The notes beneath the pieces were generated by a model. It was not told the origin of the DNA and did no database searches. It saw only the letters and a program-made list of their open reading frames with translations. From assembly GCA_048013815.1 (NCBI GenBank), contig CM106585.1, positions 20,708,001-20,772,000 of the forward strand: 64,000 bases of DNA. Direction: 5' to 3'. This document shows positions 1 to 64,000 of this stretch, one piece after another. Position numbers and translations under genes: made by a program. The first letter of the stretch is position 1; the number at the start of each line of letters is the position of its first letter. The DNA is from Setoptus koraiensis (taxonomy: Eukaryota; Animalia; Arthropoda).

Positions 1-1985
1 ACAACAATATATATTGCTATTGACAACAACAGAAATGATTTTTGGGCCTGTTTTGCTGGTTTCTTCCCAGAACAACAACAACAAATAAATAAATAATAAT
101 AACACATTCCTAAACTGTTATGATGATGATGACAGCTGTTACAATAGCACTGATAATGTTAGTAAATAACGGGTTAATGTTGGAGGCCTAGCCGTAATTT
201 AGATTGCTGTAAACACTGTTGGTGATAGGCATTTTCCGGAACAACAACAAACCCATGGAACTCCATGGAACAAACACCATTATCTCTTCATTTTGGCTCT
301 ATTATATGCTGGCATGGCGAAGATGCTGTGTTTCCATATTCTTTCAATCGATTCTTTCTGGAAAAAGGGATTATTACCGTTATTAGAGTGATTATTACTA
401 TTATTAGAGTGATTAGAGATACAAAAATGTTCCAGACAGTTGTTGTTGTCTAATTAATTGATTTAATTAATTGTACGAATCGTGATGAAAAGTTGATTTT
501 AGAAAATTGCGGCCGCATATAGTGCACTTGTTACAGAGCGCCAAATTTGAAAAGGCCAAAAGTTTCGCGCCATAAAGCTAGGGCAGCCATTTTTGTGTGG
601 TATTGTTGTTGTTGTTGTTGTCGTTATTATCATTATTTCTCAACATGATTTTGCGAGTACACAGTTTGCAACATTTTGCAACATTGGATTTTACTGGATT
701 TTCATCAATGATAAATAGATGATAGACAGAGATTAATTAGCCACTCTTTTAGCGTGAGATAGCCAGACAATGTGATGAGTTGTGAAGTGTAGTCAAGTGG
801 AATGGAGTGGATAGAATTGAATTGGATTATTATATTGGAGTTGAGTGGAGTGAATTGAAGTGGAGTCTGTGATAAATTAGGAAGGTGAACATTTGAGCAA
901 AAATCAGTTATGTATAGTGGTCCCATAGAAACAAGAGAGACACAGACGATGGCAGACATAGTTGTCGTAATGATGTGGTAGTTGCTCAAAAATAGTGGCA
1001 CTTAGACAAGGAGCAGACAAAGCGTCCTGGCCAGAACATTGTTGTTGGTGGCCATCATGAGAGTGCTCCAACAACAACAACAACATCAGCAACAGCATTG
1101 AAACAACAATTAATAATTGATTTAATTGTTGCTGTTCTCCATATTTTCCTTGTTATTGTGCGGCAAAATTGGCTAATTCAGCATACTTATAGTTCAATCA
1201 GTTAGCTAGTTTTAGTGTCAATCTATATGTTTGATAGTGTCTATGTGACTAATTAATAATAATAATATCCATATAGGGCATGGTTATCGTGATGACATTT
1301 TGTTGACTTGTCTCTGATCGATGAACTGAATCTGATCGATTTGTCGGTACTTGCCAGCCAGACTGTACAAGAGTTTGCCATTAGTCCATTAATTAGTCCT
1401 GTTGTAGTCGTGTGTGCATGTGGCTAGACGCAACAACAACAACAACAACAACAGCAACGACAACAACAACAACGACAACAACATCAACAACAAAGGCACT
1501 TAATGCTAACAATTCTCAAAGCAACATCGATACACACAGATATTATTAATAATATAGATATAAGATTTATATAAACAGATGTTTGTGCAATTGTCATTGT
1601 TTGGTGGCCGTAGTCTAGTCGAATTGAGGCTCTCGCTTTGTGTGTGTCTAGTCTTGTGGCCCGATGATTTACTCAGCTGATCTTATTGAACGATATGAGT
1701 CAAGACGCCCACGCACACATTATAGAGACACTATTGAGACATAATAGATACGGATCACCTCTTTACTGTGCTACTCTTAATTCAATTGCTAATAATTGTG
1801 TCTACTACTTGACCTTTGAGGAACAACAATAACAACCACGATCATCTTTTCTTTGCCTCCCTCTCTCCCTGCCGCGTTCTGTGTTGGTGTGGCTGTGTCT
1901 CCCTCGGTGTCTCCTTGTGTCTGTCGATCACCCACCTGCTCCACATAATCGTTGTTGTTAATCGTTTGCACAAACTGCAACAATT

Positions 1986-3230
1986 ATGATGATGATGATG
2001 ATGATGCTCAGTGTTTGTCCAGTGGTATTGTTCGCAGTCAACGACACTTTCAGGGCTTTAGTCTTTCTGCCTGAATTGTTGAAGGCACGAAAGTCCGTAG
2101 AGAAACTATACAGATTGAATAGAGAGTATTCACCGGAAGTGATGCGAACGCTTAATTTAGAGCAGCAACAAATGCACGCACAATTGGCACAACAGCAGCA
2201 GCAACAGCAACAGGTGATTGGCAAAGGTGGCGGCGTAAATCAGATGATTGGCATGGTGAAGATCGACGAACAGCAACAACAACAACAACAACAAGCAGCC
2301 ATTGGGGCGCCGCAAAAGAGCAGATCTATAACATTTCATCCTGACCTGGCCCAGCACACGGCGGCCAACAATTATGGCGGCAAGCGCAATAGTTCGTTTG
2401 TTGGTAATGGAAATTTCAGTCAAAACAACAGAACAAAAACTCGCTTAAACAGCCTGGTACCAAAAGTGGAGTCTAGGGGTCGCATAGATTTCAAGGATGT
2501 CACCTTCAGTTACCCAATGCGACCTGGCGCGCTTGTTTTAGACGGTTTAACAATGTCCGTGGCGCCAGGCGAAAGTGTGGCCATTGTTGGTGCTTCCGGT
2601 TCGGGTAAATCAACGTGCGTTGGTTTATTGGAGAAATTCTATGATTATCATTGCGGAAAATTGTCTATAGATGGTTATGATTTGCGTTTTGTTGCACAAG
2701 ATTGGGTTCGTTCGCAGATAGGTTTGGTTAGTCAGGAGCCAACGTTGTTGTCGTACACTATTGGTGACAATATTAGATATGGCGACAACAGTCGTTATGT
2801 CAGCAAGGAAGAGATAATAAGAGCGGCTAAAACGGCTAATATACACGATTTTATAATGACACTGCCAGATGAATATGATACTGAATTGAGTAATTCTACC
2901 TATAGCAGTCAATTGAGCGGTGGCCAAAAGCAGCGCATTGCCATAGCTAGGGCATTGGTTAGAAATGCGCCTATATTAATATTTGACGAGGCCACATCGG
3001 CCCTGGATAGCACCAACGAAACAACCGTTCAAGATGCCCTAGACAAGGCTCGTTTTGGCAAGACACAATTGATAATAGCGCATCGTTTGGCGACAATTAA
3101 AAATGTTGATAGGATAATTGTAATGAGAAGCGGCAAGGTGGTTGAGGAGGGCACCCACGAGCAGCTGATGTGTAGCAGCAGTTTGGGCCACTATAGGCGC
3201 CTGTACGAGCGTCAGGCTCGCCAGGGCTAG
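1986..3230 (+). CDS. ABCB1: ABCB (P-glycoprotein/MDR-like) transporter, last TM segment plus C-terminal NBD; 5' exons not located, true exon start probably near 2021
   Basis: Walker A GASGSGKS, Q-loop VSQEP, signature LSGGQKQRIAIARA, Walker B ILIFDEATSALD, H-loop IIAHRL. VQDALDKAR resembles P-gp NBD2. The N-terminal poly-Met is a (GAT)n microsatellite, so not a real start. Confidence 0.9.
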   Translation: MMMMMMMLSVCPVVLFAVNDTFRALVFLPELLKARKSVEKLYRLNREYSPEVMRTLNLEQQQMHAQLAQQQQQQQQVIGKGGGVNQMIGMVKIDEQQQQQQQQAAIGAPQKSRSITFHPDLAQHTAANNYGGKRNSSFVGNGNFSQNNRTKTRLNSLVPKVESRGRIDFKDVTFSYPMRPGALVLDGLTMSVAPGESVAIVGASGSGKSTCVGLLEKFYDYHCGKLSIDGYDLRFVAQDWVRSQIGLVSQEPTLLSYTIGDNIRYGDNSRYVSKEEIIRAAKTANIHDFIMTLPDEYDTELSNSTYSSQLSGGQKQRIAIARALVRNAPILIFDEATSALDSTNETTVQDALDKARFGKTQLIIAHRLATIKNVDRIIVMRSGKVVEEGTHEQLMCSSSLGHYRRLYERQARQG

Positions 3231-3462
3231 CCCGCCACTAACGCTACTGATGAGCTGTCCGCTACTGTGAGCGTTTCTTTATGCAACAATCATTGTTATT
3301 TTGGTTGATTGGCTTGCCACTAATTGACAGGCGAGCAGTCGACTAATTAATTAATTAATTAATTAACTATTGTGCGCGATTGATTGATCGAGTTGGGCCA
3401 GGCTGACGTTGGCCCGTGTACAGGCTGCACCAATGGCGACGACGACGATTCGGGGGAGACGA

Positions 3463-3494
<32 letters not shown>

Positions 3495-6400
3495 ACGGCG
3501 ACGACGACGATTCCAATAACAGTAACAGCGACACACACACGCACACATCGGATCGCTCACATGATCGGTTTGTTGTCTCTTCTCTTGTACATTGCTAACA
3601 TTTGTAATATCCACCACACAAGCAACCACTAGACAATACAACTAGACAATACAACTAGACGACGAGCCACAACAATCAATGTTGTGACGAAAATAACACA
3701 TATCATTAAATCAATAATGCACCAGTATCAATAAAAAGCACAGCACAATACTATTGTTAATATTATTATTATTATTATTATTGTCGCGACAGTTTGATAA
3801 GACGACCAAACGATAATTGATGTATGTTTAGTAAGACGTTCAGTATATAAGAACACGACCAATGAACAATAAATCACGACAAGTCGCAAACAACTTATCT
3901 TTGGCTTGTACACCAAATAGCTCAAACAGCTCAATATAAATTTATGTATGTGGGCAATCAGGCGACTGCATCCAGCCTACACATCCTAGCCGCTTGTTCC
4001 AGTTTACTCGTCCTCTCTCTCTCTCTCTCTCTTTGAGAGAGAGAGTCTCTCTCTCAAAGAGAGAGTCTCTCTCTCGTTCACCGACAACAACCGCCATTTG
4101 GTCGCTATCTACACCCAATCTAATCTGGGCAAATTGATCTGTCTGGCGGCGATTGGCGATCAATCGCCGACAAGCTCATACTGACAGTATGATACTGTGA
4201 CAATCTTGCTCACAATTGTCAATCAAATCAACGGCATGTCGCATGTACGAGCATGTTGATTAGGTGAAAAAGAATTAGCATTGCAACTGTAACGAGCGCG
4301 CCCATATTCACTCTGACAAATTGTGAAATCGCCGCCAATCTCAATCCGCGGTGATTGTTTGAATTTCGAAATTCAAATTTGGTTGCTCGCACCGAATTGA
4401 ACCAACAAATTGAACAAACGAGCGAAAAAACACACAGATGAAAAAACATTTTTCGGTGCGTTTCGGCCCACGACTCCATGCGTCTGTCGCTGGTGGCAGC
4501 CGATGCTGGGGCCGAGCGAACTGGGGTCGTTATGGTTAACGATATTTGGGGCCAAGATGAGTCTCGAAGAACGTTGTTGTTACGCTAGCTCACGTTGGTG
4601 CTCAAAGGATTGTAGTGGCGATGCATAGAAGCTACTCCAATCGAGCAATTGCCGGCTGAGTTGTTGTTGTGCGCCACAAATCGCGTTGTTGCAAATATTG
4701 TCTCGAATCGTTCAATTAACAGCGCCCAATTTATGTTACGATCAATTCAAATCGACACATAATCTAATCTGATCAAGCGATCAGTCTGGCGTTGATTAGC
4801 GATCAATTGACAGCAAAAATTGAATTGATCAAAGAGCGTGTGTGTGTGTGTGTGTGATCAAATGGCCAATCGCACACAATGATCAACGGCGTCGATTTGG
4901 CCGCAACATGGCATTTGGTTGTTTGTATTTACAATTTGTTGTTAGTATTTACAAGTATTTGTTAGTATGCGGTCGGTTGGTTAGGTGAACCGAAGGAATT
5001 AGCGTCGCAATGGGGCCCGTTGCAACGGCCAGCCAACAGCGTGTTTGCGATGCGCCAATCCAACGATTGTAATCCGGCGATTGAGCTGCCACGAATTATC
5101 ATCGTGAGATTTGTCGGGTCAGATGGCAGCTTGCGCGGCGCGTTAGTTGGAGCGGATTAGATTGTTGCTGCAGCAGATTGCGACAACTTGTCGGCCTCAC
5201 GAGCGCTTGTCGGCCTCACGGGCGCTTGTCGAGGCCCGGTGAAGCGGTCAGCACCAAGAGTGGAGTAAACAACGGTATTGTCGCTAATTATGTTATATCA
5301 TGTTATTTTCTGTCATTGCTATTATTAACTTGACACACGTTATGCAAGCACAAGTTATGTCAAGTTCATCACACCGCTGGCCAGTGCGGGCATTAACCGG
5401 CCCTAATTACACATGATCCGGCCAACAGATGCTTTTGCGTTGCTTACGTAACGCGCGCGTTGGCTGCCGGCATATGGCTGGCGGCATGAATGAAAATGAC
5501 ACTTGTCGACACTTGTCAGCTGCTCGCAATCGTCTTGACCTGTCGCGTCTGTCACGAGCTGTGTGACAGACTCACAACTCGTGTGACTCTCGAGTTGTGA
5601 GTGGCTCGACAACAGTTACAACCTGGCGTCGCTATAAGCTGACACTATAACGTTATAAGCTATATAAGCGCCACATACCGGCCATCGGGGGCCAACAGCC
5701 GGGCCGGCCTAATCAAGCTTAGTCAGGCCCAATCACGGCGCGTTAATCGGGCCGCTTGTTGGTGTTGTGATGCCATTTCGGCGCCTCGTAATCACTCTGG
5801 CCGGCACAGTCTGGCCGGCACAGTCTGGCGACGCTGTGGCGATTGTGCCAGAGCGACACCCTAAAGAGTGCGTAAAGAGTCAAATTGCATAATGGGCATT
5901 ATGTCGCATTATGTTGTATTATGTCGCGTATTATGTGCTATTATATTATTATATCATACATTATATTATTATAAGTTTATTATGAGCTAGTAGCTGGAGC
6001 TTGCTGGCTCGCCCGGCTCGGCTTGTGTTCTGGCGTGTTCTCGCAAACACGCCAGAACACAAGCCGAGCCATGAGGCCGGATTAAAAGAAAGAAAAAGCA
6101 GTTTCCGTTGGCATGCACGCCGGGCCCCAGCATATATAAATAATATTAGCATACATTAGGGGCCCCTGTGACCTTTGGCCGGCTATTCTGTGCACACACA
6201 CACACTATACTGTCACCCAATACATTTTAAGGCTTGAGTGTTTGTCTGCACCTGACACTGGCGCTTCTTTATCTCTGGCCTGTGTGTGTATGTAGTTGGT
6301 TTTTGTGTTGGTTATATTAATATATTATGAGCATTAGGTATTAGCCGGCAAATATAGCTTATTAGCCGGCTAACAACCTTTAACAAGCAGCCTTTTCATC

Positions 6401-7024
6401 CGCTGCTCGGCTGGCTCCCCCACCGCGCTTTACTTAACTGGTGGGCATCAAGTTAAATGGCATCACTTATATCGAGCTGGCACCAGTTCAAAGCGCATTT
6501 GGGTGGGGGGCGGGGGCGCGTTTGTTTGGCCTCGCGCGCCCCAGCACCCCACGAGCCAGCGCACAGTTGGTTAGGTGGCGCGTTTGAGCGCGATTTAAGT
6601 GGAGCGAGCCAGCCAAATGGCAATTCAATAATTCTCAAGTTACCGGCCGACAATTCCAAGAAGAAATACAAGTTCTCTCAAGGTGCGCCGCCCGATTCCT
6701 GGGAAAACCCGGGGCGCCGCCGGTGTGACCCGGCGTCGCTGTTGTCGCTGGTTGGGGCGGAAGGGGGCGATATGCGTTTTGCGAGCGGGGAGCGGGGATA
6801 AATTAGCGCCCACCACTTGAGAGTTATGTGTTACAAGCGGCTGATTGGATTATGTCGGAGGCGACAAACATTAGCGCGATTGTATTTGACTAGCTGTCTG
6901 CCGAGTGGCGCCGCCGGCCTCGTCAGACGTTTTGTTGGGGCCAGAGTGGGGCCAAGTCTGCAAAGTGGCGCCGTATTAATTTAGTCTGTTCTGTCTGTCG
7001 TTGTTGTGGCTGGCTGGCTGGCCT

Positions 7025-7094
7025 TGTAACTCGGCGCTTGTAGCTCGGCGCTTGTAACTCGGTGCCTGTAACTCGGTGCCTGTAACTCGGTGCT
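7025..7094. repeat. 14-bp tandem repeat TGTAACTCGG(C/T)GC(T/C) x5
   Basis: Read directly: units at 7025, 7039, 7053, 7067 and 7081. Confidence 0.9.
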
Positions 7095-9104
7095 GGCGAG
7101 CCGGTTACGTATTCATTTCATATTCACATGTTTATTGTCATACCGCTGGCGATATTGCGCCGCTCTATATCGAATGGCATTATACGTCGTATAGTATACG
7201 AGGTATAGTATACGAGGTGTTTGGCAAGCGCGATATTGTGATATCGCCACTGGCCGACTTGTGCGACTTTGCCCAATTTTGGCTCACTTTGCCCAGTGTT
7301 ATTACACTGTCGGCTGGTGATAACTGGCGCTGCAAAATGAATATGTTTAGACTATTTACGACAGGTCGCGCGCGTCGCCCTTGAGCTGACAAACTGGCAC
7401 AACAAGAAACTCGTAATAATAACCGATTAAATTTGATCTTGCCAATCCACTTACTCATATATTACTACACACATATCTACAAATTGTGTGACACAATGCA
7501 CAGTGGCCTAGTTGTGGGCGACCCACATCGCTGACATTGTGCAACCACTTGAGAGCCAACAAATTGAGGCTCCACGGGGCCTCAATTTTGTCAATTTTGA
7601 TCAATTTATTATCAATTTTGTCCCTTCCACGAATGTCACACTTGGCGCGGCAGATGCTGCCAGCCGCTGGTTTGCGTTGGCGGCTGACCAATGACCACAG
7701 GCAACCACAATGACAACAACAACAACAACAACAACAGATTGAATTGCCAATTCATTCTGTTGTGTGCCAGCCACCACAGCTTAGGGCCATTTTAAACGGC
7801 ACGCCAATTGGCTCGACACAGACCAGCGTTGGCGCGAACAAAACAAACACACAAACCAATTGCTCTCCACTCGAAAGCCTGTACTTTGGCAAACATTATT
7901 ATGTTGTTATCTATCGCCATCATCGCGGCGTTCCTCGAGACGATGCCCCGCCGATGCCCGACGGTGATAGGCATCGCCGATGTTGCCGATGTTGTTGATG
8001 TTGTAGATGTTGTTGATGTTGTTGATGTTGTTGATGTCGCTCATGTCGCTCATGTGGATGTCGACGGGGATGTCGACGGCGATGAGGATGTGGCTGGTTT
8101 AATTAAAGTGTCGCTCCACCTCCCGCGAATCGAGAATCGACAATCGGCAATCGGCAATCGAGCAGCGAGCAGCGCCGTCTGTGCGAGCCGGGCAGGCAAC
8201 TCGCTTACCTTTGGGGCTGGTGACGGGCATGATGACGAACGCGAAAACTTATCATAATTCATTATTCATCATTTACACTCTTATTCTCTGTATAAGAGTC
8301 TTATATTGCTGTTTGTAGGACGCTAATACCAGTTTGTGTTGACGGTAATTGTGCCCATGTGAACCATTGAATGGGACTGAATCGAGTTGAAGCGAGTTGG
8401 ATGGTCGAGTCGGATTGTCGAGTCGGATTGTCGAGTTGAATTGAATTCAATTGAAACGAGTCTAGTCGCATTGTGAGCCGAGTGGCGAACAAATTCAATT
8501 CAACCACGACTGTGCGCTGGCGCTAGGTTCACTTTCACGCATGCGTTTACCACTATGTTCAACAACATCACTCAATCCAATTTGCCTGCCCATCATCATT
8601 TACAATATAATTGCTGCTGTTGGCCAACTGATCAATTTGTTGATACCTCCATTGCATGTGTATATAAATAATGGTTGACAATAATTGTGAGCTGATTCGA
8701 TGTGTGTAAGCTGGCCTTATTCAACACATCAACTGCAATGATGTTTGTTAAATGTATCATCATGCATAAAACAGCATCATTAGTGATATAATTGCTGTTG
8801 GTGTCGACGTTTGTGCCACACTCTCTCTCTCTCATCAGTGGTGGTGCATCCTAAAAAACGACACGACATAGCAAGACACGGCCAAAAGAAGACCAACACC
8901 AAGACGACGACGACAACCAACAACAACGACACGTCAAAGAGTGAGAGAGAGAGAGAGAGAGAGGGAGAGAGAGGCAACCACAACGGTACACAGACACTGG
9001 CGAGAGCAACTTGTTACAAGACCCAATCAACACGCCAAACGTCGCCGTCTCATTAGACACAACCACATTCCAACAACGTACAAACAACTAATTAATATGT
9101 AAGA

Positions 9105-10082
9105 ATGTTGTGCATAGTTGCCTCAATCGCATTTGTCATTCAATTGGCACTGACAAATGCATTTCCATTAACACCGGAATCACCACAATCACAATTATCA
9201 CCAGCTCATCACTCATTACGACAACATCTTCAACAACAACAACAACAACAACAAGCTGACACAATGGTGATAGAGGGAGCCATAACTCGCGAATGGCCAA
9301 CTCGCGAACAATATGAATCTATTATTAGGCAACAGCAACAAGAGATTGAAGAGGGTCAATCTGCGTTGCGCCAACAACAACAAGAGCAATTGTTTGAGGC
9401 AGATCAAATGCAATTATTGCAACAACAACAACAACAAAATCTGCAACAAATCCACCAACAAATCAAACAATTAGAAGAGCAAGAGGAAGAACAAATTGCC
9501 TCTATTGCTAATGTAGCTATAGCACCACCACCATTGTCGTCGTCTAATTTCATCGCTGAACTAGACTCGATGCAACAACAACGACAACAACATTCATCTA
9601 AGCAAAATCATATCAGAAACAGCAGGAACCAGCCAGGTCGAAAAACATATTGTGGTATGGACCTAGTAGACATTGTAGAATTGGTTTGCGAAAATAGATA
9701 CTTTTCACCTGTAGCTGACGAACAACAACGCGTCGTCAGAGATACTCATCATGCTATCATCTCTTCATCATCTCCTAAAATACAATCTTCATTAACCTCA
9801 TCATCATCATCATCATCATTATCATCATCATCAACATCATCATCATCATTAACATCTACTTCATCTGTCAAAGAGCCGTATGTTTCAGCTAACACGAAAC
9901 AACATCAGTCATCATTAATTAGAAGTCCTAGCAACAACAATAAGAGTTCATTCAGAAGAAGCAGCAGAAAGGATCCGCTGAGATTTACCAGGGGAGTCGT
10001 AGATTGTTGTAAAACTCCTTGTAGCTACGAGGATTTCTTACCATACTGTGAAAAAACAGCTAAAAAACCCACCATGAATTAG
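9105..10082 (+). CDS. Insulin-like peptide precursor, single exon, 325 aa
   Basis: Signal peptide MLCIVASIAFVIQLALTNA; B chain YCGMDLVDIVELVC; Ser-rich C peptide; RFTR cleavage site; A chain GVVDCCKTPCSYEDFLPYC (CC-x3-C-x8-C). Confidence 0.92.
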   Translation: MLCIVASIAFVIQLALTNAFPLTPESPQSQLSPAHHSLRQHLQQQQQQQQADTMVIEGAITREWPTREQYESIIRQQQQEIEEGQSALRQQQQEQLFEADQMQLLQQQQQQNLQQIHQQIKQLEEQEEEQIASIANVAIAPPPLSSSNFIAELDSMQQQRQQHSSKQNHIRNSRNQPGRKTYCGMDLVDIVELVCENRYFSPVADEQQRVVRDTHHAIISSSSPKIQSSLTSSSSSSSLSSSSTSSSSLTSTSSVKEPYVSANTKQHQSSLIRSPSNNNKSSFRRSSRKDPLRFTRGVVDCCKTPCSYEDFLPYCEKTAKKPTMN

Positions 10083-10148
10083 ATACATCTGACCCGATAT
10101 AAGGTAGGTTATATCGAATATATAATCAACTTACATTAATACACTTGG

Positions 10149-10150
<2 letters not shown>

Positions 10151-10230
<80 letters not shown>
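10151..10230. repeat. Perfect (AC)40 microsatellite between the convergent ILP and TELO2 3' ends
   Basis: Read directly from the sequence. Confidence 0.97.
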
Positions 10231-10232
<2 letters not shown>

Positions 10233-10380
10233 CACACACACAAACATAAACCAATTTATGAAAAATTCTCGAAAAATTCATTAATTTATTAAGTTTAACA
10301 TCAACAACATTGATACAACTCAAGTAACAATAAATAAATATGTTAAAATATAAAACACACGCTTACCATGTAATCGATTG

Positions 10381-12978
10381 TCATTTATTATCATAATTAG
10401 TAATACAACTTGACTTTAAAGAAGAATAATTATCAAGGAATTCTACAAGTTTCTCTGCTTGTCTACAACAATCATCGTTTCTATCAAAACTAATTAATTC
10501 TAGTAACCAGGGAATAAACTCTACTAAGACACCATGTAGCTCTAATAATTGATTAGCTGGTGTACATGTTATCACGTTACTCAAACAAAACAGAACCCCT
10601 TTTCGGATCATTGGCTCTACATGATATTTATAGCTTCCTATCACTTCCAATAGATTCATCGACATCCTAAAGGTCATGGGTAAATTTGGGACGCACCTTA
10701 ATATTAGCGCCAAAGAAAATAATGTCCTAGCTACAAGATAAGTGTTCTCATGCTCTCCGTATACCTCTTGTGTAACTTTACTTAGGCTGATATCTGATGA
10801 TGAGGATCTGGGTTTTGGCTCAATGTTATCCAGAACTAAAGAGCTCAAATGAGTGCTGGACTTCTTTTTTGATTCATCAAATAAACTATTTAATAATCCG
10901 TAGAAAAATAGGCCCGAGTACTTCGCAAACTTGTTGATCTTCGTCATGGTTGGCTGTCTTTTAGCATGGATGATTCTGGTGTGCGCCTTCATTCTTTGCT
11001 CTATTTGCAACTGGGCGCTTTCTTTTCTTGAATCACTCGAAAGAAGAAGAGGCTTTAAATCGTCTATGATGGAATTTTCAAAAGTTCTTAGTAATGGACT
11101 ATCGGCAGTTTCTGTAGTCTGACATGAATTTTGAGATGCTTCACTTGATGATGTCTGAAAAATGGCACGACCGTCGGCTAATTGGTTTGCCGATGAAACT
11201 AGTATCTCAAGAATATCTAGTCTATGGCGAGTGTTGTGGTTTTTTCTATTAAACTCATCGATAAGATACCCTCCGACCAACTGAGGACATATAGCGCACA
11301 GAGCAGACATGGCCTCTAAGCGCTTCAATAGAAAGTTATCTATACTGAAATGGTCATCTAGATAGAGCAACACCCTTGTAAACTCTATAGCACAATCATC
11401 TATGGTATCACTATTGAGTCTTATGATTTTTGTTGCCATATCTATACAATGAGTGACTGTTTCTGGCTTCTCGTTCTCAGCTAGACCGGCAATACAATCT
11501 CTAGGGTACATAGGGGGAGCGCCTGTATCAAATTGTTTTGTTTCTTGGGCAGAATCAAAATCATAAGCCTCTAGATCACAATCGTCATCACTATCTAGAT
11601 CCTCTGGTGGATCTTCGATGATCGGTTCTCCAGAAATATTTTCACTGTCGACTCCATGTTTTAAATTGGCTGAGTCTTTATCACATGTTTCACTAATAGG
11701 AAAAAGGTCATTCACCTCTTTCTCAAAGTACCCTTTGATCAATAGGGCCTCTTCACCCGGTTCAATTCCGAATTCAAGCTTCGGTAGCAGTTCTGATCCA
11801 CTTACATGAGGCATCAATAGTTCTGCGACGCAAGTTCCCAAATTTCTATACTGTGGGGTAACACATTTTAAGTATGAGGCAACTCCAGACATGAGCAAAC
11901 TCTCAATTTCCATCCTTTTGAGTGTGAGAAGTTGCTTGTTTGCCAGTAGATAACGAACTCCTACGACAACAACACAACTGATATAAAAATTGTGAGTTTG
12001 CGATCGTAATTGAACATTGTTATAGTCACCCCAAGACGTCAAACTTGTTATTACGGTCTCCAATAATACGTTTTCATTTTCATTTCGCAAGTACGACAAG
12101 TAATTGAATACGTTGAAAATGGTTGCCATATGGATTCTCGAGTGACTTATGAGTAGCAATTTGCTGCACAATAGAAATCTCAAACTGTGATTGTCGACTA
12201 TACTATCTTGCAATAAAGTTCCTATGACTTGCTTACTATTTGATGGGTTAATATTGCGAAATATTGGCAAAAAGAGTGATTCCATGTACTTTTCCATATC
12301 AATGTTCACTAGTGGCAACCTGAGAATATCAAGCTGAATCCTTCCCAGAGAACCTTCGTCAGATAAAACTTTTTTTGTGAAAGTTTCCCAAACTAGATCT
12401 GAGTGTCCACAAATGGCGACGCGACCTAATATATGACCAACGATTTCAGTATTGAATTTGTTTATATCTTCCTTTCTAGTTATCTTACAGGTTGCACTGT
12501 AAACAGCATTTATGAGATGTTTATAGAAATAACCGGGTGTGAATTCTTGATAAGACTTTAGTCCTTGTTTATTGGCAATATTTTCACACAATGAAACCAA
12601 TGTTGTGCAAAACTTGTTTTGTGTTTCGATAGTTTCAGAGCTATCATAGCATGCATGGTGAATAATTTGCTCCATGGAATCTCCGTCAAATAGAACATGA
12701 TGAACTATGCCGATCAATGTGTCAGATTTGAAACAAGGTTTGATAATTAGTCTAAGCTCTTGAGTGATGAGATTGAGAATATTAAAATTACATATGACGA
12801 GATGGCGAAAAACTTCTTTGAACTTTTGCGAGAGTTCTTTCTTTTTGAATTCGCCCTGGAGGAAGTCGTCTAAATTTATGTGATCAAGAAGCTTGACGGC
12901 AATGGAATAAGACTCATCCTTCGAGACAGAATTACTCCTATCGACCAACAATTCCTTGTGTAGCTTAATAAGGTCCAT
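10381..12978 (-). CDS. TELO2: Telomere length regulation protein TEL2 homolog (TTT complex), single exon, 865 aa
   Basis: CK2/PIH1D1-binding motif EDLDSDDD..EAYD, followed by PMYPRDCIAGL and NTRHRLDILEIL. An in-frame TAA lies two codons upstream of the ATG. Confidence 0.88.
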   Translation of the reverse strand: MDLIKLHKELLVDRSNSVSKDESYSIAVKLLDHINLDDFLQGEFKKKELSQKFKEVFRHLVICNFNILNLITQELRLIIKPCFKSDTLIGIVHHVLFDGDSMEQIIHHACYDSSETIETQNKFCTTLVSLCENIANKQGLKSYQEFTPGYFYKHLINAVYSATCKITRKEDINKFNTEIVGHILGRVAICGHSDLVWETFTKKVLSDEGSLGRIQLDILRLPLVNIDMEKYMESLFLPIFRNINPSNSKQVIGTLLQDSIVDNHSLRFLLCSKLLLISHSRIHMATIFNVFNYLSYLRNENENVLLETVITSLTSWGDYNNVQLRSQTHNFYISCVVVVGVRYLLANKQLLTLKRMEIESLLMSGVASYLKCVTPQYRNLGTCVAELLMPHVSGSELLPKLEFGIEPGEEALLIKGYFEKEVNDLFPISETCDKDSANLKHGVDSENISGEPIIEDPPEDLDSDDDCDLEAYDFDSAQETKQFDTGAPPMYPRDCIAGLAENEKPETVTHCIDMATKIIRLNSDTIDDCAIEFTRVLLYLDDHFSIDNFLLKRLEAMSALCAICPQLVGGYLIDEFNRKNHNTRHRLDILEILVSSANQLADGRAIFQTSSSEASQNSCQTTETADSPLLRTFENSIIDDLKPLLLSSDSRKESAQLQIEQRMKAHTRIIHAKRQPTMTKINKFAKYSGLFFYGLLNSLFDESKKKSSTHLSSLVLDNIEPKPRSSSSDISLSKVTQEVYGEHENTYLVARTLFSLALILRCVPNLPMTFRMSMNLLEVIGSYKYHVEPMIRKGVLFCLSNVITCTPANQLLELHGVLVEFIPWLLELISFDRNDDCCRQAEKLVEFLDNYSSLKSSCITNYDNK

Positions 12979-13313
12979 AGTTTAACCATCGAAGAGATTC
13001 TGACGAAAGGTCTGACCCAGATCTCAAACAAGTGGATAGATGTTGTGTAATGAACCAACAATACGCAAAATCACACGGCGAAGACACGAGGATTTCTAAA
13101 GTGTTTGTTTTTTGTACTGCGGGAATTTTAAAATTCATTCGACAAATGACTACAGTCGAAGTCTTCCAAGCGCATCTAAAATGTTCACGTTCAAGTTGAA
13201 CGGTTCAACCGTACGTCTATTTAGTTCGAAATTAGAAAATATTTCCATTAAAAGTGACCAGGTCGACACATTTTAACGACTTTTACTGTAACTAGGTTAG
13301 TGGTTTATTTATA

Positions 13314-14480
<1,167 letters not shown>

Positions 14481-14710
14481 TTAAGAAGATTCTAAGACTT
14501 ATGAAGATAATGATATCTGTTGTTGTGTTGTTATCAATATTTATTATACACTAATCTGTTATTATTTATAAATAATAATAATAATTATAATATTTGTGCC
14601 TAGTAAAAGCACATGCTATATAACGGTGTGTGATGTGAAACAGACGCAGCTAAAACCGCCACAAGATCCAGAAACGCCTGCCAAACGATAATACTGGGTG
14701 CAATTTAACT

Positions 14711-16549
14711 TCATGAAGATTCTGTGCAGGGTACAGTGTACGGTGTGGTGCTGCTGGCAGAGCGCTCGCCCGCACGGGAATGCCCATTTTCACTTGTGGG
14801 CGATGGGCATGCCCTTTGGGTAACCACGGGCGGACGAGGATGAGCGGCCGGGGGAGCGCCGGGCGTGCACGGACAATTTAGAGCGCAGCAATTGAACTTA
14901 AACTCAGAATCCAGATAAGGATATCCATTGAGAATTATATGCGAGTCGTAGATACTCTTCCTACCCATAGCATCACCGACCCATTTTGATGTCATCACTG
15001 CCGCCATCAACGGTACGATAAAATCAACATTACCAGTCAGCTCAAACATTATGACCACTAATGAGACGGTCATTCTTGTTACTCCACCCAAAACAGCGGC
15101 TGCACCAACCATGGCGTACAAACCGGGTGTCATGCAATTCTCTCCTGTAGAACAGGCGTCTTGAAATATCCACAAATCCGGATTATTGAAGGCTATTTGT
15201 TCCATCATGACTCCCAATATGCGTCCTAGTATTGCGCCCATCGCTAATGAGGGCACAAATAAACCAGTGGGTACGCCCATGCCGAATGTGAATATGGTTA
15301 TGGCAAACTTGAAAATCAATGCTAGTGTTAGAAAAAATAGTGATGTGTAAACTCCGGGTCCTGCTTCTGCTATATTAATTCTATTAGTTATTTGCTCAGT
15401 ATAGTTCCTCTGGTAATCACATAGGCTGGAAACATCGGCTATTCCACAAGGAGAGAATAACAATTTTATCAATTCTGACGTATTCATCCTGGTGAATTCA
15501 TTTGGGTATGCAATGACACTTGTAACAAGGGTAACGCATAGCACTTCAGTCACAGGAAAATTTGACAAGATAGAGTTTTTACGGTAATGGCACCAACGAA
15601 CATTGAACCTGATAAACATGGAACCAATTAGGCCTCCGAAAGCTCCCAATAGTGCGAACGGGATCAATTCAAACAAAATCCAGGGACGCGTATAGTCTAC
15701 GTAAAACATGACTAAATGTTGATTACTGAACGGATTAATACTTCTCAATACAAAAGCGGCAACCAAGGCACAGAAAAAGGATCTCCATAGGGTTTTGAGG
15801 GGAAAGTAATATGACACTTCCTCAAGGCTAAATAGCACCCCTCCAATCGGTGCACCAAATGCCACTGACACTCCTGCGGCTGCTGATGCTGATAGTATTT
15901 CGCGACGTTTTTCTTCGTTTCTTGCATACTTTGGAAAATATTGTGATATAATATGTCCAATGCAACAAGCAATATGTACAAATGGTCCTTCTTTACCTAG
16001 GCTTAGTCCTGCAGCAACCACTAGAACCATACAAATACTTTTCACTGTGAAAGTCCATTTTCCTAGATATCCCCTGATTACAAATCCAGATAGAATTGTT
16101 TTGATTTCTGGTATACCGGACCCTCGAGCGTATGGAGCGAACCTCTTGACGAGAAGTCCTGCGAGGCAAGCAAAGAATAGACACCATATGATGTATAGTA
16201 AGTAGGACATGATGTAGCTGGTAAAGGCAAAGTCTGATCCTATACCAATCATCTGTGGCCATGAGCGCCATTTTGAGCAATGGGCACCCTCGAAAATGGT
16301 GTCATTCGACGACCAACAACACTGTTCTTTGTTTAAGTAGAATGCTGATACACAGATTCCCTCTTTGAGATCTTTGGCCCAACCCGTGCCTATGTCGATT
16401 ACACCAGCCACTGTACCGGCCACAATTCCTACCATTGTCAAACAGAGCCATGCTGATGCCGCTTCTAAAGGTTTTCGTGTTCTTGTTTTTTGCCATGTCC
16501 TATCCCTGGCTGTGTCATTTTGCCAATCGACTGTTTCAAAACTGTCCAT
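14711..16549 (-). CDS. CLCN3: ClC-3/4/5-type Cl-/H+ exchanger with a complete membrane domain and no CBS domains; a 5' exon may be missing (ATG preceded by CTAG)
   Basis: [26 protein letters not shown] (gating Glu), LFSLEEV (proton Glu), [35 protein letters not shown]. Confidence 0.9.
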
Positions 16550-17323
16550 CTAGACAGTATATCCATACAAGCGCTAGATGTATCGATTTTAGTTACTTGA
16601 GTAAGTTGAATGACTTAGGTATTAACAATTCTAAATTAACGATTGACAATATTGTTGATCTGATATAACAATATTGTTGTTGATTGTATATCGCAATATG
16701 TGCATAAGCATTAGAGGAAATTTATTATTGATAGTCCATTCCTTGATCATGAGCCTTTAATTGAGATTTTTTGGTCACTAATACATCCTAATAATTTCCA
16801 GTTTAGATATTGTAATATAAATCAATCATTATTTTGTTAAGTACCCACTGGAAAGTGAATAATTAACCATTCTCATGTGGGTGTATTGATGGTGCAGCGG
16901 ACTATACGAAGCAATGGTCCAAGAGAGATAAAAGTTGTTCGTCGTGCTGATGGTTTTTGAATTTAATGCAGATGAATATTATTATAAAAATATTGTTTAT
17001 AACAACGATGGAAACAGCTACATCTATTGTGATATTAATAAAGATACAGTGCATGATACATTGAATTGTATTTTATAAATATACGACAACATCGAGCGAC
17101 TCTTGTTGATGACGTTTCTACCATTGCCACCGATATAACACATTTCTTAACGTTAGGAGGCGCGCAAATCGCCAAGGTCACGCCTCGTTATAGCCAACAA
17201 CCTCAATTATTGGGGCTCAATATACGCTTATATTATGTACAGATAGATGTAATATTATTGATAATTTTTGAGCGTATTGGTTTTTGGTCAGTAGAAGAAC
17301 AAAAAAAGTTGAAACAGTTCTAA

Positions 17324-20300
17324 TCAATTGATCGGGCTAGTAGTATCGAAAGTCTCAAGATCTCTCAAGGCTTCGATTAGATTATACGCGAGACGCTGAG
17401 CCTGTCCATCCAAATGATTGGTTATTCTTTCAAGAATTATCCGTATCTTAGGCAGAGCCAACGATGCTGGATCAACATTACATAGGCTATCTAATTCGCG
17501 TTCGCGCTCTTCTTGTTGCTGTTTTGGTACAATATGAACGACACAAATGTTGATAGGTTCAGTTAATTAAAAAGGATTAGCGGTGTGAAAGAGTACAAAA
17601 AGAGTCTTGAAGAGTATAAAAATTAGATTTGATTTCAATTATGATGCCTATCTCAACTACTTACAACTGATTTGAGCCAATTGCACACATTGGGCTGGAA
17701 CAAAGACCAATTCTCTGTATTCTTCCGCCACTCATTATTCAAATAAGGACTCAATCCGACGAGTGCAAGTATTCTCTGAGAAGCTATTTTCAGTAATGAC
17801 TTGCTTAGATCAGCTTGATTTTCGACACGGCTGGATATTTGCTCTGCCAATTTATCCAAGTTTCCTCGGCGACATAATTCTACAACTAGCTTACGGTGCA
17901 TGAGATCACTGTCCAAATTCCACTCTTTACTTAATGTTACAACGTGAGTGAATAAGGTCATGGGCAAATCTTTATCCTTTTGAGCTAGATATTTTGTGGT
18001 ACTCTCACTGGTCAGGTAACTGTATTGAATGGCTCCAACATGCTCTTCATCAAGATCATCCCCAACATTGAATTGGTCGTCGTTCAACTTGGTCGCAGCC
18101 GCTATTGATGCTATGCACTTGAGAAGGAATTTATTCCTCAATTCATCCATGGGTTCGTATCTTGATTTGCTCTCGCCTTGTAAATCTAGTCTAAGTATCT
18201 GTCTTTCTTCTGGACCCATCAGCGATATTGGGTAGGCTTTGGTTATTCTCAACGATATGACCATGTACAAAACTGTACATAGTCTATTCAGCACTACTAA
18301 TAGTTCACTATCAACTAAGTTGACAGAAGATGCACCGGATATCAACGTATGCGATATGGAGTCTTGTGCTGGTGCCAATTTGCTACTCGACAATTTATAC
18401 TGCTTCTGGTTTGCATCGGCCTTGGGTGAAAGCCACCAGTCATCTTGCTTGAAAACCGGCATAGTCTCCATCCTTGCTGCCATATGAGTTTGAAGCATCA
18501 GCTCAGTAAGCTCCGAACAAAACTTAACGAAACCATCTAGACAGTCTTCGCTCATGTTCAATTCTTTCTTTATGATACTGTCGCGAACTCTTACCGTCTT
18601 GCTAGAGATTAAAGTACTATGTGTCTCAAAAAGTAGACTTAAGCGTTCCAATGTTCTTTGGAAGAAAGTTTTCCAAGCCAAATATGCCAATTTGTGACGC
18701 AGTATCGTGCTACTAATTAGAATTAAACAGTCAATAGATCTATTTATGGCAGATATGTGATTCACTGTGGGATTGTTGGACCACAATAAACAATATTCCC
18801 AGAAGCAATTCATATAGATGATGTCTGGCAGTAAACTATTTGGAAACGATGTTGTCACATGATGTATTAATTCCAGAGCCTGCTCAATCCCGTCCTCCCT
18901 TGCTTCGGATGCATTCTCAATGGTCACTGAAGACACTATTGTCGACATGGAATATATTGAATGGTTATCGGCTTCGCCAGACATGGAACGCGAGTCTTGT
19001 TGCATGAAAACATTGGATTTTTCCTTAGGTTTAGACGCCCCACTCTCAGAATCTATATTCCGATAAGTCTCAAGGAATATCCTTAGATCCAGATTTGTTT
19101 GAACTGCCCATTGGGCTACTAATTCACTAACTAGAGATGCACCTCCACGTAATATAGTTGCTACTGAAATTTTTCTTAGTTTATAAATATGCCTATTGAC
19201 TAAACGCTGTTCCTTAAATGAATAATGAAGCAACAAACTCAAAAATAAAACATCCTCTAGTTGCAGATTCAACAAAGCCAGTCGCTCTGCATCTATGTAT
19301 AGATTCTCCCATGAAGTTTCGTTGGCGGCCTCATCCACACTATCCGAAACTTCAGGTGCTTTTTCGCTTTTGTGTATCAGTCGCAAAGTATCATTCTTGA
19401 CTGTTGCTGTGGCTATTATAGATGCAAATAAGTTATCACTTTCCAAGATGAGATTATAGACTATTTTCCAGGCATTAATGAGATATGTTTCGCCTATCGG
19501 CAGTTCAGCTGACACTATCTTGAGATCATCCGATATGTGACTTGTAAGCTGTTGTAAATTTTGCCAAGTCATCCAATAATTGCATAATTTGGAGTTCAGC
19601 CAGAATTGATATAGCAGCGTCAGTCTGGATGCTGGATCTATATAGTCATAGCAATCAATATCTTTCTTGTTCGTAGCGTATGCAGAAAAAAGTTCAGAAT
19701 ACATCAATGAGGCAGTCTTGATGACTATTTCAGAATTCAAAAACTCGGCACTCATTTTTAGCAGTCTCAACTGGACAGTAGGCTTAGAACCCTCACTTTG
19801 TTGAGCTGACTTTGTCAAGTCAAAACAGTTAACAAACTCATCCCAACTAAGAGGTTCACCTAGGATTGGCCATGGTGAATCGTCGAACTCACGCCGGAAT
19901 GATTGCTCCAAGGCCAATAATGAAATACACCTAGCTACTTCCGATGCTGTCCAGCCGAGTTTATCAGCAAGCTCATCGATTTCCTCTGGATGCTCGTTAT
20001 ATCTTGAGAGCAACTTGTTCGAGGCTTTAGTGTAAATACTAGCTTCTTCCTTGCGATTGGATAATCTTTCAAATATATAACATAATTTGACAACTCTTTC
20101 TATGAGTTCAAGCATTGATAGATCATCAGCTGTCATAATATCATAGGGTGGTTCCGTGATTGATTCTGAAACTTTATCAGCATAACATTTCACTATGTGA
20201 TCCTTGAAACTATCCATGAGTTTAATTAGCAATTCAGGTGGCAATGACGACAACTTGTGAATTGCTTTCGTTCTAGATTCAACAAGTACGATCTTGAATA

Positions 20301-21900
20301 AGATATCAGATATGTGATCTAAATTTTCATCTTGTTTGAGAGCATGAGCCAACTCATTCAGTAAGAGATTATCTCTAGACTTGAGGTCACCATCTTTGGA
20401 AAGAGAGCATGAATATGGAACTTCTATTGTACAAATACTATTATCATTAGGGTTCAATAAAAAACTATTGTTGGAGTAACTTTGTTCCACTAGAGGATTG
20501 TTCACGCCCTTGACTAATAATTCCGCCCGCATGTTTAACATCTTGTAATTGTTGTACAAAAGAAGACAGTCTTTTCCAACATTGAATGCCGCCACACGAG
20601 GACCGCGCTGCATGGACCATATTTCCATGAGGCCTCGTTTTGGAGCATAAATGACTAAAAATAGAGCTCGTGGGCACTTGGTTTCGTTGACGTCTCTTGG
20701 TACTTCGACCCAACCACATTGCGCATACCTATATCCTTTCCATATTCGCACGGCGATCCAATTAGTAACATCTAGCAAAATTACACGACCAAAATCATCT
20801 GTGATGACTGCCAATCTTTTGTCCGGCGAAGAAATCAATGAGGTGCCCAATCTGTCCTTATCTTTAAATTCTAAGCTGGTTGGAGTAGAGGAATCAATCA
20901 TTTGAGTTGTGGACGCAGGAGGTTTTTGCTTCCAAATGGAAAATATCGAACCTATCCAATCCGAGTATGAGTGCACAGTGGAACATTTAGACTCCCTGTA
21001 ACAGGCTACGAACGGACTTTGGCCAGTCGTTATCAGCATTTGCCCGCACATCTTTGCTGTGTCATGCTCTTGACTAATAGAACTAGAAACTAGAGTATCA
21101 AATATTGATCTCTTTCTGACACCAAAGTTATCACAATCTTGGACGGCACCGGTGCCCTCGAGAACCCATCTTTTGCAAGTCATAACGCAAGGTAAAGTCA
21201 TGGCGTCATAGGCGGGATCTGCAACTCCTTTTGTTGTTTCTTTCTTAGCCATGATCAAGTTCTCATAAAGTCCAAAACCATCGATAATCAATGCACACCT
21301 CTTATAGTTTATAGTAAACTCTTCAGATAGTGTCGGAAAATGAGTCTCTGATCTAGAATTTGTGTTCCGCCTGAGAGTTTGAAGTCTCAGATTGATAACT
21401 TCATCCTCATGAAATCTTAATGACAACAGACACGATGATTGTTCATCGTAGAACTTTGTGTAGCCAGACGAATATCCAACAACTATCGCATTCCAATCAA
21501 CTAATCCTATTCCAGTCCGTTGTGAAGACATTATTGGAAGGCACAAAACTGATGTAACAAACTCTCCATTCCCACATTTTATATCTAATGGTTTTATGAC
21601 ATACTTGTGGTCGGAATTTATTTTAAGTCTGATAAAAGCAACCAAGTCGAGTCCATCCGATATTACGATTGAATCGGCAGTTGTTGATATCGAGATGAGT
21701 AGATCGTTTAGCCAGTTGTTTTGATTGTGTTTGTTTTTTTTCTCATCTGCTTCATCGTCGAATGGATGATATCTTGACGATCTTTTGTCTTCTCGATCGT
21801 CAACCAAAAGTGATGAAGCTTGCCGGAGAAGCGCCTGATCGTCTATTAGGGCTTTGATATCGGTGAAGAATTTCTCGTGTTGAAATACCTTTTTTAACAT
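17324..21900 (-). CDS. RAB3GAP2: Rab3 GAP non-catalytic subunit; exons 21900-17665 and 17518-17324
   Basis: DWNAIVVGYSSGY, TDDFGRVILLD..AVRIWKGYRYAQCGW, FLVIYAPKRG. GTAAGT donor at 17664, AG at 17520-17519. The 65-codon last exon reads ...ILERITNHLDGQAQRLAYNLIEALRDL...*, resembling the family C-terminus. Confidence 0.9.
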
Positions 21901-22172
21901 GATTGAAAGTTGTGATTAGCTCTCAAGGATTTGTGTAACCGAAAACATCCGTTACTGCTGAATCTGTCTTGTCCGATCGATCCATTGATCAGCTGATAGA
22001 TACGAAAGAGCCATTACGTCGGGCAATGTTTTCCGCTATCAGATGGCGTTAAGCGCAGCTCGAGCCCCCGCCCCCTTCGAGCGGCACCTATAGGTACATT
22101 TGGTTCGTATGTCTTGATTTTCTCGATATATATTTACTTTGGGTGACCACAATTAAATTTTCTGGCCCTATC
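21901..22172. promoter_or_regulatory. Probable bidirectional promoter, RAB3GAP2/NMNAT
   Basis: 272 bp between divergent ATGs; locally GC/CpG-richer; contains CAGCTG and AGATGGCG motifs. Confidence 0.55.
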
Positions 22173-22829
22173 ATGTCAAGCTGCACGCTGATATCATGCG
22201 GGAGCTTCAATCCCATAACGCTGATGCACCTGAGGATGTTTGAACTGGCCAAGCATCATATGAAAAAAGACAAGAATATCGATGTCACCCGGGGAGTCAT
22301 ATCGCCAACCAACGATAGATATGCAGCAATTAAAACATCCCTGATACCGGCCCGTCATAGAATCGCTATGATCAATCATGCTATCAAGGATTCACCATGG
22401 CTAACCTGTGATACTTGGGAATCGAATCAGAAAGAGTGGGTGAAAACTCTACCAGCACTGAAACATTATCAAACTGTCTATGGTACCAATGTCAAACTAT
22501 TGTGCGGTGCAGATCTTGTAGATTCATTTTTAGTTGAAAATCTGTGGTTGGATGAGCACATCGAAGAGATCCTACAGCAGTTCGGTCTGGTTATTGTGAC
22601 CAGAAAAGGATCAAACCCATGGCAAACAATCCTAAACAGTTCTAAGTCACATATTTTGGGCAAATATAAATCTCGAATGGAAATAGTGGAGGAATGGTAC
22701 ACAAATGAGATTAGTTCCACTATGATAAGGGAGGCAGTCAGACAGGATAGATGCGTTGCTCATTTGGTGCATCAAGACGTGCTATCCTACATAATAAAGA
22801 ATAAATTATATCAATACAATACCGCTTAG
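22173..22829 (+). CDS. NMNAT: Nicotinamide mononucleotide adenylyltransferase, single exon, 218 aa
   Basis: CGSFNPITLMHLRMFE, KLLCGADL and ISST motifs; first ATG at 22173. Confidence 0.95.
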   Translation: MSSCTLISCGSFNPITLMHLRMFELAKHHMKKDKNIDVTRGVISPTNDRYAAIKTSLIPARHRIAMINHAIKDSPWLTCDTWESNQKEWVKTLPALKHYQTVYGTNVKLLCGADLVDSFLVENLWLDEHIEEILQQFGLVIVTRKGSNPWQTILNSSKSHILGKYKSRMEIVEEWYTNEISSTMIREAVRQDRCVAHLVHQDVLSYIIKNKLYQYNTA

Positions 22830-23218
22830 GTATCTGTTGGCAATTGTTTTGACAGCGATTGAAAATATCTTCGGTCACCCGCGATGACAACTTTTTCACT
22901 TTGAATCGCGCGCGCGTCTTGTGCAGTCATTGCTTTCCGGCGTGTGTGGCTTTGGCAGAGCATCGGCACGACCAACACACACACTCGGGCAAATGGCCAA
23001 TTCATTCTAGCATGTGCTACACGAATCTATAGAATTATTTGATTACCTTCGGAAATACATTCGGTTCTCATTTATTGGCATCACTTTGGAAAATCGTATT
23101 ACATTATCATACTGGTCACTGCACCACCGGTTAGGTTTACTCTGAGACAGGCAATCAATTTACAAATATCCCCCGTCTAATTTAATCTTTTATTTAGAAC
23201 GAAAACAATAAAAAAAAA

Positions 23219-24055
23219 ATGGTAGGTAACACGGCCATCAGGAATACAACCAAATTGAACTAGCATGCTCTGATGCCAATGATCTCAGAATGTTTCCCAT
23301 CTGAAAACCCGAGCTAACTCAGACATTCTCTCTTTGAACACATCTTCTATTCATATAAATTATACAGGGAGTTGATATCTGTCATAAATACGACCGTAAG
23401 GTCCGCCGTACTGCACCCAAAAGCGATGACCCATATCTGAGGTTACTGGTCAAACTTTACCGTTTTCTGGCTCGCCGAACTGGTGCCAAATTCAACGAAA
23501 TCGTCCTTAGAAGATTGTGCATGAGCAAGATCAACAGACCACCGTTGTCTTTGAGAAAATTGGTTAGTTATCTCCCTACGCAACATGACGTGCTGCATGT
23601 ATATGATAAAATCAAATTTTCTAATCACATATATTTCATTCTATTCATAAATTTATGCCCTGCCCTCCCCATCTCTTTCTCTCCAGATCACCAACATGAC
23701 TCACGAATCTAGAAAGGACAAGATCGCCGTCGTTGTAGGCACCGTTTTGGACGATGTCCGTGTCTACGAGGTGCCCAAACTCACAGTTTGCGCCCTCAGA
23801 TTTGCCAAGGGAGCCCGCGAGCGCATTCTGGCTGCTGGAGGTGAATGCCTCACTTTCGATCAACTGGCAGTGAAATCACCAAGGGGCAAAAATACCGTCA
23901 TGATTCAAGGTTCAAGACAGGCCCGCAGAGCGACCAAACACTTTGGTAAGGCACCAGGACAGCCCCACAGTCACTCCAGGCCATACATTCGATCGAAGGG
24001 ACGCAAATTCGAGAAGGCTAGAGGTAGAAGATCTAGCCGTGGTTACAAGAAATAA
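23219..24055 (+). CDS. RPL18: 60S ribosomal protein L18 (eL18); exons 23219-23221, 23368-23562, 23687-24055; 188 aa
   Basis: The spliced product reads [39 protein letters not shown]...[22 protein letters not shown] introns keep frame. Confidence 0.97.
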
Positions 24056-24703
24056 GCTTAAAACATATCTTCGTGAACCTAACTCTTTGCTTGAAATAAA
24101 TTTCATGGTCAGATTCACGCTGATTATTTGCTTAGCATTACGTCATATTGTTATGATGAAGTCCGCTACAAAAAGTAGCAACATGAATCTATTCTTAATC
24201 TCTTTGTTTATCGGGCTGATTAGTCCAATTTGGAGAAGACAATAGTAGAGGTGGCGGTAAGAATATAATCAGCGACAGGTGAGGGTCTATTTCAACAAGT
24301 AGATTCACACAGGTTTACGCAGGTAACATCTCTCGGTATTTAACGCATAATGGATTGTGTATGGAGTGAATGCACTTTCAGTCAACAGTGTTATAACCGC
24401 ACCCTAAATGTTGCGTTGCTCAGTTACCTTGACGACCTGTGTAATGGCTTAACTTAAACCATTACACAGGTGGGTAACAATGGCTTTGTTATGAAAGAAT
24501 CATCTGAGTAGATTGCAACATTTATTGAATTCATAACTGATCATCAAAAATCTCACCTGAATATATGTCATTTTCGAACTCAGCTTGGATTTCGGGCATT
24601 TCACATTGCAACGAATGTGACAGGTCTGAATATAGATCGTGTCAATCGTAAAGAACACGCTCGTGTCCCACGGTGAGCTCATATAATCAACTCATCAAGT
24701 AAG

Positions 24704-25426
24704 ATGCATTATTCATCAGCAGCGACAAATCTCATTGTATACTTGAGTTTACTAGCCATTATTATTCTCCAGTTGGTGGGCCAAGGTTCGTCATCATTAA
24801 ATCACCCCATCCTCAGTTGCTAATATCAATAATAAGATCTACTACAAAATAACTAACCGATCTATTTTGTTGTCCATCCTTCAATCTTTTCCCATCAGCT
24901 TTATCGATCAGATGCTATCAGTGCTCAAGTGACGAGGATAAGAACAATGATGAATGTGGAGCCTATGAAAATTTTGACACCTCCAAGAACTCGCCTGTTG
25001 ACTGCATGGGCGAAGAGGCCGTTTCTCCGGGCACATTTTGTTATAAATCAATCGAACAAGGACCGAGGGGCTTCATTTGGGATGGTCGCTGGAGAACAGT
25101 AATTAGAAGATGTGCCCAAGTTAGCGAAAGAGGTACGTAAAATATAATAGATCGCTAGACATTATCGAAATCCTATTTCTGTGACTCAATCTAAACAAAA
25201 AAAAAATGTATGCTTATTCTCATTCGCAGGAATCTCATGGGGTTGCGATTGGGGCTTCAGAGAGAACGGAGTTTATTGGGAGGAGTGTTATTGTGCCGAG
25301 GATGGTTGTAATGGTGCAACTAGTCTCCTGAATCCACCATCTCAAGTCTGCTTCGGCCTGACACTATTTGCCACTTTAGCCAGCCTGGTCGCCTCTTTAA
25401 CGATAGGTCACACAATATATCGATGA
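24704..25426 (+). CDS. Ly6/uPAR three-finger, probably GPI-anchored protein; exons 24704-24785, 24899-25132, 25230-25426; 170 aa
   Basis: Signal peptide, IRCYQC, GFIWDGRWRTVIRRCA, CYCAEDGCN, hydrophobic C-terminal tail. Phase-1 introns are consistent. Exon 1 is less certain than exons 2-3. Confidence 0.85.
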
Positions 25427-25788
25427 TACTGTAAAGAATCTCACAATCTGTATTATAACGGACCATGACAACGGAGAAAGGATGACAGTTATTCTAAATT
25501 TAAAAGGAATTTATTTCCAGGAATATTTTGATTGCCAATATAAACTCCACTATCGAACGTTTTTTCTGTAGTTGTGAATGGAGGCTTCCTCAACTAACAG
25601 CCGATGGGACGACGAAATACAAGCAATGTTATTTTTCGTATGGCCACAAATGTAGATACTTCAAGTTACATAACAGTTCATCTATTTATATCTTCATTTT
25701 GTCTCCCGATTCTTCTAACAATTTTACTTGGCTGGATTGCGTTTTCATGTCATGTCACGAATGAGGCCAAGATATACAAATCATTCAC

Positions 25789-28700
25789 TCAAAATTTGTA
25801 TTCTTCTATCGAGTCTCTACTCTCATCGACCAGTTGCGAAATGAATTCCATGACACGGGACAGCAATTGTTCACCGTGATCAGTTGAACGCCTCAATAAT
25901 GATAAAAAAGTGTTCCAATCCTTGTGTCGAACTGCATACTTGATGGGCGAATTAACTCGTTTGAATTCAATTGCTTTGCTCAAATCCAACACAGGATATC
26001 CACTGATCAGGCATGATGGATATTGTTCCAACCTATTGTCAGATTTGTTATTGTTTGTCATTGTTGATGGTCTAGTTTTGACCTCTCTTTGCAAGGATGC
26101 TTCATAAATGCCTCTGGAGTCCAGGGGTAACCTCGGATCTGTGTCAAAAGTCAGCAGATTCTGAAGTACCCAATCTTGAACTTGTTCCTTAACGCTAGAG
26201 GCCAAGCTGAATTGATGCTCAGGCAAGCTCTCCACTGGGGGTATGTCAGTATTTTTGAATGGCTCATTGTCTATTGTGTCAACTCGTGATTTACTATCGA
26301 TAGCCTCCAACAATTCCAGCAAATGTTTCCAATAAATGTAAGCCAAATCCATTTTTTTTGCCTGGATGCACCAATAACCGGCCACATAAAAGGCTCTGTC
26401 TACACTGACCAAGTCGCTATATCTCAACAGCGAGATTGATATGCTGGTCAGTAGGCCCAATACACTATGTTGTATTCCGTAGGATGTCTCATCTAGGTTA
26501 CCTTTAACAATGAGCTGCTGTTGTTCGCAGAATATCCCCAGTAACGAGTAATGCAGCGAAATATAATGGGCAGCCATGAGATGTCGGTGAAAATGATTAT
26601 TGTTGATGCCTGATGGAATATTATCGTTGAGATTCGTTAGCAATAGCAAATCTCTAAGAGAGAACCACAAATCAGTGACATCATTTTGACTGTAGTCACT
26701 GTTACCTTGCTCTTGAATGGCGCCCCAAGGACAGTCCGTCATGATGGCGGACGATAGTCGCAAAATCACATTTAATACTTCCTGTTGAGTGAAAACATAA
26801 CTTGCTCGTTTGGCAGTGTCACTAACACAATTGATTGCCTTGCTCCATTCGTTTAAGTTGATCAAATTGACAACATGTCTGCACAATAGCCGCCTGACAT
26901 GCAATCTTTCGTCTTTGTCGATGGCCGAGGATATTTGTTTCGTAATTGCTACATGATCTAGCTCGAGCTGTCCGTTGCCCGATTGCACCATGTGAATGCC
27001 TGAATCAAGTTTGTTTATCTGGCTGCCATAGTTGTTTTGTTGCATATTGACAGTGTTAGTATCTGACGAGCTGGCGCTTGTTGAAACAGATCGCTCGTTC
27101 GGTTGATCAACGGAATAAATCAGATTGTTGTTGTCGATTAATTCAAACAAATCGCTGCCCGCCTGACTGGACGAGACGGACACATAATCAGATGGTTCGT
27201 TTTGTTCAACGCTGGTGAGGAGATTGGGCGCAAATTTGCGCGCCACTTGTATGGCCTCTTGCCACATGGATCGGCTCTGATACATTTCAACGGCCAAATC
27301 CGGTCTGTTGGCCCTCAAATAGAGCTGTTGGGCCTGGCTCAGGGCGTCTAACATTGACCTTTTGGCGCTACTTGATTGGCCCGGCGACGATGCATCATGA
27401 TTTAGTTGATTGGCTGCCTTGAGAATGTAGCTAGCGTGACTCAAAAGAACCTGATCTATGAGCGAATGTTCTTTGTTGTTGTTGTTGTTGTCGTTGTTGT
27501 CATCATGTGCACTGTTTGGTGTATATTTCAATTGGGGATGTTTCTCTGCCAGACGAAGAGCCTCTGTAAACATGCCACTCTCAATGTACATTTCCACAGC
27601 TTCCGTTATGAGGCCACCGTCAGTGAGCAGCTTTTCGGCCTGTGCAAATTTGCCTTGCTGTTCGAGCCACGAGGCGTATTTTAGCAGTATTTTACTTTTC
27701 AATTGATCGCTACTGCTATCACCTTGTAGCGCCCGATATTCTTTGGCCTCAACCATTTCTAGCGCATAATCAAATTGACGATTCTCAACGGCATATTGCA
27801 GCACCTGATTTGTCAATCTAGCCGATTGGTCCAGTTTATTGAGCATCTTGACAGCGTCCTCCACGGAGCCCAACGACTTTGACCACCAATAGGCTATTTG
27901 AACGCGCTGATTTTGACCGGATGCACCCGAAACGGGCTGCGACGTTTCAGTTTGTGGGCCACTTTGGGGCTCGTGCTGGACGCAAACTCTGTACGCGTCC
28001 GACCATCGCTGGCCATTTCTGTACATACGAACCACATTTATCCATTCCGAGCTGGAGGCCATTAAATAGTAACGTTCGGCTTTGTCCAGTGCCCCTTGTG
28101 ACTCGAGTTCGCCTGCCAACATTATCAGACTGTTCTCTAGGAGATCGGGATGATGTTCGCGTATCAGTTTGACCATTTGCTCGTAGTGTCCGGTCGCCTT
28201 GTACATATCGATGGCCTCGTCTATTTTTCCCAGCATCACATACACTTTTTCTGCGTCCACCAATCGTTGCAGTTGATCGCCGGGCGCTTTATCTGGCTGC
28301 TGCTTCTGGCTGTCGCTGGCTAAATTTCGGGCCACCAATGTGAACATTTCGTCCACCTTGTCCTTGTCGTTTGGCATCAGCTCGCCGGCCAATTGATAGG
28401 CCTGCGCAAATTGTGCCCTGTCCAAATATGTGTCTATGGCGCTCTTGTTGTGTCTGGCCAGCTTGTAAAACGACACGGCCTCTTCGGTGAGCCCCTTCGA
28501 TCTGTGATAATCGCCCAATTGTTTGCAATATTCAACAATTGTCTCGTTGAATTGGTCGCCCATCGACGGCAATATCTGGGCCGCTTTGTCGTATTGATGC
28601 AATTGCATGGCGGCCTGCAGCGCCTTGTCCAGCTTTCCGGCCTCGATATAGTGATCGATGGCGGCCGTCTTGGGCTGACGATCGCCACGTTGCCCGTTAT

Positions 28701-31700
28701 TGGCTCGGCCATTTCGTTGGCTCTTTTTAATCGGGCTGTCCAAGCTCATGATGTGATCGCCGTACTGCTCCTCGAGCTGCACCACCTTGTCGGGACAATG
28801 GTCTCTGGCCAGCGAGATGGCCTTCGAAAAGGTGTTGGCTTTTGTATACAATTGCAGGGCCTCAATAGGCTCGTTGAGCAACAGTTTCGATTCGCACAAT
28901 TTGGCCGCTTGCTCGTAATGGGCGCCCTCAATTAATTTATTCTTTATTTGGGCGATAATTTCCTTCATTTGGTTATTGTTCACCGTGAATCGCGACGACA
29001 AAAACAACGACGACGACGACACTGAGCCTTTGCCTGGTGGCGCGCCACTCGCGCCACTCAGGCCCCCATAATGATCCAATAGCAGCCTGGCTGCAAATTT
29101 CAATCTGTTGTTCCTGAGCAACAATTGCAGCGCCTCCAACAGCTGACCGGACTGGGCCATTTGTCTGGAGGCCTCAACGAATTGGCCCTTGGATATAAGC
29201 CACTGGTGGTATTCGCGCTCTGTCATGTCCTTCAATCTGTACTGGCCCCTGTTGTCTAAATATGCGATGGCTCGCGTCCATCGATTCAGTTTTTTGTATT
29301 CTTTTCGGACGGTGTCCGTGTCCGCCAGCGACTCGAACGCGTTCCAATCGTTTCTAAGCAGCGCCAATTTCCACTTGCACTGTGCCTCGTCTTGGCGGCA
29401 CGATCGCAAGTAGCGACATTTCGCATATTCGCCCAATTGCGCCAGGGCTCTTTCGGCCAGCTTCAATTGGTCCGTCACGAGAGCCTTGTCGGCCAATATC
29501 TGCCACAAACTGTGTATGCTCTTGTGTTCGTCAACATTGTTTTTTGTTTGCAACTCCGGCTTGCCACTCTGGCCACTGCTCGAAGCTGGCAATGAGGCCC
29601 CACTGCTGCCACCTGTTCGCGATTCAAGCAACGCCAGGGCGCCAAACAGGTTGTCCTGGCGCATCATGCTGTCAAACTCGATAAAAATCATGTCTAGCTC
29701 GATGAAGCCCCCGTTGGAGAGCATTATTTGCGTTGATTGTTGCTGGTGGCGACGCTCTATGGACACAATATCCGGATATTGCGCTCGCTGCGTGGCCTGA
29801 GGCTTGAGCTGGGGCCCCGCTGACACAGTGGGCACGGTGCGCGCGTCGTACACGACGGCCGCCTTCGTCAGGTCGTACCAAATGTGAATGTTGTAGCCTG
29901 ACTGGGCCACAATGACGCTCGTGCCATCGATCCACTGGGCAAATGTGCACGGCTTAATCAGTTTGACGCAATCAATTGATTGCCTGTGGGGGCCGGCCGC
30001 CTGGTACAGCGACAACGGTGATTCTGTCGGTTTGCCAGGGTCCTGCGAACGATGATGCAATCTTAATTTCAGCAGATACAATTGCAACGATCGATCCCTG
30101 AACAGCAGCGCCGAGCCAGAATCGCTCAATTCGAGCCAATCGATGGCCAGCGAATTTGTCCACGAGCACAATTGAAGTTTGCTCCTCAGATCGACCACGC
30201 TGAGCGATTTAGCGTCCACCAAATAACAAAACGACCTGTTGTTGTTGATGTTGGCATCTCTGTCGGGCGCCTCAAATCCCTTTACGCTAATGAGATGTCG
30301 ATTTGCATAATCGGAGCGCACGCTGTACAGGGTGTGATTGGTGCCCAGCTCTACGAGCATTATCTCGCCGGCCAGCGCAACGGCCACCACGTTGCTGTAA
30401 TCGAAACAGAAGCGCACATTTTGTTTGGACATGCCAGACCAGTTGAGTTCGGACACGAGACTCGGGCCGGCAAGGCCGGCCATTCTGACCAGCGCCAGAG
30501 TGTGAGTGGTCCAAACGACCGCAAACTGACCGTTCATCACCAATTTGACATTGTCTATGTGAAAGGCGCTTTTAACCATTGCGCACAATTGTTGCGTTTG
30601 TGTGTTCTTGATGCTGATGTGATTCTTGGCCAGATAATTGATTTCGAACGAGTCGTTTATGCTGCGCCTGTTCCACTGACAACTGAACAGTTCCAGGGCC
30701 CCGTTGAGGGTGCCCGCCACCACTTGCGACCCGTCGGGCGACCACACCAGCGCGGATATCATGAGCCCGTTCTTGAGGGTCACATTGTAACAGATGCGCC
30801 ACAATTGTTTTGAGTCCAGCTTTATGAGCAACATTTTGTTTGCGACACACGCCAGTATGAGGTCGCCCGAGGGCGAGCAGTCGATCTTTTGAACGTCCGA
30901 GCGCACATCCAAAGTTTGCTTGTTTCTCACTGTTACGTAACGGGCTGGCTCGGCGGGCGCCGTTGACTGGCCGCTTGCGCTCGGGCTGCGCGCCGCCGCC
31001 GCCGCATCCTGGTGCAGTTGTCCGATGAACAGTTTCCCGTCCGGGCCTCCGATGCACAAGTAGTTGTTGCTGGTGAGACAGAGCGCGAAGGGCGCGCAAC
31101 TGTGATCCAGCAGCAGGCTCGTCTGAATTGCCGCTGTCCGCTGCTGCTGCGACGGCTGCTGCGGGCCGGTCTCGCTGGGCCCCGCGGCCGCTGCCGCGGC
31201 GCCGCTCAAATTGCTGGCCAGCATCACGGACCCGTTCAGGTAACCCACGACCAACATGTCCGACAGGTAGGCGCTGTTGACGGAGCCCACCATGGATATG
31301 ACGAGCGATTGTTGCGCCATGACAGTGACAACTTTGTTGCTGTTTGTCGATCGCTGCTGCTGCTGGTCCGGCGACGATGTTGCGATAATTTTCACCTTGC
31401 CGTCCTGACTGCCAAACACCAGGCCGCACTCCAGCCACACGAGACAGGTTATGGGGCTCGAGCTGGCGAATTTGCCCGTAATAGTGGGCCGAGTTTGTTG
31501 GCTGGCCGACTGTTGACTGGTTGTGCTGGCCAACGCACCGGCCACTGGCTGCTGCTGAGTGGGGCCCGCGCTCGAGTTTGGCAGCTTGTAAATGTAAATA
31601 ATGCAATCGGACTGACCGATGGCCAGCCGGGTGCCGTCGGGCGAAAATTGAAATCCTTTCACTGTGAACGATGAGCGCGAATATTTTTTGTCCACTGGCT

Positions 31701-31929
31701 TGAGAGAGAATTTCTCCTTTTTGTCGTAACTCTTCGAATCGAACACAACAACCTGATTTTGGCCGCTGAGATAAACGCAAAGCGTTGTTGAGTTCACCTG
31801 AGACCAGCAACACAACTCTATTGGCCCAAAACTGGCCACAGATGTGAACTGGTCAGTTTGTTGCGTTGAAATGGCGTTGAGCGCTGACCAAGAGGCCGGA
31901 ATGAGCGATGTCTCGTGCTGAAGTCTCAT
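25789..31929 (-). CDS. IFT172: Intraflagellar transport protein 172, single exon, 2046 aa
   Basis: N-terminus KFSLKPVDKKYSRSSFTVKGFQFSPDGTRLAIGQSDCIIYIYKL; WD40 region followed by TPR-like repeats; C-terminal CLISGYPV. Confidence 0.93.
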   Translation of the reverse strand: MRLQHETSLIPASWSALNAISTQQTDQFTSVASFGPIELCCWSQVNSTTLCVYLSGQNQVVVFDSKSYDKKEKFSLKPVDKKYSRSSFTVKGFQFSPDGTRLAIGQSDCIIYIYKLPNSSAGPTQQQPVAGALASTTSQQSASQQTRPTITGKFASSSPITCLVWLECGLVFGSQDGKVKIIATSSPDQQQQRSTNSNKVVTVMAQQSLVISMVGSVNSAYLSDMLVVGYLNGSVMLASNLSGAAAAAAGPSETGPQQPSQQQRTAAIQTSLLLDHSCAPFALCLTSNNYLCIGGPDGKLFIGQLHQDAAAAARSPSASGQSTAPAEPARYVTVRNKQTLDVRSDVQKIDCSPSGDLILACVANKMLLIKLDSKQLWRICYNVTLKNGLMISALVWSPDGSQVVAGTLNGALELFSCQWNRRSINDSFEINYLAKNHISIKNTQTQQLCAMVKSAFHIDNVKLVMNGQFAVVWTTHTLALVRMAGLAGPSLVSELNWSGMSKQNVRFCFDYSNVVAVALAGEIMLVELGTNHTLYSVRSDYANRHLISVKGFEAPDRDANINNNRSFCYLVDAKSLSVVDLRSKLQLCSWTNSLAIDWLELSDSGSALLFRDRSLQLYLLKLRLHHRSQDPGKPTESPLSLYQAAGPHRQSIDCVKLIKPCTFAQWIDGTSVIVAQSGYNIHIWYDLTKAAVVYDARTVPTVSAGPQLKPQATQRAQYPDIVSIERRHQQQSTQIMLSNGGFIELDMIFIEFDSMMRQDNLFGALALLESRTGGSSGASLPASSSGQSGKPELQTKNNVDEHKSIHSLWQILADKALVTDQLKLAERALAQLGEYAKCRYLRSCRQDEAQCKWKLALLRNDWNAFESLADTDTVRKEYKKLNRWTRAIAYLDNRGQYRLKDMTEREYHQWLISKGQFVEASRQMAQSGQLLEALQLLLRNNRLKFAARLLLDHYGGLSGASGAPPGKGSVSSSSLFLSSRFTVNNNQMKEIIAQIKNKLIEGAHYEQAAKLCESKLLLNEPIEALQLYTKANTFSKAISLARDHCPDKVVQLEEQYGDHIMSLDSPIKKSQRNGRANNGQRGDRQPKTAAIDHYIEAGKLDKALQAAMQLHQYDKAAQILPSMGDQFNETIVEYCKQLGDYHRSKGLTEEAVSFYKLARHNKSAIDTYLDRAQFAQAYQLAGELMPNDKDKVDEMFTLVARNLASDSQKQQPDKAPGDQLQRLVDAEKVYVMLGKIDEAIDMYKATGHYEQMVKLIREHHPDLLENSLIMLAGELESQGALDKAERYYLMASSSEWINVVRMYRNGQRWSDAYRVCVQHEPQSGPQTETSQPVSGASGQNQRVQIAYWWSKSLGSVEDAVKMLNKLDQSARLTNQVLQYAVENRQFDYALEMVEAKEYRALQGDSSSDQLKSKILLKYASWLEQQGKFAQAEKLLTDGGLITEAVEMYIESGMFTEALRLAEKHPQLKYTPNSAHDDNNDNNNNNKEHSLIDQVLLSHASYILKAANQLNHDASSPGQSSSAKRSMLDALSQAQQLYLRANRPDLAVEMYQSRSMWQEAIQVARKFAPNLLTSVEQNEPSDYVSVSSSQAGSDLFELIDNNNLIYSVDQPNERSVSTSASSSDTNTVNMQQNNYGSQINKLDSGIHMVQSGNGQLELDHVAITKQISSAIDKDERLHVRRLLCRHVVNLINLNEWSKAINCVSDTAKRASYVFTQQEVLNVILRLSSAIMTDCPWGAIQEQGNSDYSQNDVTDLWFSLRDLLLLTNLNDNIPSGINNNHFHRHLMAAHYISLHYSLLGIFCEQQQLIVKGNLDETSYGIQHSVLGLLTSISISLLRYSDLVSVDRAFYVAGYWCIQAKKMDLAYIYWKHLLELLEAIDSKSRVDTIDNEPFKNTDIPPVESLPEHQFSLASSVKEQVQDWVLQNLLTFDTDPRLPLDSRGIYEASLQREVKTRPSTMTNNNKSDNRLEQYPSCLISGYPVLDLSKAIEFKRVNSPIKYAVRHKDWNTFLSLLRRSTDHGEQLLSRVMEFISQLVDESRDSIEEYKF

Positions 31930-31984
31930 CTTATCGCATCTATCGTGTTTAGTTCATTGAGCAATGTGATGTAATCCTGGCATG

Positions 31985-32044
31985 AGCACTAAATATCGGG
32001 CAATAGCACTAAATATCTGGCAATAGCACTAAATATCGGGCAAT
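31985..32044. repeat. 20-bp tandem repeat AGCACTAAATATC(G/T)GGCAAT x3 just upstream of IFT172
   Basis: Read directly. Confidence 0.9.
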
Positions 32045-32596
32045 AGCCTGGTCCTTGCAGCTTCCCATGGGCGATCCATTCACACGACAAACAATTGTAT
32101 AATACAAATAATAGTTACAGTACAAAAATATCCATGCAAATGTTGTTTGTATTGATACATATGTGTATATATACAGATTTTTTCATGAAATTTTGATCAC
32201 TTTTGTATGTATCAATGGTCCAATTATGCTTGCAGTCCCGCGCCGAGCGGGCCCACTCGACACACGGGCCCATTGTTTACCTGAAACTATCGGGCCGACA
32301 GTGTCGCGTTCACGCACGCCAGCCCGCCGATCGCCGTTTCCATGGTCACGAACCGCGCGCCACGAACAAGAATGACGCCGATTCACCGGCAACCGAAACA
32401 TTGAAACGTCGCCCAAATATCGGCGAAACTGCAAATGGAACGGATCATTTCATTGAATCATTTCATCGAATCATTTTATTGAATCATTTTATTTTGAATT
32501 GAAAGAGCCGAAATCGCACAACAATAACAGAAATTGCGACAACAATAATGATAATTGCGACGACAATAATGATAATTGTGACAACAGTAATAGCAA

Positions 32597-34593
32597 CTAT
32601 GTTAAATCAATAATTATCGTGTTGAAAAGCGTTGTCGCCAGGACAAAACACGCAATGACAGTGACGGGCACGCCGGTCAATCCGTGGGCTGGCGGGTTGC
32701 GAGGCAGGGCGAACAGAGATTAGTGTTGTAAACTTTATATTTAAATTGGTGTTAAAAGTGGTCTCGAAATGAAAATATTTCACTACTTTACCTGAATCTT
32801 TGTCGGACGCGGTGCCGAAGCGACGCGTCGCTGGTCCGACAAATTGATCGTCGTGGGCGACCAGTGTGTTCAATCTAGTGTAAGTTTGAGGCCATTCTTT
32901 GGTGATGAGAATCATCTTAATTTCGTCGCTCATTGTGTAAAAGTTCAACTTGTCATTGAGCGACGATGAGCATTTTATCTTGAGCGCCATTCCGTCCACC
33001 TTGATTTGGGTCACTCTGGCGGGGCCATTGTCGGCCGCTCTGCCAATGTCTGGGCGATTCGTTTTGGGGACGCTGCTGGCGGCGGACATTGCCACTTGAC
33101 TATCACCACTGGACACTTTGTTTCTATCCGAAACAAAATAATAATTTTCGTCTCGGTGATCATTGTCCTGCAGCGCCAACCCGCTGCTTGCCGAACCCAA
33201 TGGCACTTGAGACAATTGCTGCAAAACAATTCCCGTTTGCGCCTTGTAACCCGCAGACAGCAAATAATCAATTAGATGCTGGTCAACGGTTAATTGCAAA
33301 TTAGCTATTGTGTACTCTAGATTCAACGACGATTGATTTGTTGCAGAGTTTGTGTTGTAACGATGGCTGCTGTTGGCGTTGCTCGAACTGGTCGACAAAT
33401 GATTGTTGACCAGATTCAATTGATTGCTGTCGGTGTTGTTTGCGTTCACTGTGTTCGGGTTTCCGGTTTGCCGCTGTTGCTCTCTGGAATGAGCGAATTC
33501 AACTTTCGAGGAATCAACAATCGGCGATCTGGCCAGCAAAAGCGCCGGCTGGCGTTGATTCAAATGGGCGGAATTGGCGCTGAAAACTCGCTCGCTCGTT
33601 CTGAGGCCCCTACTAAACGTATGCTGCACCGTGTCCGTGTCCGTGTCTCTGGCCGTCATCATGGTTGCGCCGCTCACCAATTGACGATTGTTTGTGTCGA
33701 CTTGAATTTTGTCATTAATTATCCAATTGATGACGGCGCTCGGCTTAGATTCGGCCGTGCTGCAGTTTATGTTGATGGTGTCCCCGTACCTATAGAAACG
33801 CTTGTGTCCGCTTATGGCGGGCCCCTCCTTGGGCAGAGCTGCGCGAGCAATCGGGTTGGCGAAACGAGTAAAATGCGAGCAAAACGAGCAAAATGATCAA
33901 ATGAGTAAAATGGGCGAATGAGTAAAATGGGCGAATGAGTAAAATGGGCAAATGAGTGAAATGAGTGAAAATGGTGTCATTTCGGCATGGTTTGCCCAAT
34001 AACAGTGAGCGAAAATTCCCGGCAAAACAACAGCAAACAGCCAATCTTACCGTAGACAAACATGAACTTCTCTATCGACAATGTAACGAATGAGGGCGCG
34101 TCGGTGGACACCTCGCACCTGTAGTTTCCCGTCGATTTCAGGCTAATATCCTTCAGTATCACCGTCTGATGGTTTGAATTTTCCAGCTAAACATTTTATA
34201 AGCGCATAAGCAGATATAAAACAGATACAATGGCGGCCGGTTAGTTGGGGCCGAATCGATCAATTATGCAGTCGCACAAATCGTTATACTTACGTCCACT
34301 TTGACGCCGTCCATTTTGAGATATTGAGCCGACACGGGCGAATCTTGGGGCACAAAACGAAAGAACTCGCGCCCATTCTTGTACCACTTGACAGCATACA
34401 ATGAATCATTGTCCAATTCATAAAGGCAACTCATTTCAATGGTGTCGCCCACCACTGTTGTTGGCGGTATGTCCAGTTGTGACAGCCTCAGTGTGCTTGC
34501 CACCTTGAAAGTTGTTCCTTCCGGTGCGAGCAGCATCACAAGCAGAGGCAACAACAGCAATTGACACGGAGCATTTTTCAATTTTAGCGACAT
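32597..34593 (-). CDS. beat: Beaten path (Beat)-family two-Ig-domain protein; exons 34593-34294, 34186-34051, 33838-32792, 32688-32597; 524 aa
   Basis: Signal peptide; LYAVKWYKNGREFFRF; GNYRCEVSTDAPSF; LPKEGPAI..YRYGDTININC..SKPSAVINW; hydrophobic tail VTVIACFVLATTLF. The exons total 1575 nt and stay in frame. Confidence 0.87.
33900..33950. repeat. 17-bp intronic tandem repeat AATGAGTAAAATGGGCG x3
   Basis: Read directly, inside beat intron 2. Confidence 0.85.
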
Positions 34594-35096
34594 TCTCTCT
34601 CCCTGTTGCCTGGCTCCTGTCGGGCTCCCGTCGGGCTCCTATCGGGCTTTTCTCTGGCTCGTGTCGGCCTGCGAGCAGAGTGGGGGCACAAAAATGTCGG
34701 CTATGAGCACTTGTCCGAATGGAAGTCATGAGGTCAGCATCATCAAATAAACATCTAGAGCTGGCGCATTCGAAAACAACAACCCACAAGATGTAAACTT
34801 GTGCGAAAACTCGCCAGAGAGCCCCTAACTGAACAACGAATCGAGCCAATTTGAGCAGAATGGGGCCGCTCAAGTTGTGTGTGGCTCAAGCGGAACTGTG
34901 CGAAACTAATGATCGTGAATTGATTGTTCACTCCGGTCGCCACTGCCACTCAAATTGTGTCTCCGTTTGTCGGCTTGGCCACTCGCACGGCAGCATGTGT
35001 GCGGATAAACCGATGAGCATGATCGTTTTGCCTAAGATGAGCGTCATCTTGTTGGCCGAGAAATCGCTGAAGAGGCTCTTTGAGCTGATTTTTTCT

Positions 35097-35161
35097 CTCC
35101 GATGGGCCCAAGCAGCTTCTCGGATGGGCCCAAACAGCTTCTCGGATGGGCCCAAGCAGCT
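35097..35161. repeat. 22-bp tandem repeat CTCGGATGGGCCCAAGCAGCTT x3
   Basis: GATGGGCCC at 35101, 35123 and 35145. Confidence 0.9.
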
Positions 35162-36720
35162 CGGTGGAGGGCGAACAAAATTGTCCAATTGTGTAGTCAT
35201 TCAGACAGTTTAAATTGTGGGCAAATTTTTACAAACTCACGTTGGCCAGATTATTATATTATGATTGTTTGTGTAAACATTTGCCACGAGTTTGCGTCGT
35301 GCCAGAGAGCGGTGCAAGGGTGCAACGGTGCAACGGGTGCGAAGGGGCGTAGGTGCATAGGTGCAGCTTGTAGTGGGCTGGAGGTAGTTTCCGCGAGGGG
35401 CGCGATTGTCGCATGCGAACCAGTTGTTGGAACTAACTTTGGCTCAGCTAACTCGCCGGCTCGCTAGTTGAGCCAAAGCGCCCACAGCAGACTGGGCTGA
35501 AAAAAGTGAGCAACTGTTTTGTTAGCCAGACTGCGAATTGGCGAGTTAGAAGATGCGCGTTCGAAGTTGCGAGTTCGAAGGTGCGCGTTCGAACTTGGAG
35601 CCGAGCATTCGAATTGCCGCCGAAAGAAGTCAAAAACAAAATTCTCATGCCATCGCTAAATAAATACTCGGCCCATCGCAAGTGGCCCCTTTAGACGCAC
35701 ACACGCAAGCACATGGCAAAAGCCGGCGAGTGATTTAATCTCAGTCAACAACTTGAGAGAATTTGAGATCAATATTTGCCCCTTGGCCAGGCTGGGCCGC
35801 GATAGTCATATCGATTTTGTTGCTATCACTGCTGCTAAACAGTTTATACATCTTATCGGCTGTATAAATCAAAGTCTAATTCGAGGGGCCCACATAATGT
35901 AGACGAGCAGGTGAGTGTGTGTGTGTGTGCATATGAGCCAGTTTAAATCCATGCCTGGCAATGGTGGCGATCTTTATCTGACGCCTTGTTTTTCTATTTC
36001 ACTCGTCGCTGGATTATTGCTGAGTGAATTATTTTCACTCGTTCGCGTCACTACCTTTAAGAAGATTTACGTTTTTTTCCTCTTCTCCGTTACTGTCCCC
36101 GTGTCTCTGTTTCTCGATATTTCTCGCCGTTTCTCGCCGTTTCTCACTGTCTGCTCGTCTGGCTCATCAGCATACGATGATAAATAGATAGCAATCTTCA
36201 ATTTGCACCACAGTTGGCCAGTGCAAAAAAGGTGTTCGTGTGTCGCAAACAGTCGGACATTACCAGTTGGCCAGTCCGTGATCGATGGAATGCTGCAACC
36301 AAGAAAACGGACAAACGATGCAGGCTGGCCATATCTCACTGCAAGTGGCATTGCAATTATCTTAATGAAGCTCACAATCGGTTACATCGGTATCGGCACC
36401 GGCACCGGCCACTGGCTAGCGGCGCTGAATAATAATGACTAGCAAACAGGCAGCGTCTATATTGAGCGTTATGGGCGCCTCTATTAGATTAGCCCCGGTG
36501 CGTGATGCCCGACACGCCGATATGTCTGGCGTTGGCCGGCATTCGACGTCAGTCGGCGCAAATAATCTTTTTGGCTTTGGACTTTTAAGTCGCGAGCTTT
36601 GATTTCGAGGCCGCCAACAATGGTCGTCCGAACGGACGATCGTCGCCGCCCGGCGAGTGCTGGCCGTGCCCGCTCCAGATCCGGCTATTTCGGACCAATT
36701 CAACGATTTTCACACAACTC

Positions 36721-36776
36721 GAACGCTTTTCGGACACGCCGAACGCTTTTCGGACACGCCGAACGCTTTTCGGACG
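36721..36776. repeat. 20-bp tandem repeat GAACGCTTTTCGGACACGCC x~3
   Basis: Read directly. Confidence 0.9.
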
Positions 36777-37222
36777 ACTCGGCTCATGCCTAATCAGGCG
36801 GATGAGACTTGTTTTTTTCTTTAAAATGTCACAAAAATGATTGACTTGTTTCGGACTTGTTGTCGCGTCTGGCAAACGTGTTCGCTGTGCAGTTCGGGCG
36901 CTGTTTTGACAGCCGAACTGAAAAAAGAAAGATCGATCACGCTTGTCTAATTGAATGTAAAAATTGGCACTCGGGGCGCGCACAATACTATCAATCATCG
37001 CCGATACCATCGACTGTGCGCATATCAGTTTTGTACATCTGGCCTCGTTGAGTGGCTGTCTGTCGTCGTTGGCACACGGCGCACGACAAGAGACAATCTT
37101 ATTAGACAATTGCTTTCTTTTTGGCCATTTCTTTTCGGCTGCCCATGGCCGCCACTGGCCGAAAATGACGGCCAAGATCCGAAATGGTATCAAGTACGAA
37201 ACGGTATAAACGATGGTGGCTC

Positions 37223-37306
37223 GCCGATCTTTCGTAGCCGATCTTTCGTAGCCGATCTTTCGTGGCCGATCTTTCGTAGCCGATCTTTTGTAGCCCATCT
37301 TTTGCA
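37223..37306. repeat. 14-bp tandem repeat GCCGATCTTTCGTA x6, decaying at the 3' end
   Basis: Read directly. Confidence 0.9.
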
Positions 37307-37551
37307 GCGGCAAATGTGCAACGGCTGGACGGCCCCAAACAGAGCGACGACTTTTGCAGTTTCCGAGAGTGTGTGTGCCCAAAATATGATAATGCATTTA
37401 ATGATGCGATGAGAGTGTCCGTTGTTCTTGTCGACAACAACAAGCTAATCGTCATTGAGTGTGACTTGAATATTTTACACGATCCGACACACACAATATT
37501 GTTAATTGTTGCCCGGATGGCCACTCGCCATAATGACACTCATCGCGGATC

Positions 37552-37678
37552 GCGATCTATCCATTGCGAGCGGATCTATCCATTTGCAGGCGGATCTATC
37601 CATTTGCAGGCGAGATCCACTTTTGAGGCGCCAGAAAGTTTGAGGCCAGAAAGTTTGGGGCCAGAAAGTTTGAGGCCA
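37552..37678. repeat. Two adjacent tandem repeats: 20-bp CGGATCTATCCATTTGCAGG x~3 and 15-bp CCAGAAAGTTTGAGG x3
   Basis: Read directly. Confidence 0.85.
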
Positions 37679-40099
37679 GCCGAAGATCTGGACAAAGCGC
37701 ACCCACAGAGAGATATGCAATGGACATACACGTGTCAGCGTGGGCGCATTTGCATTCGGACGCGGTGTTTGCTCGTTAGCGAGCGACCGCCGCGTATTCA
37801 TTGTATACCGGCTGGTATACAATAAATACAATGGATACTGCAATGAAAAATAAGGGGGCCCCATGAACACGATGAATTTCGCGCCACATACACACAGTTG
37901 GCGCACAGAGAGGGCCCAGTTTTGGCTAAACTGCAGCCAGAATTGTCAAGAGAATTGGGTTTAAGCGAACGGGATTACTGTATAATTGAGGCATTGTCTC
38001 ATTTGCACTTGGCACCGCTCGTCGACAGTCTGGCTAATCTTTCGAATGAAAGATTGGCTATAAGCGAGCACTGTCGCTGCCAGTTAATAGTGCCAACGTG
38101 CTCGCACTGGCACAATTGAAGTGATTGTAGCAATCACTTCGCTTTGAGACGCTGCCACTCGAGCCCGATCAGGGGGCCAAAAGATGGGGCCCGCTGATCG
38201 GGCGGACGATCTGGCGTGCAGCGGCACAACCGGGAATTGTGTGTTCACGCGCCAACCGCACCGCAAAATGCCCGCACCACAAAATGCCCGCACCGCAAAG
38301 TGGCCGCACCGCTGTCGAGGGTTTTGTCGAAGCGCTTCCGCCGTTTCGAAAGATTACACCTGACAAGTTGCGCACAGACAGAGATAAAAGTTTATTATAT
38401 CCATCTCGGCCAGCAACTAGCCGGCAACTAACTGGCGGCCGACCGACGGCCGGGCCCTAAGCCAGCATTGTCGACAATGCTCGCGGCTGTCTGCAGCGAT
38501 CAATTAATTATGGCCACAAACACTTTGTTTTTGTTTTTATCCGCGGCCACAGTTTCGCCACAGTTACTGTGTGTACAGGGCTCAGCTAATCGAGCTAATG
38601 TTGTGCACGAGTTGTGCAGTGTATTGGCAAACGATTTTATCACCGTCATAACAATATTTCACCCATGGACAGGCCGACAAATTATTTACAGGTTGCTACA
38701 TGGGCGCGCATGGGCCCAGAAAAAGTGGCCGACTAGACGGACGATTAGTGTCGCCGTGTGAAATATAATATATATGTGTTTTTGACCAACTATCTAACAC
38801 GCACTCTGTTGGCAACACGCACACGCACACTACCTGCAAATCTGGCCGCCCGTCTAACGAAACTCTTGTTGAGATATTCTTGTCGGGCCACTTGACGCTC
38901 GGCCAGAGCTATTAACTGTGCCAGGGGCCCCAGCAACGAGAGACGCCCGAAAACGGTCAGATGGTTGCTTGCATTTCGCCGGATAGTTGGTCGCATTTTG
39001 CCGGCATTTTGATAGTCGGCTGGCTAGAAATAAGCGCAAATAGATGGCGATCGGCGACAGTTTGCCGGCTTGCCAGCGACCAACCAAAATCTATTGGCCG
39101 CTACTTGTTTGCCTAACTAACTTTATGCTCATCGATGCATTATAACGCTCACATGTATACAAGTGCACAAGTGCAGTAATTGGCCAATAATAACTGGCAA
39201 CCGACCGACAAACAACGCCAATATATGGCACAACAACATTGACAAAATTGGCGCGCTTCCGATCAAATGAAGCGCGAAAATACGTGCCAGATAATTTGTG
39301 CCAAATCGCTTTTTCGGCCAGATTATGCAGATTTTCGCATAAGCATAAACAAACACTTACGCCGGCATGTCGGACACTGTCGAAGAAAGTTGTTGCTGTT
39401 GTTGCTGTCGTTGCTGTTGTTGCTGTTGTTGCTGTTGTTGCTGTTGTCTGTCGGTCGCCTGAAGAGTTGTTGAGACACACTCAACCAAGCAGCACCCAAT
39501 AAACACAAACTTCCAGACCAATAGCTCGCTGCTCGTTCAATCAGTTGGTCATGTAATCCTCCAGTCATTTAGCGTGTTACAAGGCGCCTCTTGTTAGCGG
39601 CTCCATTCTGGTCGTTGGTCGGGGCCCACTGACAAGAGTAGCAATTTATTCGTTTGGTCGTTTAGTCTTGGAGTCGTTTAGTTATGAGATGGGGCGCTTC
39701 GAAATTGCGAAAGCATGATCCGAATCATCCAGTCGTGTCACCTGCCCGGCCACCTAGCGACGGAAATGAGCCATGGATATGCATGCACCATTGATTCTTT
39801 TTTCGCGCCCATTTGATTGTTGATTAATGTTGATGTACTAGCTACTTGTACGTAATTCGAGTTGTTTGTTGTTGTCGGTCACAACTATCGCAATGGTGAC
39901 GACTGCAACACGACGACGACGACGACGACAACGACAACAACCTGCACATAGATTAGACGCGTATATTGTGATAATAGACGACAATTATTAGTCGCAGCAT
40001 TATTTGACTCTGACGCATTTGACAAGCTGCATCATGGCTGCTTGTATCATTAATTCAGGTGACACACAACACAAACAAATGATGATAATGGTAGCCATT

Positions 40100-40130
<31 letters not shown>

Positions 40131-41537
40131 CAGTAATTACATACAACTGATGTTTGTCACACATATTGCATCAGCAACATTCAGTGTTCATTAGCATATG
40201 TCATCATGTCTTGCATATCATACAACTTACAAGTCGCTGACCAATGATAGATAGTATATTACTACGCCAAGTAATATGACTAATGAGTGTTATGCAAGAT
40301 GCCGCTACTCGCTGCACCTACATAATGAATATTGGTGACCAGTTGCTAGGCCAACGCTCGATAATAAGGTCACAAACTTTACTAGTCATTTAGCCATATA
40401 TCGCACTCTATCTATTTGTGTCTGTTTCTGGTCTGCAATGTTCGAATAACGAAGACAAATTGAATGGTTGTATACGCGAAAATGCGAACAAACTTATTCA
40501 TGAGATTCTCTACTTACACTATTAGTTGATTGCTTGTGAAAGTTACCAGATAAAATATTTACGTTTTCAATAGATTTAACTCACTATCAGTGCGCTACCA
40601 CGAGCTTGAATTATTCCGAATTCTTGTATGTGTTGCGCGATGTTACTAACCCTGTAATCCTTCTTTACTGATTCCTTGCTCATGAACTCGACGACGAAAA
40701 ACGAATGGACTTTTCTTTCATTTAGTTTCTTGTAAGTTTAGTCAAATAACTTTGTGACAAGACACTTGTTCGAATGTGCTCAGCACTTGCTATTGTGCTG
40801 ATTGATTTGATAAAGTTACAGGCCTTGAGTGTTTGAAGTGCAGGTAATTCTAGATTTTTCATTGGTGTGCTCACTGGTTGCTGCGAGAGCGTCGAATGGT
40901 CTCCTCGGTCACCCAATTCCATCTCATTCGTCGGCTATAGTGCCCGCGACAGAAAACTCACCCGCTGACATGCGCATTCAATAATTCCTTTACATATTCG
41001 CGTTTCTACTGGAGGGCCCATAGACATACGGAGATATGTGTATATAGGGGTATAGGGCGACAGAGAGAGAGAGAGAGCGGGGTGCATGCGCCAAGACCAT
41101 AAGAGCCGGATAGGGAGATAAAAGATAGTTAATTCAGCAAAACCAACCATCTTTCTGCGCCTTGAATAACTTAATTGATCAATGATACAGTGGCGATAGA
41201 ACCATAGAATCAATGATTTATATGAACAATCAATTAGGCTAATTCAAACTATCATCAGGCAATCGTTTGATATTTTTGTAGCTTCGTTCGTGATGGCAGT
41301 TTAACCAGCATGAGGGCGTCGTTGGTCGCCGTTCGATCAAATGCACTGTTGGACCAAATGGTCTGTGCAAACTACAGTAGTTATCTATGCATCATCGCTC
41401 GTTTACTATCTCATTTGGAGCCGCTGCAAACTTGCAGTGGCTCACTCTGACACTGTGACTGTCAGTGAGGACCCAAAGTGAGCATTCGAACACATCAATA
41501 TATCATCACCGTCGGGCTCATTGTTTTTTACTCTTTC

Positions 41538-41612
41538 TCTCCACCAGTCTGGCTACTACCCTTGATATAGCCAGTATCAAGGGTAGTATTGATATAGCCA
41601 GACTGGTGGAGA
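41538..41612. repeat. Nested inverted repeat: 18-bp outer stem and 12-14-bp inner stem
   Basis: TCTCCACCAGTCTGGCTA pairs with TAGCCAGACTGGTGGAGA; CTACCCTTGATA pairs with TATCAAGGGTAG. Confidence 0.95.
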
Positions 41613-41906
41613 ATCCGTGGTGAAAAAGGACGCTCTGTGATAGACAATCTTTGACTCTTCATGAGATAAAAAGCGTTAGAACTTGCAACAAATTCACATT
41701 CACAGGCCTCGCGATAATCCATCGAGCAATCTATTGATTGTAGCCTTTGTTGTACAAAAACAGACTATCACTATCATATCAGCATCTTTTGTTTGCTGTT
41801 TGTTTTAATTCTGCCAGCCACAATGCTAATGAAAAAGCAAATTATACAACAATGAGTGCACATATAGTAAATGACGATAAAATCAGCCAACACAGTATAT
41901 GTATAT

Positions 41907-41956
41907 ACTCTATTGATTCATCACATACCGGTAGTACGTTGATGAATCAATAGAGT
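41907..41956. repeat. Perfect 17-bp inverted repeat with a 16-nt loop
   Basis: ACTCTATTGATTCATCA pairs with TGATGAATCAATAGAGT. Confidence 0.95.
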
Positions 41957-43070
41957 CCAGCAAGTGGCAAATATCTCAGACAACTTTTTAATTATTCATC
42001 ACAAATTATTAATTTCTAGTTAAACAAAAACAGTTTTAAGTGTGCGCACCCGAGTCTCTGTCATCAATTTTAGATTTTATGGTCTCTAGCTGGCAATAAT
42101 TTATAAATTAGCAATATCCCCATGCTTGAGACTAACAGGCACAAGTCGTTGCAAGTTGGTCTAATCGATTCAATAAGTGAATTGAGATTAGCCATAATAA
42201 GTTCATTCACCATGCGCTACTCGACTCGAATTCAGGAGGTGCGATATTCGCACTGAAGCGACCATCGCTGATCACTTGCGCCGAGGATGTCCAAACCAAA
42301 GTAAAACTGTGCCCGAAGAATGCGCAACCCATCCTCGATGTAGAATCTACTTCGTAGATACTGATGATACAAATCATACATTCGCAGCCCTCGCGAATTG
42401 CACCAGAATATCGTTGTTCGTTGTGGACTGAGTCGGAGTTTCGAAACTGGGTCTCCGACAACGAATAAGCCCGCTAGCAGCATCATCAAGACGCTCATGG
42501 ATATTATCCAGCGAATGCCGAAGAAAGGCACTTTTTGTCATTGATTAAAAGGGGTCATCTCAGTACTTTTTTCAACTATTTTTGATTTAATATACTGCTC
42601 ATCGAGAGAAGAATCTGGACAGGAAGCGTGATCGCCGGACTAGAGATGGAACCAAAAAAAAAACGACACTTTTGTGGCTCTAGCGGTGAACGGGGGCGTG
42701 GTGGGAGGAAGTCGGGTCGGTCATGGGAGTCACCACCTATCGGACGAAAAAAGAATCATCACTAGAGCATAAGCACGAAACGCAAATTGAATGTAAAACT
42801 GCACACAAAAGCGTATTGACAACACCAGAAAAACGAAATTGTAGGGGTCGCTTCAGAGCGAACAAAAAGCGAACACATGTGACGACCACTCTAACTTAAT
42901 TTTCACACCCTATATATATTATTACATGTATTATCATCACCAACAAACATCAGATAGACATCTTTCGTCCTGACCCGATTTTTCGCAAACACTTGTTATT
43001 ATTACTATTATCATCAACTACATACATTAAATAAACATCGTTAGTCCCGGCCCGATTTTTTTGCACCAAC

Positions 43071-43310
43071 ATGCCTGTGGCACCCCGTCAGTCTGGTCAA
43101 GGACAAGTATCCTGTTGGTCGAGGATAAAATTCGGATTTGCGTTGGGCATGGGAGTTGGCATGTGTAGTGGTCTCTTATTCGGAGGATTCAACGCCTGGA
43201 GACTAGGATTGCGTGGACGTGAAATGGCCTCATTAGTCGGGAAGGTGGCCTTCCAGGGTGGCGGAACATTTGGAACATTCATGGCGATCGGAAGCGGTAT
43301 TAGATGCTAG
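43071..43310 (+). CDS. ROMO1: Reactive oxygen species modulator 1 (Mgr2 family), 79 aa
   Basis: MPVA...SCWSRIKFGF...GLRGRE...GGTFGTFMAIGSGIRC; length matches the family. Confidence 0.97.
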   Translation: MPVAPRQSGQGQVSCWSRIKFGFALGMGVGMCSGLLFGGFNAWRLGLRGREMASLVGKVAFQGGGTFGTFMAIGSGIRC

Positions 43311-45192
43311 TTCCTAACAATTCATTGTCGATTAATTTCAATAGATTCTGACCTTTTTTGGCGCCACTAGATAGGTAGACTTCTACTAGTTGTTTCACAT
43401 AGTGAGCATCCTCAATGCATGCTCTCAAATTATCAGTTTCTGTTTTTGCTGCTATATCTAACGAGTGTAATATTTTATCAAGAGTTGAGATGGGTATGCC
43501 AAATGAGGTGAGAAACGATATTTGTTGAACAGTATTAGTTCCTTTGAGTCCTGCTTCAACTAGTTGATTATCAGATGATTGTATTAATCTTAAACGCAAT
43601 TTATCGGGTAGAGCCAATGGCGCTGTTAGTTTCTCGTCCTCATATATTGATGCGGCCTTCTTCAAACTGGAAGATCCACCCCCAAACCAATGGCCAACCA
43701 ATTCTTTAAATTCATCTGGATATTCAGCGCTCTCCTTGTAAGTTAATAGAATGATCATAGCGTGCAATGTAGTCACTTTGATGGGGAACGGCGTTTTCTG
43801 TGAGGTTTTATCAAATACAACGTAAACCAACAGGTCTCGGTTTGTGGGTTCGTCATCTGAGAGAGATCCTTCTTCTTTCACAACACTGGCAGTATTCATT
43901 GATTTGATTCGGGGCTTTGAATCCTGCGAAGTCTTAAGAATATTTATGTGTGAATTAAATACCTGTAGTGTAACTTTGACCAATTGATCTCTTAACTTTT
44001 TTTCTGACATTACATAACCCAAAGTAAATGGCCTCTCAATGATGAAACGAGCTAGCTCATCTGAGAGTGATAGTTGATCTTTATCTTTGGCGGTGAGAAA
44101 TTCCACATAGGATACCAAATAATTTATGTCTGTCTCGGAAAGTAATAAGGGCCGTAGAGCCATGCAAAGGTTCTGTGGTACAAAATCAATAGGACAGACA
44201 GAATTCTTCAAGTGGCTCATCCACGTATGTCGCATCTTAACTAGCATTTGAATGGTTTCGTCGTCGTCATTGCAATTCAAGCATAGTGTAATCAAGAGAT
44301 CATGAGCTATTTTAGATAGTTTAGATGAAGATAACCAGTGCTCTATCTTCTGTACCACCACTCCTCTAACTTTGGGTAATCCACAACAAGTCATCAAAAA
44401 CTTTAGGGCATTTTTACTTATATCTGCCGGAGTGGCGGCTCGTCTCGTGAAAAACTCGGTAACATGCTCCATGACTACTTTCTCGACAAATTCCTTATTG
44501 CGACTGTAGCGTTGCGTTACATTTTGTTGACTAGTGTTTGAACCTTTGGAGTTGGCATTATTTTCAGTACCATTAAAAGACAATACAGTGGATGAAGTTT
44601 CTTCGTTCATATCGTGATCCAATGTTTCTATTTCATCCTCCGGTGGAGTTTTCGTTGGCGAACCAGCATCTTTCTGAGTAGTCGGCTGATTGCTCGTTGG
44701 GGCTTCAGGCGCAATATTGACTTTGGGCGGTAATTCAGTATTGAATGCCGTCATGATATTAGCGACAAATAGATGACAATCCTCGTGATCGACCCAAACT
44801 CGTTCGCCTATAGAGTCCTCAATGTAAATCCTAAGAAATGCTTCTGGCCAATTGGCTTCGTTTGAATGAGATGCCATAAGAATGTTAGTAGCCAATATTG
44901 GTAATGTGATATTGTTTTTCACTTTGAAACTGGCACAAAACTCCCTTCTCAGCATTGAAGTTAGAGCTTCGATAATCATAGGGGAGCAGAATATATTTGG
45001 TTTTGTTTTTGCTTGATACAAAAGACTCAAACAAATGGCAGTATCAGGTTTGAATCTGTATAGTTTGAGTTGCTTGATAGCTCCGCATATTAGAGAGTCA
45101 ACATTTGTGCCCTCTTCGGCATCCAGTATGTTCTGTACAAGATTGGGTGCAGTCCTGTTGTCGGACATCATTTTAAGCGAATTAGAATTCAT
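43300..45192 (-). CDS. INTS1: Integrator complex subunit 1, strongly shortened (630 aa)
   Basis: CGAIKQLK..KPD..LSLLYQAKTKPNIF, NWPEAFLRIYIEDSIGERVWVD, IEHWL, SETD, LPDKLRLRLIQS, SFGIP. Confidence 0.88.
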   Translation of the reverse strand: MNSNSLKMMSDNRTAPNLVQNILDAEEGTNVDSLICGAIKQLKLYRFKPDTAICLSLLYQAKTKPNIFCSPMIIEALTSMLRREFCASFKVKNNITLPILATNILMASHSNEANWPEAFLRIYIEDSIGERVWVDHEDCHLFVANIMTAFNTELPPKVNIAPEAPTSNQPTTQKDAGSPTKTPPEDEIETLDHDMNEETSSTVLSFNGTENNANSKGSNTSQQNVTQRYSRNKEFVEKVVMEHVTEFFTRRAATPADISKNALKFLMTCCGLPKVRGVVVQKIEHWLSSSKLSKIAHDLLITLCLNCNDDDETIQMLVKMRHTWMSHLKNSVCPIDFVPQNLCMALRPLLLSETDINYLVSYVEFLTAKDKDQLSLSDELARFIIERPFTLGYVMSEKKLRDQLVKVTLQVFNSHINILKTSQDSKPRIKSMNTASVVKEEGSLSDDEPTNRDLLVYVVFDKTSQKTPFPIKVTTLHAMIILLTYKESAEYPDEFKELVGHWFGGGSSSLKKAASIYEDEKLTAPLALPDKLRLRLIQSSDNQLVEAGLKGTNTVQQISFLTSFGIPISTLDKILHSLDIAAKTETDNLRACIEDAHYVKQLVEVYLSSGAKKGQNLLKLIDNELLGTSI

Positions 45193-45785
45193 AGATACGG
45201 ATGTATGAAAGTAGTTTCGTCTCTAAAATGTTCGCTTCGTTCATTAGGACTGAAGATAGAACTATTTGGGTTAGTTTTGATTGGATTGTATCAAAGAAAT
45301 TTATCAAATGGTTAAATGATACAATGTATTAATGAGGAGAATTGATTTTGCCCGAACAAACTACGAGATACAAAAGTGTTGCTTACAATTGTCAGCTGTT
45401 GCTAATGCAGACGTGCAACTTTCGTTGTGCGAAATAGTACCGAAACTACGTTTCGTTGAACGTCCACACAACGCTATTCGGAGAAAATTTCATGCTAGTC
45501 TCGACCACAGAGTGGCGCCACTTCAAACTAAAAATTCTGTTACAGTGTTAACAAGAAGCTTCTTCATTATATTAAGTTAGCCATCGGAAATGCATGTCGA
45601 ATGAACGTTTGAAGAAATATAAAACGACGCCACGAGGACAGTCGATTCGTTAGATTTTTCGATTGAGACATCGCTTCTTCCAGACATGAGTTTGTGAGAG
45701 TAGATGTAATTTTATCTCTTCATATGTTCTTTCATATGCACATTGATCCAATTGTGACTTCGGATAAGTCTTATAAACCGTAACA
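45193..45785. promoter_or_regulatory. Probable bidirectional promoter, INTS1/MED31
   Basis: 593 bp between divergent ATGs; contains the palindrome GTGGCGCCAC. Confidence 0.5.
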
Positions 45786-46372
45786 ATGTCTGCCAGATCA
45801 GGTTAGTAAACAGTTGAATTATAAAGAAAAATTTTGCTCAAATCTGATCAATAGAGAGAAAATATCATCAACATAACTAATCCTCCACCTCTTTAAATTT
45901 TCAGTGGAGTCAGCTACATCAGAAGATAGAACTCGTTTTCAGATTGAACTAGAGTTTGTACAATGTCTTGCCAACCCTAACTATCTCAATTGTAAGTTGT
46001 CCCAACAAATACACCTCTATCTATCATGATCTTACTATGATGATCATGCTGATCAATCTTTTTGTCTGACAACCTCTATTTTGCACACGCTATCTTACAG
46101 TTCTAGCTCAAAGAAAATATCTCCAGACACCAGAATTTGTCAATTACTTGCATTATCTTCAATACTGGAAACAGCCAGAATACGCAAAATACTTGAGATA
46201 TCCAATGTGTCTTTACTTTTTGGACCTATTACAATATGAACATTTTCGCAAAGAGATCTCGTCATCTCAGGCGGCCAAATTTATTGAAGATCAACAACTA
46301 CTACATTGGCAACACTATATAAGGAAACGAACTCGACTACTCAATGAAGCTGTCGCAGCCAGAAATAGATGA
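45786..46372 (+). CDS. MED31: Mediator subunit 31; exons 45786-45801, 45905-45991, 46101-46372; 124 aa
   Basis: RFQIELEFVQCLANPNYLNFLAQR..YLQYWKQPEYAKYLRYPMCLYFLDLLQ. The GT..AG introns are in frame. Confidence 0.96.
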
Positions 46373-46395
46373 TAAAGGCATTTATATAACGTATA

Positions 46396-46671
46396 TCACA
46401 GCTTGCCGATAACAAAATAATCCTCAATCAATTTTGGGGCATTAATCTTGAGGTCACTCTTGTTGAGTCTACAGCGAACAATATCTTCGTGCATTTTGGA
46501 GGGTGGCAAATGTGTGATCCAAATCATTGGCTCTACATGTTTAGTATCTACGTTGAGAATAGGTTGCACATTCTTCAGGCATAGTTCCATTTTTGTTAGG
46601 ACGTCCTCGGTGCACGTTATCAAAGATAGTCGCTCCAATAGGGGTATTACGCCTCTTACATTTGAAGCCAT
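46396..46671 (-). CDS. GATC: Mitochondrial Glu-tRNA(Gln) amidotransferase subunit C; N-terminal targeting exon unresolved
   Basis: LERLSL, VDTKHVEPM, EDIV, NAPKLIEDYFV. Confidence 0.8.
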   Translation of the reverse strand: MASNVRGVIPLLERLSLITCTEDVLTKMELCLKNVQPILNVDTKHVEPMIWITHLPPSKMHEDIVRCRLNKSDLKINAPKLIEDYFVIGKL

Positions 46672-47352
46672 TTTTGTTGAGTAGGCTCTAGTGACAGTTA
46701 GATAATTTCAATTTACTTATTAAATCGAACCGGACAACTTGCGACGACTTCTGTTTCGGAGTCTATAGAATCTGAAATTGATAACAGATGTTCGAGCTGG
46801 GGTCAGCGCCAACTTTGAAATTTCCGAAGGTTTTCAAAACATCCATAACGAATTCTTCCAAGAATAAACAGTGGAAAAAGGGACTCTTGATTGTTACACC
46901 CCTCATGTTAAATCTTAGGCAGGTTACGAACGTAGATCTTTATACTTTTAAGAAGAAATGTCACGATATTTATAGCGACATTTGTAACAATATTGGTCAC
47001 GCTTTTTTTCTCGTCAGCTGAAAATTTTCTTTAGTTATCTGGAGATTTGGGCGACTGAGGCAGAACTGGGGAGTAGCAAATCAACAGCACCTTTCCGACC
47101 CACGATCTCCCCGCCTCAGTCCACTGACTGAAGGGACGACAAGTGATGAAGAGTTCATTTTGTTCGTTTATTTGTTTGAAGGTTCAATACATATTATTAG
47201 TCGACTAATTACAGTAAAAGTGCGTGGTAACTGATGAAGTGCCTTCTGGTGTTTGGTTTGTAAATGTACAATAATATTGAGGTAAAACGAGTTGGTCTGA
47301 GAAGGGAAGAAAAAAAAATTGTAAAGGTAGCATTTATGCATGACAGAGTTCG

Positions 47353-48039
47353 TTAGTCCAAAAGAGTTTGATCTACAAGCAGCTTATCTTTGTAATTTTC
47401 GAAATATTCTGTAATTGAATCGAAGAATCTATCCATTAGATCGTCGCACCAATCCAGTTCTGCCCAAGGTGAGGCTTTTTTTCTATCTTCTATTTTTTCA
47501 GAACTAACTGTCGAAGAGTTGTCCGTACTGGAGGTCATTTGTCTTTCGTTTGAAATTCTCACTAATGTTGGCATCAATTTGTGAGTAGGTTGCAGGCTAG
47601 CTGATCCCCTGGGTGTCCTAGTTCGTTTCGGTGTTGGTATGTAATCTTCCGTCGCTTTAGTCCTTTCTTCGCGTTCCTGTTTTTCTTTCAATCTAATTCT
47701 CTCTATAGTCTTGTCTCTCAGTTTACCCAGTTGTGTTAATAAGCGGATCCGTTGATTTTTATTATTACATATTGGCCTATTGGAGCATATAGGAGTTCCA
47801 TGGCCCATACCTGGAAGGAGATTTTGGTCTATTTGATCTTGATGTAGCCACACAAAAGTGCTTTGTTCCTGTCTTCTCTTCACGGCTTTAATACTCGATG
47901 ATGGGCTATAGAAAAAACCCATGGATGGTGCACTCAGAGATTGAGGCTCAACAATATAATCCAAAACTTTATTGCGGCGTCTGGATATCTTATTTACTCT
48001 AGCACTATCGTCGCTGAGTTCGTGTCCGCTGTCAGACAT
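47353..48039 (-). CDS. Uncharacterised 228-aa protein, basic/charged and probably nuclear
   Basis: Uninterrupted ATG-to-stop ORF in AT-rich DNA with no microsatellite origin; no family recognised. Confidence 0.65.
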   Translation of the reverse strand: MSDSGHELSDDSARVNKISRRRNKVLDYIVEPQSLSAPSMGFFYSPSSSIKAVKRRQEQSTFVWLHQDQIDQNLLPGMGHGTPICSNRPICNNKNQRIRLLTQLGKLRDKTIERIRLKEKQEREERTKATEDYIPTPKRTRTPRGSASLQPTHKLMPTLVRISNERQMTSSTDNSSTVSSEKIEDRKKASPWAELDWCDDLMDRFFDSITEYFENYKDKLLVDQTLLD

Positions 48040-48974
48040 GTCAATTGATGATGAAGACCACTAATTTGTAAGAAAACTTATAGTAACTTTCTTTGGTAAA
48101 CACTCGTTTGTGTATTACTGTTAAAAAAAGACAATTTGTTATGTAACGAGTTTTCCAATATACTAGAGCTCTCGAGGCCGATTCCGGTATACTTGAGCTT
48201 TTGGTGCGGGATAGTTAAGCATCCAGTGTGCTTGTGCTCACAATGTTGTGTATTGTAATGTTGCTTCAAATATATATTTTCACAAATAACATGTTCGTTT
48301 AACATGATACTTTTGTTACTTCTTCTTTAACCAAATATCTCTATATTTTATACTGTGCCATTGTGTATAGGGTGCGAACATATAATACAATACAAAGATA
48401 CTATAGGCATTGGCGAGCTCGTATAGCAAGGTTGTGCGCGAACACACAACACGTATACATGGCTAACGTGTTTGAATAAATGCACTTATAATTCAACAGG
48501 TTAACTCTTTGAAGGTTGATTGTTTTGGGATTAGTTGATTTTCGCCGCATTCCTAACGGATTCTATATGTAGTTCAAGGACCAACAGAAACACATGTTCA
48601 TGTACGCATGTCCACGTTTAAAGCACCAACAGATGAAATGTTTAATTGTTGACTCAACAAACTCCTAATGCACAAAATAGCACACACTAATACCAAACTG
48701 TAGATATCCATCAGTTGCCTTACTCAAAAGTATCTTCAAACTTCAAATAAATAATAACAATCCTCTTTATGGCCATGCTACTGTTAGAAACGTGTTAAAA
48801 GACACAACAAAGTTCTGTCCTACTTGGTAACTTCTCATTCGTTTCACAGTCAACATTGGATTATATGATGACACGGGTCAAATGATGGACAGAGAAAATT
48901 TCCAGTACCTCCTCTGATTATTTCAATAATAGCTACTTTGAATCTGCCCGAACGGTCGATAAAAATATTCACAT

Positions 48975-50793
48975 TCACAGAATAACACAACATCGGCAGT
49001 ACCTCTGTTCAGTTTCGGCAGGGCCAAGTGTGGGGTTTGGTGTTGAAGATTGGAAGTATGCATGAATGACTATATTTGGCAGGAAAGTCTATAAGTTTAG
49101 GTTGTAGGTAGTATACGAAAAGAATAGATTTGATTCAGTTAGTTTGATATTCAATATTGAAACAATGTGCACATTTGTTTCTATTGCGCACTTACGTATA
49201 ATCTTTTGATGGCCTCTTTGGTAATCAATAAGTTATCGAACAATTCAAGTCGTTCTAACTTGCGGCAAAAAATTAAGTGATCTATGGTAGAATCAGTTAG
49301 TTGTGGGCAATTATCTAATTCCAGGTACTGTATGTTATCAGCACAACCTTGACTTGAAGTCAAATGCTTGATCCCATCATCAGTGATATGTTCACAATGT
49401 GATAGCACCTAATGAACACATTAAGGAGATAATAACAAAAATGAATCAATATATTCCTTAGTTAGATTTGCTATTGCTTGAGAATGCATTCAAATATGGA
49501 ACGAAAACTTACTAGCCTCTTCAAGTTTGGGCATCCATTAGCTAGATTAAAAAGGGTTTGGTCTGTAATTAGAGAACAACTTTGAAGATCAAGGTTTTCC
49601 AAATGTTTACAACTCTTGGCTAATGTCTGAAATCCCGAGTCTGTTAAATGGTTACAAGATACTAATCCTAGCGATTTCAAGTTGGGACAGCCTTGACTCA
49701 AAGCTATCAAAGCTTGGTCAGTGATATTGATACATTCTGAAAGACAACAATAGATAATGTCGTGACAGTTCTCACTTAGTCTAATAATGGCCTCGTCGGT
49801 AATGGCCGAGCATCTGTTGAGATTTATCATTTTAAGCTTCCGGCAATGGGTTGCGAGAGCCTTGATTGATTGATCATTGATGGTGTTAGCATCAAAGCTA
49901 GTGCCGATAAATGACAATAACTCGCTACAGTTCTTAGCTAGTTTCTCTACACCTGCTGCAGTGACTTTCTTACATCCAGATATGTTTATGTGTCTCAATC
50001 CTTTGCATCCCTTGCCAATTGCAGCCAATGCCTCATCAGAAATATCACAAGAGGCGATGTTTAGGTGTGACAGGCGATGACAATTAAGCGCAAGACTTAT
50101 GCATGTACTATCAGTGATCTGTCGACAATCGTCTATGTTGATCTCTTCGAGATTTCGACAATTTTGCGCAAACACTTGCATGGAAGAGTCCGAAACTGAT
50201 CGACAATTTCTGAGTGTTAATACTTTGAGAAAATTTCCGCATTTTCGAGATAAATTCTCAACAACACGCCCGTCGATTCCTCGGAAGTTAAAGAGGCTCA
50301 CCTCTTGCCAGTTGGCTCCGTCCAGGGCGAGCTCATTCCAGTACTAAGATAATTCAAATAAAAGAGCACAAAAAAAAGTTAGTTTATAGAGATATTCTTA
50401 ATCATATCATATGACTATCTATTAGTTGGCGATAATATATTTAAGAGACGTATTATTGACTAGACTATCTACCTTGGAGACTTGTGCGCATCGGCAAAGA
50501 GATATAGTGTCCAGATTAGAGAATATTTTGAGTATCAACTCTTTGGGTAGCATTTGATTAATGAGAGCAGTTTTTGCGGGTGTTGTTTGGCCACTATTGT
50601 CATTTTCCATTGTTTTGGCGTCACCATGATTGTTGGATTCAGCGTGATTGGCATCGTGTTCTTGTTTAGGTTCGGTTGTCATTGTTGTTTGCCTTTGTTG
50701 AAGTATCTGCGCAAAGAATGTCTCAATGTTTTTGTCCAACCTAACAATACGTCGCTTCTGTCTGCCAAGAAATCCTGTCTGTTTGCTAGTCAT
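48975..50793 (-). CDS. FBXL20: F-box/LRR protein FBXL2/FBXL20; exons ~50793-50473, 50343-49513, 49408-49196, 49088-48975
   Basis: F-box LPKELILKIFSNLD..LCRCAQVSK|YWNELALDGANW; Cys-containing LRRs; C-terminal CRCCVIL CAAX box. Three in-frame GT..AG introns. The start is uncertain. Confidence 0.93.
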
Positions 50794-52693
50794 GAATATA
50801 TTGTGAATCAATTATTATGAATACTAATAATTTATAATAATCTAATTGGTGATAGTAATAATTAGAATTGTCCTGACTTCCATGCTAGACGAATGACTAA
50901 CGTTAGAATGGCATCATCATAATTGTTATTAGGACTAGTAGTGATAATAAATGAGCAAAATTAGATCGGGCTCACCAATGAATATTGAATGTTCGTTTGT
51001 TTCTGTTGTTGTTGCATTGTACTCTTCGTTCGATTTGTTTCTCAATCCCTCTAATAAGTCACTCAAATATAAATCCAGAGATGTTGTCTTGTTGTCAATT
51101 CATTAAGTGTGTATAAAAATATCATATATAGTTGGCCTGATGAATATTCTATTTGATGAATAATTTATTTATGATGATAATTTGAAGCGAATAAAAATAG
51201 CTAGAAAATTCAACTCGTTCTAACCAGCAATGATTAAATTTATCTATACAAAGTACAACCAAACAAACAAAACAACAACAAAAATAACCAGCCAGCAATC
51301 GAGCAACAACGACAACAACAACAACAAAAACGAATAGTGTGTTAGCGTTCTTCGCCTGTATGGCAAAGCGGGCAAGCAAACTATCAGACAGGCGCAATTT
51401 CTGACCAAAAAAATAAAAGAAGGAGCATCATAATTCTTGTTCAAGCGCTCACTATTTATGGATATACTTTCATTGGGATATATCAATTACCTTACTGCCA
51501 CAATGGATTAAATTTTTACATGATTATTGATAAAAATTAATACAATTATTATTTTGCTGCAGCCACACCTACAGAATCAGACGGCTTTGCAGCAAGGACC
51601 GAGATGTAGACCGAGCTGAATCTGCCCTAAATGGGTGACGGACATAATACGATTCATTTGAAAAATCTCGGTGATGCTAGCAAGAAAGCAATTACGGCAA
51701 AGGCTAACCATATGATAATATTAATGACTGTGGTGATTATCTAATAATAATGATGATAACATTGCTTGGCAATTGTGAGCACTTGCAGCGAGAAATCCGG
51801 CGTGGACATGGAAGAGTTTCTGCACATGTTTCTAGCGTACAACAACGCCAGTCTCTAGTTTGGGCTTGGAATTAACAACATTTATACCTAGTTTGCCAGA
51901 AATTTAAAAAGAAGTCAATCTAAAACATGGTTAGAGCGACAAAAATGAGAAAAGAATTGTACCAATGGTGTATCAACTAATACTGCAACTCGTACAACTC
52001 AGCAGGCGTGTATGGCCGTAACCGCCGATCGGTGACACCCCAATCCGGCGGCGCCGATCCTCATGTGGGAGCTGGTTCACTCCCTTGCATGGATTTGTAG
52101 TATTTTGTATATATTGTGCATTGTCAATATGCAGAAATAGATGGAATGAGATTGATGTTCACCACCAGTTGGTGACTGTATACAACTTGGCGTTTATCTG
52201 CATCGATCATCTTATATTTGGGTTCTTTTGGGTTCTTTTGGGTGCCGCCAATGCGCGCATGCGCTCGATTGGTTCAGTGATAAGAGTTTGGTGACTGGTC
52301 ATCAACAATAAAAGATTTGTTTCTCGTGTAATGACCATAACGGGATAAATGAATGAATGCGCGATTGAATGGTCACCTTTTGTCATTTGTTTGTTTGTTG
52401 ATCGTTGTTTTTTGTCATTTGTCATTCGTCAGTTTGCTTTTCACTATCGGCAACGCTCACATTCAAGTTAGTGATGTATGAAAATCATCGATGCATATCT
52501 GTTTTATCTGCTCTAACAATCTACGCCATATCACCCATTCTTTTGGAATAACAGCGCAGTATCATAGATCGGATCAAGTGATCCGCTCAATCACTTATAT
52601 TAGCAACAAAGATATCAAATATCGAATTTCAGTTAAACAAAGCGCGCCAATCAAGGTAGCGGCAATAGTACGAATTGTATAAGTATCCAGAAA

Positions 52694-53830
52694 ATGTCCA
52701 CTCAATTATCGAGAAACATTGCACAATCCGATGGTGCTGTTAGCCAACAACAGCAACAGTTATCCAGTCGTTTAATACAGAGAGTGAAGTCCAACAGTTT
52801 GGTGTTGCATAGCAACCAGCAGCAATATTACCTAGAGCAGAAGCGAGAAGAAATCGACAAGAGACTATTGAGAGGGAGCGATGCAAAAGAAGAAACTTGT
52901 CACAATAGATATGCCATTGGAACGAGTCCGTTCAACACGGAACAATTGAATTGTTTGTGCCACGTAATACTCGCCACTCATCTAGACAATACCAATATAT
53001 ACAAGACAGCGAACACTAGAAAACAAAATAACAGCAGTGACAAAAACAAAGTCAAACAAACATTGAACAAATCGACGACAAAATTTGACGCCTCAACAAC
53101 AACCGATCGCCGAAATGATAATAATCATCACGACCATTCAACTACTGATGACACAGATTCTGATACAGATTATGAGCTTGAGCGAGAGACGAGAAAAACA
53201 AACTATTTGACATGCGTTAGAAAATTGTGCCGGCTATTGTCGACGGAATTGTCGTACGAAGAGAAAGATGACAGTAATAAAAATGACAACACATTTTCAG
53301 AGAATCGCTTTCATATGCTGATGCGCGCCAAAGCTCACGTTTATTTTTATCGAGCCTCCTACAACCAATTATATCAATTGTTAAACAATAGCAACTTGGT
53401 GTTCCCTAGCAGATATCACCAGGAGCTACAATATCTCTGGTATGAGGCCCACTACAGGGATGGTGAGAATGCCAGGGGGCGCAAATTAGGCGCTGTGGAC
53501 AAGTACAGAGTGAGAAAGCGACACAAGCTACCAAAGAGTATTTGGGACGGAGAGGAGACAGTGTATTGTTTCAGAGAGAAATCACGATCAACTTTGAAAA
53601 TGTGCTATCAGCAAAACAAATACCCTTCGCAAGAGGATAAATTGAGATTGTCCAAAATAACGGGACTTACAATGACGCAGATAGGCAACTGGTTCAAGAA
53701 TAGGCGCCAGCGTGATCAGCAACAACATCACCACAACCCGCCAGCCCTCAATTCTCCAATCGAGTTTCATCAGCGTACATTTCATTTTCATACACTTCCT
53801 CGGCGCACGGTTCTAAGAGCGGATATTTAG
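52694..53830 (+). CDS. SIX4: SIX4/5-class homeobox transcription factor; C-terminal exon structure uncertain
   Basis: SIX domain (LWYEAHY..RGRKLGAVDKYRVRK) and homeodomain IWDGEETVYCF...NWFKNRRQRD. ETVY is the Six4/5-type tetrapeptide. Confidence 0.92.
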   Translation: MSTQLSRNIAQSDGAVSQQQQQLSSRLIQRVKSNSLVLHSNQQQYYLEQKREEIDKRLLRGSDAKEETCHNRYAIGTSPFNTEQLNCLCHVILATHLDNTNIYKTANTRKQNNSSDKNKVKQTLNKSTTKFDASTTTDRRNDNNHHDHSTTDDTDSDTDYELERETRKTNYLTCVRKLCRLLSTELSYEEKDDSNKNDNTFSENRFHMLMRAKAHVYFYRASYNQLYQLLNNSNLVFPSRYHQELQYLWYEAHYRDGENARGRKLGAVDKYRVRKRHKLPKSIWDGEETVYCFREKSRSTLKMCYQQNKYPSQEDKLRLSKITGLTMTQIGNWFKNRRQRDQQQHHHNPPALNSPIEFHQRTFHFHTLPRRTVLRADI

Positions 53831-55269
53831 TGAAGTTTAGATCGAGTATTTCATAGTCGTACGTATCTCACACACGTGTAATCTAATGTTGGAGATACCT
53901 CCCTGTAAATTAGTATAATCCTATAAATTGAATGCAAATAGTGAAAATGCATCCATCTCGGTCGTTCACTGTCTCCTATTCGATACCGATGACTTGGTTG
54001 GGCGCGAAAAGGAGCGAAGCTTCGTTCTTTGTTTGCTGCAAGTGGTTCATCGGGGCTCCTACATGTATGAAATATTTGTACGTTCCATCATGAACACGTT
54101 GAATGAAATGTTTCTATCATGTAATGCTCCAAAAAATCTTTTTTTTTTGTCACTCACACTGCTCATCATTCCGTCCATCTTGCTCGCCATGCTTCGAGTG
54201 GATACAACTATCATGGTGCCCCAGTTGCTGACCACTACCACTTCTGCTCAAGTGAGGCCGGTGTGATTAGTTGACAAAGTCGAGTGTCTGCTGCGAGGTA
54301 CGCGATAGCTGCGTCAATTGTCAATTGTAAACGTGTCAGCCGAAAACGAACTGATTTTCTGCTTGTGCAAAGAATTGGTCAAATTGAGTTCTCTGAGTGT
54401 TCATTTCATCGACACTGAAAACGCAACCCAAGTTAGAATGAATTAAACTCTAATTTCGACAAAAGGGATGTGGCAACTGCGAATGGACAACACTAACCTG
54501 GTTGTCGGCGTTGTTCTTTTTCCAAACTTTGCTCGGTCATTCTTTTTGTGAACTCTGCTCGGTTGTTCTTTTTCCAAGTTGCAAGCCGCTCTTTGTGTCG
54601 CGCACCAATCACGGCACCATCGTGTCGCTCTATTATTATCATTATTATTATTATTATTATTATCGTCATCATTGTTCATTGTTTGTATCTTCTTCTGAAA
54701 CCTAATGGAGTGTTGAATTTCAATTGTGCCCAAATAGAGACATGATCATCTCTCAACTACATGACATGTATTCTTTTGAGGGCATCCTTTGTGAGCGCCT
54801 CTTGTTGCTTGTTTGCGCAAAAAATGATCACGTACGAGAGCACGTTTCATTGTGAAACGTTTCGTCCAATAGGAAAGGATAGGATAAACGGAGGGCGCTA
54901 AAAAGTGAAGTAAATGTCGTTTCGTGCTGAATGTCCCCGCGTCTCCTCTTAAACTGTGTGCCCAAATCATTTGCCACACATCTGTCTTGTAATCTGGTCG
55001 CTACTCTAGTTGACGGGTCTATCAGCGCCACCGCTCACATAGCTGACAGCTTTGGCATTGAAAGAGAGCTAGAAAGAAAAAACTATTTCAGTTGACACCC
55101 GTTCCCCAAAGAGCCCCAATTAGAAGCGCGAGAATTAGACGAAAAAAAAAGAGAAAGAAAAGAAAGAACGGCTCTCCCAGTGTGAACAGTAATGAGTAGT
55201 CGGCATACGTTTACCATTTCATTCACACTGGCGCGCAAACTTTGATTCGAATCGACTGCTCAACTAATT

Positions 55270-56435
55270 CGACATTCGGTTATCCACTCCACTTGAGTTA
55301 CATCAGCCAATATCTCTTTGACATTGCCTATGTCAAATAGATACACTGGTCAATATTGTTGATGCAAGTACGTGCTTTTATCGCTGTGCATATATAGAGC
55401 TCATTCTATTTGGAACACTCGAATCGTCTATGCAAATTGCATATCTGATATCATTCTCGACTTTTTCGTTTGCCATGTTAGTTAATATTCAAATTAGACC
55501 AGGTAACCCCTTAGAGAGCAGCTCCATTTTAATAGTTGACATTAACTGCACTTGGCAGCACAATTACCGAGAAACGGTTCCAACGGTTTTATTCCACGCC
55601 ATAAGCTCACATTCTAATCTTTATTCCATAATCATCGTTTTGTTTCTATATATTTATGTATCATTATTCGTTTATGGCTCATTTGTTGTCAGCTTTCTTA
55701 TTTTACATGAGTCTAGCACTGTGCTAGTTGTACCATTACATGAAACAGCATTAAAGCTTGTTGGACCTCTTTTCATGGCACTCTTGATCTCAGTACAGGC
55801 TCTACAGATTATTCTTTCGAGGTACAACATCAGAATTTCAACACAGAATGTGGAGACAGGCAGGCAAAAACTTTCCTGTTTCGCTCATGACTCAACGAAG
55901 GAAAATCAAACTGTTTCATGGTGAACGAGACTTGTGTTTAGTTCGGCTTATCAGTCACATGGCATAAATCGAGCGATAGTTCGAGTGACGGTCCCAATCT
56001 GGGTATGATAATGTATTTATCGGATTCACTTTCTACTCTACTGGAAAAGTTTTCATTGCATTGATGGTTTCGGATTTTCACCCAGAGTTTAACTTATTCA
56101 GGTGCTCAAGTTTCAAGCGTCCACCACGGAAAAATGAATTGAAAAATACAAAAAAGTCAATGAAAGTAAATATCGGCATTGAATTCCTGGATTTTGCAAT
56201 GCCTCCAAATTATTGCATATATCACCAAATCTTTTGCGTCTCTTTTTCAACAGAAACCGAAAAAGTTGTACTGCACCACGCTAATTTTATTCAGTCCGAA
56301 TCTCATGCATTTCATACTTTCGGTTACGATTTCCTCAACTTACATTGTCAACATGTTTGCGATTTTCTAAATGGCAAAACATTTTTCCTAGGGGATTTAA
56401 TAATACTGAGAGAGCCATCGACAATGAAAGCATAG
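55270..56435 (+). pseudogene. Degraded or unspliced multi-pass membrane protein, possibly chemoreceptor-like (GR or IR)
   Basis: Overlapping + strand frames with hydrophobic segments, including ...SFASLFQQKPKK...FILSVTISSTYIVNMFAIF*; broken by stops and frameshifts. Confidence 0.3.
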
Positions 56436-59400
56436 TGGTTTGGATTAGAGGATAAGTATGTGGGTATGCTCTCTTACCGAGCACCGGATGCATACAAAAG
56501 ATTCAAATATTCATGTCAGATTAGAGCAGGAGATTTTGTTGCCATGCCAGCGTTTATATCATGAACAGGTGCATCAGACTCAATCTCTTTCTTGGTGAAC
56601 GATTGCAACTGTCCCAAATGCATTCTAAGGATGTGGATCATCAATGGTGTGGCATGTATCCTCGTATGAACGTGCGACAATTTAGTCATTCTTATATACT
56701 ACAATGTCCGATCGGTGCAACATTGCGCCGTTTATTTGAACAAAAATCTAGTCGGTCATTGAAATCTATTGATGATATAAACTGATAAAGTGCAACGGCC
56801 TCATCTAATCATTTTGGAAACTACAGGACCTCCGAAATTCTTCGTCAGCATTCTGCTCAGATCTACCGCATTTTTTACGAGCATTTTTTTTACAGCCAAC
56901 TCAACTAGACACTAATACACTAATATTATAGTCAAGTCAATTGAATCGTGAACGCTCACGAGTCAGAGGACGAGTGACCGATGCTTAATCGAATGGCCTC
57001 AATCCAGATGGAATGTGCTGGCAACTTTGTGTGCCAACGAGAGGCGCAAGAGATGAAAAATCAAAAGATTTTGTTAATTTTTAACATGGTGACATGCTGA
57101 AGAATCAATTTAGAAAGCTCCAGAATACAAGGTCAGTTCTTCGCAATGCAATATGTGATCCACTGTGACAACTGATTGGCTTGATTCTGTTAAATTGCCA
57201 TTGGAAGGGGAGGATGATGTCGCTTTCTCATTTTGGACAATAATGATAAAATTGTCAATTTTAGCTGCAAACTTGAGCAGAATTACAATTATCACTGCGA
57301 TTGAGAGCAGTTATTCGATGTAAGTGCATCACGACGCCGAGCTGACAGTGATTGAGTAGTTTTTTCGGTTTCAAGTTCGGATACGAGAGACAATATTTTA
57401 TTATTTTTTTTTTTCAATCGAAGTGTTGTGCTTGTCGAAAGAGGGCGCCAACTGTGATCTTGGGCTTCGTCACTGTGTATGAAAGTTAATTCGGCGAAAC
57501 TGATGAGATAGTGAGTCAACGAGCTTATTTATGTAGGAACAATTGTTAATTTAAAGCCCATTTGCCATTGCAACAACAAACAAATCACTGCTTCATGTTG
57601 AGAGAGGGAGAGAGAGCGGAAGTAGCGACGTTGTTGTGGATGTAACAAGGAGTGAACAATTCTCGACAAACTCAATTGAATGTAAATGTTATTCTTGTCG
57701 CTTTTCGCAAATTGTCAGCTAAATAATATATATGTTGGCAAATCCATGTGGAACTGAAAACTTGATGATAACTAATTAGAATAAGTAATGTTAAAATACA
57801 CGATTAAAAAGTGCTGCAATCGCTCGTTGTCACGGTTTAATCACCTAAAGTTGACTCTTTCTCTTTCGTTCATTGTGGTGGCAAACCAATTTAAGTGACA
57901 ACATTCAAATCAAGCTAGCACGAGGTTAGAAGAAAATTAGAAATGACACAATAACAATAATCGAGATCAGCAACAACGACAATGATGGTGAAATGACAGA
58001 CAACAATCGTCTATTTGAAAGCACAACACTGGAAATGTCGACCGGCGAAACATCTCAAGTGTGTTGTGTTCGCAACGAGCTAAGCGGGGCGCTGCCAGTA
58101 ACGAGCTTAAAGATTGTTAGTTAGTTAGTTCATTAAAAAAGAAAATATAAAGAAGTTTCTATTTGTGTCATTACCACAGATTTCGAATGCGTTTTCATCA
58201 GACATAAGCGCCGAGTGCGCTATAGATCTAGCTATCTCTTTCAGCTAGGAGTTTATAGTTGTGTTACTAGTGCGTCGTTACGCATAGGAATATCATTGAG
58301 CTGAAACTTGGGGCCCGTATAAAATTAGAATCAATCAAGAAGGTAAGTCGCTTCTTGTCGGCCTTGTATTCTGCCGGTTGGGCCCATTATAACCTGCCGA
58401 TGTCCAACTTAAAATTGGACAGCTTTTATGGGCGTCAGATTGATTTATCGTGCGCGTCGCCGAACGGTCCACCGAAAATCTGCCGCAAAGTCTGCTCTGG
58501 CGCTCTCATTGTTCGCCCACCACCTGAGATTGCCAAGACCAGTTTGGCCAGCGAGATGGCGTTTAAGCGTGGTGGACTCACACAATTCGTTGTGAGTCCA
58601 CGCGACCAGACTGATCAGTTCTTCACGAGCTCTTGTGGGGCGATTTTTCTTTTTGTCGGCTGTGTCACTCTGATTTCGATTGCATGGGCCCGAAATTGCC
58701 AATGACAGCGCGACACGCAGAGGAGATTCTTTCTCGTTAACTGGCTTGTTTGCTTGGCTTGTTCATTGGTTCGTTGGCTGGATCGTGTCACTTTGTAACA
58801 ATTAATCTTTTTGACAAGCATCGGCCAATTTCAAACAGGCACCAGCAACGGCGCGTATAGTGGCAGCGATAAAATAACCACCACACAACATGGATTCGGT
58901 CAAATGATGGCCACCACCAACGGCTCAATTTTGTTTATTATTCATACAGTATTTTGATACTGTATAGCAGTATTGGTAGTAGTGCTCGTGGCGGTCAGCT
59001 TGTAGCGACGTATGGTGGCCGTAGCCCGCAATGTGCCAGCGTCAAAAAGAATAGCCCAATGTGTTAGTGGATCCCGAGGAGAGAGGGAGCCTCGGAAAAT
59101 AATGATTATATTAAATTTATTCTTGTGAACCGGCCAGCCTTGTGTGTGTGTGTGTGTGTTCGTGGGGCCCATTCTGGCGCCAACGAGCAAACAAGCGACC
59201 GAGCGATACAACTGGCACACAAATCGGCGCGCCAGATAGAGAGATGATCCGCAAACGAGCAGCTAGGGTCGTTGGCGACTCGCGGCCAGCATCGCGTCCG
59301 ATCGTTAGCACCGCTGGCCGGCCCATCAGCGCCGGCGTGTGTGTTCGTGTAGATGGAGTTAATTTCATTCATTAATTCCGTGAATTGTCACTCATTCCAT

Positions 59401-62400
59401 TTTGTCGTTGCTTGTACGTCTGTGATTGTCGCCATAAATGTGGTTTGCGTCGCGCTAATGTGTCCGGTGGCTGTGACTGCCAAGAGGCTCGCCCCGTCGG
59501 CGATATGTCCGTCGGTGATACTCGGAAATCCCTGCAAATGTGGCGCCCATCTGTCTCACTGGCTCACTCGCTTTTTGCAGCCAACAACCGTGCACCGGTT
59601 TCAGTGTCAGTATTGGGCGAACATTGATGCCCACCAATCGCACGCCAAATTGGGGCCCCAATAATAGTCATCTGAAAACGCTAATAGTCATTCGAAGGTG
59701 ACAGGTGGTGACAATCTCGTCCCTGTTCTTTTTCCTTGTCTCACTCACCTGGCGAGCTAGTGATTGATACAGTTGCCGGCGTTGATTAACGATGGCGCTG
59801 TTCCCGGCAAATGAGAGCATTGGTTGCTTATGTGTGTCGGGCTAGCCATCGACCGCTTAATTTACAATGAATTTTCTGTAACTCAACACAACAGCGGCAC
59901 CAGTGACATTTGGCTCTGTGCTGTTGGCCCAATCTATTTCATTAGTTAATTGGCAGCAGCAGCAGCGGTCGAGCAGTGGTCGAGCCTGACCGAAGCAGTC
60001 TGACAGCGCAAATGTAAACGACAGCGGCATAAAAGCGGCCCGCTGGTGAATAGCGCTGGCCCCATTGCATACAGCTCAGCGTGAGGCCGGCGAGTCGGGC
60101 AGCCGGACAGCGGGACAGCGGGACAGCGGGATTAATATCGTGTCCGGCCACAATGGTAATCACTCAGTCAAACTGTCACTAATGTGTCAGTTTCTTGCGT
60201 GCGACACAATGATTAGAGCCGCATTTGTGCCATTCGCCATTCGTATTCACAAACCATTTGTAGCAAGAGGCCGGAAAGGGTCGCTAGGTCGGCTCGGCCC
60301 GGCAGCGAATTGGAGTGCTTTCGAGCATGACTGTGCTTGTATCATTTGTTTCGACGTCCACAATGTTTGCCCATTCGAATGGCCTCTAGCAGCTGATGCC
60401 CAGTTAAGTCCTAAATAATAATGTTTACATTTCGTGCTGTCCTTAACGCTTGCCCAAGATGCTGCGGGCATATTTTTTTGCTTCGGCCAAATGCACTTGT
60501 TTGCCATGGCTGGCAGCGAAAAATTATCAAGATTTCTACGTAAAATGTTCCCCCGTGGCTTGATTGTGACGACATATGGACCATGGGCTACGCTGCAAAA
60601 AGTATGATACACGAAGATGCGGCATATGATGGATTTTGTGAAAATAGTCAGTCAGCAGTCAGTCAGTCAGTCAGTTATTGGAACAGGCCAACCGGAAACC
60701 CCAAGCCGAAGCTCTATACACCTTTTCAGTTCAGTCATGCTAATGCATCTTAATCAGGCGAAAAAACACCAGATATACACCATTGTGTTGGCAGTGAATT
60801 CAGTGTTTTCAGCAACAAAATGAATGAAATTCTGAGTGAAATTCTGTGAGTCTGACTACTGGAGAAGATGCAAATTTTTGCATGTCGAGGCTTGTTTGTT
60901 TGCATATGTATTGAGCGAAATGTGGACACTCATTACATACAAATGGCCCACACTAATGCCCCTGACCGAGACCACAATTTATAACAATGCTCAATGATGG
61001 TCTCGCCATAAAATGCAGCCATGGGTGACCTCTGGCTGCTATAGTCAGCTATTTTGCGTCAGTTAATTTAAAGCGTGTTAGCAGCGCTCGCGTGTTTGCT
61101 CGTTTTTATTTCGTTCCGTTTCACTTGGCCTCGTTATATCAATTTAAATCATCTGTTTTATGTGTCACACCATAAATGCCCGAAGAGCTTGCATCATCGT
61201 TTAAAATTTCCATCGCTACTGGTGCGACTGCATCCTTGCTCACAACGTTGCGCATCTCATAAAACAATGCCCAGCTCATATCATCTTTTTTTTCTCCGTT
61301 TATGTTACATCATTAGCATTATTAGTAGCAATATTAATTTTGTCGTTTTGGTCCCCGACTGAGCCTACATATTCCATTATAAACATGTACATATACACTC
61401 CATGTATGTGTGTGTGCGAAAATTCATTTCGAAAAATATCCATTCATGAATATTCGCGCATTCTGTCAGTATTTTTTTTTCTAAACAGTTACGAATATTA
61501 GATGACATATTTTAATGGATAGCAACCACACTCTCAGTGGGCAAGATACCAACTTTGCTTCGCTGCTCGCCCTGACCCTGGTACACGCAAATCCGATGGA
61601 AGAATGCCAGCGAACACCAGCACACACGAACTAGATACAGCAACAAGTGACAAGTCCAATAAGAATAACTTCAAATTATTTTCTCCGGCTATTGATAGCT
61701 CTATACAATTTGCTCAGATTTGCATGCTTAGATTGAAATCGGAGCAAATTCTACACAAGATCAGCTCACTACAAATTTGTCTCATCTCAACTGATGATGA
61801 TGATGATCTGATTAGTTTTCATTTACTGTTATTAAGCGTAGGTTGGAGATGATATTTACCGTTTTTTTTGCAGCTGACATTTATCTTACAAAGCATGAGT
61901 ACAATTGTTGCGCTTGCATCTTTCTGGTCTTTTACAAATGAGACTGGAAAAAGAAGACTAGACTTGGAAAACTCATAACAAAGTACTAATTCGGTGCAAT
62001 AGAAAAGATATTGTCACCAACGATTGTCATTGGACTTTCAAACAGGAAATATAAATCGGCGTTTGAATTGTTTATCAGTTTTTCAGATCCTGCCATCGCT
62101 CGCAAACATCATCTAAGTCTATACACATGGGCCTACAGGGCCATAGATGTTTCTTCACTCTTATAGGTTGTTATGAACAAATTCAAGATAGCTATCTGGA
62201 GAAATATTCTCATGAAAAAAGGTATATTCAACCAAGCATGCAATATTTCTTTTTCTAACATTTAATCAAACCAATAAAAACATTTAGCACCTCTATTGGA
62301 ATTACTTTTTTTTTCTCATTCAGACCACATGATTGTAATTGAATGATTTCAATCACGATTTGAATCAGATAATTTCGAAATCACCCAACTGTTGGTTCTA

Positions 62401-64000
62401 GCATGACCCTTTTGACCAATGGATACTTATGAACCGTGAAATGAAATATTTATTCGCCATATACTGATTGAGATGCAAGATTGGCAATCTCACATTACAA
62501 TAATAAACAGCATCGTAGTTTGCAAAATAATCTTGGCTCATGGTACCATATTGTGGTCTGACGCTTGGGAGGCGCTGACAAAATCGAAGATCACAGTAAA
62601 TTTACAAAATTGTCTCTTGGTTCTTCCTGATTTCAAATATAGTGTTTCACTGTTGTTCCTGAAACTGGAAATACAGATTTCTGATCCTGCTATGGAGCTT
62701 GAAAATGAGTTCGATACCAAAAAGTGAGGATGATTGAAGCTCAAGAGACGTTCTCTTTTCGTTTTAGTTTTGCGAATGTTGCGACAGCATGTCTAGTGTG
62801 ATAGAAAAAGTTTAGCATGATAGGCGAGGCAAGGAAGGCAGCAACACTGCTTAGTGGTGCTGCTATCATTATATTATTCGGGAGCGATTCATCTCAAGAG
62901 AAGTGCATCCGAATGAGAAATTGTGTTTATGCTTTATTCTTTTGCGTCTTAATAAGCCAAACAGGAACTGTATTCATTAGGGTGACAAAGCGGATAAACA
63001 AAGAATATTTATTATTATTGAAAGTTGTTATGTTAATATTGCAAGGACGACGAAAAAAAGGGTAACTTGAGAATGTTGATTGCATATTCATGCAGGCATA
63101 ATCATGAGGCATTCGTTTCGAGTTTTCATTGAAAACTTTAAATGCACGCTGTGCGCGGCTACTGGCCGTTGTTTGCCTCTTGTGCTCAATAATAATAACA
63201 ATAATTATTATTATTATTATGCAAATTATATCAGCTGGCTTGCGAGGGGGCCCCACGAGCAGCCGTGATCACGATAAGCCCGTCAAAGGCTGTGCACCTT
63301 TGAATACTCAATTTCGCAACACGAGTTGTGAGTGAGATTGCGCAACGCGTGTTGGAAAATTGAGAATTTCCGTTTTGAGGCCGGTGGCAAGTCGCACTAG
63401 TAACGCACTTGCTCTTCTGTCTGATGCCTGCGTCTATTGTTTACATGGTCGATGATGATGATGATGATGATTATGATGATGATAAACAATAGAGCGTGGG
63501 GCCTCTATTAAAAAATGCATTATGCCAGCCAACAGCTTACGTGAACAATCATCAATTAGGCAGTCAGCGCCTCCTAGTGATCAGTGTTAGCGACAGTTCA
63601 CAATTTGTGCCTGGATGAACACAACTGTCACGAACACACCGTTGACATATAGAGGCCTGGCGACTTTGCGACATAGCGACACGGGCACCGTTGCCTCATC
63701 AAACAAGGGGACGAGGCAAACGAGGGGATTGGCAACGCGCGGATTGGTGGAATTGGCATACGCGCGCATATTCACGAAGCATTGGCAAGCTAGCTACCAA
63801 GTTTTCAGAGGGGGACTTGCATGAGTGAGCCACTCACAAAGACAACACACACACAAATTATGAATTGAGCTAACCAACCCGGGCTAACCGGCAGCTAGAG
63901 TTAACGGGAGCCGCGCGGGGCCGGTCTAGCGGCCGGGTCGGGTTGTTGGCAAGCTAGTGCGCATGACGGGCGCGCAATAAAATGAACCGCCGGTGGCGGT

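Follow-up and report, generated by a model that had tools for sequence, protein, structure and literature searches.

A ClC-3/4/5-type exchanger gene that ends before its CBS domains in an eriophyoid mite

Introduction

Can an animal ClC exchanger do without its cytoplasmic CBS domains? The question is raised by a gene on contig CM106585.1 of the mite Setoptus koraiensis (GenBank assembly GCA_048013815.1, positions 20,708,001 to 20,772,000), a stretch of 64,000 nucleotides that was analysed at its full length and that we call the window throughout. Here, the reading frame of a ClC-type exchanger runs through the whole transmembrane domain and then, at the place where the CBS pair should begin, passes into a short GC-rich sequence and stops. 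Truncations that remove the CBS domain of ClC proteins cause human disease. Reviews state that all eukaryotic ClCs carry a large cytoplasmic CBS domain, and truncated mammalian ClC proteins, such as ClC-5, are reported to be non-functional (PMC5362633). [quoted passage not shown]

A sequence-only reading of the locus had left several explanations side by side: a natural truncation or a neofunctionalised exchanger, a split gene, and a rearrangement or assembly junction. Is the gene truly truncated, or does its missing part lie elsewhere? And if it is truncated, does it still encode a working exchanger, or has it only just been broken?

Results

The open reading frame and its transport residues

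The gene, of the ClC-3/4/5-type 2Cl-/H+ exchanger kind, occupies 14711..16549 (all window features described here lie on the minus strand) as a complete, intronless open reading frame of 612 codons followed by TGA. Its conserved part, M1 to N553 (14891..16549), begins with a short N-terminal segment and takes in the whole transmembrane domain up to and including helix R, and is homologous both to the closest relative, on a contig that we call L001, and to a clade of TMEM9-fused exchangers; the last strongly conserved block before the usual start of CBS1 is NGYPYLD, with which helix R closes (residues 541-547, 14909..14929). Pfam recognises Voltage_CLC alone (PF00654, E 5.1e-92, residues 127-525), at 309 bits against a cut-off of 24.8 and over profile positions 2-345 of 346, with CBS absent. 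The best matches among solved structures are ClC-3 chains (PDB 8jev and 9dnw; E ~2e-229, 767 bits), whereas ClC-2, ClC-1, ClC-7 and ClC-6 reach at most 199 bits in the same comparison, and the named protein matches carry an exchanger 3/4/5 annotation. Residues 2-560 align with residues 86-656 of the 818 of ClC-3; nothing in the frame corresponds to the final ~160 residues of ClC-3, which make up CBS1, the linker and CBS2.

The signature of an exchanger is present in full, namely the Glu in GKEGP, the Glu in SLEEV, the Ser in GSGIP and the central Tyr in helix R. E187 (gating), E244 (proton), Ser144 and Tyr534 all stand in invariant columns of a 52-sequence alignment, which bears out the earlier statement that both the gating and the proton glutamate are intact. 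The 553 conserved codons contain neither a frameshift nor a stop, and the AF2 model of the protein has a confident helical transmembrane domain. On every feature by which membership was judged, the predicted protein is a member of the CLC family and of its ClC-3/4/5 exchanger branch, with a single exception: it lacks the two-CBS cytoplasmic domain that defines eukaryotic CLC architecture.

At the opposite end, the frame starts at the equivalent of ClC-3 residue 86, with ~85 N-terminal residues absent, and this start is common to L001. An in-frame TAG stands directly 5' of the ATG, inside an acceptor-like tgtctag (16549-16560), and the gene may have an unseen 5' exon.

Absence of CBS sequence from the window

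If the CBS domains were still encoded nearby, similarity searches of the window would be the place to meet them. The last 260 residues of each of seven full-length relatives, used as tblastn queries, matched the window only up to 14867-14894, and nothing else appeared at E<=10. A profile HMM made from 81 CBS tails found no CBS in the six-frame translation of the 64 kb (best E 4.9); the same profile scored the CBS region of L001 at E 7e-50 and the last exon of L001 at 4e-07. Likewise, tblastx with the remainder of L001 gave no further match in the window. The claim that CBS sequence is absent from the other minus-strand frames and from the ~280 nt before the next gene is, by tblastn and the CBS profile, borne out for any frame of the 64 kb. 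That next gene is MetAP2 (13314..14429, ATG at 14427-14429), on the same strand as the ClC gene and a new downstream neighbour to it; the AT-rich spacer between the ClC stop and its ATG (14430..14710) has no coding similarity to CBS, and carries an AATAAA at 14540-14545, 166 nt after the stop.

Perhaps, then, the CBS pair is encoded further away, by a separate gene or by an exon joined through long-range or trans-splicing. Against such a split stand the absence of CBS from every frame of the 64 kb, the other complete genes lying directly downstream, the lack of a good-consensus donor at 14860-14911 (judged by eye) and the size of the sole intron seen in the relative L001, which measures 109 nt. 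When the CBS region of L001 was put to a word search, in a database that does not include this species, no stand-alone CBS protein from these mites came up; the matches were ClC fragments only, at 34-41% identity, and the one that was checked is a single exon out of the several that make up a ClC gene. We consider a separate CBS gene improbable to a high degree, and the distal CBS exon that had been envisaged is unlikely on the same grounds.

The breakpoint in comparison with a close relative

L001 is a 12.4-kb Logan contig (SRR33593474), and its ClC protein, P0001, is the one CBS-carrying protein at 93% identity to the window protein in a word search, and the only sequence of the window's ClC-3 type found in the protein search. 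Blastn aligns L001 2556-9445 collinearly with window positions 21720-14906, at 82% identity, across RAB3GAP2 (17653..21900 in the window), the intergenic DNA and the ClC gene. RAB3GAP2 is the upstream neighbour in both, and this common neighbour ties the two ClC genes together as orthologs; their proteins have the start MDSFETVDW in common and are identical at 519 of 548 residues. At 14906 the similarity stops, with none beyond, and this break coincides with the place where CBS1 should begin. The L001 frame, in contrast, runs on into two CBS domains (P0001 residues 560-742; 31.8 bits for Pfam CBS, in two stretches), reaches a GTGAGT donor at 10027 and a 109-nt GT..AG intron in CBS2, and finishes in a last exon (10136-10228) whose end resembles that of other ClC-3 proteins; this exon was read and translated separately, the exons not being joined into one sequence. 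Downstream of it lies a convergent UQ_con gene and not MetAP2.

The comparison with related mites that the sequence-only reading had called for has a clear outcome: the syntenic ortholog keeps both CBS domains, and the window gene is truncated. As similarity ceases just where CBS1 should begin and L001 keeps CBS, the proposal that finds support is natural truncation, with a rearrangement or a deletion having set the breakpoint. DNA similarity to L002, a b-type contig of the TMEM9-fused sister clade, reaches somewhat further, to 14891, which corresponds to N553. The breakpoint zone can be placed at 14890..14906, where L001 similarity ends at 14906 and L002 similarity at 14891, and its 3' side is unrelated to any relative. 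Because similarity to L002 extends to 14891, the homologous part of the protein is M1-N553 and the new tail consists of residues 554-612. A tail of 63 amino acids had been described; the count from F550 to the TGA at 14711-14713 is correct (65 codons follow NGYPYLD), and the tail is indeed new relative to its kin, but with homology running to N553 the truly new part amounts to 59.

The CBS region of L001 (9445-10228) deserves an observation of its own. Its identity to the corresponding region of an earth mite is 37%, compared with 67% in the match between P0025 and the window protein (95% of the window protein), and a ~46-aa insert lies between CBS1 and CBS2. Constraint on CBS may already have been relaxed in this mite group before the loss.

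The junction in independent sequence data

An abrupt change of composition and a break of synteny at one and the same place could also betray an assembly fault or a chimeric join at the GC-rich segment. Independent data speak against this. Of the words sampled from 13400-16500, half or more are present in each of eight public runs, and 85% or more in six of these. The contig from one of these data sets, X2, which comes from another study and bears another organism label, is 5787 nt long at a depth of 121 and covers 13173-17800, unbranched and with 0 differences; a 971-nt contig from a third study under yet another label, X7, covers 14635-15581, again with 0 differences. Both run through 14635-14910 identically, and the junction is present in independent data. 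The assembly-junction explanation is refuted by these two contigs, and an artefact of whatever kind has, in our estimation, almost no probability left.

In a further data set, X12 (a run that is only guessed to be RNA, depth 2.3), a single 234-nt piece lies at 14886-15119 and ends 5 nt past the homology breakpoint; its end at 14886 is probably a coverage drop-out.

The GC-rich tail

What, then, is the sequence that took the place of the CBS pair? Residues 554-612 (59 aa, 14714..14890) are rich in Cys, Pro, Ala, Ser and Thr and predicted to be disordered, and AlphaFold gives residues 544-612 a pLDDT of ~30. The tail had been called conspicuously GC-rich against AT-rich flanks. Locally this is so (GC 0.64-0.66 at 14750-14899 versus 0.17-0.27 at 14450-14649), and the region belongs to the top 0.44% of 150-nt windows by GC; however, 36 other islands with GC >=0.56 occur in the window, so the tail stands out from its surroundings without being unique. 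Islands at 30602-31684, 6381-7114, 38054-38392 and 59912-60224 peak at 0.65-0.72 (150-nt windows) against a window mean of 0.43, and base composition in this genome is on that account markedly uneven. At codon positions 1, 2 and 3 the tail has a GC of 0.57, 0.77 and 0.53, compared with 0.45, 0.43 and 0.40 in the core. Shuffling the tail DNA yields a 60-codon open frame in 15% of cases (P=0.15), a length that is unremarkable for its composition.

Several origins were considered, and none found support. An RNA gene finds nothing relevant in Rfam at E<=1, across the window and the 3' region of L001 alike, and fold z-scores on the two strands are -0.6 and -0.4. Degenerate CBS DNA is likewise rejected, for in alignments to the CBS DNA of L001 67 of 300 shuffles score as high, and the CBS profile is negative. 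A copy from within the window, or a repeat, would have left more than the chance matches of 11-12 nt that are seen. Nor do the upstream regions of MetAP2 at the loci of Fragariocoptes setiger (L003) and another mite (L004), where the neighbours differ, show any similarity that would point to ancestral MetAP2 upstream DNA; relatives of the tail were absent from the JGI metagenomes searched, and its six frames match no Pfam family at E<=1. The idea of a neofunctionalised tail finds no support in a sequence that is predicted to be disordered, matches no family and has the open-frame length expected from composition. The simplest reading is that the tail would be an accidental read-through into GC-rich filler DNA.

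The region of the stop codon (14711..14733) matches the 3' UTR of L001 (L001 10301-10323) at 21 of 24 nt. None of 400 shuffles reaches this match under strict scoring, whilst under permissive scoring it is not significant, and upstream of MetAP2 there is a further, similar AGAATCTTC motif. The match to L001 could conceivably be what is left of the ancestral 3' UTR; were that so, the event might have been an internal deletion of ~840 bp with ~160 bp of filler.

A sister clade without CBS domains

The window gene is not alone in its lack of CBS. The next 23 protein matches (P0002-P0024, 75-82% identity, including A0A6G1SM83 of Aceria tosichella, P0013) have no CBS, and nearly all of them end shortly after helix R in a conserved tail of ~23 aa that is common to many samples. 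A TMEM9 domain stands at the N-terminus of at least 17 of these 23 proteins; the remaining six are shorter at that end. The Pfam TMEM9 match covers profile positions 1-70 of 145, well short of the C-terminal half; by eye, the TMEM9 part consists of a Cys-rich luminal part and a transmembrane helix, from which a short linker leads into the ClC. The fusion also exists at the level of genomic DNA, since the JGI genomic contig L002 encodes TMEM9 and ClC in one open reading frame (8001-10238, plus strand) with no CBS downstream. A literature search found no paper that links TMEM9 with mites or mentions a TMEM9-ClC fusion.

In a quick maximum-likelihood tree with SH-aLRT support, the window protein and P0001 group together (98) as sister to the CBS-less clade (99), and the joint group (100) stands apart from other mites, so that the window ClC is sister to the TMEM9-fused clade and not inside it. 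As P0001 keeps CBS, the domains must have been lost at least twice, the loss in the window lineage being independent of that in the sister clade. A TMEM9 domain hidden upstream of the window frame is excluded, for tblastn with six TMEM9 parts found none in the 64-kb window or in L001, and the frame starts with MDSF just after an in-frame stop. Since the sister clade is CBS-less and retains its conserved short tail across many samples, CBS-less ClC-3-type exchangers are viable in these mites.

Selection on the transport core

Over the 548 codons shared by the window and L001 ClC genes, dN is 0.026 and dS 0.46, a dN/dS of 0.056 that, set against the 0.075 of the neighbouring RAB3GAP2, makes the ClC gene at least as constrained. 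The core is conserved, and the ratio indicates that it is still under strong purifying selection. A pairwise ratio averages both lineages, and a very recent truncation is for that reason compatible with 0.056; a pseudogene of any real age, on the other hand, would carry far more changes. Polarised amino-acid changes number 14 in the window lineage and five in that of L001 (p=0.064; end branches 0.046 versus 0.017), a trend that would suggest acceleration and not decay, and that could reflect relaxed constraint. Between the same two species (window 14906-21720 versus L001 2556-9445), dS is 0.46 for ClC and 0.91 for RAB3GAP2, a two-fold gap between neighbours.

These figures bear on the most serious rival, namely that the gene has been freshly disabled: a recent truncation would have left a protein that misfolds or is mistargeted, with too little time since then for the gene to decay, whilst another CLC or an unseen paralog covers its role. 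The reported failure of truncated ClC-5 proteins (PMC5362633) fits with this, as do the faster trend on the window branch (14 versus 5) and a tail that resembles accidental read-through. Yet the 553 conserved codons are free of frameshifts and stops, the transport residues are invariant, the sister clade lives without CBS, the protein search holds one ClC-3-type sequence of the window's type (P0001), and data from several studies, under several organism labels, show one and the same junction. We judge fresh disablement to be rather unlikely, although it deserves more credence than a split gene. The reading that we favour, and hold to be probable with some reserve, is a real, lineage-specific truncation that has left a functional CBS-less ClC-3/4/5-type exchanger.

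Discussion

How might such a gene have come about? We propose that, after the split from the L001 species, everything that encodes the two CBS domains, the linker between them and the normal C-terminus was lost by deletion or rearrangement, with a breakpoint just after helix R, at about 14891-14906. The frame would then have read on through 59 codons of unrelated GC-rich DNA to the first in-frame stop, adding a disordered tail rich in Cys and Pro. The product would be an exchanger dimer without CBS nucleotide sensing, and without the CBS1 surface that helps to dock the inhibitory tail of TMEM9. Given a complete transport core under strong purifying selection, this dimer most likely still works; from the sequence, we infer that the gene yields a protein able to fold, traffic and transport, in which case it would be functionally akin to a CBS-less prokaryotic exchanger of the ClC-ec1 type.

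Each of the known systems that it resembles differs from it in some respect. With vertebrate ClC-3 (8jev, 9dnw) the window protein has in common a Cys-containing helix-B insertion, both glutamates, the Ser and the central Tyr; it differs in lacking the last ~160 residues and ~85 residues at the N-terminus, and because those last residues are absent there is neither an ATP-binding site nor a CBS1 helix-2 surface. ClC-ec1 (PDB 1kpk/1ots) likewise consists of a transmembrane domain only, with detectable homology (E ~1e-18), but is a distant, bacterial protein, whereas that of the window is an animal CLC of the vesicular type with a secondary loss of CBS. The pathogenic C-terminal truncations of human ClC-5 and ClC-1 have also lost all or part of the cytoplasmic domain, yet they are disease alleles, non-functional or altered in gating (PMC5362633), whilst the window form appears to be carried by a species and has its core under selection.

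Closer to home, the eriophyoid TMEM9-ClC proteins are ~80% identical to the window protein, end soon after helix R without CBS, and share with it the E-x-K-F-N just before the break. The window gene, however, has no TMEM9 in the 64 kb, keeps an ordinary N-terminus with the motif D-x-F-x-T-x-D-W, and ends in an unrelated tail of 59 aa. The ortholog in L001 has the same start, the same upstream neighbour and the 519 of 548 identical residues in common with it; in contrast to the window gene, it retains both CBS domains, the intron in CBS2, a canonical C-terminal end and UQ_con downstream.

Taken together with the sister clade, we could speculate that gall mites dismantled the cytoplasmic regulatory apparatus of ClC-3/4/5 at least twice: once through a TMEM9 fusion that dropped both the inhibitory tail and CBS, and once through the window lineage's own deletion of CBS, followed by read-through into new sequence. 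We regard this wider scenario as an even call. The interest of the window gene would lie chiefly in its being one of two independent natural CBS deletions. Were both forms functional, an animal vesicular CLC would need no CBS in vivo in order to fold, dimerise, traffic and transport, and the TMEM9-ClC fusion would serve as natural Rosetta-stone evidence for the TMEM9-CLC partnership. Side by side with the TMEM9-fused, CBS-less sister clade, the window gene suggests that extremely miniaturised animals can lose the inhibitory module as a whole, both CBS and the tail of TMEM9. Indeed, a CBS-less exchanger and a 95%-identical ortholog that keeps CBS form a matched pair for the role of CBS in transport, nucleotide sensing, TMEM9 inhibition and sorting.

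A minor observation concerns the new neighbour. MetAP2 measures ~371-385 aa in this and other eriophyoid mites, against ~430-520 aa in most other animals listed, and the charged N-terminal extension usual for MetAP2 seems to be missing in this mite group.
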